From NCBI GenBank assembly GCA_023512375.1, contig JAILZS010000005.1, positions 19,370 through 83,369 on the forward strand: a stretch of DNA of 64,000 bases, read 5' to 3'. Source of the DNA: Bacillota bacterium. GTDB taxonomy: Bacteria; Bacillota; Sulfobacillia; JAJZYS01; JAILZS01. Below, piece after piece: positions 1 to 64,000 of the stretch; within the stretch, counting starts at the first letter, position 1; every line of letters begins with the position of its first letter. The translations under genes were made by a program, and so were the position numbers. Below the pieces are notes generated by a model. It was not told the origin of the DNA and searched no databases. It worked only from the letters and a program-made list of their open reading frames with translations.

Positions 1-216
1 AGCCAGCGCCAGGTGGCGCTCATCCTGTACCTGGTGACGATGGGGTTGTCTGCGTCGGCGGTGCTCATGTCCGTGGTGAGCGTGCGCATCGGGGCGGCCG
101 TGCTGGCCATCGTCACCGGCATGTTCTTCGGCGGCGCCCAGTCCTTCGACCTTCTGCGCATGCGCGTGGAGCGGACGCCGGCGCGCGAGGAGGGGCCGAG
201 CGCGCCCGCCATGTGA
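1..216 (+). CDS. 3' end of undecaprenyl-phosphate GlcNAc-1-phosphate transferase (TagO/WecA, MraY-like family), partial
   Basis: Frame 1 reads SQRQVALILYLVTMGLS..., resembling the TagO/WecA C-terminal 'S(Q/H)RQ.V..LY' segment; lies directly upstream of wecB; truncated by window edge. Confidence 0.6.
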   Translation, partial: SQRQVALILYLVTMGLSASAVLMSVVSVRIGAAVLAIVTGMFFGGAQSFDLLRMRVERTPAREEGPSAPAM

Positions 217-264
217 GCGCAGCCGGGCTTGGGCTCGGGGCGAGAGTAGCGGGGGAGGTGCGAG

Positions 265-1500
265 TTGGTCCGCCTGGCCGTCCGCGCGGGGCGCGACCGC
301 CCCAAGGTGCTCGTGGTCTTCGGCTCCCGGCCCGAGGCCACGAAGATGGCGCCGGTCGTCGAACGCCTCAAGGCGCAATCCGACCTCACGACGCGGGTCT
401 GCGTCACCGCCCAGCACCGCGAGATGCTCGACCAAGTGCTCGAGCATTACGGCATCGTGCCCGACCACGACCTCGACCTCATGCGGCCGCGCCAGAGCCT
501 CACCTACCTGGCGTCGGCGGCGCTGCCGCGCCTCGCCGAGGTGTACGAGGAGGAGCGCCCCGACCTCGTGCTCGTGCACGGGGACACCCTCACCACGTTC
601 GTGGGCAGCTTCTCGGCCTTCCTCCACCGCGTGCCGGTGGGGCACGTGGAGGCGGGGCTGCGCACCGGAAACCTCTACAGTCCCTTCCCCGAGGAGGGGT
701 CGCGCCGGCTCACGGACGCCCTGGCCGCCCTCCACTTCGCCCCCACGCCGTGGGCGCGCGACAACCTCCTGCGCGAGGGCCTCTCCCCGGCGGGCGTGTT
801 CGTCACGGGGAACACCGCCGTCGACGCGTTCTTGGGCGTGGTACGGCGGGAGCACGCCTTCCGCGACCCGGCCGTGGCCCAGGCCGTGGCCTCGGGGCGG
901 CCGGTGGTGGCGGTGGAGGTGCACCGGCGCGAGAACTGGGGCGAGCGCATGCGGCAGGTGCTGGCCGGACTGGCCGACGCCTTGGGGCGCCGGCCCGAGG
1001 CGCTGGCCGTATTCTCCGTCCATCCCAACCCGGTGGTGGAGGAGGCCGTGGCCGACGTCCTGGGCGGCCATCCCCAGGTGGTGACCGTGGCGCCACAGCC
1101 CTACGTCGAGTGGGCCAACCTGCTGGCCCGGGCCGCGGTCGTCCTGTCGGACTCCGGCGGCGTGCAGGAGGAGGCGCCCTCGGTGGGGGTGCGGGTGCTC
1201 CTGGCGCGCACGGAGACCGAGCGACCGGAGGGGGTGGCGGCGGGCACCGTGGAGCTCGTGGGGGTGGAGCGCGACGGCGTGGCCGCCGCCCTGGAGCGCG
1301 AGCTGGCGCGGAGGCGGGCGGGCGGCGACCTCGCCCGCCTCAACCCGTACGGCGACGGGCGGGCGGCCGAGCGCATCGTCGCCTTCCTGCGCTACGCCTT
1401 CGGCCTCCTTCCCCATCCGCCCGCGCCCTACGTGCCGCCCGACCCGGCGTCGCTGGGCGCCGGGGCCGCTCGGGGGCGACGAGGCGAGTACGGCGCATAG
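265..1500 (+). CDS. wecB: UDP-N-acetylglucosamine 2-epimerase (non-hydrolysing)
   Basis: FGSRPEATKMAP, VHGDT, GHVEAGLRT, PFPEE, HRREN, SDSGGVQEEAP, NPYGDGRAA motifs; GGAGGTG RBS before TTG. Confidence 0.95.
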   Translation: MVRLAVRAGRDRPKVLVVFGSRPEATKMAPVVERLKAQSDLTTRVCVTAQHREMLDQVLEHYGIVPDHDLDLMRPRQSLTYLASAALPRLAEVYEEERPDLVLVHGDTLTTFVGSFSAFLHRVPVGHVEAGLRTGNLYSPFPEEGSRRLTDALAALHFAPTPWARDNLLREGLSPAGVFVTGNTAVDAFLGVVRREHAFRDPAVAQAVASGRPVVAVEVHRRENWGERMRQVLAGLADALGRRPEALAVFSVHPNPVVEEAVADVLGGHPQVVTVAPQPYVEWANLLARAAVVLSDSGGVQEEAPSVGVRVLLARTETERPEGVAAGTVELVGVERDGVAAALERELARRRAGGDLARLNPYGDGRAAERIVAFLRYAFGLLPHPPAPYVPPDPASLGAGAARGRRGEYGA

Positions 1501-1587
1501 GCCGGCCTGCCGGTGGGCATACGGAGGGGGGCCAGGCTTGCCGAGACGCGGGTCCGGCCCGTATACTGGGCCGTGGGAGGGCGCACC

Positions 1588-1815
1588 GTGTCGAACCGGG
1601 CGCCGGGGACGGGTTGGCAGAGTCTTGCGACCGGCCTCTCGCTGGGGCTCGACGTCGCGTTGCCGATCTTGGCCGGCGGATTTCTCGGCCGGTACGTCGA
1701 TGGGCGGTTGCGCTGGCACCCTTGGGGCACGTTCGTGGGGATCGTCGCGGGCATGGCCGTGGGCGCCTACCTCGCGTACCGGGTGATCCGCCGTGCCCTG
1801 GATCGGATCCGGTAG
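1588..1815 (+). CDS. AtpZ/AtpI family small membrane protein
   Basis: Two hydrophobic segments with GGFLGRYVD motif; first gene of atp operon; GGGAGG RBS before GTG 1588. Confidence 0.75.
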   Translation: MSNRAPGTGWQSLATGLSLGLDVALPILAGGFLGRYVDGRLRWHPWGTFVGIVAGMAVGAYLAYRVIRRALDRIR

Positions 1816-2200
1816 GTGGCTTCTCGTGCGCCTGTTCGCGGGGCTGGCCGTGTCGTCCCTGGCGGCGGCCGGGGCCGGGATGGCGGGCCTGGGCGCGGCG
1901 GGCGCGGGATTCCTGGGCCTGGGCGCGGGCTTCGCGGCGGGGGGGCTTCTGGCGTACGCCATGTCCCGGGCCGCCAGGCGGCCGGGAACGGGCCGGGCGG
2001 TGGGCGTCTCCTTCGCCCCCCGCGCCGCCCTCCTCCTCGCCGCGTTCCTGTGGGCGCGCGCCGTCTGGCCGGGTGACGCGGCATGGATCCTTCCCGGCTA
2101 CCTGGCGGGGGAGGCGGTTTGGGTGGCGCGTGCGTTGCGGCACCTGAAGGGCGGCACCCCGAGCGGAAGGCCGGACCAACCTGCACGGGCGGAGGAGTGA
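1793..2200 (+). CDS. atpI: ATP synthase subunit I-like membrane protein
   Basis: About four hydrophobic segments, positioned between atpZ-like gene and atpB; start approximate. Confidence 0.55.
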   Translation: MPWIGSGRWLLVRLFAGLAVSSLAAAGAGMAGLGAAGAGFLGLGAGFAAGGLLAYAMSRAARRPGTGRAVGVSFAPRAALLLAAFLWARAVWPGDAAWILPGYLAGEAVWVARALRHLKGGTPSGRPDQPARAEE

Positions 2201-2204
2201 CGCA

Positions 2205-2948
2205 TTGGGCGGCGGCGGCTCGGGTCTGGGTAACCCCCTGCTTCACCCGCAATGGCATGTGTTCGGCCTCAGCCTGAACGCGGACACCCTCGTCACCATG
2301 TGGATCGTCATGGCGATCCTCCTCGTGGGCGCCACCCTGATCGTGCGCACGGCCAACCCCGACGTGCCCGGGCCGCTTCAGAACGTGCTCGAGTACGCCT
2401 TCGACTTCATCGGCAGCTTCGTACAGGAGAGCGTCAACCCCAAGGCCGGGGCGATGCTCTTCGACTACCTGGCGACGACGCTCCTGTTCCTTGTGCTGGC
2501 GACGGTGATCGGCGCCATCCCGTTCGTGCACTCGCCTGTGGCGGACGCCAACGTGCCGATCGGGATGGCGGCGATCGTCTTCGTCATGACCCATTACTAC
2601 GGCTTTCGCACCAAGGGGATCCGGTACTTCGCCCACTTCGCGCCGAAGGCGCCGGTGTTCATCCGTCCCGTGTTGGTACTCATGGCTCTGATCGAGCTCG
2701 TCGCCAACCCCACGACGCTGTCGATGCGAATCTTCGGCAACATCTTCGCGGGTGAGCTTCTCACCCGGGTGCTCACCCACCTCATCCCGTTCGGCTTCGG
2801 GTACATCATCGGCTTCGCTCCCCAGGTGGCTTGGCTCTTGTTCTCCTTGTTCGTCGACGCCATCCAGTCGTACGTGTTCATGGCCCTCACGCTCACCTAC
2901 GTGGGCATGGCCATGGCGGACGAGGGGCACGAGGGGGAGGCGGCCTAG
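2205..2948 (+). CDS. atpB: F0F1 ATP synthase subunit a
   Basis: PGPLQNVLE, SPVAD, TLSMRIFGNIFAGE (essential Arg), IQSYVFMALTLTY. Confidence 0.95.
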   Translation: MGGGGSGLGNPLLHPQWHVFGLSLNADTLVTMWIVMAILLVGATLIVRTANPDVPGPLQNVLEYAFDFIGSFVQESVNPKAGAMLFDYLATTLLFLVLATVIGAIPFVHSPVADANVPIGMAAIVFVMTHYYGFRTKGIRYFAHFAPKAPVFIRPVLVLMALIELVANPTTLSMRIFGNIFAGELLTRVLTHLIPFGFGYIIGFAPQVAWLLFSLFVDAIQSYVFMALTLTYVGMAMADEGHEGEAA

Positions 2949-3006
2949 CCCGCCGAGCCGCCGTGCGGACCCGTTCCCACGAGCCCGTGAAGGGGGGTGA
3001 ACCTAG

Positions 3007-3246
3007 GTGGATCTCGCACACGCGCTCGCCCTCGTGGGCGCCGGGGTGGCCGCGGCCGGCGCGGCCGTTGGCGCCGCCATCGGCGACGGTCTCGTGTTCG
3101 GTCGGGCGATCGAGGGCATGGCGCGGCAGCCGGAGATGCGGGGCACCCTCGTGAGCCAGGCGTTCGTCCTGTTCGCCATCGTCGAGGCCCTGCCGGTGAT
3201 CGCGCTCCTGGTGAGCTTCCTGATCCTGTTCGGCGTGGTGAAGTAG
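3007..3246 (+). CDS. atpE: F0F1 ATP synthase subunit c (H+-type)
   Basis: ARQPE loop, IVEALP carboxylate; no Na+-type Q...ES/T signature. Confidence 0.95.
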   Translation: MDLAHALALVGAGVAAAGAAVGAAIGDGLVFGRAIEGMARQPEMRGTLVSQAFVLFAIVEALPVIALLVSFLILFGVVK

Positions 3247-3268
3247 GAAGGGGAAGGGGGAGGCCGCG

Positions 3269-3757
3269 ATGGGCCTGCTCGTGAACGACACGGCGCTGGC
3301 GGCGATCGTCAGCTTCCTTGTCCTTGCCTTCCTGCTCTCCCGCCTGGCGTGGAAGCCCCTGCGCCAGCTCATGGCCGACCGGCAGAACCGCATCGCCGCC
3401 GCCCTCAAGGAGGCGGCGGAGAGCCGCGAGGAGGCCCAGGCGCTGCGCCGCCAGCTGGAGGAGGAGCGGGCGGCGGCAAGGGCCGAGGCCCAGCGCCTGC
3501 TCGAGCGGGCGGAGAAGACCGCGCGCGAGGAGGCGGCGGAGATCGTGGCCGCGGCCCGCGAGGCGGCTGCCCAGATGCAGGCGGCGGCGGCGGCCGAGAT
3601 CCAGGCCGAGCGGCAGGAGGCGCTGCGCGCCATCCGCGCCGAGGTGGCCGACCTGGCCCTGCGCATCGCCGAGCGGGTGGTGCGGGCCGAGCTGGACGGG
3701 GAGCGGCAGCGGGCGGTCCTGGAGCAGGCGCTCAACGACGTGGCGGGTGTGCCATGA
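3269..3757 (+). CDS. atpF: F0F1 ATP synthase subunit b
   Basis: N-terminal TM, WKPL motif, long Ala/Glu coiled coil; operon position. Confidence 0.92.
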
Positions 3758-4326
3758 TCGTCGACGAGGCGGCGCGGCGGTATGCCCGCGCCCTGTACGA
3801 GGCGGCGGGCGGGCCCGAGGCGGCGCGGCGCTGCCTCGGGCAGCTGGAGGAGATCGCCCAGGCGCTGTCGGAGTCGGCGGAGTTGCGCCGGGTGGTGGAG
3901 CACCCCCTGATCGCGCCCCAGGTGAAGGAACGAGTGCTCCTGCGCCTATTCGGGCCCGACCTGGAGGAGGCCGTGCGGCGGCTGCTCGCGGTCGCCTTCA
4001 CCCGCGGTCGGGCCGGCCAAGTGGCGGCGGTGGCCGACGCGCTCCGGGCCGAGGTGGACCGGGCGGAGGGGCGGCGGCGGGCGGTGGTGCGCTCCGTGGC
4101 GCCCCTCACCGACGACCAGGTGGCGGCGGTGCGCGAGGCCCTCGAGCGCCGCCTGGGAGGCAGCGTGGAGGTATCGGTCGAGGTCGACCCTGCCCTCCTG
4201 GGCGGGCTGGAGATCCGGGTCGGCGACCGGGTGCTGGACCTGTCCGTGGCCCGCCGCCTGCGCGACATGCGCCGGCGCCTCGCGGGCACGGCCGTGGGCG
4301 GGGCGGCCGACGGCGGCGGAAGCTGA
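3754..4326 (+). CDS. atpH: F0F1 ATP synthase subunit delta
   Basis: [17 protein letters not shown]...VGDRVLDLS; ATGA overlap with atpF. Confidence 0.93.
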
Positions 4327-4343
4327 GGCAAAGGAGGGCGGGG

Positions 4344-5870
4344 ATGAAGCTCCGACCCGAGGAAATCACGGCGGTTCTCCGCCAGGAGATCGAAGGGTAC
4401 GAACCGACCGTCGCCCTGGAGGACGTGGGCACCGTCCTCACCGTCGGCGACGGCATCGCCCGCGTCTACGGCCTGGAGCGCGTGATGGCGGGCGAGCTGG
4501 TCACCTTCCCCAACGGCGTGGAGGGGATGGTGCTCAACCTGGACGAGGACACCGTGGGCGTCGTGCTCATGGGTCCCGACGACGAGATCAAGGAGGGCGA
4601 CCGGGTCACCCGCACCGGCCGGGTGGTGAGCGTGCCCGTGGGCGACGCCCTGCTGGGGCGGGTGGTGAACGCCCTGGGGCAGCCGATCGACCAGAAGGGT
4701 CCGATCGCCGCCACCCGCCTGAGGCCCGTGGAGGCCGTCGCCCCCGGCGTCATCGACCGCCAGAGCGTGAACACGCCCCTGCAGACCGGCCTCAAGGCCA
4801 TCGACTCCATGGTGCCGATCGGGCGCGGCCAGCGCGAGCTCATCATCGGCGACCGGTCGACCGGCAAGACGGCGGTGGTCGTGGACACGATCCTCAACCA
4901 GAAGGGCCAGGGGGTCAAGTGCATCTACGTCGCCATCGGCCAGAAGGCGTCGACGGTGGCGCGGGTGGTGAAGACCCTGGAGGACGCGGGGGCGATGGAG
5001 TACACGACGGTGGTCGTGGCCTCCGCCTCCGAGCCGGCGCCGCTGCAGTACCTGGCGCCATACGCGGGCTGCGCCATGGGCGAAGAGTTCATGTACCGGG
5101 GCGAGGACGCGTTGGTGGTGTACGACGACCTGTCGAAGCACGCCGTCGCCTACCGCGCCATGTCGCTCCTGCTGCGTCGGCCGCCGGGGCGCGAGGCCTA
5201 CCCCGGGGACGTGTTCTACCTGCACAGCCGCCTGCTGGAGCGGGCGGCGCGCATGAACGACGCCCTGGGCGGGGGCTCGCTCACCGCCCTGCCGATCATC
5301 GAGACCCAGGCGGGCGACATCGCCGCGTACATCCCGACGAACGTGATCTCCATCACCGACGGGCAGATCTTCCTCGAGAGCGACCTGTTCTTCGCCGGCA
5401 TCCGGCCGGCCATCAACGTCGGCACCTCGGTTTCCCGTGTCGGCAGCGCGGCGCAGATCCCGGCCATGAAGCGCGTGGCCGGCCGCCTGCGCCTCGACCT
5501 TGCCCAGTACCGCGAGCTGGCCGCCTTCGCCCAGTTCGGCTCGGACCTCGACAAGGCCACCCAGGCGTTGCTGCGCCGGGGTGAGCGCACGACCGAGATC
5601 CTCAAGCAGGACCAGTACGTGCCCATGCCGGTGGAGGAGCAGGTGGTGGTCATCTACGCCGCCACCTCGGGCAGCCTGGACAACGTCGACGTGGCGAGCA
5701 TCGGCCGGTTCGAGAAGGAGTTCCTCGCCTTCCTCAAGGCCGAGCACCCGAAGGTGCTGGAGACGATCCGGGACACGAAGCGGCTGGACGACGAGACGGA
5801 GGCGGAGCTCAAGCGCGCCCTCGAGGAGTTCGTCCCCGCCTTCGCTCCCGCCGCCGGCAGGGGGGCGTAG
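4344..5870 (+). CDS. atpA: F0F1 ATP synthase subunit alpha
   Basis: [50 protein letters not shown]; AAGGAGG RBS. Confidence 0.98.
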
Positions 5871-5872
5871 CG

Positions 5873-8261
<2,389 letters not shown>

Positions 8262-8277
8262 GCGGGGAGGCGAGGGC

Positions 8278-8709
8278 GTGGCGACGGCCTTTCGGCTGCG
8301 CGTGGTGAGCGCCAGCCGTCAGCTGTTCGACGGCGAGGCCGTGTACGTGCACGTGGCGGGGATCGACGGCGAGATGGGCATCCTCGCCCATCACCTGCCG
8401 CTCGTGACCGCGTTGCGCATCGCCCCGGTGGAGGTGGAGACGGCGGCGGGGGAGCGCCTCGCCTTCGCCGTGCACGGGGGCTTCCTGCAGGTGCGCCCGG
8501 ACGGGGTGGTGATCCTGGCCGAGGTGGCCGAGGGGCGCGACGACATCCACGTAGCGCGGGCACGCGCCGCCCTGGAGCGGGCGCAGGCCCGACTGGCGGG
8601 CGGCGGGCCCGAGGTCGACCGAGTCCGTGCCCAGGCGGCCCTGGAGCGGGCCCGCACGCGCCTGCGAGTGGCGGGGGCGCTGGAGGCGGAGGGCGTCCGC
8701 ACGGCCTGA
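8278..8709 (+). CDS. atpC: F0F1 ATP synthase subunit epsilon
   Basis: GEMGILAHH, GGFLQV, C-terminal RA.AALERA helices. Confidence 0.93.
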   Translation: MATAFRLRVVSASRQLFDGEAVYVHVAGIDGEMGILAHHLPLVTALRIAPVEVETAAGERLAFAVHGGFLQVRPDGVVILAEVAEGRDDIHVARARAALERAQARLAGGGPEVDRVRAQAALERARTRLRVAGALEAEGVRTA

Positions 8710-8729
8710 GGGCGACGGGGGGCGAGCGG

Positions 8730-9398
8730 TTGGGCGGCGGGCGTTCGCTCGCGGGCGAGGGCCCGGCGGGGGCGGCGGCGGCGTACGCCGCCTACCTCGA
8801 CACGTTGCCGGTGCGGCCCCATCACGGCGACGGCGCCTTTCCCCGCCCGGCGGCGGCCGCCTTGGCCCACGCCCTGGCGTCGGGGGAGGGCGGGCCGGCC
8901 GGTGGGTCCGGCCCGCCCTGGAGCGGCGCCTGGTGGACGCAGCGGGCCTTGGTCTTGGGCGCGGCCGCGTTGGCGGCCGCGCCCTCGGCGCCGGCGCGCC
9001 GGCGCGACATCGCGTGGGCGGCGCTCCTCTTACCGGTGGGCGCCCTCCTCGGCACGAGGCTGCTCGCGGCCATGGGAGGGGTGGAGCTGTGGCGCGACGC
9101 CCCCGCTGCCCTGCGGGCGGCGGTCTTCTCGGGCCGCCTGGAGGGAGTGCCTGGGCCTGCCCGCAGCCTGCTCCTGCGTTTGGGGGGCGAGGGGGAGGGG
9201 GAGGCGCGCCGCCTTCGACTGGCGCGCCCCCTGCTCGCGCTCGCCGCCGCCGCCCACGCCTGCGACCTGGCCCTCCTCCTCGCCCCTGCCTGGCGCCGGC
9301 CCGCCGATCCGCTGGTCAACGCCCTCCTCGTGCGGTACCGTGGGCGCATCGACGGGGCGCGGCGGGCCGGTGCCCTGCCGGAGGCGGGGAGGGGGTGA
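8730..9398 (+). CDS. hypothetical protein
   Basis: 222-aa ORF filling the gap between atpC and nrdR; no recognised motif. Confidence 0.5.
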
Positions 9399-9405
9399 GG
9401 GCGGC

Positions 9406-9903
9406 GTGCACTGCCCCTTTTGCCGCGCGGACGAGACGCGGGTGATCGACTCGCGCCCCAACGCGGCCGGCACGGAGGTGCGGCGCCGGCGGGTGTGCGA
9501 CCGCTGCGGCCGCCGCTTCACCACGGTGGAGCGGTGGGAGCGCAGGTCGGTGCAGGTGGTGAAGAAGGACGGCCGGCGTGAGCCGTTCGACCGCGCGAAG
9601 ATCGTGCGCGGGGTGCGGACGGCGTGCGAGAAACGGCCGGTGGCCGAGGCCGAGATCGAACGGCTGGTCGACGAGGTGGAGGCCGAGGTGCGCGAGGGAG
9701 GGGAAAGGGAGATCCCCAGCCGGGCCATCGGCGACGCCGTCATGCGCCGGCTGCGCGACCTGGACGAGGTGGCCTACGTGCGCTTCGCCTCCGTCTACCG
9801 CCAGTTCGGGGACCTGGAGCGGTTCTACGAGGAGCTGCGCCGCCTGGGGGTGGGGGGCAACGGCGCCCCGTCGGGCGGCGGTTCGGCGTCCCCCCCCACC
9901 TAG
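9406..9903 (+). CDS. nrdR: transcriptional repressor NrdR
   Basis: CPFC...RVIDSR...[17 protein letters not shown] zinc ribbon, ATP-cone [25 protein letters not shown]. Confidence 0.96.
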
Positions 9904-9943
9904 ATGTTGCTTCGGTTTCGATATCGTCCCCAACATGTGGTGA
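9897..9943 (+). promoter_or_regulatory. tandem NrdR boxes
   Basis: CACCTAGATGTTGCTT (9897-9912) and CCCCAACATGTGGTGA (9928-9943) fit acaCwAtATaTwGtgt, 31 bp apart, upstream of nrdJ. Confidence 0.75.
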
Positions 9944-10107
9944 AAGCGGGCGTCCGCCCGCGCTTGCCGGGGAACGGGCGGAGGAAGCGGGGGAGAGCGG
10001 GGCCCACGGCCTGTCCGCAGGGTTCGACCCTTGCGCACCGGTCGCTATGCTGGAGGCGCGACGGTGGCCGTCCACCGTCCAGGCATGCAGGGTGGGGAGG
10101 GGACCAG

Positions 10108-13100
10108 GTGGGCGATCCCGGCGTCGGTCCCGAGGTCGTGCCAGTGGGCGGGGGCGGCGGCGCCGCTCCCGGAGTCGGTGCGAGGAAGGGGGAGGGGCAG
10201 GGCGGCGAGGGCGGCTACGACCCCTCCCGCCACTTCGGCTCCGACCTGGCGTACAAGGTGTTCTTGGACCGCTATACCAAGAAGGACATCGAGCGCCGCT
10301 TCCGCGTGGGCGACGTGGCGCTGGCGCTCGTCCTGGACGATCCGCAGTGGCCGCGCAAGGAGGTGGCGCGCGTCCTGCGGGTGGACGGCGACGAGCTGGA
10401 GCTCGAGATCGTCACCGGTCCGGAGAAGGGCGAGCGCATCCGGCGGGAGCGCAGCGCCTGCGACCGCCCGGTGGAGACCACGCCCGAGGCGGTGTGGCGC
10501 CGGGTGGCCGACGCCCTGGCGGAGGTGGAGCGCGAGGAGGTCCGCCCCCTGTGGCGGGAGCGCTTCTACGAGGCGCTGTCCGGGTGGAAGTTCGTCCCCG
10601 GCGGGCGCATCCTGGCTGGAGCGGGCATGGGTAACCTCACGCTGTACAACTGCTACGTCGTCCCCAGCCCCCGCGACTCCCGCCAGGGCATCATCGAGAC
10701 CCTGGGACAGATGATCGAGATCATGTCCCGCGGGGGAGGCGTGGGCATCAACGTCTCCTCCCTGCGTCCGCGCCGCGCCGTGGTGCGGGGCGTGAACGGG
10801 CGCTCGAGCGGGGCGGTCTCCTGGATGGACCTGTACTCGCGCGCCACGGGCTTGGTGGAGCAGGGAGGCAGCCGCCGCGGCGCCCTGATGCTCATGCTCC
10901 ACGACTGGCACCCCGACCTTCTGCGGTTCATCGACGCCAAGCGCACGCCCGGCATGGTGGAGAACGCGAACATCTCCGTGTGCGTCTCCGACGCCTTCAT
11001 GCAGGCGGTCAAGCGGGACGAGATGTGGGAACTCCGCTTCCCCGACACGGACGACCCCGATTACAACGCGCTGTGGACCGGTGACCTCGAGGCGTGGGAG
11101 CGGGCCGGCAAGCCCACGATCACCTACGACCGGCGCCCGGCGCGGGAGATCTGGCAGCGCCTGATCGAGAGCGCCTGGGCCAGCGCCGAACCGGGCATCG
11201 CCTTTCTGGAGCGTTCGAACAAGCAGTCGAACTCCTGGTACTTCCACCCCCTCATCGCCACCAACCCGTGCGTCACCGGCGACACCCTCATCTTCACCGG
11301 CCAGGGCCTGCGGCGGGCGGACGAGCTCTTCCTGTCCCACACGCCGGTGGAGGCGGTGGTGGACGGGCGCATGAAGGCGGGGCGGACGGCCGCGGCATCG
11401 CCCGTCTTCCTCACCGGCCTCAAGCCGGTGGTGCGCGTGCTCACGCGCGAGGGATACAGCGTTCGCGTCACGCCCGACCACCGGATCTACTCCGACGAGC
11501 GCGGCTGGGTGCCGGCGGCCGAGCTCAGGCGGGGGGAGGCCGTCCGCATCCTCGACCATCCGGGCGGCTTCGGTACGGAAGGGAGCGAGGACCTGGGGCG
11601 CGTCCTCGGCTACATGTCGGTGGCGGCGAGGCGGCGCGGCGACACGCTGCGGCTCGCCTTCGCCCCGGAGCGCCAGGCGGAGCTGGAGCCCCTCCTCACG
11701 GCTTGCGTGCGTCGGCTGGGCGGGGTGGGGGAGGACGCCGCCGGTGCCGGCGGCCCGGCCCGGCGCAGCCGAAGCGCCGCCATGGTGGGACATCAGCTGG
11801 GTGAGATCGCCTTCGCCCACGGCCTGGGCGTGGGCTCGCCCGCCGTGCCCGACGCCGTGAGCCGCGGCAGCGAGGCGATGCAGCGCGGCTACCTGCAGGC
11901 GGTGTTCGAGGCGGGGGGCTACCTCTCCCAGGCGCGGGGGCGGCCCGTGCTCACGGCGCGCGCGCCTGCCGGGCTCTTGCGGGGCGTGCAGCAGCTGCTC
12001 CTCAACATGGGCATCGCTTCCCGCCTGCGCACGGCGCGCGGGCATGAGCTGGACGACAACCTCCCCGCCTTGCTCACGTTGGAGCGGGAGGGCCTGCTCC
12101 GCTTCTGCGCCGTCGTGGGCGCCCTGTCGCCCAGCCGGCGCGGGGCGCTGGCGGACGCGGCGGCGGAGCTGCGCCGCCACCCCCTGGCGCCCGAGCGCTA
12201 CGTGGCCCACGTGGAGCGCGTGGTGGAGGACGGCATGGAGGCGGTCTACGACCTCACGGAGCCGGAGACCCACTCCTTCGTGGCGGGCGGCCTCGTGGTG
12301 CACAACTGCGCCGAGCAGCCCCTGCCGGCGTGGGGCGTCTGCTGCCTGGGGCACGTCAACCTCTCCCGCTTCGTGGCGGAGGGCGAGGTGGACTGGGACG
12401 GGCTGAGCCGCACCGTGCGCGCCGCCGTGCGCTTCTTGGACAACGTGGTGGACGCCACCCCGTACTATTTCGAGGAGAACGCCGCCACCCAGAAGGGCGA
12501 GCGGCGCCTGGGGCTGGGCACGATGGGGCTGGGGGAGGTGCTCATCCGCCTGGGCATGCGCTACGGCTCGCCCGAGTCGGTGCGCTTCATCGACCGCCTG
12601 TACGCCTTCATCGCCCACGAGGCGTACGCCGCCTCCTGCGACCTGGCCGAGGAGAAGGGCGCCTTCCCCCTCTTCGACCCCGAGCGCTTCCTCGAAAGCG
12701 GCTTCATGCAGGGCATGCCGGAGGACATCCGCGAGCGCGTGCGGACCAAGGGGATCCGCAACGTCACCCTCCTCACGCAGGCACCGACGGGGACGGTGGG
12801 CACGATGGTGGGCACCTCCACCGGCATCGAGCCCTTCTACGCCCTCAAGTACCTGCGCCAGAGCCGCCTGGGGGTGGACGAGCAGTACGTCGCGGTGGCG
12901 GAGGAGTGGATGCGCGACCACCCCGGGGAGCCGTTACCGCCGTACTTCGTGGGCGCCATGGATCTGACGCCGGACGAGCACATCCGCGTGCAGGCGGCGG
13001 TGCAGCGCTGGACCGACTCGTCCATCTCCAAGACGGCCAACGCCCCCGCCGACTACACGGTGGAGGACACGCGCCGCCTGTACGAGCTGGCCTACGACCT

Positions 13101-13764
13101 GGGTTGCAAGGGCGTGACCATCTACCGCGACCAGAGCCGCCACGCCCAGGTGCTCCACCGCGCCGACGAGGGGGAGGAGGCCGCGGCCGCCTCCGCCTCC
13201 GCCCCGGCGGTCAAGGCGGCGGCCGACGACGGCGGCCCCAGCCTGGCCCGCCGCCCGCGCCGCATGCGGGGCGAGTGCTTCCTGGTGCCCACGCACTTCG
13301 GCAACCTGACGCTCGACGTGCACGAGGACCCGGCCACGGGCGAGCCGGTGGAGATCATCGCCAGCGCCGGCACGGCGGGGTCCGACCTCATGGCGGACGC
13401 CGTCGCCCTGGGGATGGCGGCGTCGGTCCTCCTGCGCCTCAAGGGGCCGGTGCCCAAGCGCGAGCGCTTGGAGATCCTGATCGAGAAGTTCCGCAACATC
13501 GGGGGGGCGAAGAACGGACCCGTGGCCCTGGGAGCGGCCGCCTCCCTGGCGCAGGGCATCGCCCGCGGCCTCGAGCAGTACTTGGAGAGCCTGGACGGCG
13601 GCACATCTCCCCCGACGGCGGTCGCGACCGCCCCGGCGGCGCCGCCCCCCTCCCAGGGACGGCAGGCCGACTTCGACCTCTGCCCGGCATGCGGCACGTA
13701 CAGCATGGAGATGGTGGAAGGCTGCCGCACCTGCCACGCCTGCGGGTTCTCCAACTGCTCGTGA
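10108..13764 (+). CDS. nrdJ: class II (adenosylcobalamin-dependent) ribonucleotide reductase, intein-containing, with C-terminal TSCPD/Zn-ribbon region
   Basis: FVPGGRILAGAG, TLYNCYV, SRGGGVG, GGSRRGALM, NP[intein]CAEQPL, RRLGLG, APTGT, DSSISKT, KGVTIYRD, terminal CPAC...CHAC; GGGGAGGGG RBS before GTG 10108. Confidence 0.93.
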   Translation: MGDPGVGPEVVPVGGGGGAAPGVGARKGEGQGGEGGYDPSRHFGSDLAYKVFLDRYTKKDIERRFRVGDVALALVLDDPQWPRKEVARVLRVDGDELELEIVTGPEKGERIRRERSACDRPVETTPEAVWRRVADALAEVEREEVRPLWRERFYEALSGWKFVPGGRILAGAGMGNLTLYNCYVVPSPRDSRQGIIETLGQMIEIMSRGGGVGINVSSLRPRRAVVRGVNGRSSGAVSWMDLYSRATGLVEQGGSRRGALMLMLHDWHPDLLRFIDAKRTPGMVENANISVCVSDAFMQAVKRDEMWELRFPDTDDPDYNALWTGDLEAWERAGKPTITYDRRPAREIWQRLIESAWASAEPGIAFLERSNKQSNSWYFHPLIATNPCVTGDTLIFTGQGLRRADELFLSHTPVEAVVDGRMKAGRTAAASPVFLTGLKPVVRVLTREGYSVRVTPDHRIYSDERGWVPAAELRRGEAVRILDHPGGFGTEGSEDLGRVLGYMSVAARRRGDTLRLAFAPERQAELEPLLTACVRRLGGVGEDAAGAGGPARRSRSAAMVGHQLGEIAFAHGLGVGSPAVPDAVSRGSEAMQRGYLQAVFEAGGYLSQARGRPVLTARAPAGLLRGVQQLLLNMGIASRLRTARGHELDDNLPALLTLEREGLLRFCAVVGALSPSRRGALADAAAELRRHPLAPERYVAHVERVVEDGMEAVYDLTEPETHSFVAGGLVVHNCAEQPLPAWGVCCLGHVNLSRFVAEGEVDWDGLSRTVRAAVRFLDNVVDATPYYFEENAATQKGERRLGLGTMGLGEVLIRLGMRYGSPESVRFIDRLYAFIAHEAYAASCDLAEEKGAFPLFDPERFLESGFMQGMPEDIRERVRTKGIRNVTLLTQAPTGTVGTMVGTSTGIEPFYALKYLRQSRLGVDEQYVAVAEEWMRDHPGEPLPPYFVGAMDLTPDEHIRVQAAVQRWTDSSISKTANAPADYTVEDTRRLYELAYDLGCKGVTIYRDQSRHAQVLHRADEGEEAAAASASAPAVKAAADDGGPSLARRPRRMRGECFLVPTHFGNLTLDVHEDPATGEPVEIIASAGTAGSDLMADAVALGMAASVLLRLKGPVPKRERLEILIEKFRNIGGAKNGPVALGAAASLAQGIARGLEQYLESLDGGTSPPTAVATAPAAPPPSQGRQADFDLCPACGTYSMEMVEGCRTCHACGFSNCS
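11269..12306 (+). mobile_element. intein (346 aa) with degenerate LAGLIDADG homing endonuclease
   Basis: Block A CVTGDTLI, block B VRVTPDHRI, block F VYDLTEPETHSFVAGG, block G VVHN followed by +1 Cys; removal restores ATNPCAEQPL. Confidence 0.93.
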
Positions 13765-13915
13765 GGCGGCCGGGGAGGAGGACGGGGCGGGGGCGGCGAA
13801 GGCCGCCCCCGCCCCGTCGCGGTCGGGCGTGGCGGAAGGGGGCTGGGGCGGGGTGATACCACTCCTCTTCCTGTTCGTCGCCCGCCTCGGGCAGGGAGGG
13901 AGGGGGATCGAGGGG

Positions 13916-14206
13916 ATGCTCCTCGTCCTGTTCCTCTTCGCCGTCCTGTGGGTGGCGCCCGCAGCCGTGGCCTACCATCTGGGGGAGCGGCGCGGCCTCG
14001 GCCTGGTTGGGCTGTTGTTGGGCGTCTTCCTGAGCTGGCTCGGGGTGGCGGTGGTCCTCGTCCTCCCCGGCGGCACGGACGAGGACCAGGTGCGCGCCGA
14101 GCGCCTGGCCGCGGGCACGCACGCCGTCTGCCCCTGGTGTCGGGAGCTCGTGCGCACCGGCGCCGTGGTCTGCCCGCACTGCCGGCGCGACCTGCCGGTG
14201 GCGTGA
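13916..14206 (+). CDS. small membrane protein with C-terminal double zinc-ribbon
   Basis: Two TM segments, then CPWC...CPHC; GAGGGG RBS. Confidence 0.7.
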   Translation: MLLVLFLFAVLWVAPAAVAYHLGERRGLGLVGLLLGVFLSWLGVAVVLVLPGGTDEDQVRAERLAAGTHAVCPWCRELVRTGAVVCPHCRRDLPVA

Positions 14207-14227
14207 CGGTAAGGCCCCTGTGGCGGC

Positions 14228-15472
14228 TCAGGCAGCGCCGTCCCAGCGCCGAAGGACGATGCAGGCGTTCTGCCCCCCCAGCCCGAAGGCGTTGAGGAGC
14301 ACGGTGCGCAGGGGGGCCGGGCGGGCCCTCCCGGGCACGTAGTCGAGGTCGCACTCGGGGTCGGGGTGCTCGAGATGGGCCGTGGGCGGGATGAGGCCGT
14401 GGCGCAGGGCGCTCACCGCCGCCACCGCCTCCATCGCCCCCGAGGCGGAGGCGGCGTGGCCGATCATGGACTTCATGCTCGACACCGGCACCCGGTAGGC
14501 GGCCTCGCCCAGGACGGCCTTGATGGCGGCCGTCTCGGTGCGGTCGTTGAGGACGGTGGAGGTGCCGTGCGCCTTCACCCAGTCCACCTCCTGCGGGCGG
14601 ACGCCGGCGTCGGCCAGGGCCCGCCGCATGGCCAGGGCCTGGCCGGCGGCGTCGGGGGCGGTCTCGTCGCGGGCGTCGAACGACCAGCCGGCGCCCGCCA
14701 CCTCGGCCAGGATGGGGGCGCCCCGCGCGCGCGCCCGCGACTCGCGCTCGAGCACGAGCACGCCCGCCCCCTCGGCCAGGACGAAACCGTCGCGCTCGCG
14801 GTCGAAGGGGCGGGAGGCGCCCTCGGGGTCCTCGCGCCGCGTGAGGGCGCCGATCTGCCCCAGGACGGCCACGGCCAGGGGGTTGAGGATCGCCTCCGTC
14901 CCTCCGGCCAGGATCCGTTCCGCCCGCCCGACGCGCACGAGATGCATCGCCTGGCCGATGGCGTCCAGGCCGCTGGCGCAGGCGCTGTTCACGGTAGTGG
15001 CCACGCCGTGCAGGCCGAGTTCCATGCCCACCCGCACGGCGGCCATGTATCCAGCCCACTTCGACAGGTAGAGCGGATCGACGCGGCGGGCGCCGCGGGC
15101 TTGGAGCACCTGCTCCTGGTCGCCGCCCTGGAAGAGGCCGCCTGCGGTGCCGATCACCACCCCCGTTTCCTCGGCCACCTCCGGGTCGGACAGGTCGAGG
15201 CCCGACATCGCCAGGGCCTCCCGCGCCGCCACGAGGGCGAACTGGCCGAAGCGGGCGGTGCGCCGCGCGGTGCGATGTCCCAGGAGGGCGTCGGGGTCGA
15301 AGTCCGGCACGCTCGCACCCACCCGCACCGGCAGCGCGTCGTGAGGGAACGGCAGGCGGGTGACGGCGTTCTTCCCGGCGGCCAAACCCTGCCACAGTAC
15401 CTCGTGGCCGATGCCGTAGGGGCTCACCGCCCCCACCCCGGTGACGACGATGCGGTCGCTCTCCTCTGCCAC
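14228..15472 (-). CDS. fabF: beta-ketoacyl-ACP synthase II
   Basis: IVVTGVG, SACASG (catalytic Cys), SRPFDRERDGFV, AHGTST..ND, KSMIGH, FGLGGQN. Confidence 0.9.
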   Translation of the reverse strand: MAEESDRIVVTGVGAVSPYGIGHEVLWQGLAAGKNAVTRLPFPHDALPVRVGASVPDFDPDALLGHRTARRTARFGQFALVAAREALAMSGLDLSDPEVAEETGVVIGTAGGLFQGGDQEQVLQARGARRVDPLYLSKWAGYMAAVRVGMELGLHGVATTVNSACASGLDAIGQAMHLVRVGRAERILAGGTEAILNPLAVAVLGQIGALTRREDPEGASRPFDRERDGFVLAEGAGVLVLERESRARARGAPILAEVAGAGWSFDARDETAPDAAGQALAMRRALADAGVRPQEVDWVKAHGTSTVLNDRTETAAIKAVLGEAAYRVPVSSMKSMIGHAASASGAMEAVAAVSALRHGLIPPTAHLEHPDPECDLDYVPGRARPAPLRTVLLNAFGLGGQNACIVLRRWDGAA

Positions 15473-15523
15473 GTCGGCCCCTCCCCGCCGGTCGTGCCGG
15501 CGACTTGTGTTTGTGCCTTGATC

Positions 15524-15540
15524 TTGGGAGCAGGTCATAG
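15524..15540 (-). promoter_or_regulatory. possible FapR-like operator in the fabF leader
   Basis: Minus strand CTATGACCTGCTCCCAA is a partial match to the 17-bp FapR palindrome; lies downstream of a TACAAT -10 element (~15586-15591). Confidence 0.35.
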
Positions 15541-15625
15541 ACACGGCCGACGCTCGCCGACCGCGCGTGCCGCAACGCGGTTGCCATTGTACACTGGCCC
15601 CATCGAGGCATAAAGGGGTGCGGCG

Positions 15626-15880
15626 GTGCGGCTGGTGATCGCGGTGGTGGACCGGCGGGCCGCGGGGGCGGCGCTGGAGCGGCTGCGCGCGGCCGGCTAC
15701 GGGGTGACGAGGCTCGCCTCCAGCGGCGGTTTTCTGCGCAGGGGCAACACCACGCTGTTCGCCGGTGTGGAGGACGACCAGGTGGACGGCGTGCTGGAGA
15801 TCCTGCGCGCGGCGGGGGCGGCCGCCCCGGGGGCGAGCGTGGCCTTCGTCACCTGCGTGGCCGAGGGGCGGCGCCTGTAG
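15626..15880 (+). CDS. darA: cyclic-di-AMP receptor, PII-like (DarA/PstA/YaaQ family), short variant
   Basis: MRLVIAVV...TRLASSGGFLRRGNTTL.GVEDD.V signature; AAGGGGTG RBS. Confidence 0.8.
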   Translation: MRLVIAVVDRRAAGAALERLRAAGYGVTRLASSGGFLRRGNTTLFAGVEDDQVDGVLEILRAAGAAAPGASVAFVTCVAEGRRL

Positions 15881-16703
15881 CGGAGCCGGCGGCCGGGGTG
15901 GGGTGGGCGCGCCCCGCCGCCACCAGCTCGTCCAAGGTGAGCATCTCGTACCCCCGCGCCCGCAGGGCGGGGAGGAGCTGGCGCGTGGCCTCCACGGTCT
16001 GGCTGCGGTCGGCGCCGCCGTCGTGCATGAGGACGATGTCCCCCGGGCGGAGCCGGCCGAGTACGCGCCGGACGATGGCGCCGCTGCCCGGATTCGTCCA
16101 GTCGCGGGTGTCGGTCGACCACAGGACGACCCGCTCTCCCAGGTCGTGGGCGACGCGCCGCACGCGAGGGCTGAGCGCCCCGTAGGGGGGGCGCAGCCAG
16201 TGCGGCCGCCGCCCGACGGTGCGCTCGACCGCGTCCGCGCCGCCCGCGACCGCCCGGCGCAAGGCCGCCTCTCCCAGGCCGGGGAGGTGGAGGTGGCGGT
16301 CGGCGTGGTTTTCGATCTCCATGCCCGCGCGCGCCGCCGCCCGCACCACCTCCGGGTGGCGGGCCACCTCCTCGCCCAGGACGAAGAACGTGGCGTGGGC
16401 GCCGTTCGCCTTGAGGAGGGCGACGATGGCCTCGGTGCCACCCGGGCCGGCGCGGGGGCCGTCGTCGTATGTGAGGGCGACGGCCGGGCGGGAGGTGGCG
16501 ACGCGGTACAAGGCGGGGGGGACGGCGGCGCCCGTGCCGGCCGTGCGGGGAGCGCCGCGGGCGCAGGCCGTACCCAGGGCGGTCACGGCGCATAGGGCCA
16601 GAGCCGCCGTCGCCGCCCACCGTCTCGCCCCCGTGTGCACCCTCGCCGTCGCCGCCACCTCCCGCCCGACCTTCGGCCGCCGCTGGCGGCCTACGGTAGC
16701 CAC
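15849..16703 (-). CDS. polysaccharide deacetylase (NodB/CE4 family), probable lipoprotein
   Basis: VALTYDDGP, ATFFVLG, ENHADRH, LRPPYG, DTRDW, IVLMHDGG; LGTAC lipobox-like N-terminus; start approximate. Confidence 0.85.
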   Translation of the reverse strand: MATVGRQRRPKVGREVAATARVHTGARRWAATAALALCAVTALGTACARGAPRTAGTGAAVPPALYRVATSRPAVALTYDDGPRAGPGGTEAIVALLKANGAHATFFVLGEEVARHPEVVRAAARAGMEIENHADRHLHLPGLGEAALRRAVAGGADAVERTVGRRPHWLRPPYGALSPRVRRVAHDLGERVVLWSTDTRDWTNPGSGAIVRRVLGRLRPGDIVLMHDGGADRSQTVEATRQLLPALRARGYEMLTLDELVAAGRAHPTPAAGSATGAAPRPRR

Positions 16704-16796
16704 GGTGTCCTGCGACGGCCGCCGGCATGCGCGGCAGCTGGTCCGCCCTGGGCTACAATCGAGTCGACGTCAACGCGTTCGAGGAGGCGGGTCGGG

Positions 16797-18218
<1,422 letters not shown>

Positions 18219-18291
18219 GCGGGTACGGGAAGCGTCCGTCCGCCGCTTATGACAAGCCGGCGTGGGGCAACCTAGCGCCGGGGGTGATGGC

Positions 18292-18573
18292 ATGGCAGGA
18301 GGGCGCTTCGACCGCGACCGCTTCGCCTACGAGCTGGCGCAGGAACTGGGGGTGGACTACGCCCCCGTGCCGGAGGACCGCCCGCCCGACTCGGCGGTGC
18401 GGGAGGTGCAGGACGACATCCAGGCCACCATGGAGGTGGGCCCCCGTGCCCCCGTGGGCCGGGCCGGCGTGACGGCGGGGGCGGCGAGCGGGCTCGCCGC
18501 CGTCAACCGGGCGCGGCGCACGCCCACGCGCCTGACGGCGAGGGCGGACAGCGAAGACGACGACCGGCGCTAG
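18292..18573 (+). CDS. small protein with alpha/beta-SASP-like N-terminal motif
   Basis: DRFAYELAQELGV resembles SASP (D..KYE.A.ELG); GGGGTGA RBS. Confidence 0.5.
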   Translation: MAGGRFDRDRFAYELAQELGVDYAPVPEDRPPDSAVREVQDDIQATMEVGPRAPVGRAGVTAGAASGLAAVNRARRTPTRLTARADSEDDDRR

Positions 18574-18626
18574 GGCGCCATCTTGCGGCCCGGGCGGTAT
18601 CGCCCGGGCCTTGGCGCGGCGCGGGC

Positions 18627-18989
18627 CTAGGCGATGCGGGTGCCGTCGGGCACCTTGCAGTCGGGGTGCAGGAGGACGACGTCGCCCTCCTCCGGCATGG
18701 CCCCCAAGACCAACACCTCCGAGCGCACGCCGGCGATGCGGCGGGGTGGGAAGTTGAGCACCGCCACCACCTGCCGGCCCACCAGCTCGTCGGGGCGGTA
18801 GCGCCGGGTGAGCTGGGCGCTCGAAGTGCGCATCCCCAACGGGCCGAAGTCGATCTCCAGCACGTAGGCCGGCTTGCGCGCCCCCTCGTTGGGGCGGGCC
18901 GACCGCACCGTGCCGACGCGCAGGTCGTAGGCGAAGAACCCCTCCACCTCGCGGGTGGGGAGGACGGGGGCGTCGGGCCTGAGGTCCAT
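18627..18989 (-). CDS. csaA: tRNA-binding protein / secretion chaperone CsaA
   Basis: DLRVGTV, KPAYVLEIDFG, SSAQLT, NFPPRRIAG..SEVLVLG. Confidence 0.9.
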   Translation of the reverse strand: MDLRPDAPVLPTREVEGFFAYDLRVGTVRSARPNEGARKPAYVLEIDFGPLGMRTSSAQLTRRYRPDELVGRQVVAVLNFPPRRIAGVRSEVLVLGAMPEEGDVVLLHPDCKVPDGTRIA

Positions 18990-19097
18990 CGTTCGAGGCT
19001 TCCCTCCTGTGTCGGGGGAGGGCGACCGGGGGCGCCCCCTCCCCAGCGTTCTACCGCAGGCGTACGGGCCATACGGTGGGGACGAGGGGGTGGGATC

Positions 19098-19778
19098 GTG
19101 CGGGCGCAGACCATCGGCTGGAACCGGTCTTCCCCCGCCACGCCGCCGCCCCCGGCCGAGCCGCAGGGGCCCTGGGCCGGACGCCTCATCGGCGTGCTCC
19201 TCCTGGTCCTCGCCCTGGCCGCCCTCTACCACGGCACGGCCGGGCAGGCGGTGTGGCGTGAGCTGACCGGCTACGTGGCGGGCGGGCAGGCCTTGGGGAC
19301 GGGGCGGACGCAGGCGCGCCCGGCGGCCGCCACGGTGGCCGTGCCCGAGAGCGACATCCTGGCGGCGGCCGCGGGCGACGTGGCGGCCGCCGGCGGAGAG
19401 GTGGAGCGCGGCCAGTGGCGCGCCGCCGCCGCCACGCTCGGGCGACTGGAGAACGAGTGGCTGCGCCTGTCCGGCATGCTGGCCGTGGACCGCATCCCGG
19501 TCCTCGACATCAACAACTTCACCGCCCTGCTCACCGACACGCAGGCCCGCGTGGCCGCCCGCGACGCCGCCCGGGCCCGCCTGGACATGAACCGCCTGGC
19601 GAGCGAGTTCGACGTCCTGGCCCTGGACTTCGTGGGCACGCAGTCGCCCACCTTCGTCGAGCTCCGGGACCTGTCCGACGACCTGAGCGGAGGCGTGCGG
19701 GCGCGCGACTGGTCCCGCGTCTCGGCCGACGCCCAGGCCCTGGCCACCCTGGTGCAGCAGATCGAGCAGGGGTACTGA
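19098..19778 (+). CDS. hypothetical membrane-anchored helical protein
   Basis: Single N-terminal TM followed by amphipathic helices; GAGGGGG RBS; host-like codon use. Confidence 0.65.
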   Translation: MRAQTIGWNRSSPATPPPPAEPQGPWAGRLIGVLLLVLALAALYHGTAGQAVWRELTGYVAGGQALGTGRTQARPAAATVAVPESDILAAAAGDVAAAGGEVERGQWRAAAATLGRLENEWLRLSGMLAVDRIPVLDINNFTALLTDTQARVAARDAARARLDMNRLASEFDVLALDFVGTQSPTFVELRDLSDDLSGGVRARDWSRVSADAQALATLVQQIEQGY

Positions 19779-19860
19779 TCTCCTCCCTCTCGCCTTCCGT
19801 CCCAGAGCGCGAACCGGTACACTGCGGAAGGACGAGGCAGCGGAGGAGAAGGGGAGGTCC

Positions 19861-20946
19861 GTGCTCACGGCGGCCCTGGTGGGGCTCCCGCTCAGCGGGC
19901 GCTCCACAGTGTTGAATTTGCTCACCGGCGCGGGCGTTGAGGTGCGCGCCTTCGCCACGGGCCGGGCGGAGACCGAGCGCGGCGTGGCGAATGTGCCCGA
20001 CCGGCGCCTGACCTACCTGGCCGACATGTACCACCCGCGCAAGGTCACCCCCGCCCAGCTCGAGGTCGTCGAGGTGCCCGGCCTGGTGCGCGGCTCGAGC
20101 GAGGGGGCGGGGGTGGGCAACCGCTTTCTGGCGGAGATCCGGACCGTGGACGCGGTGGTGCACGTCCTTCGCGCCTTCACGGATGCGCGGGTGCCGCACC
20201 CCGAGGGGCGCATCGACCCCCTGGCGGACCTGGAGACGGTGGAGCTGGAGCTGCTCATGTCCGACCTGGGGGTGCTCGAACGGCGCCTGGAGCGCCTGAC
20301 CACCGGCAAGCGCAAGGCGGCCGACGAGGCGGAGCGCCGCCTTCTCGAGCGGTGCGTGGCCGCCCTGGGCGAGGGGCGCTCCGTGCGCTCCCTCGACCTG
20401 GGTGCGGAGGAGCGCTCCCTCCTGGCGGGGTTCGGCCTTCTCACCGAGAAGCCCGCGGTGTGGCTGCTCAACGTGGACGAGGGGCAGCTTACGGGCGACG
20501 ACCCGGTGCGCCGGCGGGTGCAGGAGGCGGCGGCGCGGGCAGGCGTCCCGCTCGTCGTCCTGAGCGCCAAGATCGAATCCGAGATCGCCCAGCTTGGGCC
20601 GGAGGAGCGCGCCCTCTTCCTGTCCGACCTGGGGGTGGAGGAAAGCGGCATCGACCGCCTGGCCCGCGCCGCCTACAGCGCGCTGGGCCTCATCTCGTTC
20701 CTCACCGCCGGGCCGGACGAGGTGCGGGCGTGGACGATCCGGCGCGGCGCCACCGCCCAGGAGGCGGCCGGGCGCATCCACTCCGACATCGCCCGAGGCT
20801 TCATCCGCGCCGAGGTGGTGGCGTTCGAGGACCTCAGGGCGGCCGGCAGCATGGCCCGGGCGCGGGAGCTGGGGCGGGTGCGCCTCGAGGGCAAGGAGTA
20901 CGTGATGGCCGACGGGGACGTGGTGAACTTCCGCTTCCACGTCTGA
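19861..20946 (+). CDS. ychF: redox-regulated ATPase YchF
   Basis: GLPLSGRST P-loop variant, PGLVRGSSEGAGVGNRFL, FLTAGPDEVRAW, IHSDIARGFIRAEV, LEGKEY, TGS domain. Confidence 0.92.
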   Translation: MLTAALVGLPLSGRSTVLNLLTGAGVEVRAFATGRAETERGVANVPDRRLTYLADMYHPRKVTPAQLEVVEVPGLVRGSSEGAGVGNRFLAEIRTVDAVVHVLRAFTDARVPHPEGRIDPLADLETVELELLMSDLGVLERRLERLTTGKRKAADEAERRLLERCVAALGEGRSVRSLDLGAEERSLLAGFGLLTEKPAVWLLNVDEGQLTGDDPVRRRVQEAAARAGVPLVVLSAKIESEIAQLGPEERALFLSDLGVEESGIDRLARAAYSALGLISFLTAGPDEVRAWTIRRGATAQEAAGRIHSDIARGFIRAEVVAFEDLRAAGSMARARELGRVRLEGKEYVMADGDVVNFRFHV

Positions 20947-20986
20947 CCGCCTCCGGGGGCGGCGCCGGTGCATGGGGGGAGAGGGC

Positions 20987-22327
20987 ATGGAGACGGGAGA
21001 GGGCGCGAGGACGGCGCAGGGGGGCGTGGGGACGGCGGGCCCCGGGCCGGCGTCGCTGGCGCTCATGGAGCGGGCGCAAAGGCGCATCCCGGGGGGCGTG
21101 AACTCGCCCGTGCGGGCGGCGCGGGCGGTGGGGGGACGGCCCCGCTTTTTGCGCTCCGGCCGGGGGGCGTACGCCGTGGACGCCGACGGGCGGGAGTACG
21201 TGGACTGGGCGATGTCCTACGGCCCGCTCATCCTGGGCCATGCCCACCCCGCCGTGGTGGCGGCTGTCACGGAGGCGGCGCGGCACGGGACCACCTTCGG
21301 CGCCCCCACGGAGGCGGAGGTGCGCCTGGCGGAGACGATCTGCGAGCGCGTCCCGAGCGTCGAGCGCGTCCGGCTCACCTCCAGCGGCACCGAGGCGACG
21401 ATGAGCGCCCTGCGCCTGGCGCGGGCGTTCACCGGCCGGGACGACGTGATCAAGTTCGCCGGCGGCTACCACGGCCACGCCGACGCCTTCCTGGTGGAGG
21501 CGGGGTCCGGCGTTCTGAGCACGGGCATCCCAGGCTCCGCGGGGGTGCCGGAGGACACGGTGCGGCACACGGTGGTGGTGCCGTACAACGACCTTGCGGC
21601 TGTCGAGGAGGCGCTTCGGCAGCGCCCTGCGGCGGCCGTGTTCGTGGAACCGGTGGCCGGCAACATGGGCGTGGTGGCGCCGCTGCCGGGTTTCCTCCCC
21701 GGCCTTCGCGCCCTGTGCGACCGCTACGGGGCGCTGCTCGTGTTCGACGAGGTGATCACGGGCTTCCGCGTGGCCCGCGGCGGGGCGCAGGAGCGCTACG
21801 GCGTGCGCCCCGACCTCACGACCATGGGGAAGATCGTGGGTGGAGGCATGCCCGTGGGGGCGTTCGGCGGCCGGGCCGACATCCTCTCCCTTCTGGCGCC
21901 CGAGGGCACGGTCTTTCAGGCCGGGACGCTGTCGGGCAACCCCCTGGCCATGGCGGCCGGCCTCGCCACGTTGGGGGAGCTCGATCGTCCGGGGACGTAC
22001 GAGGGGCTGGAGCGCACCGCGGCCGCCCTCGCCCAGGGCCTGGAGGAGGCGGCGCGGGAGGCGGGGGTTGCGCTGTACGTGGCCCGGGTGGGATCCATGC
22101 TCACCCCGTTCTTCCGCGCCGGTTCGGTGACGAACCTGGACGACGTGCGCGCCTCCGACACCGCCGCCTACGCCCGCTTCTACCACGCCATGGCCGACCG
22201 GGGGGTGCTGCTGCCGCCTTCGCCCTTCGAGTGCCTGTTCGTGTCCACGGCGCACGGCGACGAGGAGGTCGAGCGCACGCTCGAGGCGGCGCGGCCGGCG
22301 ATGCGCGCCGCCGCAGGCGGCGCCTGA
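20987..22327 (+). CDS. hemL: glutamate-1-semialdehyde 2,1-aminomutase
   Basis: PGGVNSPVRA, SGTEATMSA, YHGH.D, FDEVITGFR, GKIVGGGMPVGA, QAGTLSGNP. Confidence 0.95.
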   Translation: METGEGARTAQGGVGTAGPGPASLALMERAQRRIPGGVNSPVRAARAVGGRPRFLRSGRGAYAVDADGREYVDWAMSYGPLILGHAHPAVVAAVTEAARHGTTFGAPTEAEVRLAETICERVPSVERVRLTSSGTEATMSALRLARAFTGRDDVIKFAGGYHGHADAFLVEAGSGVLSTGIPGSAGVPEDTVRHTVVVPYNDLAAVEEALRQRPAAAVFVEPVAGNMGVVAPLPGFLPGLRALCDRYGALLVFDEVITGFRVARGGAQERYGVRPDLTTMGKIVGGGMPVGAFGGRADILSLLAPEGTVFQAGTLSGNPLAMAAGLATLGELDRPGTYEGLERTAAALAQGLEEAAREAGVALYVARVGSMLTPFFRAGSVTNLDDVRASDTAAYARFYHAMADRGVLLPPSPFECLFVSTAHGDEEVERTLEAARPAMRAAAGGA

Positions 22328-22426
22328 ACGCGGCGCGGCCCCGCACACCGGCGTCCGTCGCTTGCGGCGATGTCGCGGCGCGCGTAGAATTGCGTCTTGC
22401 GGCGGCGACGCCGCCGGGAGGGCGAC

Positions 22427-22897
22427 GTGGGGCGCGAGCAACGGACCGTGGCGGAAAACCGTCGGGCGCGCTTCGACTACGCCATCGTGGAGACGATGGA
22501 AGCCGGCCTGTGCCTGACGGGCAGCGAGGTGAAGTCGCTCCGGCTGGGGCGGGTGAACCTGCGCGACGCCCACGCATTGGTGCGGGGGGGCGAGGTGTTC
22601 CTCCTGAACGCCCACATCGCGCCGTACGAGCAGGCGAACCGGATGAATCACGACCCCACGCGCTCCCGCAAGCTCTTGCTGCACCGGCGCGAGATCGACC
22701 ATCTGGAGGGACGCGTGCGCCAGCAGGGGCTCACCCTGGTGCCGTTGCGGGTGTACTTTACGCCCCGGGGCCTGGCCAAGGTGGAGATCGCCCTCGCACG
22801 CGGCAAGCGCCGATACGACAAGCGCCAGAGCATGGCGGAGCGCGACGCCCAGCGCCAGATTGCGCGCGCCCTGCGACAGCGCCAGCGCGGCGGCTAG
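22427..22897 (+). CDS. smpB: SsrA-binding protein
   Basis: NRRARFDY, LTGSEVKSLR, RKLLLHRREI, GKRRYDKR. Confidence 0.97.
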   Translation: MGREQRTVAENRRARFDYAIVETMEAGLCLTGSEVKSLRLGRVNLRDAHALVRGGEVFLLNAHIAPYEQANRMNHDPTRSRKLLLHRREIDHLEGRVRQQGLTLVPLRVYFTPRGLAKVEIALARGKRRYDKRQSMAERDAQRQIARALRQRQRGG

Positions 22898-22924
22898 GGG
22901 CGACGGCCGAGAGCGAAAAGGTTT

Positions 22925-23277
22925 GGGGGCGAGTCAGCTTCGACATCGGGCGATCCGGACGAGGACGCGAGCCGGGGGGCCGGGCCCCGTCAACAACACG
23001 GCGTTCCTTACCTGCCAACCGCAACAGCGAACTGGCACTCGCGGCGTAACGCCGCGACGTCCCGGGACCCGCAGGCCCGCGGCGACCTGAGGACGTAACG
23101 TAGCGGGATGCCGCACGCGGATGCCCGGCCGCGGGCGAAAGACGCATCCGGGCTGGGAAGGCGGACGACCCCGTCCTCGGGGGCGCCGCGGACGACAAGC
23201 GTACGAGGACTACGCTCGTAGGGGATTCGTCGGGATGCCCGGTGGACCGGGGGGGCAGTTCCCCCGCGCCTCCACCA
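22925..23277 (+). ncRNA. ssrA: tmRNA (one-piece), tag peptide ANRNSELALAA encoded at 23014-23049
   Basis: GGGGGCG/CGCCTCC acceptor stem with G3-U wobble, 3' ACCA, TTCGAC near 5' end, tag ending LAA-stop, directly after smpB. Confidence 0.92.
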
Positions 23278-23309
23278 ATGTTCTTCGCACGATGGGGACG
23301 GGGGATGGC

Positions 23310-23963
23310 ATGGCGATCGCCGACGGGCCCGGGCAGCGCCTACCGCTGTTGGTGGTGGCCACGACCAACCCGGGGAAGCGGGCGGAGTTTGCCCGCCTGT
23401 TGGCGTCGCTGCCGTGGAAGGTGGCGGACCTCTCCCTCGCCGGCGACGGCTACGTGCCCCCGCCGGAGGACGGCGAGACCTACGCGGACAACGCGCGCAC
23501 GAAGGCGCTTGCGGCAGCTCGGGCCAGCGGCCGGGTGGCGCTGGCGGACGACTCCGGCCTGGAGGTCGAGGCGCTTGACGGGGCGCCCGGCGTCCACTCG
23601 GCGCGCTATGGGGGCGAGGGGCTGGATGACGGTGGGCGGGTGCGGCGGCTGTTGGAGGCGCTGTCCGGCGTACCGGCGTCCCGGCGGGGAGCCGCCTTCG
23701 TCGCCCACCTCACTGTGGCCTCGCCGGACGGGCGGGTGCTGGCGGAGGTCGAGGTTGCCGTGGGCGGACGGATCGCGTTTGCCCCGCGCGGACACGGCGG
23801 CTTCGGTTACGACCCCGTGTTCGAGCCCCTGGGCATGGGGTGCACGATGGCGGAACTGGCGCCCGCGGCCAAGGACCTGTTCAGCCACCGGGGGCGGGCG
23901 ACGCAGCTTCTCCTGCCCGCCCTCCGGCGTCTGGCGCTGGATGTTCGGGCCGCATCGGCCTAG
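23310..23963 (+). CDS. rdgB: non-canonical purine NTP pyrophosphatase (RdgB/HAM1)
   Basis: ATTNPGK, EDG.TY.DNA..KA, ADDSGL, PGVHSAR, GFGYDPVF, SHRG. Confidence 0.92.
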   Translation: MAIADGPGQRLPLLVVATTNPGKRAEFARLLASLPWKVADLSLAGDGYVPPPEDGETYADNARTKALAAARASGRVALADDSGLEVEALDGAPGVHSARYGGEGLDDGGRVRRLLEALSGVPASRRGAAFVAHLTVASPDGRVLAEVEVAVGGRIAFAPRGHGGFGYDPVFEPLGMGCTMAELAPAAKDLFSHRGRATQLLLPALRRLALDVRAASA

Positions 23964-23979
23964 AATGGCGAAGGGTTTG

Positions 23980-24054
23980 CGGGGCGTGGCGCAGGGGTAG
24001 CGCACCAGCTTTGGGAGCTGGGGGTCGTGGGTTCGAATCCCACCGCCCCGACCA
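23980..24054 (+). tRNA. tRNA-Pro(TGG)
   Basis: CGGGGCG acceptor, anticodon arm CCAGC-TTTGGGA-GCTGG, GGTTCGAATCC, encoded CCA. Confidence 0.95.
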
Positions 24055-24063
24055 TTTCCGAAT

Positions 24064-24125
24064 CCTGAAGCGCGAAGACTTCCAGGGACCCGGCGTACCC
24101 AAGCGAGGTAACCGGGTCCCCGTTT
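24064..24125 (+). repeat. tRNA-downstream double-hairpin/terminator-like motif, copy 1
   Basis: CCTGAAGCGCGAAGACTTCCAGGGACCCGGC...CCGGGTCCCCGTTT; related copy on the minus strand at 37405-37466. Confidence 0.55.
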
Positions 24126-24266
24126 TGGTGCCCATCTACGGCCCCGGGGCCAGTGCGTGCCCTCGCAGGTGCTGGCGACGGGTGAGCATCCACCCCCACG
24201 CCCGCTGCGCATGGCTCCCTGTGCGGTCGCCGTCACTTCCGCGCCACAGCGAGCGGGAGGGAGCGC

Positions 24267-24600
24267 GTGGGGGTGGACCGGGTGGTTCGCGACGTTCGGG
24301 GACTCCCCGGACGGGGGTCCACACTGGGGCCGTGCCGTGGGCGCCATCGCACCTGTGACGCGGTGTTCCACATCCTCGGCCTGACCAAGGAGATGCCGAT
24401 GGCGAGGGTGGCAGAGAAGTGGGGGATAGGGCGCCACCGGGTCGAACGTGTCGCCGGCGTCTGGCGCCGCGGCATGCACGTGGATCTGCTGAGGGCTCAA
24501 GCCATCGACGAAGCGTCCGTCCGCAAGGGGCGCCGATCGGCGTCCATGGTCACCGGCCAGGCGACGCGTCAGGTGCCGGTTACGGCGCGGGGATGGGGAA
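24267..24600 (+). pseudogene. ISL3-family transposase remnant
   Basis: AIDEASVRKGRRSASMVT resembles ISL3 IDE.S.RKG..Y.TVV.D; upstream HTH-like MPMARVAEKWGI; short and degraded; boundaries approximate. Confidence 0.6.
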
Positions 24601-24629
24601 CGCAAAAATTGGATTGGAATCTGACTGAC

Positions 24630-25079
24630 TCATCCATTCGGGCTGGGTGTGCCGACGGTTGAAACAGCCGACAGAGGCCGGCCAGGCATCGCCACCACGA
24701 GGTGGCGCCCTTTCGCAGCTGCCACAAGGCGCTCGTCATAGGCAACGAAGGCTTGAAGTTCTTGGCTCTCGAGAGCCAAGAGTTCCGCCGTGGCTAGATG
24801 AATGGCGTCCAAGCTGCGAAGGTTCGCATCGTCATATGCTGCTGCCATGGCCCGAATCCGCGCGTCGATTTCCATGCGATAGAGCCGGGCCATCACCCCA
24901 GGAACGTTGACGAGAGCAGTCGGATCGTACCGGCGGACGGCACGAGCTACCTCGACCTCCGCAAGGAAAGAGGAGACCAGGGGTGCTGAAGCCCTCTCCC
25001 GGAGCCATGCCAGGAGGCTGGGCGTTTCCCGCTCGAAACGAACGAGTTTGACAAGGGCCGACGAGTCGAGGTAGATCAT
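24630..25079 (-). CDS. vapC: type II toxin, VapC/PIN domain
   Basis: MIYLDSSALVKL, EVEV.RA, LRSLDAIHLATA, YDERL. Confidence 0.9.
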   Translation of the reverse strand: MIYLDSSALVKLVRFERETPSLLAWLRERASAPLVSSFLAEVEVARAVRRYDPTALVNVPGVMARLYRMEIDARIRAMAAAYDDANLRSLDAIHLATAELLALESQELQAFVAYDERLVAAAKGRHLVVAMPGRPLSAVSTVGTPSPNG

Positions 25080-25357
25080 GCACGCTCCTGTTCGCGGTCG
25101 CTCACCAGTAGGGCGGCAACGTCCCTTTCCGGGTGTGCGTTACGCGGAGGCGTGGGAAGGGGCCCTTCTGCCGTAGGGGCGATCGCCATACCCGTGGCGA
25201 CCGCGCGATTCAGGTAGGATGAGCCGTGCGGAATGGGAATCAGGCGGGCGATGGGCCGCCCGTCGCGGGTGATGGTCACTGCCTGACCTTGGGCTACCCG
25301 GGCCAGGATGGCACTCGTATGCTGGTTGAGCTCACGCACAGGGATTTGTTGCTCCAT
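25076..25357 (-). CDS. type II antitoxin, Phd/YefM family
   Basis: IPVRELNQHTSAIL.RV..G..VTITRDGRPIARLIP; 4-bp overlap with toxin. Confidence 0.88.
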   Translation of the reverse strand: MEQQIPVRELNQHTSAILARVAQGQAVTITRDGRPIARLIPIPHGSSYLNRAVATGMAIAPTAEGPLPTPPRNAHPERDVAALLVSDREQERA

Positions 25358-25415
25358 CCGGGCCTCCAGCCAAGATGTCGGGGGTCGGTAGGTAGACGCC
25401 GTATCTGGCCTCATT

Positions 25416-25434
25416 GTAGAACGATGTGTTCTAC
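25416..25434. promoter_or_regulatory. palindromic putative TA autoregulatory operator
   Basis: GTAGAAC-GATGT-GTTCTAC upstream of the antitoxin. Confidence 0.55.
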
Positions 25435-25865
25435 CCATCAAGTTCTTCTCTTCACGGGCGGGTAGGGCGCGGGTCGGAAGGCAAGCGCTATACCTCGTTG
25501 TCATCGGGCCCACCCGTCCACCCAACGCCCGGCAAGTAGCGGGAGAGAGCGAAGCGCCGTTCACCCGGGATGACAGCGTTAGGGTGCCGCCGACAGGACG
25601 ACCCTCACCGGTGTAGCCGTGGTCGTCGTCCGTCCCCATGGACTGTCGCACGCCGCCACCGGCCGGAGGCGGCTTCACGACAACCGAGACGAGGCCACCC
25701 GCCGCCTCGTCGCCGCGGTCGGCTGGCCCGCGCCCCATGCACGCCGGGCATCGCGTGTGCTCTTGGCGGCCACATCGGTCGGTCCTTGCGGTCACCTCCC
25801 CAGGTCAGCCCCTCGCGCTGAGACGCCCTCGCCACGCGTCGCTCTCTTGCCCTACCCCTGCGGCC

Positions 25866-25894
25866 TTGACGAAGGCAGCGGCCGATGATACATT
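25866..25894 (+). promoter_or_regulatory. sigma-A type promoter
   Basis: TTGACG-N17-TACATT with extended -10 TG at 25886-25887. Confidence 0.8.
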
Positions 25895-25906
25895 GCGGCG
25901 CGTACA

Positions 25907-25967
25907 GGGCGATGGAGGCCGCCCGGGCTAGGCCCGAACCGCCGCGCATGCGGCTGATGACTCCTAG
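25907..25967 (+). promoter_or_regulatory. fluoride riboswitch (crcB motif) aptamer
   Basis: GGGCGATGGAGGCCGCCC...AACCGC...GCTGATGACTCCTA: P1 GGGCG/CGCCC, GGAG/CTCC pseudoknot, conserved GCTGATGAC. Confidence 0.88.
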
Positions 25968-25990
25968 GGTATCCTAGGGGTTCGTTTTTT
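25959..25990 (+). terminator. riboswitch expression-platform intrinsic terminator
   Basis: GACTCCTAGG-GTAT-CCTAGGGGTT hairpin followed by CGTTTTTT; 5' arm overlaps the aptamer 3' end. Confidence 0.8.
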
Positions 25991-26030
25991 GCTGCCCCAC
26001 GGCGGTTGGGAATGGTCAGGAGGGGAACGG

Positions 26031-26981
26031 ATGGTCCCGTCGGCGGCCGCGATCCTGGCTCAGGTGTGCGCCGTGCTCTTCGTGCTCGCATTGTCGCCGC
26101 TTCTGCGCGGCATCCTCGAGCGCGCCAAGGCGCGGCTCCTCTTCCGTCAGGGCCCGCCCGTGGTCCAACCGTACCGCGATCTGCGCAAGTGGTTCGCGAA
26201 GGAACGCCTGCGAAGCCCTTACGCCACGTGGCTTTCCGGGTTCTCCCCCTTCGCGTACTTCGTCGCGCCCCTGCTCGTGGCGTCCATGATCCCGGCGCTC
26301 ACCGCCTTCCCGCTCCCGTTCGCGTTCACGGCGGACATGCTCGGCGCCGGTTTCGTCCTGGGCGGCGCGGGCCTTTTTCTGCTCCTCGCTGCGTTCGAGT
26401 CGGGAAGCGCGTTCAGCACCCTCGGCGTGAGCCGCGTGCGCCTCGTCGGGGTGTTCACTGAGCCGATCGCCTTCCTCGCCGTCTTCGCCGCCTCGGCGTC
26501 GGCCCACGCCACCATCCCCTTCGTGGTGAACCAGGTGATGAGCCGCACCCCGTGGCTTTGGTCGCCCACCCACGTGCTCCTCATGCTGGCGTGGATCCTT
26601 CTCCTGTTGGCCGAGACGGGCCGCATCCCGGTGGACAACCCCGCCTCGGCGCAGGAATTGTCTCTCATCGACCCGGCGCGCACGTTCGAGGCTGCCGGCC
26701 CCGATCTGGCCCTCTACGAATGGGGTGGCTGGATGAAGTTCATGGTCCTCACCATTGTGCTGGCCAACGTCCTGTTCACGCCGTTCGGCCTGGCCACCTC
26801 CCTCACCGTGCCCGCGTTGGCGCTCTCTGCCGCGGTCGTGTTCGCCAAGCTCGTCCTGGTGGGCTTGGCCGTCGTCGCGGTGGAGGTCGCGTTCGCCAAG
26901 CTCCGCCTCCTGCGCATCCCCGAGTACTTGTTGGCGGCCGTGCTCATCGCCGCCGCCGCCGGCGCCGCCGCGTCCCTCTGA
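26031..26981 (+). CDS. hyfC: Ehr/hydrogenase-4 membrane subunit (HyfC/HycD, NuoH-like)
   Basis: RQGPPVVQPYRDLRKWFAKE, AETGRIPVDNP, E..FAKLRL; multi-TM. Confidence 0.85.
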   Translation: MVPSAAAILAQVCAVLFVLALSPLLRGILERAKARLLFRQGPPVVQPYRDLRKWFAKERLRSPYATWLSGFSPFAYFVAPLLVASMIPALTAFPLPFAFTADMLGAGFVLGGAGLFLLLAAFESGSAFSTLGVSRVRLVGVFTEPIAFLAVFAASASAHATIPFVVNQVMSRTPWLWSPTHVLLMLAWILLLLAETGRIPVDNPASAQELSLIDPARTFEAAGPDLALYEWGGWMKFMVLTIVLANVLFTPFGLATSLTVPALALSAAVVFAKLVLVGLAVVAVEVAFAKLRLLRIPEYLLAAVLIAAAAGAAASL

Positions 26982-26997
26982 TTCGAAGGAGGTCGCC

Positions 26998-27651
26998 ATG
27001 CCCCTACCCGCGCTGACCGGACTGTTCGCCTTCGCCGGCTTCGCCCTGCTCGCCCTGTCGAGCGGCTCCATCCTCACCCGCGACCCGCGCCAGACCGTGG
27101 CCCTGTACGCCCTGGCGTCCGTACCCCAGGCGGGAATCGCCGCCCTCCTGGCCGTCCTCTTCGGCCACGTCGAGCTCTACGCGCTGGCGGCCGCCATCCT
27201 CGTGCTCAAGGGGCTGATCGCGCCGCGGCTCCTCGTCGTTCCTTGGCCCAAGATGCATCATCCCCACTACGGCCTCACGGGCCACCTCGGGACGCCGGCC
27301 TCCCTGGCCGTGGTCGTGGGCATCCTCATGTTCGCCTACCGCGTCTCGGTCGTCCTCGCCCCCCCGGCCCTGGAGACGGCGATGGCCGCCACCATGGCCT
27401 CCGGCCTTGTCGGGCTCCTCGCCCCCGCGGTCCGGCACGAGCTCGCCGCCCAGGCGGCGGGGCTCCTGCACGGGGAGGCCGGCATCACCGCCACCGCCCT
27501 CTTGTTGGTGGGCCACCTCCCGGTGGCGGCGGACGTGATCTCGATCGCCGAACTCCTCGTCCTCGCCCTCCTCCTCGGCGTGCTCCTGGCGCGCGTGATC
27601 CGCATCCACGGTCGGGCGGACGCCAGCCTCCTCACGGTGCTGCGGGGATGA
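26998..27651 (+). CDS. hyfE: Ehr/hydrogenase-4 membrane subunit (HyfE-like)
   Basis: Hydrophobic ~217 aa, VLKGLIAP motif, C-terminal L..LRG; operon position. Confidence 0.7.
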   Translation: MPLPALTGLFAFAGFALLALSSGSILTRDPRQTVALYALASVPQAGIAALLAVLFGHVELYALAAAILVLKGLIAPRLLVVPWPKMHHPHYGLTGHLGTPASLAVVVGILMFAYRVSVVLAPPALETAMAATMASGLVGLLAPAVRHELAAQAAGLLHGEAGITATALLLVGHLPVAADVISIAELLVLALLLGVLLARVIRIHGRADASLLTVLRG

Positions 27652-29117
27652 GCGCGCTCATGGCGGTGTACGCGCCGGCCGCCTGGCCGGCGCTGGGTGC
27701 GCTCGCCATCGCCGCCCTGCCGGCGCGATGGTCGCGCCTTCTGGCCCGGGCGGTGGCGGCGGGCCTCGGGGTACTGGCCGTGTGGTGCGGCGCTTTGGCC
27801 TTGGGCGGGCGGGCGCCGTGGGACGCGCTCTCCCTGTGGCTGCTCCTCCCGGGCCTGGGGTTGGGCGCTTTGGGACTGTGGGCGTCGGACGCGCTATTGG
27901 CCCGGGAGGCGGGGCACGCCGACGTCTCGCCCGAGCGCAGGCTCGTGCTCGAGCGGCGCTACCTCGCCCTGTACAGCGCGTTTGCGGCGACGATCGCCCT
28001 GGTGGCCTCGGCCGACGGCATCCTGCTCATGTGGGTGGCGGTGGAGGGGACGACCCTGGCCTCGGTGCTCCTGGTCGCCCATCCGCGCCTGCCGACCTCG
28101 GTCGAGGCGGCGTGGAAGTACCTCGTGGCGACCAGCGTGGGCGGCCTGTTGGCCCTTCTCGGCACGGTGTTCATCGCCTCGGCCTGCCACGTGTCGCTGG
28201 GCGCCCCGCCGGGCGTGCTGCCCGCACCGCTGGCGGCCCCCGCCGTCCCCGCCGCTCTCGTGGGGTTCGCCTTCGCCGCCGTCGGCTTCGGCACCAAGGT
28301 AGGACTCGCCCCCATGCACGGCTGGCTCCCGGACGCCCACAGCGAGGCGCCGGCGCCGGTGTCGGCCCTGCTGAGCGGCATCGAACTGGCCACGGTGCTC
28401 TACGCCCTCACCCGTCTGGAGCGCATCGTCGCCATCGCCACCGGATCCGCCTGGCCGGGGCGGTGGCTCGTCATCTTCGGCCTTCTGTCCCTTGCGCTCG
28501 CGGCGCTGTTCATCGGCGTGCAGCGGGACCTCAAGCGGGCCTACGCCTATTCCAGCGTCGAGCACATGGGACTCGTCGCGCTCGGGGCCGGGGTGGGCGG
28601 CATGGCGGTGGTCGGTGCCCTCCTCCACGTCTGGACGCACGCGTTTACGAAGAGCGGCCTCTTCCTCGCGGCAGGGAACGTGCGCCACCGCTTCGGCGCC
28701 GCCAAGCTGCCCGAGGCCGACCATCTCCTGGGCGCCATGCCCCGTACCGGCTGGGCGGTGGCCCTCGGCACATGGGCGATCGCCGGCCTGCCACCCTTCG
28801 GGCCGTTCTTCAGCGAGTGGCTCATCCTGCGCGGCGCGGTCCGGCAGGGGGACGCGGCGGCGGCCGCGGCCGCCGCCGCCCTCCTGGCCGCCGTGGCGGT
28901 GGGACTCGGCCGCCAGGTGCCGCGCATCCTTCTCGGCGGTCGCCGACCGCGGCAGCCCGTCGCCGGCCGGGGGGCGGCATGGGAGACGGCGGGCGAGCTG
29001 TGGCCCATGGCGGCGCTCACGCTCTTCGGCCTGGCAGCGGGCGTCGCCGTCCCCGCCGCCTTTGGGCACGTCCTGAGGCACGCCGCCTCTCTCGCGCAGG
29101 GGGGGATGGGACGATGA
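27648..29117 (+). CDS. hyfF: Ehr/hydrogenase-4 antiporter-like subunit (HyfF; NuoL/M/N, MrpD-like)
   Basis: WVAVEGTTLAS, EAAWKY, GFGTKVGLAPMHGWLPDAHSEAPAPVSALLSG, AYSSVEHMG, H.FTKS. Confidence 0.88.
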   Translation: MSALMAVYAPAAWPALGALAIAALPARWSRLLARAVAAGLGVLAVWCGALALGGRAPWDALSLWLLLPGLGLGALGLWASDALLAREAGHADVSPERRLVLERRYLALYSAFAATIALVASADGILLMWVAVEGTTLASVLLVAHPRLPTSVEAAWKYLVATSVGGLLALLGTVFIASACHVSLGAPPGVLPAPLAAPAVPAALVGFAFAAVGFGTKVGLAPMHGWLPDAHSEAPAPVSALLSGIELATVLYALTRLERIVAIATGSAWPGRWLVIFGLLSLALAALFIGVQRDLKRAYAYSSVEHMGLVALGAGVGGMAVVGALLHVWTHAFTKSGLFLAAGNVRHRFGAAKLPEADHLLGAMPRTGWAVALGTWAIAGLPPFGPFFSEWLILRGAVRQGDAAAAAAAAALLAAVAVGLGRQVPRILLGGRRPRQPVAGRGAAWETAGELWPMAALTLFGLAAGVAVPAAFGHVLRHAASLAQGGMGR

Positions 29118-30541
29118 GGGTCGAGGAGTCGGCGGTCGTCGGGGTGCGGCCGGAGGCGTTCGGCGCCGAGGTGCACCGCCGCCTACGCCACGCCCGCCCG
29201 AGCGAAGACGCGCCGGTGGGCACGAACCTCATCGCCCTGTGGGAGGTGCGCGAGGGCGGCGAGGTGCTGGTGGAGGCCGTCCTGGAGGAGGGCGACGCGG
29301 TGGTGCGCCTCCAAGCGCCCTGGCGGCCGGAGCTCGTGTGGCCGAGTGAGGCGGGGGCGCGCGAAACGGCCCTGGAGGAGGCGCGCCTCATGGCGGTGGC
29401 GCAGGGGGAGGGGCGGTACGGGACCGGGCCGGCGCACGCCGTGGCCGCCCGGGGGGCGTTCACCTTCCCGATCGGTCCGGTGCGGGGCGACGTCATGGAG
29501 TCGGCGGCCCTCACCCTCACGGGCATGGGCGACGAGGTCCTCGGCCTGCGCGTCGACCTGGGCTGGAAGGTGCGGCGGGTGCAGCAGGCGGCGGTGGGCC
29601 TTCCCGTCGCCGAGGCGGTGCGAGTGGTGGAACACACCACGGCCACGTCGGCGGTGGCGCACGCCCTCGCCTTCAGTCAGGCGGTGGAGGCGGCCCGGGG
29701 GCGCCCCGTGACAGGGCGTGCGGCCGTCCTGCGCAGCATCCTGGCCGAGATCGAGCGCGCGCACAGCCACCTCCTCGACCTGGCCTCCCTGGCCGGGGCC
29801 ACCGGCCTGCCCGCCGCACAGCAGGAGCTCATGGCCCTGCGCGAGTCGGTCCTGCGCACGGCGTACGCCCTCGTCGGCCACCGCTACCTGCGCGGGGCGG
29901 TGGCTCCCGGAGGCCTTGCCGTCGACCCCGGGGACCGAGCCTGGGTAGAGGCGGCCATGGCCGTGGTGCGCCTCGGCCCCGCTTTGGACCGGATCGTGGC
30001 CGATCTCGACGCCACGCCCTCGTTCCTCGACCGCCTGCACGCGGCGGGCATCGTCAAGAGCCACGAGGCGGTCGAGATGGGCGCGCTGGGCCCGGTGGGC
30101 CGGGCGAGCGGCAGCGGACCCGACTGCCGGCGCCACCGACCGTACGCCGGGTACGTCGGCCACCCCCCTTCGCCCCTGCCGTACGACCACGCGGGCGACG
30201 CCTGGGCCCGTTGGCGGGTGAAGACGGCGGAGGTGCGAGCCAGCCTGTCCTGGCTCGAGCAAGCGGCGGTCTCGCTTCCCGACCGGTGCCGGGAGGAGGC
30301 GGACCCGATCCCTGCCGGTGGGGACGGTTGGGGCCTGGGCCGGGCCGAAGGTCCCCGCGGCGAGGTGGTGTACGCCGTGCGGCTCGACCCGGAGGGCAGG
30401 ACGGCGGGCGTCTGGGCCCGCACCCCGTCCCTGCGCAATTGGGCCCTGCTCCCCGTCGCGGTCGCCCGGCGCAACGTCCTGCAGGACGTGCCGATCATCG
30501 AGGCGAGCTTCGCCCTGAGCGCGGCCGGCAGCGACATGTGA
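29114..30541 (+). CDS. hydrogenase large-subunit/NuoD-like protein lacking Ni-binding CxxC motifs (EhrL-like)
   Basis: GPVRG, AEIERAHSHL, GHRYLRG, GPVGRASG, GDAWAR, EGPRGE, RTPS..NW; L1 region reads EHTTATSAVAH, C-terminus SFALSAAGSDM. Confidence 0.85.
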   Translation: MRVEESAVVGVRPEAFGAEVHRRLRHARPSEDAPVGTNLIALWEVREGGEVLVEAVLEEGDAVVRLQAPWRPELVWPSEAGARETALEEARLMAVAQGEGRYGTGPAHAVAARGAFTFPIGPVRGDVMESAALTLTGMGDEVLGLRVDLGWKVRRVQQAAVGLPVAEAVRVVEHTTATSAVAHALAFSQAVEAARGRPVTGRAAVLRSILAEIERAHSHLLDLASLAGATGLPAAQQELMALRESVLRTAYALVGHRYLRGAVAPGGLAVDPGDRAWVEAAMAVVRLGPALDRIVADLDATPSFLDRLHAAGIVKSHEAVEMGALGPVGRASGSGPDCRRHRPYAGYVGHPPSPLPYDHAGDAWARWRVKTAEVRASLSWLEQAAVSLPDRCREEADPIPAGGDGWGLGRAEGPRGEVVYAVRLDPEGRTAGVWARTPSLRNWALLPVAVARRNVLQDVPIIEASFALSAAGSDM

Positions 30542-30634
30542 GGAAAGGAGAAGGGGAGGGTCGCCGCCGGGAGGGGCCGGCGACGCCGGCCCGACGCCCA
30601 TTCCGGCAACATTCGGGATGGAGGAGGTACAGGT

Positions 30635-31195
30635 GTGATCTACCCGGGGTTCCTCCGCGCCCTGCGCCGTGGTCCGGCGACCACCCGCTACCCGTTCGGC
30701 GACGATCCCGGCGCAGGTCCGGCGCCTACGCCCGCTCCCGTCTCCGCCACGGGCACCGTTCCGGCCTCGCCGCTTCGCCTGTCGCTCGCCATCCGCCACG
30801 TCGACGCCGGGTCCTGCAACGGGTGCGAGAGCGAGATCGCCATGCTGGCCAGCTGCGTCTACGACCTCACGCGACTGGGGTTCGTGTTCACGCCCTCGCC
30901 GCGCCACGCGGACCTCCTCCTCGTCACCGGCGTGGTGACCGAGGCCATGGTGCCGGTGCTCCGCCAGACCTACGAGGCGATGCCCGCCCCCAAGCGGGTG
31001 GTGGCGGTCGGGGGGTGCGCGCTGGGCGACTCGCTGTTCGCCCTCCAGCCCGGCGTGCGGGGCACCCTCGAGGGGGTGGTGCCGGTGGACGTGCGGGTGC
31101 CGGGTTGTCCCCCCACCCCGCGCGCCATCCTCGATGGCATCCTGGAGGCGGTCGGGCGCACGCCGGCCTGGGCAAAGGAGGCGGCGGCGCGATGA
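30635..31195 (+). CDS. hyfI: hydrogenase small-subunit/NuoB-like Fe-S protein (EhrS/HyfI-like)
   Basis: HVDAGSCNGCE, SPRHADLLLVTG, VGGCALG, VPGCPP. Confidence 0.88.
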   Translation: MIYPGFLRALRRGPATTRYPFGDDPGAGPAPTPAPVSATGTVPASPLRLSLAIRHVDAGSCNGCESEIAMLASCVYDLTRLGFVFTPSPRHADLLLVTGVVTEAMVPVLRQTYEAMPAPKRVVAVGGCALGDSLFALQPGVRGTLEGVVPVDVRVPGCPPTPRAILDGILEAVGRTPAWAKEAAAR

Positions 31196-33195
31196 CGTGG
31201 GCGCTCCCGGCCTTGGCCGCGGTCGCCTGGTTGGTCGGCGCCGCCGCCCCCCCCGCGCGCCGGGCGGCGTTGTGCGCGGGCGGCCTGGCTGTGGCGGCGT
31301 GGGGGGCGGCGGGGCTCATGGGCGTGGGCGGGTGGACGCTCGCCCTGCCTTCGCCGCTCCCCTCCCTGTCCTTCACCCCCGGCGGGGTCGGCGGCCTGTG
31401 GCTCCTTCTCCTAGGAGCCTTGGGTTTCGCCCTCGGCTTGTTGCTCGAAGACGGCCGCGGGGGTAGGATGGCGCGCCCGGCCACCGCTTCGCTCGCCCAC
31501 CTGACGCTTCTCATGGGGGCGGGCGTGCTGGCCGCGACGACGCCGTTCGCGCTCCTCACCGCCTGGGAGGCGATGTCCGGCCTGACCTACCTCCTGTTCC
31601 TGGCCGCCCGGCCCGGCCGGCGCGTATACGCCGCCTCCTTCCTGCTCCTATGGGTCTCCGAGGCGGGGGCGGCGGCGCTCTACGCGGTGGCCCTCTTCTC
31701 GCAGGGCGGGGGCGCAGGGGCGTTGGGCGCCCTGACACCGGGGGTGCGGCTTACCCTCGCCCTCCTGGCGGTAGCGGCGTTCGGCACCAAGGCGGCGCTC
31801 GTCCCCTTCCAGCTCTGGCTTCCGGTGGCGGAACCGGAGGCCCCCGGGGCGGTGGCGGGGTTCCTCTCCGGAGCGCTCACCGCGGTGGCCTTTGCGGCCC
31901 TCCTGCGCGTCATCGCGTGGCTTGACGCACCCGCGCTCCCCCTCGGCGCGGCGGTGGGCGGGCTGGGGCTGGCCGGCCTGAGCATCGGCGCGCTCGGGGC
32001 GCTGTTCGACGGCGACACAAAGCGCATCCTGGCCTTCGGCACGGTGGAGGCGATGGGCGCCGCCTTCCTCGCCCTCGGTCTGGGCCTGTTCCTGCGCGCC
32101 CTCCACGCCCCGGCGCAGGCGGCGACCGCGTTCGTGGGGGCGGCCACGCTCGTTTTCGCGCACGCCGGCGGCAAGCTGTCTCTGTTCGCCGCCGCGGGCG
32201 AGGTGGAGGCGGCCGGGGGCGGCCGGCGCCTCGACGCCCTGGGCGGGCTCATGGCTCGAATGCCGTGGACGGGGGCGACCGCCCTGGTTGGTGCCCTGGG
32301 CCTGGCGGGTATGCCTCCGCTGGGGACGTTCGTCGGCGAGTGGCTCCTCCTGGAGTCCCTGTTCATGCCCCTGCCCGAGGCCGCCGGCGTGCACGTCCTG
32401 CTCGCCATGCTGGGCGCGGCCGTGGCCGTCCTGGCGGCGCTGTCGCTCACCGCCTACCTCCGCTGGTACGGTACGGCCTTCCTCGGTCCCGGACGGAGCG
32501 GGCGCGCCGTGGGCGTAACCGAACGGCCGGGGTGGCCGCGGGTGGGGCTCGCGGTCGCCCTCCTCCCCCTGGCCGCGGCGGGGATCGCCACTCCCTGGCT
32601 GGTGCCCCTGTGGCAGGCGGCGTACGCTCCCGGTCCGGCCGTCGTCCTGCCCCTGTTCCGCGCCCCGCAGCTCAGCCCCACCCTGGTCGGGGTGGGCGCG
32701 GCCGTGGGACGGGGTCTACCGGGAGCGACCGGGGTGGTGCTCACCCCCGGGGGCGGGTTCTCCGTCCTCTCGCCCTGGGACCTCACCTGGATCGCCCTCG
32801 GCTTGGGCGCCGTCGTCTACCTTCTCGTGCGCCTAGGGGCTACCGGCATGGCGCGCCCGCCCCGCCGCACCGCACCCTGGGCGGGCGGCCGCGCCACCTA
32901 TGCCCCGGCCATGACCTACACGGCGGAGAGCCTGAGCCATCCCCTGCGCCTTTCCCTCGCCGCCTGGGCGGGGGTGAGGGCCGAGCGGCCGAGCGTCCTG
33001 GGCGGCCGGGCGCGGCGCTACCGGGTGCGCTACCGCGACCGCCTGTGGACGTACGGCTATCTGTGGCCCGCCCGGGCGGTGACGGCGCTTGCCGACGCCT
33101 TCCGCAACTGGCAGAGGGGATCGGTGGCCCAGTACGTGGCGTCCATCCTCCTCGCCCTGGCGGTGGCGGCGATCGTGAGCTCCTTCGCCCGCTGA
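31192..33195 (+). CDS. hyfB: Ehr/hydrogenase-4 antiporter-like subunit (HyfB-like)
   Basis: AWEAMS, FGTKAALVPFQLWLP.AEPEAP, KRILAFGTVE, HAGGKLSLF, GMPPLGTFVGEW, MTYTA. Confidence 0.82.
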   Translation: MTWALPALAAVAWLVGAAAPPARRAALCAGGLAVAAWGAAGLMGVGGWTLALPSPLPSLSFTPGGVGGLWLLLLGALGFALGLLLEDGRGGRMARPATASLAHLTLLMGAGVLAATTPFALLTAWEAMSGLTYLLFLAARPGRRVYAASFLLLWVSEAGAAALYAVALFSQGGGAGALGALTPGVRLTLALLAVAAFGTKAALVPFQLWLPVAEPEAPGAVAGFLSGALTAVAFAALLRVIAWLDAPALPLGAAVGGLGLAGLSIGALGALFDGDTKRILAFGTVEAMGAAFLALGLGLFLRALHAPAQAATAFVGAATLVFAHAGGKLSLFAAAGEVEAAGGGRRLDALGGLMARMPWTGATALVGALGLAGMPPLGTFVGEWLLLESLFMPLPEAAGVHVLLAMLGAAVAVLAALSLTAYLRWYGTAFLGPGRSGRAVGVTERPGWPRVGLAVALLPLAAAGIATPWLVPLWQAAYAPGPAVVLPLFRAPQLSPTLVGVGAAVGRGLPGATGVVLTPGGGFSVLSPWDLTWIALGLGAVVYLLVRLGATGMARPPRRTAPWAGGRATYAPAMTYTAESLSHPLRLSLAAWAGVRAERPSVLGGRARRYRVRYRDRLWTYGYLWPARAVTALADAFRNWQRGSVAQYVASILLALAVAAIVSSFAR

Positions 33196-33199
33196 TCGG

Positions 33200-33510
33200 C
33201 GCGGCGTTGGCGAACGAGTGGCCGGGGATGGAGAAGCTCGGCGTGAGCGACAGGCCGGTCCACGGCGCCGTGATCTGGACGCTGTCGCCGGCCGGGAAGT
33301 CCCCGGTGGCGGAGTCGCCGCTCGCGTGCCGCGGCTCGTGGCCGCGGGCCAGGTCTGGCCGCCGTCGTCGGCGCAGGAGGTGACCACCGCGATGTCCATC
33401 GCCGTCGGGGACGAGATCGTGCCCGCGTCCGGGCTCACCGCCGTGATCTCGCCGTCGGAGACGACATGGAAGCTCTGGGCCGGCAAGGAGCCGAAGTACA
33501 CGGCCGTCGC
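33200..33510 (-). pseudogene. remnant of a surface protein with an IPT/TIG domain
   Basis: TAVYFGSLPAQSFHVVSDGEITAVSP is an IPT/TIG-like motif; no 5' end, frame breaks; boundaries approximate. Confidence 0.5.
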
Positions 33511-33512
33511 GC

Positions 33513-34285
33513 ATCCTCGAGCGCATGATCCAGGAGACGCTCGTCGTCCAGGCCGCCGCCCGCGCCCACATCGCCGTCGACTCCGCCGCCTAACGCGCAG
33601 GCGGTGAAGAGCTACCAGAGCGTCCTCGGCAAGGACTCCGCGGACGCCGCGGCCATGGACCAGGCGCTTCGCCTCGACCACCTGACGCAAAGGCGAGGTG
33701 GTCCGCTACGTAGAACTCGAGCTGGCCCTCGACGGCGTGCTGCGCAAGCTGGTGGGACAGGTGCCGGTCCCCGCCTCGGCGGTGCGGGCGTACTACCGGT
33801 CCCACCTGAGCGAGTTCTCGGCGCCGCGGGCGTACGAGTTGCGGGTCATCGTGGTCCCGACCCGCACCCAGGCGCAGGCCGTCCTGCATGAGCTCGAGAC
33901 GGACGGCGGCTCGAACTTCGGCGCCCTGGCGGAGGCCGAGTCGATCGACACGGCGAGCGCGCCCGAACAGGGCGACCTCGGGTGGGTGACGCTGTCCGAG
34001 CTGAGCGGGGCCGTGGCCCGCGCCGTGCCGCGCATGAAGGTGGGAGAGTACGCGCTGGCCTCGACGCCGAACGGTTGGGACGTGCTGCAGCTCCTCGCCG
34101 TCCGCGCCCCCGGGCGCCAGAGCCTGAGCGCGGCGACCGATGCCATCACCAAGACCTTGGCCGCCCAGCGTTTCCAGAGCGGTGTGAAGGCGTGCCTGGC
34201 GAAGCTCGCCAAGCAGGCGAGGATCCGGGTGCTCTGGCACCCGGGCGGGGCGAGCGGCGCAGGCACGGGGGGAGGCGGCGGCTAG
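33513..34285 (+). pseudogene. PrsA/SurA-like parvulin peptidyl-prolyl isomerase, 5'-truncated and frameshifted
   Basis: ILERMIQETLVVQAA (SurA_N-like), TAA at 33591, two frame changes, then rotamase motifs FGALAEAESID, QGDLGWV. Confidence 0.65.
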
Positions 34286-34366
34286 GGCCGGGGGGAGGCG
34301 GGCTGAAGGGCGGGCGGGCGGCGCCGCGGGGGCGGCGCCGTCCCGCGTGGGAAGGGGGAGACGTGC

Positions 34367-34995
34367 GTGCGGCGATGGCGGCGGGCGATGGCGCTGCGTG
34401 TGGTGGTGGCCGTCGCGGTGCTGGTGCCGCTTGTGTGGTTCACGCTCGTGCCGGCGGTGGGGCTGTTCTCCCGTCCGGCGGGCGCCGGTCCGGGGGCCCT
34501 GCTGCCGACCGTACCGCACCTTGTGCCGGTGCAGGGACCGCTGACCACGCCCCGGGGCCTGCTCACCGTCTCGAGCGCAGGGGTGACGCGGACGCCGTTG
34601 GTCGTCGCCCTCGGGAAGGGCCGGGGGCGGAGCCCGCTTTGGCGTCTCTCCTCGGCGGTGCCGAAGGCGGTCACGGGCTGGCAGGCGGCGGGGCCATACC
34701 TCCTCGTCCAGGCGGCGTTGTCGCCGACGGGGGGCGACGCGCCGTAGCCGCCGCGCCACGGCGGGAGAGCGTCATCGACCTGCCGGAGCGGCGCATCCTC
34801 CTCGAGCTGCCGGCCAGCGCGGAATCGAGGGATTACGTCATCGGCGACGACCTCGTGGTGCGCAACCGCCAGGATGTGGGCGGGCGGAACCTGTGGCGGG
34901 TGACGGTGGTGGATCTCGTGCGCGCACGCCGCCTCGACTTCGTGCTCCCTCCCGGGGCGGCCGGCGCGGCCGTACGGGCGGGACGCCTGTACTAG
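34367..34995 (+). pseudogene. exported/membrane-anchored hypothetical protein, interrupted
   Basis: N-terminal TM ORF stops at 34747; protein-like sequence continues in another frame (SVIDLPERRILLELP...) to 34995. Confidence 0.4.
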
Positions 34996-35266
34996 GTCGT
35001 GGCGGCACGGGGCGCGCCGGGCCGGCTCGACCTTCCCCTCGCGCCCCAGGCCTGGCAGCCCTTGGGGCGGCTGGTCCCTCTCTACCTACCCGCCTCGTAA
35101 AGGGGGGCGTCTGAAGGGACACGCCGCATCGTTGGTGGGTGCAATGCCCTCGGCGTTGCGGCGCGTAACCAGTGTGGACTCGGACGTGGCCGCCGGGGCG
35201 GCCGTCCCGTTGGGACGCGCGCCGGCCGGGCGCCGCGCCCGGCCGGCGGGAAGGCTGGCGGCGCCG

Positions 35267-36793
35267 TCAGGCGGTGACGCTGTCCGCCTCGTAGTCGGCG
35301 TCCGCCGTGGCGTCGACGCCGTTGTGCACGCGGGCGGCGTTGAGGGCCAGGGTGAGCACCACGACCACCGCCAGGTTGAGGATGAGGGCCCAGATGCCGG
35401 CGTAACCGAGGACGCCGAACACGGCCACGAGCGAGGACTTGAACTGGACGCTGGCGGCCATCGCCGTGCCCACCACCATGCCCACCAACCAGCCGAGCAG
35501 GAGCGCGCTGCGGTGGAACCAGCGTGTGTAGAGGCTACCGACGATCATGGGCACGGTCTGCAGGATCCAGATGCCGCCCAGGGTCTGGAGGTAGATGGAG
35601 AACTGCAGGGGGATGCCGAGCACGAAGACGAGCGCTCCCAGCTTCACCACGAGGGAGACGACCTTGGCCACGCCCGCCTCCTGCTGGGGCGTTGCGCCGG
35701 GGGCGAAGTACTCCTTGTAGATGTTGCGGGTGAAGAGGTTGGCGGCGGCGATCGACATGATGGCGGCCGGCACCAGCGCCCCGATGAGGATGGCGGCGGA
35801 GGCCAAGCCGAAGAACCACGGCGCGAACTCCTTCTGGAACAGGAGCGGCACCGCGAGGTTGGTGTCGGTCCCCGGCACGTGCACGCCCGCGGCGATGGCC
35901 ATGTAGCCGAGGAGGGCGATGAAGCCGAGCATGAGCGAGTACAGGGGCAGGAAGGCGGCGTTGCGCCGCACCACCTGGCGCGAGCTCGTGCTGAACACCG
36001 CCGTCAGGGCGTGGGGGTAGAAGAACAGGGCGACGGCGGAGCCGAGGGCCAGCGTGGCGTACGCGGCGTACGCCTTGGGGGCCAACAGGGTGCTTCCCGG
36101 CTTGGGCAGTGACTTCAGGTGCGCCTGAGAGAGGGCGAAGATGTGGCCGAAACCGCCCAGGTGCGCGGGGATGAGGATGACGGCGGCGATGATCGTGATG
36201 TAGATGAGGGTGTCCTTCACCACCGCCACGAGGGCGGGGGCGCGCAGGCCCGAGGTGTACGTGTAGACGGCCAGGATGGCGAAGGCGATGATGAGCGGCA
36301 GGTCGCGGCCGAGAAAGCCCGTGCCCGTGATGCCCAAGACCTGCAGCACCGCCTGCATGCCGACCAGCTGCAAGGCGATGTACGGCATCGTGGCCAGGAT
36401 GCCCGTCACCGCCACGGCCAGGGCGAGGCCGCGGCTCTCGAACCTCGCCTTCACGTAGTCGGCGGCGGTGATGTAGCCCTTGGCGTGCGCCACCGACCAG
36501 AGCCGGGGGAGGACGGCGAACACGAACGGGTAGACGATGATGGTGTACGGCACGGCGAAGAAGCCGAGCGCCCCCGCACCGAACACGAGGGCGGGGACGG
36601 CGACGAACGTGTAGGCTGTGTAGAGGTCACCGCCCAGGAGGAACCAGGTGATGAAGGTCCCGAGCTGACGGCCGGCGAGGCCCCACTCGTGCAGGACGGA
36701 GAGGTCGCCCCGGCGCCAGGAGCTGGCGTAGAACCCGAGCACCGTCACGAAGGCGAACAGGACGAGGAAGACGACGATGGCGGTGGTGTTCAT
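35267..36793 (-). CDS. mctP: sodium:solute symporter, MctP-like monocarboxylate permease
   Basis: EWGLAGR, WFLLGGDLYTAYTFVAVPA, ATMPYIALQLVG, YTYTSGLRAPA, ALVPAAIMSIAAANLFTRN. Confidence 0.88.
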   Translation of the reverse strand: MNTTAIVVFLVLFAFVTVLGFYASSWRRGDLSVLHEWGLAGRQLGTFITWFLLGGDLYTAYTFVAVPALVFGAGALGFFAVPYTIIVYPFVFAVLPRLWSVAHAKGYITAADYVKARFESRGLALAVAVTGILATMPYIALQLVGMQAVLQVLGITGTGFLGRDLPLIIAFAILAVYTYTSGLRAPALVAVVKDTLIYITIIAAVILIPAHLGGFGHIFALSQAHLKSLPKPGSTLLAPKAYAAYATLALGSAVALFFYPHALTAVFSTSSRQVVRRNAAFLPLYSLMLGFIALLGYMAIAAGVHVPGTDTNLAVPLLFQKEFAPWFFGLASAAILIGALVPAAIMSIAAANLFTRNIYKEYFAPGATPQQEAGVAKVVSLVVKLGALVFVLGIPLQFSIYLQTLGGIWILQTVPMIVGSLYTRWFHRSALLLGWLVGMVVGTAMAASVQFKSSLVAVFGVLGYAGIWALILNLAVVVVLTLALNAARVHNGVDATADADYEADSVTA

Positions 36794-37035
36794 CGCCCCT
36801 TCCCCCGTTCCGTCCCGCGCGCCTCGGGGCGCTCCGGCGTGAGGGCGTAGACGAGCAGGGTGATGAGCGCGCTCACCACCACCCAGGCGAGTTGGTACCA
36901 GTAGAAAAACGGCAGGCCGGCGAGCGCGGGCGTCGCCCGGTTGTAGATGGGTGGCAGCAGGGTGGCGACGAAGGGTAGGAGCAGGAGCAGGTACCACCAG
37001 CGGCTACCGCCCGCGGACGCACTGCGGCGGACCAT
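36790..37035 (-). CDS. DUF3311 small membrane partner of the SSS transporter
   Basis: P..YNR..P.LAGLPFFYWYQLAW; 4-bp overlap with the symporter. Confidence 0.85.
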   Translation of the reverse strand: MVRRSASAGGSRWWYLLLLLPFVATLLPPIYNRATPALAGLPFFYWYQLAWVVVSALITLLVYALTPERPEARGTERGKGR

Positions 37036-37404
37036 CGATGCCCTCCCCCCGATCGGATGAAGTGAGAGAAGATTCCGAACCTCAATTGGATGGTCGGGGG
37101 ATGTCCTCCTGCCGGAGCGGGTGGGGGCGGCAGATCGAGGCCGGCCGGCTGCGCTCGGTCCTGCGGCAGGGCGCGGCGGACCCGGGCACGCCCTCCGCCG
37201 ACCTTCCAGCGGCCGACGCGCACCCCCGGGAAGGCCGCCGCTGCGCGATGGGGTGGGCGTCGCCCGCGTCCACGTCCACAGCTCGGGCCTGTCCGCTCTA
37301 GCGCCGGGATGCGCAGCGATGGGGATGTGCGGGGCCTGGGGCTCTGCGCCGACGTGCGCCGACATGGCGCACCGGGGCGACCGGCGGGCGAGAAGCAGGC
37401 AAGC

Positions 37405-37466
37405 AAACGGGGACCCGGCAGCTCCCGCCGGGAGGTGCCGGGCCCTGAAGGTCTTGGGCTCCAAGG
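37405..37466 (-). repeat. tRNA-downstream double-hairpin/terminator-like motif, copy 2
   Basis: Minus strand CCTTGGAGCCCAAGACCTTCAGGGCCCGGC...CCGGGTCCCCGTTT; last 14 nt identical to 24112-24125. Confidence 0.55.
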
Positions 37467-37474
37467 CTTCAAGG

Positions 37475-37548
37475 TGGAGCGGGTGACGGGAATCGAACCC
37501 GCGTCACCAGCTTGGAAGGCTGGCGCTCTACCATTGAGCTACACCCGC
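37475..37548 (-). tRNA. tRNA-Gly(TCC)
   Basis: Minus strand GCGGGTGTAGCTCAATGGTAGAGC...CCAGCCTTCCAAGCTGG...GGTTCGATTCCC...CCGCTCCA. Confidence 0.95.
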
Positions 37549-37905
37549 CGAACTCCGTCGCAGGCATTGAACCACGACCGACCGGGAACCGCAAGATGAT
37601 CCCGGCGGCGGGGCGGCCTCGCCGCACCGACGGGGCGGGCCATGGCGCCACCGGGAGGACGCGGGGCGGGCCGAGACGCTTTCGGGTCTTTGCCCTGCCG
37701 CCGGTGCCGCCGGTCACGGAGGGGGGGCCACCGCCGCCTCACCCTGCGGTGGCCCCGCATGCGGCCGGTTTCGCGCTCGTCGGATCCACGACCCCACCGT
37801 ACGACGTACCGGATCCTGGCGGCCCGGCGGTGCCGGCGCAAGCGGCCCCGCCACGCGGCAGGCGTGTCGTCGGGCGCCTCGGCCGGCGCAGGGGAGGGCG
37901 ATGGC

Positions 37906-38514
37906 CTACGGCGTCCGGCCCCCGGCGGGCGGCGTGCGCCTGAGCTGCTCCCAGGCCATGCGCTCGACCCGGCCCGCGCTGGCGCCGTGGGCACGGCGCC
38001 TGGGCGCGGTAGCCTGCGGCCTCGGCCGCACCGCGGTCTGCCAGGGGCGAGGCCCCTCCAGGAGAGGCGAATAGCTCAGGTCCGCCGGCGCAGGCCAGGG
38101 GGCGTGGGTGAGGATGACGCCCGCCTCGGCGTAGCAGGCCGCCACCAAGCCCGAGCAGGTCAAATGGTGGAGCGGTCGCGGTTTCGGCACGAGGTGGAGG
38201 TCGAAGCGCGCGGCGTCGAAGAGGAGCTCGCGCACGCCGTAAGGCTCTCCCAGGCGACGGCGGGCGGCGGCCACCGCCCGGACGCGCTCGGCTTCGGACG
38301 CCCGCACCCGGTACGCCCACCCTTCTCGCGCGTACAGCGGCGCGGGCCGCTCGACGACCACGATCCCGGCTTCGACCAGCGTCCCGGCGCCGGTGGCCAC
38401 GGCGGCGTGGCTGAAGGGATTGGCGGTGCTGAACTCGATCATCCAGGCCAGAACCCCCCGGCCCGGCACGAGGACGACGTCGCCGGGCGCAAGGCGGCGG
38501 GGGTCGTACGGCAC
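37906..38514 (-). CDS. permuted papain-like NlpC/P60 amidase (YiiX/YebB-like)
   Basis: PGDVVLV, FSHAAV (His), GEPY, TCSGLV (Cys after His); GGAGGTG RBS before GTG 38514. Confidence 0.72.
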   Translation of the reverse strand: MPYDPRRLAPGDVVLVPGRGVLAWMIEFSTANPFSHAAVATGAGTLVEAGIVVVERPAPLYAREGWAYRVRASEAERVRAVAAARRRLGEPYGVRELLFDAARFDLHLVPKPRPLHHLTCSGLVAACYAEAGVILTHAPWPAPADLSYSPLLEGPRPWQTAVRPRPQATAPRRRAHGASAGRVERMAWEQLRRTPPAGGRTP

Positions 38515-38669
38515 GATACCCACCTCCCGCCCCAGTCTGTGCGGGGGGGAGAAGAGGTGTCCCAGGCCCCGCGGGACGGCGGCTTGTCCGGGCATGGTGG
38601 CTACCCTCATGATAGGCGTAGCACCGGCGTGCACCGGGACCGGCACCGGGCGGCGCAGGGAACGGAGGG

Positions 38670-40187
38670 ATGGCGGTGAGCGCTGCACGGCGGGCATCGG
38701 TGTCCGACCACCGGTCCAGGCTGGGGGAGCTCAGGTTCGACACCTGGTGGCGGGCGTTCGGGCGCGACGACACCTGGCTGAGCGTGATGGCCGACATCCA
38801 GCGCCACCTGCGGGCGGACACGGGGGCCGACGTCGTGGTCATGTGGGCGCAGCTGCCGCCGAACGGCGATTGGGTGCGGCTGGCCACCGAGCTTCCCGAC
38901 GTGGTCGTGCTGCCGAGGCGTTCGCGCCCCCACGCCGATCTGGAGCGGGAGCGCGCCCCGCAGCGCGTGCTCACGGCCACGGTGCGCGGGCCGTACCGGC
39001 GCGCCCTCGCCCAGGCGGGGGTGGCGGGGGGATGGCTCCTCCCCCTGGTCGCGCCGGAGGACGCGGTCGGGCGGGAGACGTGGGTGGGCGCCTTGGGGCT
39101 GGGGTGGCGGCAGGAGCCGCCGCTTGCGCCGCCCCCGCTGCACGTGGTCGTCTCCGGCCTGTGGTACCTTCTGCGCCAGCGGGTGGAGAGCACCTACACG
39201 GAGGCCGTGCTGGAGGAGGCGGTCTCGCTCGGCGTGCCCACCGCCCCGTCGGAGTGGGACGAACGCCTTACCGTCATGGTGGAGCGGCTGGGCGGCGACC
39301 ACTGGTCGCTCTACCGGGTGACGCGCGACGGGGCCGGGGAGCCCCACCTCTCCCTGGTGGCGGAGCGCGGCGCCATGGGCGACCGCGGGCGGCGGCTCGT
39401 GGCCTTCATGCGCGAGGACCCCGACCACTTCCGCCAGAGCGCCCTTCTGCGGGCGGCCGAGCAGGGATATAACATGTTCATCGCCGACACGAAGACCACC
39501 ATCTACCAGATCCCCGAGGCGTTCGGCGGCGACCCCGTGCGCTCCGGCCTGGTCATGCCCCTGGGGGAGCGGGGCGAGAGCGGCGTCGGCCTTCTCGGGG
39601 TGTACTGGCGGGAGCCCGAGGGGTGGCGCCGCTTCGGCCTGTCCATGCAGCCGTGGGACGCCTTCCGGCGCGTGGCCGCCGACTGGTGGCAGGGGATGCA
39701 CTCGGCCCAGGACGCCCTGCGCGACGCCCTCACGGGCCTGTACAACCGGCGCGGCATGGCGCGCGCCTGGGAGGAGACGCTGGCCGCGCAGGCGAGCGGT
39801 CTGCTCGGGGTGATCGACCTGGACGCCTTCAGCGCCGTGAACAACCGCTGGGGCCATCTCATGGGGGACGAGGTGCTGCGCGTCGTCGCCCACACCCTGG
39901 GGTCGCTGGCCGAGGCGGAGGGCGGCTGGTGCGGGCGGTGGGGCGGGGACGAGTTCGTCCTCTGCCTGCCGCCGGGGCGGGACTGGGCGGGCGTGGGGCG
40001 GGCGCTCGAGGGCGCCCTCGACCGGGCGGCGGAGGCGAGCCGTTGGCCGCAGCGCGTTCGGGCGAGCGGCGGCGCCGCGCGCTGGAGCCGTGCCCGTTGC
40101 GACTTCGGCCAGACGTTCGCGCGCGCCGACCGCGCCCTGTACCGCGCCAAGCGGCTGGGTGGGGGGCGGTTTCTCGTCGCGCGCTGA
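38670..40187 (+). CDS. diguanylate cyclase (C-terminal GGDEF, N-terminal GAF-like sensor region)
   Basis: [43 protein letters not shown]. Confidence 0.88.
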
Positions 40188-40364
40188 GCACGGAGACGAC
40201 ACCGCCGCCCCGCAGGGGCGGCGGCGTCGCTGGTTCCCCCTGCGCCGGCGTCGGCGTCCGACCGGCCGCGGCCCTTCGACCCCGCGGACGGGGCCCGAGG
40301 TCCCTGGCAGGAGGGGGGAGAGGACGGGTACCGTGCCCATGGGTGCGCCATGGGGGGGCTTCGC

Positions 40365-41489
40365 ATGCCGACGGGTCGGGCGGCCGTTCTGGAGGACTAC
40401 GGGGAGGACCTGAAGCTGTGGGAGGTGCAGGTGGACGACCCGGGACCGGGCGAGGTGCTCGTGCGCATGGCCTACTCTGGCGTCTGCCACACCGACGAGC
40501 ACGTCGTCACAGGCGACCTCCCTCTGCCCGTGCCCATGGTGTTGGGGCACGAGGGGGCGGGCGTGGTGGAGGCGATCGGGCCGGGCGTGACGCGCCTTCG
40601 CCCGGGCGACCGCGTCGTCCTCTCCTGGCTCCCGGCCTGCGGCCGCTGCCAGGCCTGCCGGTCCGGCTGGACCGGCATGTGCCGCACCACCAGCCGGGCG
40701 GCGGAGAAGGGCACGCTGTGGGACGGCGCCGTGCGGGTGCATGCGCACGGCCGGCCGCTCTCGGTCATGAGCCTCACGGGCACGTTGGCCACGTACGCGG
40801 TCGTGCCGGAGCAGGGGGCGGTCGCCGTGGACGCCGACGTCCCCCTGGCGCAGGCCGCCCTCCTGGGATGCAGCGCCACCACGGGGTACGGCGCCGTCGC
40901 CCACGCCGCCCGCCTGCGCCCCGGCGCCTCCGTCACGGTGATCGGCGTGGGGGGCGTGGGCCTGCACGTGGTGCAGGCGAGCCGCCTCATGGGGGCGGAG
41001 CGCATCTTCGCCGTCGACCGCTTCCCCGCCCGGCTGGAGGCGGCGCGGCGCCTGGGCGCCACCGACCTGGTGCGGGTGGGCGAGGGGGAGGGCGACGCGC
41101 TCGTGCGCATTCTCGACGCCACCGGCGGCATGGGCACCGACTACGCCTTCGAGGTGGTGGGCACCCCCGCCACCATCGCCCAGGCGTTCAACGCCGTGCG
41201 GCCCGGCGGTACGGCGGTCGTGGTGGGGGTGGCGCCGCCGCACGAGGAGGTGTCGCTCAACGCCTTCGCCTTCCCCTCCCAAGGGAAGACCCTCACCGGC
41301 ACCTGGTACGGCGGCGGCGACCTGGCCGAGGATGTGGCCGCGCTCCTGGGCGCGCAACGCGCCGGGCGCATCCACCTCGAGGCCTTTCTGGGCGAACCCT
41401 TTCCCCTGGAGCGCGTGAACGACGCCTTCGCGGCCCTGCGTGCCGGCTCGGCCACCCGGCCCATGGTGGCGCTCGGGGGCGAGCCCTAG
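40365..41489 (+). CDS. Zn-dependent alcohol dehydrogenase (MDR family)
   Basis: GVCHTD, GHEGAG, CGRCQAC...C structural Zn, GVGGVG. Confidence 0.92.
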   Translation: MPTGRAAVLEDYGEDLKLWEVQVDDPGPGEVLVRMAYSGVCHTDEHVVTGDLPLPVPMVLGHEGAGVVEAIGPGVTRLRPGDRVVLSWLPACGRCQACRSGWTGMCRTTSRAAEKGTLWDGAVRVHAHGRPLSVMSLTGTLATYAVVPEQGAVAVDADVPLAQAALLGCSATTGYGAVAHAARLRPGASVTVIGVGGVGLHVVQASRLMGAERIFAVDRFPARLEAARRLGATDLVRVGEGEGDALVRILDATGGMGTDYAFEVVGTPATIAQAFNAVRPGGTAVVVGVAPPHEEVSLNAFAFPSQGKTLTGTWYGGGDLAEDVAALLGAQRAGRIHLEAFLGEPFPLERVNDAFAALRAGSATRPMVALGGEP

Positions 41490-41523
41490 GCCGGCGACGG
41501 CGGCGAAGGGAGGACGGCGGCGG

Positions 41524-41949
41524 ATGTACTTCTCCGACACCGAGGACGTGTACCGCGTCCTGGGAAGCTTCTTCGAGTCCCTCATCCCTCTGCCTCAGGC
41601 GGCCCTCATCCACAAGGTGGGGGGCGTGGTGGCCTTCCGTTTTCACCACCCGGAGGCGCGCATCGCCTGGGTGCCCGAAGATCCCGCCCAGACCGGGCGC
41701 GACTTTCGCGTCGTCCTGGGCGAGCCGCAACCCGAGCCCCTCCTCGCCTTCGACCAGGACGCCGACCTCGCCAACCGGTTCTGGCAGGGGAAGCTCGACC
41801 TCGCCCAGGCCCTGTCGCGCCAGCAGATCCGCGCCAGCGGCCCCTTATCGCGGGCCATGAAGCTCCTCCCCAGCCTGGACGACATCTACCCCCTCTACCC
41901 CGAGCATGTGCGTCGCCTGGGGCGGCCGGAGCTGGTGGTGGAGCTGTGA
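41524..41949 (+). CDS. SCP2 sterol/lipid-binding domain protein
   Basis: ADLANRFWQGKLDLAQAL...IRASG pattern typical of SCP2 C-terminal half. Confidence 0.72.
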   Translation: MYFSDTEDVYRVLGSFFESLIPLPQAALIHKVGGVVAFRFHHPEARIAWVPEDPAQTGRDFRVVLGEPQPEPLLAFDQDADLANRFWQGKLDLAQALSRQQIRASGPLSRAMKLLPSLDDIYPLYPEHVRRLGRPELVVEL

Positions 41950-43457
41950 GCCTTCCCCTGCCCGCCGACCTTGTGGACGGGCGCGCGTTCGTCGCCGGCC
42001 GGCGCCAGGAGGTGGGCGAGGGCGAGCCGCGCCCCGACGTCGACCCGTCTACCGGTCAGGTCTTCGCCCACGTGCCCCAGGCCGGTGCCGCCGACGTGGA
42101 CCGGGCCGTGCGCGCCGCCCGGACGGCGCACGAGGCGGGGGCGTGGCGGGAGATGCCGGTGCTCGAGCGCCAGCGCATCCTGTCCGCCATGGCCGACGCG
42201 CTGCGCGCCCGTACGCTCGACCTGGCGCGGCTCGTGGCGCGAGAGAGCGGCATGCCCATGCATGCCGCCCGGTTCATCGAGGTACCCATGGCGGCCGACG
42301 CCTTCGACTTCTTCGCCGCCGCCGGCACGCTGGTGCACGGCCACACCCTCCCCTTCAGCCTGCCGGGGGCGACGACACGCTATCTCACGTTCACGGAGCG
42401 GCGGCCGGTGGGCGTCGCCGCCCTCATCACGCCGTGGAACTTCCCCCTCCTCATGCCGGCCTGGAAGGTGGCGGCGGCCCTCGCGTCGGGGTCGGTGGCC
42501 GTCCTCAAGCCGGCGCCGGAGACGCCGCTGACGGCGTTGGCCCTCGCCCTGGCCGCCCAGGAGGCGGGCCTGCCGGAGGGGACCCTCACCGTCCTGCCGG
42601 GGGGAGACGACGCGGGGGCGGCGCTGGTGGCCCATCCCGGGGTGGACAAGGTGGCCCTCACCGGCGAGGTGGCGACCGGGCGGGCGGTGGCGCGTGCGGC
42701 GGCCGACGGACCCAAGCGCGTGGCGCTGGAACTGGGGGGCAAGTCGCCCAACATCGTGTTCGCGGACGCGGACCTGGACGAGGCCGTGGCGGGCGCCCTG
42801 TTCGGCGTCTTCTTCAACTCCGGCCAGGTCTGCCAGGCGGGCAGCCGCATCCTCGTGCAGCGGGAGGTGGCGGACGAGTTCGCGCGCCGCTTCGCCGACC
42901 GGGCGGCCGAGCTCGTCGTCGGGGGGGCGGAGGACGAGATGACCGACCTGGGCCCCCTGGTGAGCGCCGCCCAGCGGGAGCGCGTCCTGGGCCACGTGGC
43001 GCGGGCCCGGCGCGAGGGGGCGGGCGAGCTTCTCCTCGGGGGGGAGGAGCCCCTGTCCGTGGCCGGACACGAGGGCGGGTTCTTCGTCGCCCCCACCGTG
43101 TTCGCCGGCGTGGACCCGGCGAGCGCCCTGGCGCAACAGGAGGTGTTCGGGCCCGTGGCCGCCATCCTCCCGTTCGCGGACGAGGAGGAGGCGGTGCGCA
43201 TCGCCAACGGCACGATGTACGGCCTGGCGGCCGCCGTGTGGACGCGCGACGTGCGCCGCGCCCTCACCGTGGCCCGGGCCCTGGAGGCGGGGACGGTGTG
43301 GGTCAACGCCTACCAGGTGCTCACCCCCACGGCGCCCTTCGGCGGCCTCAAGGCGAGCGGCTACGGCAAGGAGCTCGGCATGGAGGGCGTCCTGGGCTAC
43401 CTGGACACGAAGAGCGTGATTGTGGACCTCAACCCGAGCGCGCTCCAGTACTTCTGA
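41946..43457 (+). CDS. aldehyde dehydrogenase
   Basis: ITPWNFP, LKPAPETP, LELGGKSP, NSGQVCQAGSR, EVFGPV, PFGG.K.SG.GKE. Confidence 0.95.
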   Translation: MSLPLPADLVDGRAFVAGRRQEVGEGEPRPDVDPSTGQVFAHVPQAGAADVDRAVRAARTAHEAGAWREMPVLERQRILSAMADALRARTLDLARLVARESGMPMHAARFIEVPMAADAFDFFAAAGTLVHGHTLPFSLPGATTRYLTFTERRPVGVAALITPWNFPLLMPAWKVAAALASGSVAVLKPAPETPLTALALALAAQEAGLPEGTLTVLPGGDDAGAALVAHPGVDKVALTGEVATGRAVARAAADGPKRVALELGGKSPNIVFADADLDEAVAGALFGVFFNSGQVCQAGSRILVQREVADEFARRFADRAAELVVGGAEDEMTDLGPLVSAAQRERVLGHVARARREGAGELLLGGEEPLSVAGHEGGFFVAPTVFAGVDPASALAQQEVFGPVAAILPFADEEEAVRIANGTMYGLAAAVWTRDVRRALTVARALEAGTVWVNAYQVLTPTAPFGGLKASGYGKELGMEGVLGYLDTKSVIVDLNPSALQYF

Positions 43458-43473
43458 GGCGGGGGGAGAGGCG

Positions 43474-44214
43474 TTGATCCGCGGGCTCCTGCTCGACCTC
43501 GACAACACCCTCATCCAGGTGGACGTGGACGCCTTCGTGGAGCGCTACGCCCGCGCCGTTGCCCGCCGCCTCATGCCGGAGGATCCGGAGCGCGGGATGG
43601 CGGTGGTGGCCGGCGCCTCCTACCGCCTCTTGGCGGAGCGCTCGCCCAAGGAGCGCAACCGCGACCGCCTCCTCCGGGCCCTGGCGGCGGAGCTGGGGGA
43701 GGAGCCCCGGGCGCTGTGGACGCGCCTGGAGAGCGTGGCGGCGGAGGTGCTTCCCGCCCTGCGGCCGCTGGTTCGACCCCTCCCCGGGGCGCGCGAGGTG
43801 GTGGCCGAGGCGCGCCGGCGCGGGCTGCGCCTGGCCCTGGCCACCAACCCCATCTACCCCCGGCGCGTGATCGTCGAGCGCATGCGCTGGTCGGGGCTGG
43901 GGGAGGAGGACGTCGACCACGTGGCCTGCCTCGAGGCCTCCTCCGCCACCAAGCCCGACCCGGCCTACTTCGCCGAGCTGGCGGCCGCCCTCGGGCTGGA
44001 GGAGGAGGAGTGCCTCATGGTCGGGGACGACCCCGATCAGGACGTGCCGGAAGGCGAGAGCGCGCTCCACGTCCACCTTCTGGCACCGGCGGACGGGGAG
44101 GCGGGTCGCGGGCGCGTGCGCCGCGGCCCCTTGGCCTCCCTGTGGCGGGTATGGGACGACCTCCTCCCGGGCGCCGTGGCCGGCGCCCGGGAGGAGGGGG
44201 GCGCGCGCGCCTAG
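43474..44214 (+). CDS. HAD-family hydrolase
   Basis: DLDNTL motif I, ATN motif II, KPDP, MVGDD. Confidence 0.88.
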   Translation: MIRGLLLDLDNTLIQVDVDAFVERYARAVARRLMPEDPERGMAVVAGASYRLLAERSPKERNRDRLLRALAAELGEEPRALWTRLESVAAEVLPALRPLVRPLPGAREVVAEARRRGLRLALATNPIYPRRVIVERMRWSGLGEEDVDHVACLEASSATKPDPAYFAELAAALGLEEEECLMVGDDPDQDVPEGESALHVHLLAPADGEAGRGRVRRGPLASLWRVWDDLLPGAVAGAREEGGARA

Positions 44215-45371
44215 CCGGCGGGGGAGGCGGGCGCCGCCGCGGCGACGGCCGTATCCTGGGCGGCGGCGGCCCAGGGACAGAGCGGGTCGGTGCCGAGGGG
44301 GTCGCCCGTGGCGGCGTAGGCGCGGGCGCGCGACCCGCCGCAGGTGAAGCGCGCCGGGCACTCGCCGCAGGGGCCGTGGAAGGCGCGGGCGCGGATGGCC
44401 TGAAGCACCGGGTGGGTGCGGTACACGTCCACGAGCCGGTCGGAGCGCACGTTGCCGAGGGGGAGGGGAAGGAGCCCTCCCGGATGGACGGTGCCGTCGT
44501 GGGCCACGAACAAGATGCCGTCGCCGTCCAGGGTGCCGGCCCGCGCCAGGTGGGGCGGCCGCCTGGGCGGGCCCAGGCGGTCCCTGAGGTCGGCCGTGAG
44601 GCGGTCGTACAGCGGCCCGAGCACGAGCGTCCCCTCCCGCATGCCCTCGAACACGCGGCGGATGAAGGGGGCCTCCACGGTGCGCAGCTCGATGCCGTAG
44701 CGCGTGCTCTCCACCAGGAAGGCGCATACGTCGAGGACCTCGGCGGGCGTGAGGTATTCGCTCGCCAGGGCGCGGCCGGTGGCGACGAGGAAGAACACCT
44801 CCCACACCCGCACCCCCGCGCCCACCAGGGTGGCGGCGACGTGGGGCAGGTCGGCCACGGTGGAGCGCATGACCACCGTGTTCACCTGGACGACCAGGCC
44901 GCGCGCCAGGGCGGCGCGAAGCGCGGTCACCGAACGCGCATGCGTCCCCTCAACGCCGCGCAGGCGGTCGTGGCCTTCGGGGCCGGCGTCGATGCTGACG
45001 GACAGGCCGTGCACGCCCAAGGCGGCGAGGCGGTCCAGGGTGCGCTCGTTCAGGCGGTCGGTGGCGCTAGGCGAGACCGCCGTCACCAGGCGCAGGCTGT
45101 GGGCCACGGCCAGGAGTTCCTCGAGGTCCGGGCGCAAGAGGACGTCCCCGCCCGTGAACACCACCACCGGCGGGTGGGGGGCGAACTCCGCCGCCTGGAA
45201 CAGGAGGTCGATGCCTTCCGCGCGGTCCAGCTGGCCGGGAAGGGGGTCGGGCTGGGCGCTGGCCCGGCAGTGGCGGCAGGCGAGAAGGCAGGCGCGCGTC
45301 GTCTCCCAGAACAGGAGGACGGGGTGGTCGGCGAAGCGCGGCTGGGCGGGGGGCGGCGTCTGGGCGCTCAC
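44211..45371 (-). CDS. radical SAM/SPASM protein (TIGR04053-like, NirJ/Ahb/PqqE clan)
   Basis: FWETTRACLLACRHCRA, FTGGD, HDRLRG, C-terminal CGEC....CGGSRARAY...DPLC. Confidence 0.85.
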   Translation of the reverse strand: MSAQTPPPAQPRFADHPVLLFWETTRACLLACRHCRASAQPDPLPGQLDRAEGIDLLFQAAEFAPHPPVVVFTGGDVLLRPDLEELLAVAHSLRLVTAVSPSATDRLNERTLDRLAALGVHGLSVSIDAGPEGHDRLRGVEGTHARSVTALRAALARGLVVQVNTVVMRSTVADLPHVAATLVGAGVRVWEVFFLVATGRALASEYLTPAEVLDVCAFLVESTRYGIELRTVEAPFIRRVFEGMREGTLVLGPLYDRLTADLRDRLGPPRRPPHLARAGTLDGDGILFVAHDGTVHPGGLLPLPLGNVRSDRLVDVYRTHPVLQAIRARAFHGPCGECPARFTCGGSRARAYAATGDPLGTDPLCPWAAAAQDTAVAAAAPASPAG

Positions 45372-46456
45372 GTCATCGGCACCTGGGTGCGCACCCGGTT
45401 CTCCAGGCGCGCCAGGATGTCGGGGAAGCTCGGGCCGGTGGCGGTGATGCCGTGGTTGCGCAGGCCGATGATCGTCCGCTCCGGGTGGGGGTCGCGGTCG
45501 AACAGGTCGGCCATCGCCTTGCCCATCTCCACCGTGCCGCACGGGTAGTTCACCTCGGTGGTGGCCACCCCGTCCACCCAGGCGTGGATGTGGATCATGG
45601 CGCCGATCTCGGGGTGGCGCTCGTACACCTGCCAGTGCTCGACGGCGTCCACCGACACCCTCAGGGGCGAGGCCCCCGGCGGCACGCTGATGCGCATGGC
45701 GTCGGCGTCGGGGTCGTAGCCCTTCACCAGGAGGACGTCCCTCCCCACCTGGCCGACCTTGCCCTTGTCGACGCCGCTGGCGCTCATCCAGAAGCGGTGG
45801 CGGTCGTGGCGCGCGCTCAGGTTGCCGTAGCTCAGGCCGCCGATGCCGAAGACGTGGCGAAGGTGGCGGTAGTCGTCCGGGCCGAGCATCTCCGCCACCG
45901 GGTAGGGGGCCGGGAAGAGGGCCCAGCGGTCCAGGGTGCGCGCCGCCTCCGCCAGCTCCCGCGTCACCTGGGTCCCCTGGGCCAGCTCGGGCTCCATGTC
46001 CTCGTCGAACACGTTGTCGATCACCAGGTGGGAGGTGGCCAGGGGGGCGATGCGGTCGTATACCGCCTCGAAGAAGGCGTCGCCGTCGGCCGTCGTCGCC
46101 CGCGCCGCCTCGTAGCAGCCGAGCTCGGGCGTCACCATGTGGGCGACGGGCCTGCCGTCGGGGCCCGGATGGCCGTACACGAGCAGGTTGGACAGCGACC
46201 GCACGAGCACGGGATAGGTGGCCCGCAGGACGTCGTCCGGCGTCGGCCCCTCCGCCACCCCGACCACGAACGTGGCCCGCGCCCGCCGCCGGAAGGGACG
46301 CGGGGCCTGGGGGCGCACGCGGTGGAAGACCAGGTTGGCCGCCTGGGGATCGTCGATCCGCTCGTGGCCGTGGCGCTCCATCGCCCGGGCGATGCCCACC
46401 TCCATTGCCTGGTGCCACGGCGAGTCGATGTCCTCGGGCACGAACGCGTAGCGCAT
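45368..46456 (-). CDS. class II aldolase/adducin family protein with long N-terminal extension
   Basis: GNLSAR, SVDAVEH..VY..HP, IHIHA, GLRNHG metal-binding His motifs; GGAGGG RBS. Confidence 0.8.
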   Translation of the reverse strand: MRYAFVPEDIDSPWHQAMEVGIARAMERHGHERIDDPQAANLVFHRVRPQAPRPFRRRARATFVVGVAEGPTPDDVLRATYPVLVRSLSNLLVYGHPGPDGRPVAHMVTPELGCYEAARATTADGDAFFEAVYDRIAPLATSHLVIDNVFDEDMEPELAQGTQVTRELAEAARTLDRWALFPAPYPVAEMLGPDDYRHLRHVFGIGGLSYGNLSARHDRHRFWMSASGVDKGKVGQVGRDVLLVKGYDPDADAMRISVPPGASPLRVSVDAVEHWQVYERHPEIGAMIHIHAWVDGVATTEVNYPCGTVEMGKAMADLFDRDPHPERTIIGLRNHGITATGPSFPDILARLENRVRTQVPMT

Positions 46457-46849
46457 CTCGTCCCTCCTCCGCTGCCCGGGCCGCGGCCGTGCGGCCGCGC
46501 GCCGGGCGCTCACGCGCAGGATACCCGCGCCGGCCGGCCCGAGGTATGGCCGGACGGCCGCGGTCCCATGGACCCAACGGCGGGGGGCGGACGGCCCCCG
46601 GCGCGGGCGGCCGGAACCAACGCCCGGGGCCCAACGGCCCCGGACGCGCGCCCATCGTTCCCGCGCCGGGCGCCCGATGGGTCGTACCGGCGGTCGGCCC
46701 GCGGGTGTTCCCTAAGGATGAAGCGCGAGGGCGCACCGGATGCGAAGGCGTCCGGAGACCGGCCGGAGGCCGAAACCTCAGACCGATGGACGACCGGGCG
46801 GGGCCGGCGCGCCTGAGCGGAACGGCTCCCGACCGAAGGGGGATGGCGT

Positions 46850-48016
46850 GTGTACGTAGCCGTGCTGCCCGAGAGCGCCGCCGGGGAGCGGCGCGTGGCC
46901 CTCGTGCCCGAGGGCGTGGCGGCCGTCGTGCGCGCGGGGCACCGCGTCGGCGTCGCCGCCGGCGCGGGCGCCGGCGCGGGCCTGGCGGACGCGGCGTACC
47001 GGGAAGCCGGGGCGGAGGTGGTGGAGCGCCCGGAGGATCTCCTGGCCCGTGCCGACGTGGCGGTGGCGGTGCGCCTGCCGGCGCCCGAGCTGGTGGCGAA
47101 GATGCGGCCGGGGAGCGTCCTCGTCGGCGTCCTCCAGCCCGTGGCCCAGGCCGAACGCATCGCCGCCCTGGCGCGCTCCGGCGTCGACGCCTACAGCCTC
47201 GACGCGTTGCCGCGCATCACGCGCGCCCAGGGCATGGACGTCCTCTCCTCGATGAGCACCGTCGCCGGGTACCGGGCGGTCGTGCTGGCGGCCGAGCTGA
47301 GCGGGAAGTTCTTCCCCCTGCTCATGACCGCCGCCGGCACCGTCGCCCCCGCCCGCGTCCTGGTGTTGGGGGCGGGGGTGGCGGGTCTCATGGCGGTGGC
47401 CACGGCGCGCCGCCTGGGGGCGGTGGTGCAGGCCTTCGACGCCCGCCCCGCCGTGCGCGAGCAGGTGGAGAGCCTGGGCGCTTCCTTCCTTTCGATGCCC
47501 GACCTGGTGCTGGAGGGGGCGGGGGGGTACGCGCGCGCCGCCGCCCAGGAAGAGGAGGCGCGCGAGCGCGAGATCCTGAGGCAGCCGGTGGCGGCGGCGG
47601 ACGTCGTCATCACCACCGCCATGGTGCCGGGCGCCCCTGCGCCGCGCCTGATCGACGCCAGTGCCGTGGACGCCATGCGGCCCCAGAGCGTGATCGTCGA
47701 CCTGGCGGCGGAGGCCGGGGGCAACTGCGAGCGCACCGTGCCCGGGGAGCGGGTGCGCACCGAGGGCGGGGTGATCGTGGTAGGGGACACCGACCTCGTC
47801 TCCCAGATGGCCTTGCCCGCCAGCCAGCTGTTCAGCCGCAACCTCGTCGCCTACCTCCAGCACCTGTGGGGGCAGGGGTTGGCCGACGGCCCGGACGGCC
47901 GCACGCAGCCGCCCCGCGGCGAGGACGAGATCGTGGCCGCCACGCGCATCACGGCCGGAGGCGAGGTCGTGCACGCCGCCACGCGCGAGCGCCTGGCGGC
48001 GGCCGCCGCCCGGTAG
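46850..48016 (+). CDS. pntAA: NAD(P) transhydrogenase alpha subunit part 1
   Basis: ERRVALVP, PRITRAQ.MDVLSSM, GAGVAGL, DLAAEAGGNC. Confidence 0.93.
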   Translation: MYVAVLPESAAGERRVALVPEGVAAVVRAGHRVGVAAGAGAGAGLADAAYREAGAEVVERPEDLLARADVAVAVRLPAPELVAKMRPGSVLVGVLQPVAQAERIAALARSGVDAYSLDALPRITRAQGMDVLSSMSTVAGYRAVVLAAELSGKFFPLLMTAAGTVAPARVLVLGAGVAGLMAVATARRLGAVVQAFDARPAVREQVESLGASFLSMPDLVLEGAGGYARAAAQEEEAREREILRQPVAAADVVITTAMVPGAPAPRLIDASAVDAMRPQSVIVDLAAEAGGNCERTVPGERVRTEGGVIVVGDTDLVSQMALPASQLFSRNLVAYLQHLWGQGLADGPDGRTQPPRGEDEIVAATRITAGGEVVHAATRERLAAAAAR

Positions 48017-48049
48017 GCCCGCATCCTGGCGAGAGGGAAGGTGCTGCCC

Positions 48050-48358
48050 ATGCACGGCGCGCTCATGCAGGAGCTGTTCGTGTTCGTCCTCGCCGTCTTC
48101 CTCGGTTTCGCCCTGATCACGAAGATCCCGTCCGTCCTGCACACGCCCCTCATGTCGGCCACCAACGCCATCCATGGCGTGGTCCTGGTGGGGGCGATCG
48201 TGGCCGCGGTGCTGACGCGCGGTCCCGCCCAGGTGGCGCTGGGCGTGGCCGCCGTCTTCCTCGGCACCCTCAATGTGGTGGGGGGGTATGTGGTGACCGA
48301 TCGCATGCTCGAGATGTTCCGCAAGAGCCCGACGGGGGAGGCGGTGCGCCGTGGCTAG
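48050..48358 (+). CDS. pntAB: NAD(P) transhydrogenase alpha subunit part 2
   Basis: LHTPLMSATNAIHG, NVVGGYVVTDRMLEMF; start approximate. Confidence 0.93.
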   Translation: MHGALMQELFVFVLAVFLGFALITKIPSVLHTPLMSATNAIHGVVLVGAIVAAVLTRGPAQVALGVAAVFLGTLNVVGGYVVTDRMLEMFRKSPTGEAVRRG

Positions 48359-49742
48359 CGCGGCCGAGGCCGCCTACATGGCGGCGGCCGCCCTGTTTGT
48401 GGGCGGCGTGATGCTCCTTCGGGCGCCGGCCACGGCGCGGCGGGGGAACCTCCTGGCGGCGGGGGGGATGCTCATCGCCTTGGTGTTCACCCTCCTGGCC
48501 GTCACCCTGCGCCATACCGTGTGGTTGGCCGCGGCCTTCGTCGTAGGGGCGGCGGCGGGGGCGTACGTGGCCCGGGCCGTGAAGATGACCGCCATGCCGC
48601 AGCTGGTGGCCCTGTTCAACGGCATGGGCGGCGGGGCGGCGGCCCTCATCTCCCTGGACGAGGCGCTCTCCGCCCTCTCCCGCCACGCCCCCCTGGCGGC
48701 GGCCACGGCGGTGCCGGGCATGCTCACCCTCATCATCGGCTCGGTCAGCTTCGCCGGCAGCCTCATCGCCTTCGCCAAGCTGCAGGAGCTCATGACGGGC
48801 CGGCCCATCGTCTTTCCGGGCCAGAACCTCCTCAACGCCTTCCTCTTGGCGGTGGCGGTGGCCGCCGGCGTCCTGGCCGTGGCCGGCGCCCACCCGGTGC
48901 CGGCAGGCGTCCTCGTGGTGGGCCTCACCCTCCTGTCGGCCGTCCTGGGCGTCCTGTTCGTCTTGCCGGTGGGCGGCGCCGACATGCCGGTCATCATCTC
49001 CCTCCTCAACTCCCTTACCGGCTTGGCGGCGGCCGCCACCGGCTTCGTGCTGGAGAACGACGTGCTCGTCGTGGCCGGTGCCCTGGTGGGGGCCTCCGGT
49101 ACCATCCTCACCGTCCTCATGGCCAGGGCCATGAACCGCTCCATCGCCAACGTCCTGTTCGGCGCCTTCGGCCAACTCCAGACCGGAGCCGGGCAGGGGG
49201 CGGAGGGCGTCGTGCGCCCCACCTCCCCCGACGAGGTGGCGGTCCTCCTCGCCTACGCGCGCCAGGTGGTCATCGTCCCCGGCTACGGCCTGGCCGTGGC
49301 GCGCGCCCAGCAGGAGGTGAAGGACCTGAGCGACGCGCTGGCGGCCCGGGGGGTGCAGGTGCTGTTCGGCATCCACCCCGTGGCCGGGCGCATGCCGGGG
49401 CACATGAACGTGCTCCTGGCGGAGGCCAACGTGCCGTACGACCGCCTGTACGAGCTCGAGCAGGTGAACCCGGAGTTCCCCCGCACCGACGTGGTGCTGG
49501 TGATCGGCGCCAACGACGTCGTCAACCCGGCCGCCCGCACCGACCCCACGAGCCCCATCTACGGCATGCCGGTCCTCAACGTGGACCAGGCGAAGACGGT
49601 GGTGGTGCTCAAGCGCAGCATGGCGCCAGGGTTCGCCGGCATCGACAACCCCCTGTTCGTGCGGGAGAACACCCGCATGCTGTTCGGCGACGCCCGCGCC
49701 AGCGTCGCCGCCCTCCTGCGCGAGCTGCGCGAGGTGGCCTAG
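48351..49742 (+). CDS. pntB: NAD(P) transhydrogenase beta subunit
   Basis: MTAMPQLVA, GGADMPV, VPGYG.AVA, HPVAGRMPGHMNVLLAEA, GANDVVNP. Confidence 0.95.
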   Translation: MASAAEAAYMAAAALFVGGVMLLRAPATARRGNLLAAGGMLIALVFTLLAVTLRHTVWLAAAFVVGAAAGAYVARAVKMTAMPQLVALFNGMGGGAAALISLDEALSALSRHAPLAAATAVPGMLTLIIGSVSFAGSLIAFAKLQELMTGRPIVFPGQNLLNAFLLAVAVAAGVLAVAGAHPVPAGVLVVGLTLLSAVLGVLFVLPVGGADMPVIISLLNSLTGLAAAATGFVLENDVLVVAGALVGASGTILTVLMARAMNRSIANVLFGAFGQLQTGAGQGAEGVVRPTSPDEVAVLLAYARQVVIVPGYGLAVARAQQEVKDLSDALAARGVQVLFGIHPVAGRMPGHMNVLLAEANVPYDRLYELEQVNPEFPRTDVVLVIGANDVVNPAARTDPTSPIYGMPVLNVDQAKTVVVLKRSMAPGFAGIDNPLFVRENTRMLFGDARASVAALLRELREVA

Positions 49743-49803
49743 GCGCGGGCCTCGCCCGCGGCGGCGGACCGCCGCGGGAGCGATGGGGAGGGGGTAGGGA
49801 AGG

Positions 49804-51204
49804 ATGGGCACCCAACCGATCGTTCCGTCCCTGCGCCGGGCGGCCTCCCGGCCACAACCGGCGCCGCCCGCGGCCGCCGACGCCTGGCAGGCGATGACGG
49901 CCGAGCTCAAGCCGCCGCTCACGGCCGAGGAGGCGATGGCGGAGAGCTACCGCTGCCTTCTGTGCGGCGGCCCCTACGCCCAGGCCCCGTGCGTCGTCGC
50001 CTGCCCGTCGGAGGTCGACATACCGGGGTTCATCGCCGCCATCGGGGAGGGCGACGCCCGCCGCGCGGGGGAGATCGTCTTCGCCCACAACCCCTTGGGC
50101 GGCACCTGTGCCCGGGTCTGCCCCACGGAGGTCTTGTGCGAGGCGGCGTGCGTGCTCGTGCACGAGGGGCAGCGGGCGGTGGACATCGGCCGCCTGCAGC
50201 GCTACGCCACCGACGCCCTGCTCGCGGCGCCCGCCCCCTCCCCGGCGCCGGCCCCGGCCGGCCGCCGGGTGGCGGTGGTGGGCGCCGGGCCCGCGGGCAT
50301 GGCCTGCGCCGCCCGGTTGGCCGAACTGGGGTACGCGCCGACGGTGTTCGACGAGCGTCCCGAGGAAGGCGGCCTGGTGCGCTACGCCATCGCCCCCTAT
50401 CGGGAGCTCGCCGACCCCCTGCCGGCCGAACGGCGCCGCCTGGAGGCGCTCGGCGTGCGCTTCGTGTTCGGCCACCGCATCGACGGCCCCCAGGCGCTGC
50501 GCGCCCTGGAGGCGGAGTTCGACGCCGTCTTTTTGGGCGTGGGCATGGGGGAGGACAGCTCGGCCGGGATCGAGGGCGAGCACCTGCCGGGGGTGTGGAC
50601 GTCGCTCCCCTTCATCGAGGCCATCAAGGCGGGGCGGCTGCCCGAGGTGGGGGCGCGCGTGGCGGTGATCGGCGGCAACACGGCCATGGACGTGGCGCGG
50701 GAGGCGGTGCGGCTGGGGGCGCGCGAGGTGACCGTGCTCTACCGGCGCACCGAGGCGGAGATGCCGGCCTTCCGCCACGAGGTGGAGGAGGCCAAGGCCG
50801 AGGGCGTGCGCTTCTCCTGGCTGACGGCGCCGCTCCGGTTCGTGGGGCGTGACCGCCTGGAGGCGGTGGAGTGCCGCTACATGCGCCTGGGGGAGCCCGA
50901 CGCCTCGGGTCGGCGCCGTCCCGAGCCTGTGCCGGGGACGGAGTTCCTCCTCCCCGTCGACACGGCCGTGGAGGCCATCGGCCAGAGGCCGCGGGCCGAG
51001 TTCGCGCAGTGGATCGAGGGGCTTCGCTTCGAGGGCGGGCGCATCGCCTGCGATCCGGCCACGGGCCAGACCGACAACCCCCGTTACTTCGCCGGCGGCG
51101 ACGACGTGAACGGGGGCGACACGGTGGTGGAGGCGGTGCGCTGGGGCAAGGCGGCGGCCGAGGGCATCGACCGCTACCTGCGCGCCGGGGGGAGCGGGCG
51201 ATGA
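49804..51204 (+). CDS. GltD/SudA/PreT-like FAD- and Fe-S-containing NAD(P)H oxidoreductase
   Basis: RCLLC...PC...CP, CARVCP...CE..C, GAGPAG, YRR, FAGGD; true start may be ~49894. Confidence 0.88.
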   Translation: MGTQPIVPSLRRAASRPQPAPPAAADAWQAMTAELKPPLTAEEAMAESYRCLLCGGPYAQAPCVVACPSEVDIPGFIAAIGEGDARRAGEIVFAHNPLGGTCARVCPTEVLCEAACVLVHEGQRAVDIGRLQRYATDALLAAPAPSPAPAPAGRRVAVVGAGPAGMACAARLAELGYAPTVFDERPEEGGLVRYAIAPYRELADPLPAERRRLEALGVRFVFGHRIDGPQALRALEAEFDAVFLGVGMGEDSSAGIEGEHLPGVWTSLPFIEAIKAGRLPEVGARVAVIGGNTAMDVAREAVRLGAREVTVLYRRTEAEMPAFRHEVEEAKAEGVRFSWLTAPLRFVGRDRLEAVECRYMRLGEPDASGRRRPEPVPGTEFLLPVDTAVEAIGQRPRAEFAQWIEGLRFEGGRIACDPATGQTDNPRYFAGGDDVNGGDTVVEAVRWGKAAAEGIDRYLRAGGSGR

Positions 51205-51497
51205 GCGCGGCAGAGGCGGTCGACCTGGCGCCCGGCGGCGCGCCGCCTGCGTTGGCGCCCGAGGCCACGGTGCGCTACCGCCAGGGCACGAGCGCCTTGG
51301 TGGTGCGCCGCGCCTACTGCAAGGGGTGCGACCTGTGCGTCCAGGCCTGCCCGAGCCGCATCCTCGCCTTGGACGAAGAGGAGCGCGTGTACGTGACCGA
51401 CATCGACCGCTGCCTGTTCTGCGGCGCCTGCGCCGGGCGCTGCCCGGACTTCGTCTTCGTCCTCGAGCGGGAGGGGAGGGGATCGCTGTGGCGCTGA
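51201..51497 (+). CDS. korD: 2-oxoacid:ferredoxin oxidoreductase delta subunit (2x[4Fe-4S])
   Basis: CKGCDLCVQACP and CLFCGACAGRCPD. Confidence 0.8.
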   Translation: MSAAEAVDLAPGGAPPALAPEATVRYRQGTSALVVRRAYCKGCDLCVQACPSRILALDEEERVYVTDIDRCLFCGACAGRCPDFVFVLEREGRGSLWR

Positions 51498-52639
51498 GGC
51501 TGGTCATGGGCAACGAGGCGGTGGCGCAGGGGGCGCTGGCGGCCGGGTGCGACTTCTTCGCCGGCTACCCCATCACCCCCGCCACCGAGATCCTGGAGGA
51601 GATGGCGCGTCTTCTGCCCCCGCGGGGCGGCGTCTTCCTCCAGATGGAGGACGAGCTCGGGGCCATGGCCGCGGTGATCGGCGCCGCCTGGGGCGGTGCC
51701 CGGGCCATGACCGCCACCTCGGGTCCCGGCTTCACCCTCATGCAGGAGCACATCGGCTACGCCGCCATCACCCAGACCCCGTGCGTGGTGGTAGACGCGC
51801 AGCGCTCCGGCCCGTCCACGGGCCAGCCCACGCTCCCCTCCCAGGGGGACGTCATGCAGGCCCGCTTCGGCACCCACGGCGACCGCCCCGCCCTCGCCCT
51901 CACCGCCTCGTCGGTGCGGGGGGCGTACGACCGCACGCGCCTCGCCTTCACCCTGGCGGAGCGCCACCGCCTGCCCGCCGTCCTCCTCCTGGACGCCGTG
52001 GTCTCCCACATGCGCGAGCCGGTCGACCTACCCCCGCCGCCGCCGCCCGCGCGCCGCACCTTCGCTGCTCTCCCTTCTGGCGCGCCCCGCTTCGGCCCCC
52101 GCGCCCCCTTCGTGCCCTTCGGCGTGGGGGAGCCGACGGTGGTGACCGGGCTGGCGCACGGGCCGACGGGTGCGACGGGAGGGGGGAGCGGCGCCTTCAC
52201 CGCCGACACCCTGCGGGCGGTGGGCGAGGCCCTGGCGGCCGACCCCGACGTGGCGGCGGCGGTGGAGGCGTACCGGACCGAGGACGCGGACCTCCTCCTG
52301 GTGGCCTTCGGCATCACCGCCCGGGCGGCGCGGGAGGCGGTGGACCGCCTGCGCCGGGAGGGGACGCGGGCGGGCCTGTTGGACCTCGGGGTGCTGTGGC
52401 CCTTCCCCGCCGCGGCGGTGGCCCAGGCGGCGGAGCGCGCCCGCGCCGTGGTGGTGGCGGAACTCAACCTGGGCCAGCTCACCCTGGCGGTGGAGGCGGC
52501 GGTGGCCGGGCGCGCCCCCGTCTACCCCCTCCTGCGCGCCGACGGCGGCCTGCTCGAACCGGAGGCGATCTCCCGCTTCGCCCAGGGCGCGGCGACGGGC
52601 GAGGCGCGGGCGGCGAAGGAGGCGATGGCCGGTGCCTAG
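51488..52639 (+). CDS. korA: 2-oxoglutarate(2-oxoacid):ferredoxin oxidoreductase alpha subunit
   Basis: GNEA, FAGYPITPATE, QMEDE, TATSGPGF.LMQE, QRSGPSTG.PT, ELNLGQ. Confidence 0.88.
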   Translation: MALRLVMGNEAVAQGALAAGCDFFAGYPITPATEILEEMARLLPPRGGVFLQMEDELGAMAAVIGAAWGGARAMTATSGPGFTLMQEHIGYAAITQTPCVVVDAQRSGPSTGQPTLPSQGDVMQARFGTHGDRPALALTASSVRGAYDRTRLAFTLAERHRLPAVLLLDAVVSHMREPVDLPPPPPPARRTFAALPSGAPRFGPRAPFVPFGVGEPTVVTGLAHGPTGATGGGSGAFTADTLRAVGEALAADPDVAAAVEAYRTEDADLLLVAFGITARAAREAVDRLRREGTRAGLLDLGVLWPFPAAAVAQAAERARAVVVAELNLGQLTLAVEAAVAGRAPVYPLLRADGGLLEPEAISRFAQGAATGEARAAKEAMAGA

Positions 52640-53459
52640 GCTCGGTGTGGATGTCGATTGCTACCTGAAGACCGAGGCCCTGCCCACGGTGTGGTGCCCG
52701 GGGTGCGGCAACGGCACGGTGGTACAGGCGCTGGCCCTGGCCCTGGCGCGCCTCGGGCGCCCACCCGAAGAGGTGGCCGTAGTGGGGGGCATCGGCTGCA
52801 GCGGGCGCACGCCCTTCTACGTGCGCACCCACGCCATGCACACCACGCACGGGCGCGCCCTCGCCTTCGCCACCGGCCTCAAGCTGGCCCGGCCCTCGCT
52901 CACGGTGGTGGTGGCCACGGGGGACGGGGACCTTTTGGCCATCGGCACCAACCACTTCCTCCACGCCGCGCGGCGCAACGTCGACCTCACCGTCCTCCTG
53001 TTCAACAACGGCATCTACGGCATGACCGGGGGGCAGATGGCGCCCACCACGCCCGAGGGAGGGCGGACCACCACCTCCCTCGCCGGCAGCGCCGAGCGAC
53101 CCTTCGACGCGGTGGAGCTGGCCATGGCGGCGGGAGCGACGTACGTCGCCCGCACCACCACCTTCGACATGCAGGAGCTGCCCCTGCGCATCGAGGAGGC
53201 GATCCGCCACCCGGGCTTCGCCCTGGTGGAGGTGATCACCCAGTGCCCCACCTACTTCGGCCGCCTCAACCGCATCGGCGAGGCACCCGAGATGCTCCTG
53301 TGGGAGCGCGACCACACGGAGGACCTCCATGGCGCCGGGGAGGGGCTGGCGCTACCCGCCCTAACGACCGGCGTCTTCCGGCAAGAGCGGCGTACCGAAT
53401 ACACGGAGGCGTACCGCGCCCTGTGCGCCGCCCGGGGGGGACGATACGGTGACGAGTGA
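52632..53459 (+). CDS. korB: 2-oxoglutarate(2-oxoacid):ferredoxin oxidoreductase beta subunit
   Basis: WCPGCG, GIGCSG, HTTHGRA, TPP motif GDGD...NNGIYGMTGGQ. Confidence 0.9.
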   Translation: MPRLGVDVDCYLKTEALPTVWCPGCGNGTVVQALALALARLGRPPEEVAVVGGIGCSGRTPFYVRTHAMHTTHGRALAFATGLKLARPSLTVVVATGDGDLLAIGTNHFLHAARRNVDLTVLLFNNGIYGMTGGQMAPTTPEGGRTTTSLAGSAERPFDAVELAMAAGATYVARTTTFDMQELPLRIEEAIRHPGFALVEVITQCPTYFGRLNRIGEAPEMLLWERDHTEDLHGAGEGLALPALTTGVFRQERRTEYTEAYRALCAARGGRYGDE

Positions 53460-54030
53460 GCGCGACGCCGTGCGCATCCGCCTCACCGGCCGGGGCGGGC
53501 AGGGGATCATGCTGGCCGGCGCCATCCTGGCCGAAGCGGCCATGCGGGACGAGCGGTACGTGACCGAGACGCAGGAGTACGGGCCGGAGGCGCGCCTGGG
53601 GGCGACGAAGGCCGACCTGGTGGTGGCGAATCGGCCCATCGCCTTCCCCGACGTCGTCCGGCCCGACCTCCTCCTGTGCCTGTCGCGCCCCGGCTACCTG
53701 AAGTACGGGCGGGGCGTGGCACCCGGCGGCCTCATGGTAGTGGACGACCGCATCGCCGTGGAGGAAGACACCACGGCCGAGGGGGCGGCGGTGGTCCGCC
53801 TTCCCCTGCGCCGCACGGCGCGCGAGCTGGGCGACGAGATCGCCACGAACATCGTCGGCCTGGGCGCCCTGGCGGCCCTGTCGGACGTGGTGAGCGAACA
53901 GGCGCTGGCGGCGGCGGTGGCGGCGCGTACCAAGCCGGAATTCGCCGACCTCAACGCCCGCGCCGTGGCGGCCGGGCTGGCGCTGGGCCGGGAGGCGAGG
54001 CGGGGGGGGCGGTCGGCGGCCGCCTCGTGA
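53449..54030 (+). CDS. korC: 2-oxoacid:ferredoxin oxidoreductase gamma subunit
   Basis: GRGGQGI, QEYGPEARLG, NIVGLG. Confidence 0.85.
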   Translation: MTSERDAVRIRLTGRGGQGIMLAGAILAEAAMRDERYVTETQEYGPEARLGATKADLVVANRPIAFPDVVRPDLLLCLSRPGYLKYGRGVAPGGLMVVDDRIAVEEDTTAEGAAVVRLPLRRTARELGDEIATNIVGLGALAALSDVVSEQALAAAVAARTKPEFADLNARAVAAGLALGREARRGGRSAAAS

Positions 54031-54052
54031 AGCGTGCGGGGAGGTGGCGGCG

Positions 54053-54628
54053 ATGGTGGAGATCCGTTGGCACGGCCGCGGTGGCCAGGGGGCGAAGACG
54101 GCGTCGCAACTCCTGGCCCTGGCCCAGATGCGCGCCGGCCTGGAGGTGCAGGCCTTCCCCGAGTACGGGCCGGAGCGTACGGGTGCGCCCATGCGCGCCT
54201 ACAACCGCGCCGACCGCCGACCCATCCGCCGGCACGACGGCGTGACGCGGCCGGACGTGGCGGTGGTGCTGGACGACTCCCTGTTGGGGGAGGAGGCGGT
54301 GGCGGCGGGGCTCGGGCCGGGCGGCCTCCTGTTGGTGAACACCCGCCTGGGGGAGGAGGCGGTGCGCCGGGCCACGGGCCACACGGGCCCCGTCGCCTGC
54401 CTGGACGCGGACGGCATGGGGCGCGCCCACGGCGCCCGCTACGCCAACCCGGTGCTGGTCGGGGCGTTGGCCGCCCACCTGGGCGACGTGCCCCTGGAGG
54501 AGCTGCTCGCCGCCGCCTCCGAGTTGTGGGGGGGGCGCCTGTCCGGCCAGGCGCTGGCCGCCAACCAGGCGGCGGCGGCGGCCGGCTTCGCCTGGGCGGA
54601 GGGGAGGAGATGGGCATGGGCGGGGTGA
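54053..54628 (+). CDS. porC: pyruvate:ferredoxin oxidoreductase gamma subunit
   Basis: EIRWHGRGGQGAKTA, QAFPEYGPERTGAP. Confidence 0.88.
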   Translation: MVEIRWHGRGGQGAKTASQLLALAQMRAGLEVQAFPEYGPERTGAPMRAYNRADRRPIRRHDGVTRPDVAVVLDDSLLGEEAVAAGLGPGGLLLVNTRLGEEAVRRATGHTGPVACLDADGMGRAHGARYANPVLVGALAAHLGDVPLEELLAAASELWGGRLSGQALAANQAAAAAGFAWAEGRRWAWAG

Positions 54629-54936
54629 CGGCCGAGGGGTTCGTCCCCTTCTCTCTCCCGGGCGGGCGCGTGGCGCCCACCCCGGAGCGCAGGCCGCGCA
54701 CGGGCGGCTGGCGCACGGGCCGGCGCCCGGAGGCCGACCTGAGCCGGTGCGTGAACTGCCTTTTGTGCTGGGCCTACTGCCCGGACCGGGCGATCCGGGT
54801 GCGCGGCGGCACCTTCCTCGGCATCGACGACGACCTGTGCAAGGGGTGCGAGATCTGCGTCGCCGCCTGCCCGACGGGGGCGCTCGCCATGGTGGCGGAG
54901 GCGGCGGGGGAGGGGGCGACGGGCGATGGCATCTGA
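54610..54936 (+). CDS. porD: pyruvate:ferredoxin oxidoreductase delta subunit
   Basis: TGGWR...P, CVNCLLCWAYCPD, CKGCEICVAACP. Confidence 0.88.
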   Translation: MGMGGVTAEGFVPFSLPGGRVAPTPERRPRTGGWRTGRRPEADLSRCVNCLLCWAYCPDRAIRVRGGTFLGIDDDLCKGCEICVAACPTGALAMVAEAAGEGATGDGI

Positions 54937-56155
54937 CGGGGCCCGCAGCGCCGCGGTGGCCGGCGCCGATGCGCCCGCCGAGGGGCGGGTCGCCGCCCGG
55001 CGTCTGCTCACCGGCGCCCAGGCGGCGGCGGAGGCCATGCGCCAGATCGACCCCGACGTGGTGCCGGTCTACCCCATCACGCCGCAGACGCCGATCATCG
55101 AGGCCTTCGCCCGCCACCTGGCGGAGGGGCGCGTCCACGGCGAGATGGTGCACGTGGAGTCGGAGCACTCCGCCATGAGCGCCGCCGTGGGAAGCGCCCT
55201 GGCGGGGGCGCGCACGATGACCGCCACCGCCTCCCAGGGTCTGGCCTACATGGTGGAGGTGCTCTACCTCGCCGCGTCGCTTCGGGCGCCCATCGTGGTC
55301 GCCGTCGGAAACCGCGCCCTTTCCGGTCCGATCAACATCCACGGCGACCACTCCGACGCCATGCTGGCGCGCGACAGCGGCGCCGTTCAGCTGTTCGCGG
55401 AGAACGCGCAGGAGGCGTACGACCTCATGCTGTGCGCCCCCCGACTGTGCGAGCACCCTGAGGTACGCCTGCCGGCCCTGGTGGGGCAGGACGGCTTCAC
55501 CATCAGCCACAGCGCGGAGCCGGTGGCGCTCCTGGAGGACGCCGAGGCGCAGGCCTTCGTCGGCCCCTACCGGGAGGAGGACGCGCTCTTGGACGTCGAC
55601 CGCCCCCTCACCCACGGCGCGTTCGCCATGCCCGACGCCTACTTCGAGATCAAGGTGGAGCAGGCGAAAGCGTTGGAGCGGGCGGAGGGCGTATGGGCGG
55701 AGACGGCCGCCGCCTACCGCCGGCTGAGCGGCCGGGACGTGGCGGCGGTGGAGGCGTACCGCCTGGAGGGGGCGGGGCGCGTCCTGGTGGCCATGGGTTC
55801 GGCGGCGGGCACGGCCAAGGACGTGGTGGACGAACTCCGCGCGCGGGGGGAGGACGTGGGGCTCCTCAAGATCCGCCTCTTCCGCCCCTTTCCGCGCGCT
55901 CGCATCGCCGCCCTGTTGTCCGGGGCGACGGCGGTCGGGGTGCTCGACCGCGCCCTGTCGCCCGGCGGCTGGCCCCCCCTCTACGCCGAGGTGGCCGCCA
56001 CCCTCGCCGGGCAGGTACGGGTGCAGAGCTTCGTCGCCGGGCTGGGCGGGCGCGACGTGGGACCGGAGGAGATCCACGCCTTGTTCGCCGCCCTGGGCGG
56101 CGCGGGCGGGCAGGAGAGCGTCTACCTCGGGCTCGGCAGGGGGGGGTGGCGATGA
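54926..56155 (+). CDS. porA: pyruvate:ferredoxin oxidoreductase alpha subunit
   Basis: YPITPQT, VESEHSAMS, TASQGL, NRALSGPINIHGDHSD, FRPFP, GLGGRD. Confidence 0.92.
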   Translation: MASDGARSAAVAGADAPAEGRVAARRLLTGAQAAAEAMRQIDPDVVPVYPITPQTPIIEAFARHLAEGRVHGEMVHVESEHSAMSAAVGSALAGARTMTATASQGLAYMVEVLYLAASLRAPIVVAVGNRALSGPINIHGDHSDAMLARDSGAVQLFAENAQEAYDLMLCAPRLCEHPEVRLPALVGQDGFTISHSAEPVALLEDAEAQAFVGPYREEDALLDVDRPLTHGAFAMPDAYFEIKVEQAKALERAEGVWAETAAAYRRLSGRDVAAVEAYRLEGAGRVLVAMGSAAGTAKDVVDELRARGEDVGLLKIRLFRPFPRARIAALLSGATAVGVLDRALSPGGWPPLYAEVAATLAGQVRVQSFVAGLGGRDVGPEEIHALFAALGGAGGQESVYLGLGRGGWR

Positions 56156-57108
56156 ACGCGGATGCGGTGCGCCTGCGCGACCTGGCCCGGCGGGAGGAAG
56201 CCGCGCCGCGCTTTCTGGGCGGCCACGCCCTGTGCGCAGGGTGCGGTATCCCCGTCGTCGTGCGCACGGTGCTCAACGCCATCGAGACGCCGGTGGTGGT
56301 GGTGAACGCCACGGGTTGTCTGGAGGTGGCCACCACGCGCTACCCGGGCACGGCCTGGAATGTGCCTTGGCTGCACGTGGCGTTCGAGAACGCCGCCGCT
56401 GTGGCGAGCGGGGTGGAGACGGCGGAGCGGGTGCTCAGGCGGCGCGGGCGCCTCGCCGGGGAGCGGCCCACGGTGGTGGTGTTCGCCGGCGACGGCGGTA
56501 CGTACGACATCGGCCTGCAGGCCCTGTCCGGGGCCCTGGAGCGCGGGCACCGCCTCGTGTACGTGTGCTACGACAACGAGGCGTACATGAACACGGGCAT
56601 CCAGCGCTCCTCCGCCACCCCGGCCGGGGCCCGCACCACGACCACGCCCGTCGGTCCCGACGCCCTGGGCAAGGCGCAGCGGCGCAAGGACCTCACCGCC
56701 ATCGTAGCCGCCCACCGCATCCCCTACGTGGCCCAGGCCGCCATCTCCCACGTCCAGGACCTGGCGGCCAAGGCGCGGCGGGCGGCCGCCGCCGACGGGC
56801 CGGCGTTCCTCAATGTCCTAAGCGCCTGCCCGCTCGGGTGGGGGACACCGACGCGCGACAGCATCCTGTCCGTCCGCCTCGCCGTCGACAGCCGCTACTG
56901 GCCCCTGTTCGAGATCGTGGACGGCCGCTACCGCCTCACGTACGAGCCGGCCCGGGCCGTGCCCGTGTCCGAGTGGGTGGGCGGGCAGGAGCGCTTCCGC
57001 CACCTTGCCGCCCATCCGGAGATGCTGGCGGCGCTGCAGGCGGAGGTCGACGACGCCTGGCGGCGCCTTCGGGACCAGGTGGCGCGGGACGACGCCCGAT
57101 CCGCCTGA
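56152..57108 (+). CDS. porB: pyruvate:ferredoxin oxidoreductase beta subunit
   Basis: GHALCAGCG, ATGCLEV, FENAAA, GDGGTYDIG, DNEAYMNTGIQRS, CPLGW. Confidence 0.92.
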   Translation: MNADAVRLRDLARREEAAPRFLGGHALCAGCGIPVVVRTVLNAIETPVVVVNATGCLEVATTRYPGTAWNVPWLHVAFENAAAVASGVETAERVLRRRGRLAGERPTVVVFAGDGGTYDIGLQALSGALERGHRLVYVCYDNEAYMNTGIQRSSATPAGARTTTTPVGPDALGKAQRRKDLTAIVAAHRIPYVAQAAISHVQDLAAKARRAAAADGPAFLNVLSACPLGWGTPTRDSILSVRLAVDSRYWPLFEIVDGRYRLTYEPARAVPVSEWVGGQERFRHLAAHPEMLAALQAEVDDAWRRLRDQVARDDARSA

Positions 57109-57170
57109 GCTCGCCTCCCCCGTCCGCGCCGGCGGGGCGTGACACGAGGGGCGGGATGAGGTACGCTTCG

Positions 57171-57195
57171 TGTGTACCGTGTGTCATGGTACGCA
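57171..57195. promoter_or_regulatory. putative YtrA-type operator palindrome
   Basis: TGTGTACC-N9-GGTACGCA directly upstream of the GntR gene. Confidence 0.6.
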
Positions 57196-57220
57196 CAGAC
57201 ACTTCCGTAGGGGGACGGCG

Positions 57221-57622
57221 ATGTGGTTTCGCGTGGACCCGCGTTCCCCCACGCCTGTCTACCGCCAGGTGGTGGAGGGCGTGAAGGAGGCGGTGGCCAA
57301 GGGGGTGCTGGCGAGCGGTGAGCGCATGCCCTCGGTGCGCGAGCTGGCGGCGCGCATGACCCTCAACCACAACACGGTGGCGCGCGCCTACCAGGAACTC
57401 GTCCGGGAGGGCGTGATCGAGGTGGTGCAGGGACGCGGCGCCTTCGTCTCCCCCCGCCCTCCACCCCTGGACCGCGAGCGGCGCGTCGCCGCCCTGCTCG
57501 CCGCCCTTCGGCCCGTCGTGCGGGAGGCGCGCTACCTGGAGATGGAGGACGAGGAGGTCGTGGACCTGGTGCGCCGGGCGCTGGCCGACTGGCGCCAAGG
57601 GAGGGGAGGGGAGGGTGCGTGA
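57221..57622 (+). CDS. ytrA: GntR family regulator, YtrA subfamily
   Basis: PVYRQV, MPSVRELA, NHNTVARAY..L, GRGAFV; short C-terminus; precedes ABC genes. Confidence 0.85.
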   Translation: MWFRVDPRSPTPVYRQVVEGVKEAVAKGVLASGERMPSVRELAARMTLNHNTVARAYQELVREGVIEVVQGRGAFVSPRPPPLDRERRVAALLAALRPVVREARYLEMEDEEVVDLVRRALADWRQGRGGEGA

Positions 57623-58530
57623 ACGACGCCGTGCGCATGGAGGGCGTGACCAAGACCTATCGCGGCCGGCCGGCGTTGTCGGCCGTCGACTGGCGGGTGC
57701 CGGCGGGCAGCCTCTACGCCCTCATGGGGGCGAACGGGGCGGGCAAGACGACGCTCCTGCGCCTTGCGCTCGGCCTTGTCTGGCCGGACGCGGGCACGGT
57801 CGCCGTCCTGGGCGAGCGCCTGGGACGGGAGAACGCGCGCCTGCGCGAGCGCGTCGTATACGTGGCCGGAGGGCGCTCCGTCCTCCCCGGCCTGCGGGTG
57901 GAGGAGTGGCTGCGCTACGCCTCCCTCCTCTACCCGCGCTGGGACGACGGGCGCGCGGGGCGGATCCTGGACGCCCTCGGCGTCGGGCGGCGGGCGTTGG
58001 TGGGCGACCTGTCGGCGGGCCTGCAGACCGCCTTGCAGATGGCGGCGGGGGTCGCCGCCCGGCCGGAGCTATTCCTCCTGGACGAGCCGGCGGGCGGCCT
58101 CGACCCGGTGCTGAAGGACCAAGTGCTGAGGCTCCTCGTGGACATGGCCGCCGACCTGGGCACGACCGTCGTCGTCGCCACCCACCAGCCGGCAGACGCG
58201 GAGCGGCTGGCGGAGCGTGTGGCCGTGCTGTACGCGGGCCGCATCGTGCTCGAGGGGGAGATCGACGCGGTCAAGGCCAGCGTCCGCCGCCTGCAGGTGG
58301 TCTTCTCGCAGTCGTGGCCCGAAGGCTTGGCCGCCGACCCCAGGGTGTTGGCGGTGGAGAGGCGGGGACGGGTGGGGCTCGTCACCGTGGGCGAGGACGC
58401 AGAGGCGGTGGCCGAACTGTGCCGCCAGGCGGGGGCCACGCTTGTGGAGGGCGTGGACACCGACCTGGCCGAGGTGGTGCGGGTGGTGCTGGGCAAGGAG
58501 GGGTACGGTGTATCCGCCGGGTGGGAGTAG
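57619..58530 (+). CDS. ABC transporter ATP-binding protein (YtrB-like)
   Basis: GANGAGKTT, LSAGLQ, LLDEP, ATH. Confidence 0.9.
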   Translation: MNDAVRMEGVTKTYRGRPALSAVDWRVPAGSLYALMGANGAGKTTLLRLALGLVWPDAGTVAVLGERLGRENARLRERVVYVAGGRSVLPGLRVEEWLRYASLLYPRWDDGRAGRILDALGVGRRALVGDLSAGLQTALQMAAGVAARPELFLLDEPAGGLDPVLKDQVLRLLVDMAADLGTTVVVATHQPADAERLAERVAVLYAGRIVLEGEIDAVKASVRRLQVVFSQSWPEGLAADPRVLAVERRGRVGLVTVGEDAEAVAELCRQAGATLVEGVDTDLAEVVRVVLGKEGYGVSAGWE

Positions 58531-58552
58531 GGGGGCGGGGCGTGTCGCAGCC

Positions 58553-59548
58553 TTGCCACAGGCGGTGGTGTATCGCGAGGTGAGGGTGAACCGCGGCGTG
58601 TACGGGCTCGCCCTGGCCGCCCTCCTGGCCCCCTGGGCGCTCGCGCTCTGGCTCTCCCTGTCCGCGCCGCAACCTGCCCTTGCCCTGTCGTTCTTGGTGC
58701 GGGGCTACGCCGGCATGGGCGGCGTCCAACTCTACCAGGTGGCCGTGGCGGGGCTCTTCGGCATCGGCGTCGTCGCCCACGATCGGTGGCAGGGGGGCCT
58801 GGTCGACGTCCTGGAGGGACCGGTGCGCAGGCGCGACCTGTGGCTGGCCAAGGCGGGTGTGGGCGCGCTTGTGGTGCTGGCGGCGTCGGCGGCCGTGGCA
58901 GCGGCCATGGTCGCGGCGGGCGTGGCGACGGGCCTGGGCGGGATGGTGGGCGGGGTTCTTCTCACGACCTCGAGTCGAGTGGGCGCCCAGCTGGCCATGT
59001 TCGCCCTCGCCCTCGCCCTAGGCGGCGCCATGGCCCCTGCCTACGCCTTCGCGGCCACCCTCGTGTGCGCCGCCCTCCCCGCCCTCCTGGGCTCGCTTGT
59101 GGCCACGCTCTTCGTCCCGCTCTCCTACGCCTACGGACCGCTGCCCGCCGCCGGCCCCCCGTTGCCGGTGCGGTGGGCGCTCGACCTGTCCACCTTCCTC
59201 CCGAGCCTGTCGCCCCTGGCCCCATTGGGCGGCTTGTGGCTCCCGCTCGCCGCCCACGCCGCCTGGTTCCTCGCCTGCACCCTCGGGCTGGTCGCGCTCG
59301 GGCTCAGGTGGTGGGAGGCCGCTCCGTACGAACGCCTGCGCGACGCCTTCTTCCACCCGGTCCTCTGGGGTGTGTACCGGCTCTTCCTCGCTCTCGCCAC
59401 GGGGTTCGTCGCCTACGTTGTCATCGCCCGTGGGACGGGGAGGGGCGTCGCCTTCGCCGTCACCTACGGCCTTCTCTCGTTCCTGGCCTGGCTGGGCTGG
59501 GGCGCATGGTGGCGGCGCCGCGGGGCCGCCGGCGGCCGCGAGGCCTAG
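58553..59548 (+). CDS. ABC transporter permease
   Basis: Multi-TM protein with PVRRRDLWLAK motif; follows the ATPase; start uncertain. Confidence 0.75.
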   Translation: MPQAVVYREVRVNRGVYGLALAALLAPWALALWLSLSAPQPALALSFLVRGYAGMGGVQLYQVAVAGLFGIGVVAHDRWQGGLVDVLEGPVRRRDLWLAKAGVGALVVLAASAAVAAAMVAAGVATGLGGMVGGVLLTTSSRVGAQLAMFALALALGGAMAPAYAFAATLVCAALPALLGSLVATLFVPLSYAYGPLPAAGPPLPVRWALDLSTFLPSLSPLAPLGGLWLPLAAHAAWFLACTLGLVALGLRWWEAAPYERLRDAFFHPVLWGVYRLFLALATGFVAYVVIARGTGRGVAFAVTYGLLSFLAWLGWGAWWRRRGAAGGREA

Positions 59549-59622
59549 GAGCCTGTAGGGGTAACACGGCGGACCGGGTCGGCCGAGCCCAGGGAGTGGG
59601 GGGCGGCCAGACACGGGGGCGA

Positions 59623-59825
59623 AGCTTCGCACGGCGGCGCGAGAACGCGGTCTTCCTCGGACCGCCAGGGTCCGCTACGAGCGTGGAGCGGCGATCCTGA
59701 CGGCGAACGGCAACGATCGGGAGTGGGGGCAGGCGTTCCACGACTCGGTGCGGGCGACGGCGGTCCTGAACCGGATGTTGCGCCGCTCGGTGGCGGGCAA
59801 CATGAAGGGGGGCCAGAGCCACCGG
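59623..59825 (+). pseudogene. istB: IS21-family IstB ATPase remnant (internally deleted)
   Basis: RRENAVFLGPPG (Walker A region) joined to RYERGAAILTAN...EWG..F.DSV.ATAVLNRML...G.SHR. Confidence 0.7.
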
Positions 59826-59926
59826 TTCTCCCCGGGGGGTTCCCCTGTGGCGCTCCATCGTGATGTTGGCAGGTGGCGACATGTCGGCCCGCGTTCCCAC
59901 TCGCCCGGGGTGAGCGAAGGTCAGGT

Positions 59927-60319
59927 TTACCAGATGACCTCCACACGGTAGACCCGAAGCGCCGGGTCTGCGCTCAACAGTGGGAGCCCCTCCACCATGG
60001 CCTGGGCCATCAACAGCCGGTCGAAGGGATCCCGGTGATGGAGAGGAAGGCGGGCCACTCGGAGGGTATGGCCCAATAGGACGGGCAACACCTGCAGTCG
60101 GTTCACTTCCACCTGCTGGCGTACGACGTCTTCGAGATCCTTCCCCTCAGACAGCACAAGACGTCCCAAGCCCGCCTTGATCGCGATCTCCCACGTGCTG
60201 GCGGTACTGAGAACAACTTCGTTTTCCGGCGCAGCGATGGTACGCCGAGCATGCGCGGAGAGGCGCGGATCGTCGGTGATCCATCACAACAAGGCGTGGG
60301 TGTCGAGTAGCAGTCTCAC
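59927..60319 (-). pseudogene. vapC: VapC/PIN toxin with in-frame nonsense codon
   Basis: VRLLLDTHALL*WITDDPRLS...SxWEIAIK...HRDPFDRLL.AQA; TGA at 60284-60286. Confidence 0.85.
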
Positions 60320-60549
60320 CGCTCGAACGCCCTCAAGAGTTCCTCTGGCAGGGGGGCGTCGAAGTTCGGTGCCACATGGATCAGCCCCCGGGCGCCGCCA
60401 GGACGGCGCGGTGCCGCCTCGTCCAGGCTCGTGAGGCGAGCGATGGGCTTACCCGCCCTGGCGATGATCACGTCTTCTCCTTGCCGCACCGCCTCCAGTA
60501 ACTGAGAAAGGTGCGTCTTGGCCTGGTGCACGTTCACTGTCCGCGCCAT
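60316..60549 (-). CDS. type II antitoxin, Phd/YefM family
   Basis: VNVHQAKTHLSQLL..V..GEDVIIARAGKPIARL, FDAPLPEE. Confidence 0.9.
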   Translation of the reverse strand: MARTVNVHQAKTHLSQLLEAVRQGEDVIIARAGKPIARLTSLDEAAPRRPGGARGLIHVAPNFDAPLPEELLRAFER

Positions 60550-60568
60550 TGTTCCACCCCCCAAAGCC

Positions 60569-60592
60569 TGACTAAGTCTAGCGACTTAGTCA
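60569..60592. promoter_or_regulatory. palindromic TA operator
   Basis: Perfect inverted repeat TGACTAAGTC-TAGC-GACTTAGTCA just upstream of the antitoxin. Confidence 0.7.
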
Positions 60593-60774
60593 CATGACTT
60601 CCACCCGTGAGCATTCTCTTTGAGGGCGTTGGATGGGAGCAGTGATGCCTGCGGCCGAATGCACTGGGCAGCGGCGAGGGAGATGGCCTGGCGCTCATAC
60701 GATGCACGCATGAGCCCACCTCCCAACATCGGCGGCACCTCCAGATCTGGAACGATCCAGGAAGGTGGTTTCGA

Positions 60775-60816
60775 GGGGGGGTCAATTCGATTCCGGCCCA
60801 CCTGGGTCAACGGACA
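60775..60816 (+). mobile_element. IS21-like right-end remnant
   Basis: Repeated GGGTCAA units (60779, 60804) ending ...GACA, resembling IS21 subterminal repeats; near the istB relic. Confidence 0.4.
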
Positions 60817-60951
60817 ACCGGCCGCTACACGTACGGCCAGGCCACTTTCGCGGAAGGGGGTGCCAAGCGCCCGCCTGTCGAGAGAGGTTACCACGGATGC
60901 GTCGCGTCGCTAAGTGTATCTACGCGAGTACACCACCCAAATGGCCGAACA

Positions 60952-60982
60952 CCGGGGCCGCCCCCGTTGGGAGCGGCCCCGG
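60952..60982 (-). terminator. hairpin downstream of oppA
   Basis: CCGGGGCCGCCCCC/GGGAGCGGCCCCGG stem ~20 nt after the stop; weak U-tract. Confidence 0.45.
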
Positions 60983-61000
60983 CATCGCGAGCGGTTGGCG

Positions 61001-62629
61001 TTACTTGGTGGGCGCCCAGTCGTAGCAGTTCCAGGTGTCGATCATCCAGGGGTTGGGGACGTAACCCGTCATGTCGATCGAGGTGTCGATCTCCTGCGGG
61101 CTGTACAGGAACAGCTGCGGCAGCTGGTCGTGGATGATCACCTCGGCCTGGCGCAGGGTCTTCTGGCGCTGGGCCTGGGTGGTCTCGGTGTTCGCCTGGG
61201 CGAACAGCTTGTCCAGGGCCGGGTCGGAGAAGTTCCCGTAGTTGTTCACGCCGCCCGTACCGTACATGGGCTGCATGCCCGCCTCCGGGTCGAGGCCCTC
61301 CGCGTACTCGAACTCGCCCATGTCCCATCCCTTACCGGAGGGCAGGACGGTGCCGAAGTAGGCGTTGGCCGGGTAGTCCTTGATGATCACCTGCACGCCG
61401 ATCTGCTTGAACCAGAACTGGATGAGCTCCTGGTCCAGGGCGCGCCAGGGGTTGTTGGCCGTGGTCGAGTACACGAGGGTGAACGTCTTGCCGTTCTTCT
61501 GCAGGTACCCGTTCGGGCCCATCTTGAAGCCCTGGGAGAGAAGGATCTGCTTCGCCTTGGCGAGGTTGAACGGGTAGGGCTTGAGGTTCGGGTTGTGGGC
61601 CCAGGAGTCCGGCGGCTGGTCGGCGGCGGCCGGCACGGCGTGGCCGAGCCACACCTTCTGGATGAGGGCCTGGGTGTTGATCGCCATCTGCAGCGCCTGG
61701 CGCACCTTCACGTTCTGCAGGAACGGGTTGCGCAGGTTGAGCTGGATGCCCTCCCAGGCCGGCTGCACGGTGAAGTGCACCGTAGCCCCGGGGATGGCCT
61801 GCAGCTGCTTCACCTGGGTGATGGAGTTGAAGTAGTAGACGTTGATCGAGTGGCTCTGGGCGTCGGCCAGGAGGGTGTTCTCATCCGGGACGACCTCGAA
61901 CACGATCTCCTTTGCCTTGGGCTTGGGACCGAACCAGTGCGGGTTGGGGACGACGGTGATCGACGTGCCCGGGATCCACTGCTTGAACTCGAACGGCCCG
62001 TTGGTGATCGTCGGGTCGTGGTTGTACGCGGCCGAGTTGGCGGCCTTGCCGGTGAGGTGGGCGAAGACCGCAGCCGGCACGATGCCCGGGTAGTCGGTGG
62101 CGAAGATGTCCGCCACGAGGGGCTGGAACGGCTGCTTGAGGATGACCTGGAACTTGTAGGGGTTGATCACCTTGATGTTCTGGATGTCGCTCCAGCCCAC
62201 CGTGGAAGCGGCGACGAAGCCGGGGCTCATGACGAGCTTCCAGGTCGCCACCACGTCGGCCGCCGTGAAGGGCGTACCGTTGTTCCACGTTGTGTGCTTG
62301 AGGGTGAACGTGTACACCTTGCCGCCGTTCGTGATCGTGGGCAGCGAGGTGGCGATGAGCGGGATGATCTTCCCCTGCGGGTTCGTGTAGTACAGGTTGG
62401 CGAACAGGGTGGTCATCACCATGTCGCCGAAGGTCATGGTCGGCCCCGCCGCGGGGTTGAGCAGGTTGGGCTCCTCGAAGATGCCGTCGACGATGACGCC
62501 GTTGCCGGGTTTCACGCTGGCGCGGTGGGTCTGGGCCAGGGCCTGCGGGGCCATCGTGCCCAGCGCGCCCACCACGAGGCTGGCGCTGGCCAGGGCCGCG
62601 CCGACCTTCCCCAAGAGGGTGCGCGTCAT
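61001..62629 (-). CDS. peptide/nickel ABC transporter substrate-binding protein (family 5, OppA/DppA-like)
   Basis: YTFTL...WNNGTPFTAADV, NGPF, NPHWFG, VRQALQMAIN, PFNLAKAKQIL; N-terminal signal peptide. Confidence 0.9.
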   Translation of the reverse strand: MTRTLLGKVGAALASASLVVGALGTMAPQALAQTHRASVKPGNGVIVDGIFEEPNLLNPAAGPTMTFGDMVMTTLFANLYYTNPQGKIIPLIATSLPTITNGGKVYTFTLKHTTWNNGTPFTAADVVATWKLVMSPGFVAASTVGWSDIQNIKVINPYKFQVILKQPFQPLVADIFATDYPGIVPAAVFAHLTGKAANSAAYNHDPTITNGPFEFKQWIPGTSITVVPNPHWFGPKPKAKEIVFEVVPDENTLLADAQSHSINVYYFNSITQVKQLQAIPGATVHFTVQPAWEGIQLNLRNPFLQNVKVRQALQMAINTQALIQKVWLGHAVPAAADQPPDSWAHNPNLKPYPFNLAKAKQILLSQGFKMGPNGYLQKNGKTFTLVYSTTANNPWRALDQELIQFWFKQIGVQVIIKDYPANAYFGTVLPSGKGWDMGEFEYAEGLDPEAGMQPMYGTGGVNNYGNFSDPALDKLFAQANTETTQAQRQKTLRQAEVIIHDQLPQLFLYSPQEIDTSIDMTGYVPNPWMIDTWNCYDWAPTK

Positions 62630-62863
62630 GCCCGTCTCCTACCTCCTTGCACACTCGGGTCGAAGCTCGAGGCCCGGGCAGGGCCAAGTCGGGCGCGCGC
62701 GGCACCCCCGGCCGCGGGCGCGGTGGAAGCGGACGCACGGCACCGGGCCGGCGGCGGCTGCTCGACGACGCAGGTCAGCCCCTTCTGGCACTCGTTGGCC
62801 GCGTTGCACGGCTCGGCCTCGCCCCGCGGACCCGCCCGCCACCACCCTCCCCCCTCCCCCACC

Positions 62864-63058
62864 CGCTTGCACCCGCAGGCCACGGTGTCGACGCCGCTGA
62901 CGTTTGACGAGTTGGCAGCCGGGGTGTCCCCCGAACAATTCACGGTGTTGACCGTACCCAGGCGCGTTCAACGTTTTGGCGACCTGATGCAAGTGGGTCC
63001 CCCTGCGCGCTTACAGCCCATCCTCAGCTTTTTACGGCGGCACAGCCGTTTCGCGTGA
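62864..63058 (+). pseudogene. C-terminal fragment of a LigD polymerase/primase domain
   Basis: RLHPQATVSTPLTFDEL...PEQFTV.TVP.RV..FGDL matches the LigD-Pol C-terminal motif; 5' part absent. Confidence 0.6.
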
Positions 63059-63119
63059 CCACCGCGCGCGACCCCAGGGTTTCGAGTATAATCGGGGTGT
63101 TGCCAAAGGAGGGAACGGT

Positions 63120-63932
63120 ATGCAACCCGCATTCGCCATCATCGGCGGCACGGGTGTGTACGACCCAGCCCTGCTGGAGGGGGCACAGGTACAGTTGGTC
63201 GAGACACCCTACGGGTCTGTCCAGGTCACGGTGGGCCGCTACCACAATCAAGATGTGGCCTTTTTACCGCGTCACGGCGCAGGTCACAGCGTTCCCCCGC
63301 ACAGGGTGAACTACCGCGCCAATCTGTGGGCGTTGAAACAATTAGGGGTCAGCCAAGTGTTGGCCACGGCTGCCGTAGGATCACTGCAACACACTTATGA
63401 GCCAGGCTCGTTGGTGTTGGTCGACGGTTTTTTGGACTTTACCAAATCCAGGCCCATCACGTTTTTTGACACGGGTCCTGTCGTCCACGTCGATATGACG
63501 GACCCGTACTGCGGCCGGTTGCGCGCGCAACTGCGCGCGGCAGCAGGGCGTTTGGGTCTGACGTTGCACGACGGCGGAACCTACGTATGTACGGAAGGCC
63601 CGCGTTTCGAGACACCGCAGGAAATCCGGTTTTACCAGTCGATTGGCGGTGCCGTGGTGGGCATGACGTCTGTCCCGGAGGTCGTGCTGGCCAAGGAAGC
63701 GGAGCTGTGTTACGCCTGCGTCTGCATGGTCACCAACTATGGTGCCGGCATCAGCCCGACACCTTTGACACACGAGGAAGTGGTGGCGGCGATGGCAGCC
63801 AATGTTCACCGCATTCGCCAGCTGTTTTTCACCGTGATTGAAGCCGGTGAACATACGCGCGACTGTCGCTGCCCTCAGGCGGTGCAAGGCCAACGGCCGC
63901 TGGGGCCAGAGAAAGGGGAGAGCGCACACTGA
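63120..63932 (+). CDS. mtnP: S-methyl-5'-thioadenosine phosphorylase
   Basis: IIGGTG, TPYG, FLPRHG..H..PPH.VNYRAN, EGPRFET, VVGMT, VTNY; TATAAT at 63087 and AAGGAGG RBS. Confidence 0.93.
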   Translation: MQPAFAIIGGTGVYDPALLEGAQVQLVETPYGSVQVTVGRYHNQDVAFLPRHGAGHSVPPHRVNYRANLWALKQLGVSQVLATAAVGSLQHTYEPGSLVLVDGFLDFTKSRPITFFDTGPVVHVDMTDPYCGRLRAQLRAAAGRLGLTLHDGGTYVCTEGPRFETPQEIRFYQSIGGAVVGMTSVPEVVLAKEAELCYACVCMVTNYGAGISPTPLTHEEVVAAMAANVHRIRQLFFTVIEAGEHTRDCRCPQAVQGQRPLGPEKGESAH

Positions 63933-64000
63933 AGGCACTGGAATGGACGGGGGATGGCTTGCGCTTGCTCGACCAGACCCGTTTGCCACAGGCCCAGGTT
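63929..64000 (+). CDS. mtnA: methylthioribose-1-phosphate isomerase, 5' end (partial)
   Basis: LKALEWTGDGLRLLDQTRLP is the MtnA N-terminal motif; follows mtnP; truncated by window edge. Confidence 0.75.
   Translation, partial: MKALEWTGDGLRLLDQTRLPQAQV

What the first reader, a model, noticed from the sequence alone, without database searches (positions are those of the whole stretch)
25866..33195. Fluoride riboswitch switching on a Ni-less hydrogenase-related (Ehr) membrane complex: candidate energy-coupled fluoride-stress system
Seen: a near-consensus sigma-A promoter (TTGACG-N17-TACATT) is followed by a crcB-class aptamer (GGGCGATGGAGGCCGCCC...AACCGC...GCTGATGACTCCTA). The aptamer 3' end overlaps an intrinsic terminator, which is the layout of a transcriptional ON switch. 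Downstream are six tightly packed genes: HyfC-, HyfE-, HyfF-, NuoD-, NuoB- and HyfB-like. No Fluc/CrcB or CLC-F exporter gene is present in the window. Established: fluoride riboswitches usually control F- exporters; formate-hydrogenlyase-annotated genes are a reported but mechanistically unexplained association; Ehr complexes have no known function. Inference: the complex, with two Mrp/NuoL-type antiporter subunits, may export F- or offset HF-driven proton influx, which would give an Ehr complex a function.
Basis: partly seen in the sequence, partly recalled or inferred. Interest (0 to 1): 0.88.

Follow-up and report, generated by a model that had tools for sequence, protein, structure and literature searches.

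The report
Fluoride riboswitch controlling nickel-less Ehr complex
A genuine fluoride-sensing RNA switch turns on six genes for a hydrogenase-like membrane complex that cannot be a hydrogenase, and the same pairing recurs in two bacterial phyla, which gives this orphan complex family a testable role in fluoride stress.

Summary
Window 25899-25973 matches Rfam's fluoride riboswitch (41.7 bits, cut-off 34). A promoter-like site precedes it, and a terminator overlaps its 3' end. Six genes follow: HyfC-, HyfE-, HyfF-, NuoD-, NuoB- and HyfB-like.

The large subunit lacks both nickel-iron cysteine motifs, as do 38 of 38 aligned homologues. The assembly shows no HypD, CrcB or fluoride-type CLC (93% complete).

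The pairing is general. Of 65 related loci with enough upstream DNA, 45 carry a riboswitch at or above Rfam's cut-off in the operon leader, and 5 more carry one just below it. They span Bacillota and Actinomycetota and use two different expression platforms.

In 59 loci, all of those named Actinomycetota, the small subunit has also lost all four iron-sulfur cysteines. They are replaced by D, E/D, D/E and S/A. The membrane-arm charged residues stay nearly invariant.

Best reading (0.55): a fluoride-induced, complex-I/Mrp-like ion translocator that offsets HF-driven acid load, not formate hydrogenlyase. Direct fluoride export is not excluded (0.2).

The link to "formate hydrogen lyase" genes has been in print since 2010. 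I found no paper identifying these operons as Ehr or noting the cofactor loss.

The parts
25866..25894 (+). Sigma-70/sigma-A-type promoter-like site: TTGACG, 17-nt spacer, TACATT, with an upstream TG
   Evidence: 9 of 12 consensus matches. One site found against 0.0 in 50 shuffles. This is a consensus match only; the transcription start was not measured.
25899..25973 (+). Fluoride riboswitch aptamer (crcB motif, RF01734). It has a 13-nt extra hairpin (CGGGCUAGGCCCG) between P1 and P3.
   Evidence: 41.7 bits against a gathering score of 34, model positions 1-64 of 64. The conserved GGCGAUGGAG...AACCGCC...GGCUGAUGACUCCUA core is present.
25959..25992 (+). Intrinsic-terminator-like hairpin (stem 25959-25982, loop GTAT) plus T-tract. 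Its 5' arm overlaps the aptamer's 3' pseudoknot strand, which forms the expression platform of an ON switch.
   Evidence: 10 pairs, 5 G-C, tail CGTTTTTTGC. The minimum-energy fold contains this hairpin.
26031..26981 (+). Gene 1: NuoH/HyfC-like membrane subunit, 316 aa
   Evidence: PF00146, 1.1e-22. Shine-Dalgarno-like GGAGGGG lies upstream. E195, R198, E144 and E209 are conserved in 68-72 of 73 homologues.
26998..27651 (+). Gene 2: HyfE-like small membrane subunit, 217 aa
   Evidence: NF008556 'hydrogenase 4 membrane subunit', 1.8e-7, far below its cut-off. No Pfam hit. The third-position GC frame supports coding.
27648..29117 (+). Gene 3: HyfF/NuoN-M-type antiporter-like subunit, 489 aa
   Evidence: PF00361, 4.1e-49. 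Best solved relative is MbhH, 6cfw_H, 1.7e-31. E133, K217, K335 and E390 are kept in 73-75 of 76 homologues.
29114..30541 (+). Gene 4: NuoD/HycE-like large subunit without nickel-iron ligands, 475 aa
   Evidence: PF00346, 3.3e-27. L1 CxxC is replaced by T-A-T-S, and the C-terminal DPCxxC by EASFALS. Best solved relatives are MbhL 6cfw_L (3.3e-27) and HycE 7z0s_E (2.1e-24).
30635..31195 (+). Gene 5: NuoB/HycG-like small subunit, 186 aa, GTG start. It retains all four cysteines of the proximal [4Fe-4S] site.
   Evidence: PF01058, 5.7e-26. SCNGCE, GGCALG and PGCPP align with the cysteine motifs of MbhJ (6cfw_J, 1.6e-32) and HycG.
31192..33195 (+). Gene 6: HyfB/NuoL-type antiporter-like subunit, 667 aa
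   Evidence: PF00361, 9.6e-27. NF005086 'hydrogenase 4 subunit B', 1.4e-73, below its cut-off. E126, K200, K328 and E383 are kept in 76 of 76 homologues.

Best explanation
A sigma-A-type promoter transcribes a leader that holds a fluoride aptamer.

Without fluoride, the hairpin at 25959-25982 and its U-tract terminate transcription before the first gene. With fluoride, the aptamer pseudoknot (GGAG 25914-25917 with CUCC 25961-25964) holds the 5' arm of that hairpin. RNA polymerase then reads through into six co-transcribed genes.

The genes encode a complex-I-like membrane module of the Ehr kind:
- a NuoH-like subunit;
- a HyfE-like subunit;
- two Mrp/NuoL-N-type antiporter-like subunits;
- a peripheral NuoD-like/NuoB-like pair.

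It has no nickel-iron site, none of the complex-I quinone ligands, and no NuoI/E/F/G-type electron input.

Inferred function: the complex moves protons or cations across the membrane to restore cytoplasmic pH and proton-motive force. HF entering the cell, and fluoride leaving it, amount to a net inward proton leak. On this reading the complex is a large analogue of the Na+/H+ antiporters already known in fluoride regulons. It is not a formate hydrogenlyase.

Shown here: the aptamer, the platform anatomy, the gene identities, the missing ligands and the conservation of the pairing. Inferred: fluoride-dependent read-through, ion translocation, its direction and its energy source.
For: Riboswitch and platform.

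Not a hydrogenase:
- 38 of 38 aligned large-subunit homologues lack both CxxC motifs.
- In the residue alignment, MbhL/HycE CGIC aligns with TATS. Nqo4 'MDYLH' aligns so that the tyrosine falls on Ala, and the loop histidine on Met. The role of those Nqo4 residues is recalled.
- No HypD was found in the assembly.
- The operon has only six genes, with no HycB/HycF/FdhF-like genes.

The pairing is conserved (80 loci from 262 relatives). Of the 65 loci with enough upstream sequence:
- 45 have a + strand RF01734 hit at or above the gathering score, 2.9-3.9 kb upstream of the large-subunit gene, directly before the NuoH-like gene (mapped);
- 5 more have sub-threshold hits (L010, L012 and L026 at 29.9-32.8 Rfam bits; L023 and L059 at 44.4 and 32.3 bits with my own model);
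- 3 are uncertain and 12 have none.

Gene order C-E-F-L-S-B is kept.

Two expression platforms drive the same operon: terminators in Bacillota and Shine-Dalgarno-sequestering helices in Actinomycetota.

Same-order relatives: 7 of 15 Ehr-bearing genomes show the leader riboswitch on the same contig. One of them (G041) has two divergent ehr operons with back-to-back riboswitches.

Ion translocation rather than redox:
- In 59 of 79 loci, all those named Actinomycetota, the small subunit has replaced the four [4Fe-4S] cysteines with D (59), E/D (58 of 59), D/E (57; 2 gaps) and S/A (57; 2 gaps).
- Those operons are still riboswitch-controlled.
- The Glu/Lys residues of both antiporter-like subunits are kept in 73-76 of 76.
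- They align with the TM5, TM7, TM11 and TM12 residues of MbhH, Mrp and NuoM.

Context: the neighbouring riboswitch-controlled genes in these loci are the classic fluoride regulon. They include a MutS-domain-V protein, pyrophosphatase, enolase, NUDIX and universal stress protein, assigned by reading the sequences. Na+/H+ antiporters are reported as the second commonest riboswitch-associated class (PMC11139923, passages).
Against: - No experiment or RNA data bears on this operon.
- The ion, the direction of transport and the driving force are unknown.
- A complex with no redox ligands needs another energy source, which I cannot name.
- In this window the small subunit keeps all four cysteines, so a redox role here cannot be excluded.
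- 12 of 65 loci show no leader riboswitch.
- 28 of 79 Ehr-bearing genomes have no CrcB hit.
- 15 genomes, including this one, were checked for CLC. None showed the CLC-F signature motifs.
- In 3 of 30 genomes the only Rfam fluoride riboswitch is the ehr leader.

The last three points are what a direct exporter would predict.
Confidence: 0.55

Rival explanations
1. The complex is itself an energy-coupled fluoride (or HF) exporter. It would be a third kind of fluoride efflux system beside Fluc/CrcB and CLC-F, using its antiporter-like subunits to couple proton influx to fluoride extrusion.
For: - This assembly (93.2% complete) and the same-order genome G041 (96% complete, two riboswitch-ehr operons) have no CrcB hit and no CLC with CLC-F signatures.
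- 28 of 79 Ehr genomes lack a CrcB hit.
- In 3 of 30 genomes the ehr leader is the only Rfam fluoride riboswitch.
- Exporters are the commonest riboswitch targets (PMC11139923, passages).
Against: - 51 of 79 Ehr genomes do have CrcB. In some loci the crcB pair sits next to ehr (L025) or diverges from it with its own riboswitch (L045).
- Most of the genomes are metagenome bins of unstated completeness, so missing small genes are weak evidence.
- The invariant membrane residues are Glu/Lys pairs typical of cation and proton paths. No anion site is evident.
- CLC-F detection used three published motifs only.
Confidence: 0.2
2. In this organism the complex is a redox-driven proton pump. A soluble donor reduces the retained [4Fe-4S] cluster, and the pump is induced to replace fluoride-sensitive energy conservation. 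The cofactor-less actinobacterial forms would have diverged in mechanism.
For: - All four cluster cysteines are kept in the window and in 20 Bacillota-type loci.
- The nearest solved relatives are the redox-driven MBH and FHL.
- The genome has no Mrp. Only complex I and this operon carry PF00361 subunits.
Against: - There is no NuoI/HycF-like relay, no donor module and no acceptor site. Nickel-iron and quinone ligands are absent.
- No redox partner is encoded nearby.
- The riboswitch link persists in relatives that have lost every ligand. The shared function is therefore unlikely to need electrons.
Confidence: 0.15
3. The genes are a true formate hydrogenlyase or hydrogenase-4, induced as a metabolic shift to fermentation under fluoride. 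This is how reviews read the annotation.
For: - Sources name homologues 'formate hydrogenlyase subunit 5' or 'hydrogenase-3 subunit E'.
- The 2024 review interprets the association this way (PMC11139923, passages).
Against: - Both nickel-iron motifs are absent in 38 of 38 homologues.
- No HypD in the assembly.
- No formate dehydrogenase or ferredoxin-like subunit genes in the operon.
- No NCBIfam model reaches its cut-off.
Confidence: 0.03

Closest known systems
Transcriptional fluoride riboswitch of Bacillus cereus crcB (RF01734)
   Same: Same aptamer family, with an intrinsic terminator overlapping the aptamer's 3' end and ON logic (PMC8752731, passage read).
   Different: It controls a six-gene Ehr operon rather than a Fluc channel gene. 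The aptamer carries an extra hairpin between P1 and P3.
Ehr (Ech-hydrogenase-related / energy-converting hydrogenase-related) complexes, e.g. Geobacter sulfurreducens GSU0739-45
   Same: A hydrogenase-like large subunit without nickel-iron cysteines, a small subunit, a HyfE-like subunit, and NuoL-like membrane subunits. Function is stated as unknown (PMC7894505, PMC10284858 and PMC6349859, passages).
   Different: None of the Ehr papers I read mentions fluoride. Here the operon is riboswitch-controlled, and there is no adjacent formate dehydrogenase like the one proposed for some Ehr.
'Formate hydrogen lyase' genes listed as fluoride-riboswitch-associated (Weinberg 2010; Baker 2012 as cited by the 2024 review)
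   Same: This is very probably the same association (PMC2864571, passages; PMC11139923, passages).
   Different: Those papers use the annotation at face value. The sequences here cannot bind nickel-iron, and in Actinomycetota they cannot bind iron-sulfur either. I could not read Baker 2012 or any supplement.
E. coli formate hydrogenlyase / hydrogenase-4 (Hyc/Hyf; PDB 7z0s) and Pyrococcus MBH (PDB 6cfw)
   Same: Homologous subunits. The nearest solved structures are MbhL 3.3e-27, HycE 2.1e-24, MbhJ 1.6e-32 and MbhH 1.7e-31.
   Different: No nickel-iron ligands, no HycF/MbhN-type ferredoxin subunit, no HycB/FdhF, and no HypD in the assembly.
Mrp-type multisubunit cation/proton antiporters, and the Na+/H+ antiporters of fluoride regulons
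   Same: Two MrpA/D-type subunits with the conserved Glu/Lys set. Fluoride-riboswitch control is as reported for Na+/H+ antiporters.
   Different: No MrpE/F/G. Instead there is a NuoH/NuoD/NuoB-like module. Antiport has not been shown.

Membership tests
Fluoride riboswitch (Rfam RF01734, crcB motif) | Covariance-model score at or above the curated gathering score over the full model | tested here: met
   41.7 bits against 34, positions 1-64 of 64.
Fluoride riboswitch (Rfam RF01734, crcB motif) | Located in a 5' leader, with an expression platform that competes with the aptamer's 3' strand | tested here: met
   The promoter-like site ends 5 nt upstream. The terminator's 5' arm (25959-25968) lies within the aptamer. 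The first start codon is at 26031.
Fluoride riboswitch (Rfam RF01734, crcB motif) | Binds fluoride and changes gene expression | not testable with these tools
   Needs in-line probing, a termination assay or a reporter assay.
Ehr complex | Group-4-hydrogenase-like large subunit that lacks the cysteines coordinating nickel and iron | tested here: met
   L1 is TATS and L2 is EASFALS. 38 of 38 homologues lack both motifs. The definition comes from PMC6349859 and PMC10284858.
Ehr complex | Small subunit plus Mrp/NuoL-like, HyfE-like and NuoH-like membrane subunits in one cluster | tested here: met
   The order C-E-F-L-S-B is conserved in the related loci.
Formate hydrogenlyase / hydrogenase-4 (Hyc/Hyf) | Nickel-iron-binding CxxC motifs in the large subunit | tested here: not met
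Formate hydrogenlyase / hydrogenase-4 (Hyc/Hyf) | Ferredoxin-like subunits, a formate dehydrogenase partner, and Hyp maturation genes | tested here: not met
   Six genes only, none ferredoxin-like. No partner within the 14-44 kb read. No HypD in the 93.2%-complete assembly.
Respiratory complex I | Quinone-ligating Tyr and His in the NuoD subunit, plus NuoI/E/F/G and the full membrane arm | tested here: not met
   The Nqo4 alignment puts Ala and Met at those positions (residue roles recalled). A separate canonical nuo cluster lies on contig C98.
Mrp antiporter | MrpA and MrpD together with MrpB/C/E/F/G | tested here: not met
   Only two PF00361 subunits and no other Mrp models were hit. The complex works like Mrp at most by analogy.
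Known fluoride exporters (Fluc/CrcB, CLC-F) in this genome | PF02537 hit, or a CLC with GNNLI/GMGLI, GREGT/V and GEVTP | tested here: not met
   No PF02537 hit. The single CLC has GSGGS, GREGP and GGVFAPS. Signature motifs are from PMC11139923. The assembly is 93.2% complete, so absence is not proven.

The most novel reading that the evidence does not exclude
Riboswitch-linked Ehr complexes are a distinct, complex-I-derived fluoride-resistance machine.

The membrane arm supplies proton coupling. The former catalytic module has been re-tooled. In Actinomycetota the four iron-sulfur cysteines became a conserved Asp / Glu(Asp) / Asp(Glu) / Ser(Ala) cluster of hard oxygen ligands.

That cluster could hold a divalent cation such as Mg2+ and bind fluoride as a metal-fluoride species. 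It would serve as the substrate or sensor site of an active fluoride or HF extrusion system. Such a system would be the main defence in genomes that lack Fluc and CLC-F, including this one.
Probability: 0.2. Interest if true: 0.9.

Novelty: new member of a known kind. Interest (0 to 1): 0.64.

Why it matters
Two open questions meet here.

**Bioenergetics.** Ehr complexes have had no known function. The papers I read say so as late as 2023.

**Fluoride biology.** 'Formate hydrogen lyase' has been listed among the commonest riboswitch-associated genes since 2010-2012. It has been explained as a shift to fermentation.

The sequences show that these operons cannot make or use H2. In one phylum they have also lost their iron-sulfur ligands while keeping the ion-pathway residues and the fluoride switch.

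This turns both questions into one bench experiment: does this six-gene module change fluoride tolerance, cytoplasmic pH or fluoride flux? It also offers a natural series, with and without cofactor ligands, for studying how a complex-I-type membrane arm can work without redox chemistry.

Tried and rejected
- **Regex scan.** A plain regex for the aptamer core found leaders in only 7 related loci. I replaced it with a covariance model (R1).
- **Limits of R1.** It missed 5 leaders that Rfam later found (L024, L061, L071, L076, L083). Of 7 strong R1 leader hits rechecked (L023, L059) did not reach Rfam's gathering score. The headline count therefore uses Rfam.
- **Leader fold.** The 137-nt leader gave z = -1.39 (20 of 200 shuffles fold as well). 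This is uninformative, because the pseudoknot cannot be modelled.
- **Operon end.** No terminator-like site was found after the last gene.
- **RNA evidence.** No RNA holder is listed. Four DNA holders from hot-spring metagenomes in 2 studies hold the stretch, and one may be the source.
- **Papers not held.** Baker 2012 and the 2021 Annual Review. Supplements are closed, so the published gene lists could not be compared.
- **A shared MFS exporter.** Riboswitch-linked MFS transporters in this genome and in G041 are not close homologues (26% over 77 residues), so I rejected the idea of a shared alternative exporter.
- **The genome's CLC as CLC-F.** Rejected on motifs.
- **Formate hydrogenlyase reading.** Rejected.
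- **Not run.** Structure and complex prediction, judged not decisive. Covariation counting on the aptamer alignment.
- **Tree.** It is the quick version. The careful search did not finish.


Full report
**1. The observation**

The window (73% G+C) has one match to Rfam's fluoride riboswitch, at 25899-25973 on the + strand. It scores 41.7 bits against a gathering score of 34 and covers the whole model.

The alignment shows the conserved core and a 13-nt extra hairpin between P1 and P3.

A promoter-like site lies at 25866-25894: TTGACG, 17 nt, TACATT, with an upstream TG. One such site was found against 0.0 in shuffles.

A terminator-like hairpin at 25959-25982 is followed by CGTTTTTTGC. Its 5' arm lies inside the aptamer and includes the CUCC strand that pairs with GGAG in the pseudoknot. 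This is the anatomy of a transcriptional ON switch.

Because of the high G+C content, many spurious ORFs appear. A third-position GC plot and start-site reading give six genes:

| Gene | Coordinates | Length (aa) | Best family hit |
|---|---|---|---|
| 1 | 26031-26981 | 316 | PF00146, NuoH/HyfC-like |
| 2 | 26998-27651 | 217 | weak HyfE model |
| 3 | 27648-29117 | 489 | PF00361, HyfF-like |
| 4 | 29114-30541 | 475 | PF00346, NuoD-like |
| 5 | 30635-31195 | 186 | PF01058, NuoB-like |
| 6 | 31192-33195 | 667 | PF00361, HyfB-like |

No NCBIfam model reaches its curated cut-off. The family is divergent.

**2. What the complex is not**

*Not a hydrogenase.*
- The large subunit aligns best with MbhL (6cfw_L, 3.3e-27) and HycE (7z0s_E, 2.1e-24). 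Where they have CGIC it has TATS.
- Its C-terminus reads EASFALS where hydrogenases carry DPCxxC.
- In an alignment of 38 of the 77 homologues found, 38 of 38 lack both motifs.
- The assembly (93.2% complete) has no HypD.

*Not a complex I.* Against Nqo4, the positions I recall as the quinone-ligating Tyr and His fall on Ala and Met.

*No electron input.* The operon has no ferredoxin-like, HycB-like or formate dehydrogenase gene. None lies in the 14-44 kb I read.

*What remains.* The small subunit does keep the four cysteines that align with the proximal-cluster motifs of MbhJ and HycG.

*Other systems in the genome.* A canonical complex I lies on another contig. There is no Mrp system: of the five PF00361 hits, three are nuo and two belong to this operon.

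By the definition in the papers I read, this is an Ehr complex: related to group 4 hydrogenases but lacking the nickel-iron ligands, with function unknown (PMC6349859, PMC10284858 and PMC7894505; passages).

**3. The pairing is general**

A pattern search with the large-subunit alignment found 262 relatives in species-representative genomes. The best 80 loci were kept. They come from:
- Bacillota: Sulfobacillus and hot-spring bins;
- Lucifera butyrica;
- many Actinomycetota: Pseudonocardiaceae, Streptosporangiaceae, Trebonia, Acidothermus, Streptomyces, Nocardia, a Mycobacterium sp., and others.

Gene order C-E-F-L-S-B is kept.

I searched the loci with my own covariance model. I then checked them with Rfam directly and through whole-genome Rfam searches mapped back by contig coordinates.

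| Leader riboswitch status | Loci (of 65 with enough upstream DNA) |
|---|---|
| + strand RF01734 hit at or above the gathering score, just before the NuoH-like gene | 45 |
| Sub-threshold hit | 5 |
| Uncertain | 3 |
| None | 12 |

The other 15 loci are cut off by contig ends.

Two of the 12 negatives (L041, L053) come from genomes marked unpublished. Without them the count is 45 of 63.

Bacillota leaders end in terminators. Actinobacterial leaders pair the aptamer tail CCUCUACC with GGUAGAGGAGG at the ribosome-binding site. Two different expression platforms therefore serve the same operon.

Some leaders carry tandem aptamers: two in Sulfobacillus harzensis and three in Lucifera butyrica.

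Among 31 genomes of the same order or class:
- 16 have the large subunit (this count includes the window's own genome);
- 7 of the 15 others show the leader riboswitch on the same contig;
- G041 has two divergent ehr operons with back-to-back riboswitches.

On a quick tree (the careful search was unfinished), riboswitch-positive rows occur in all three main clades. Negatives sit at tips among positive neighbours.

**4. Loss of the iron-sulfur ligands**

I aligned small subunits from the window and 79 loci.
- The four cluster cysteines are kept in the window and 20 Bacillota-type loci. Four of those have Pro at the second position and extra cysteines nearby.
- In the other 59 loci, the four positions read Asp (59), Glu or Asp (58, plus one Ala), Asp or Glu (57; 2 gaps) and Ser or Ala (57; 2 gaps). 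All of those that are named are Actinomycetota.
- Four of the 59 are from unpublished genomes.

These 59 rows, plus L031 whose small subunit lies off the contig, form one clade with 100% SH-aLRT support.

Those complexes therefore have neither a nickel-iron nor an iron-sulfur site. Most are still fluoride-riboswitch-controlled.

By contrast, the membrane-embedded charged residues are almost invariant:

| Subunit | Residues | Conservation |
|---|---|---|
| HyfF-like | E133, K217, K335, E390 | 73-75 of 76 |
| HyfB-like | E126, K200, K328, E383 | 76 of 76 |
| NuoH-like | E195, R198, E144, E209 | 68-72 of 73 |

In the HyfF-like subunit these residues align with the TM5 Glu, TM7 Lys, TM11 Lys and TM12 Lys/Glu of MbhH, MrpA and NuoM. 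The helix labels are recalled.

Selection has kept the ion pathways and let the redox chemistry go.

**5. Fluoride exporters**

This assembly has:
- no CrcB hit;
- one CLC with the chloride-type motifs. The CLC-F signatures come from PMC11139923.

Its only other fluoride riboswitch (contig C42) precedes a dynamin-family GTPase, an unknown protein and an MFS transporter.

Across the 79 genomes behind the 80 loci:
- 51 have CrcB. In some the crcB pair is adjacent to ehr (L025) or divergent from it with its own riboswitch (L045).
- 28 have no CrcB hit.
- I examined the CLC genes of 14 of those 28, plus G041, G052 and G054. None shows the CLC-F motifs.

Most of these genomes are bins of unstated completeness, so this is a lead and not a result.

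In 3 of 30 genomes the ehr leader is the only Rfam fluoride riboswitch.

**6. Mechanism**

HF crosses membranes and dissociates in the cytoplasm. Fluoride leaving through a channel makes the cycle a net proton leak.

The review states that fluoride stress lowers cytoplasmic pH and proton-motive force. It also states that Na+/H+ antiporters are the next commonest riboswitch-associated class after exporters.

A riboswitch-induced complex with two Mrp-type subunits, intact ion pathways and dispensable redox ligands fits that class best. I put this at 0.55.

What drives it is open:
- in this clade the retained cluster allows a redox contribution (0.15 as a separate rival);
- in Actinomycetota it must be a gradient or something unrecognised.

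Direct fluoride export (0.2) is favoured by the exporter-less genomes. It is disfavoured by frequent co-occurrence with CrcB and by the cation-type residues.

The formate hydrogenlyase reading is contradicted by sequence (0.03).

**7. Novelty**

The association is in print. Weinberg 2010 lists formate hydrogen lyase genes downstream of the crcB motif. The 2024 review repeats it from Baker 2012 and reads it as a shift to fermentation.

Seven full-text searches found no paper that links fluoride with Ehr complexes. No listed paper held both 'fluoride' and an Ehr term.

I could not read Baker 2012, the original Ehr classification paper or any supplement. Prior notice of the missing ligands cannot be ruled out.

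The window itself is a new member of a known association. The reinterpretation and the cofactor-loss series are what make it worth following.

Noticed in passing
G000 contig C42:12211-12299 (L004:3212-3300), with genes at L004:3399-7005: The genome's second fluoriderichtig riboswitch (37.2 bits) precedes a dynamin-family GTPase (PF00350), an unknown 225-aa protein and an MFS transporter (PF07690). Two MutS-domain-V genes diverge from it. A dynamin-like GTPase also follows a riboswitch in L066. G041's third riboswitch precedes an unrelated MFS transporter.
   Followed up: partly
Small-subunit genes of 59 loci, all those named Actinomycetota (e.g. L021:11482-11829, L047:11464-11868): The four [4Fe-4S] cysteines are replaced by a conserved Asp / Glu(Asp) / Asp(Glu) / Ser(Ala) set. 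This pattern is non-random and could form a cation site.
   Followed up: partly
L124 (G041 contig C171) 9160-9410: Two back-to-back fluoride riboswitches on opposite strands each lead into a complete six-gene ehr operon. The genome is 96% complete and has no CrcB hit.
   Followed up: yes
L011:6311-6374 and 6594-6674; L022:6558-6821: Tandem fluoride aptamers lie in ehr leaders: two in Sulfobacillus harzensis and three in Lucifera butyrica.
   Followed up: no
L130 (G045 contig C60) 10101-10162, with an ORF at 10202-11956: The strongest riboswitch hits in five same-order genomes (55.5-63.7 bits) lie just after the last ehr gene. In G045 the ORF that follows encodes a 584-aa protein with no Pfam family. 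An MgtC-family gene and a GPR1/FUN34/YaaH-family gene lie upstream of that ehr operon.
   Followed up: partly
window 24630-25795 (-): A PIN-domain toxin gene (24630-25079) and a Phd/YefM-type antitoxin domain ORF (25076-25795) sit directly upstream of the ehr promoter. The stretch has lower third-position GC than its surroundings.
   Followed up: partly
window 22388-24051: An ORF at 22388-22897 (probably smpB, by eye only), a tmRNA (22925-23277) and a tRNA (23980-24051) lie upstream. Another tRNA lies at 37478-37548 (-). The ehr operon sits between two tRNA genes.
   Followed up: no
L027:18537-18628; L039:6251-6342: Selenocysteine tRNA genes lie near two actinobacterial ehr operons. In L039 the tRNA occupies the leader position where other loci have the riboswitch.
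   Followed up: no
window 33196-33685: About 490 nt after the last ehr gene show no clear coding frame and no terminator-like site.
   Followed up: partly
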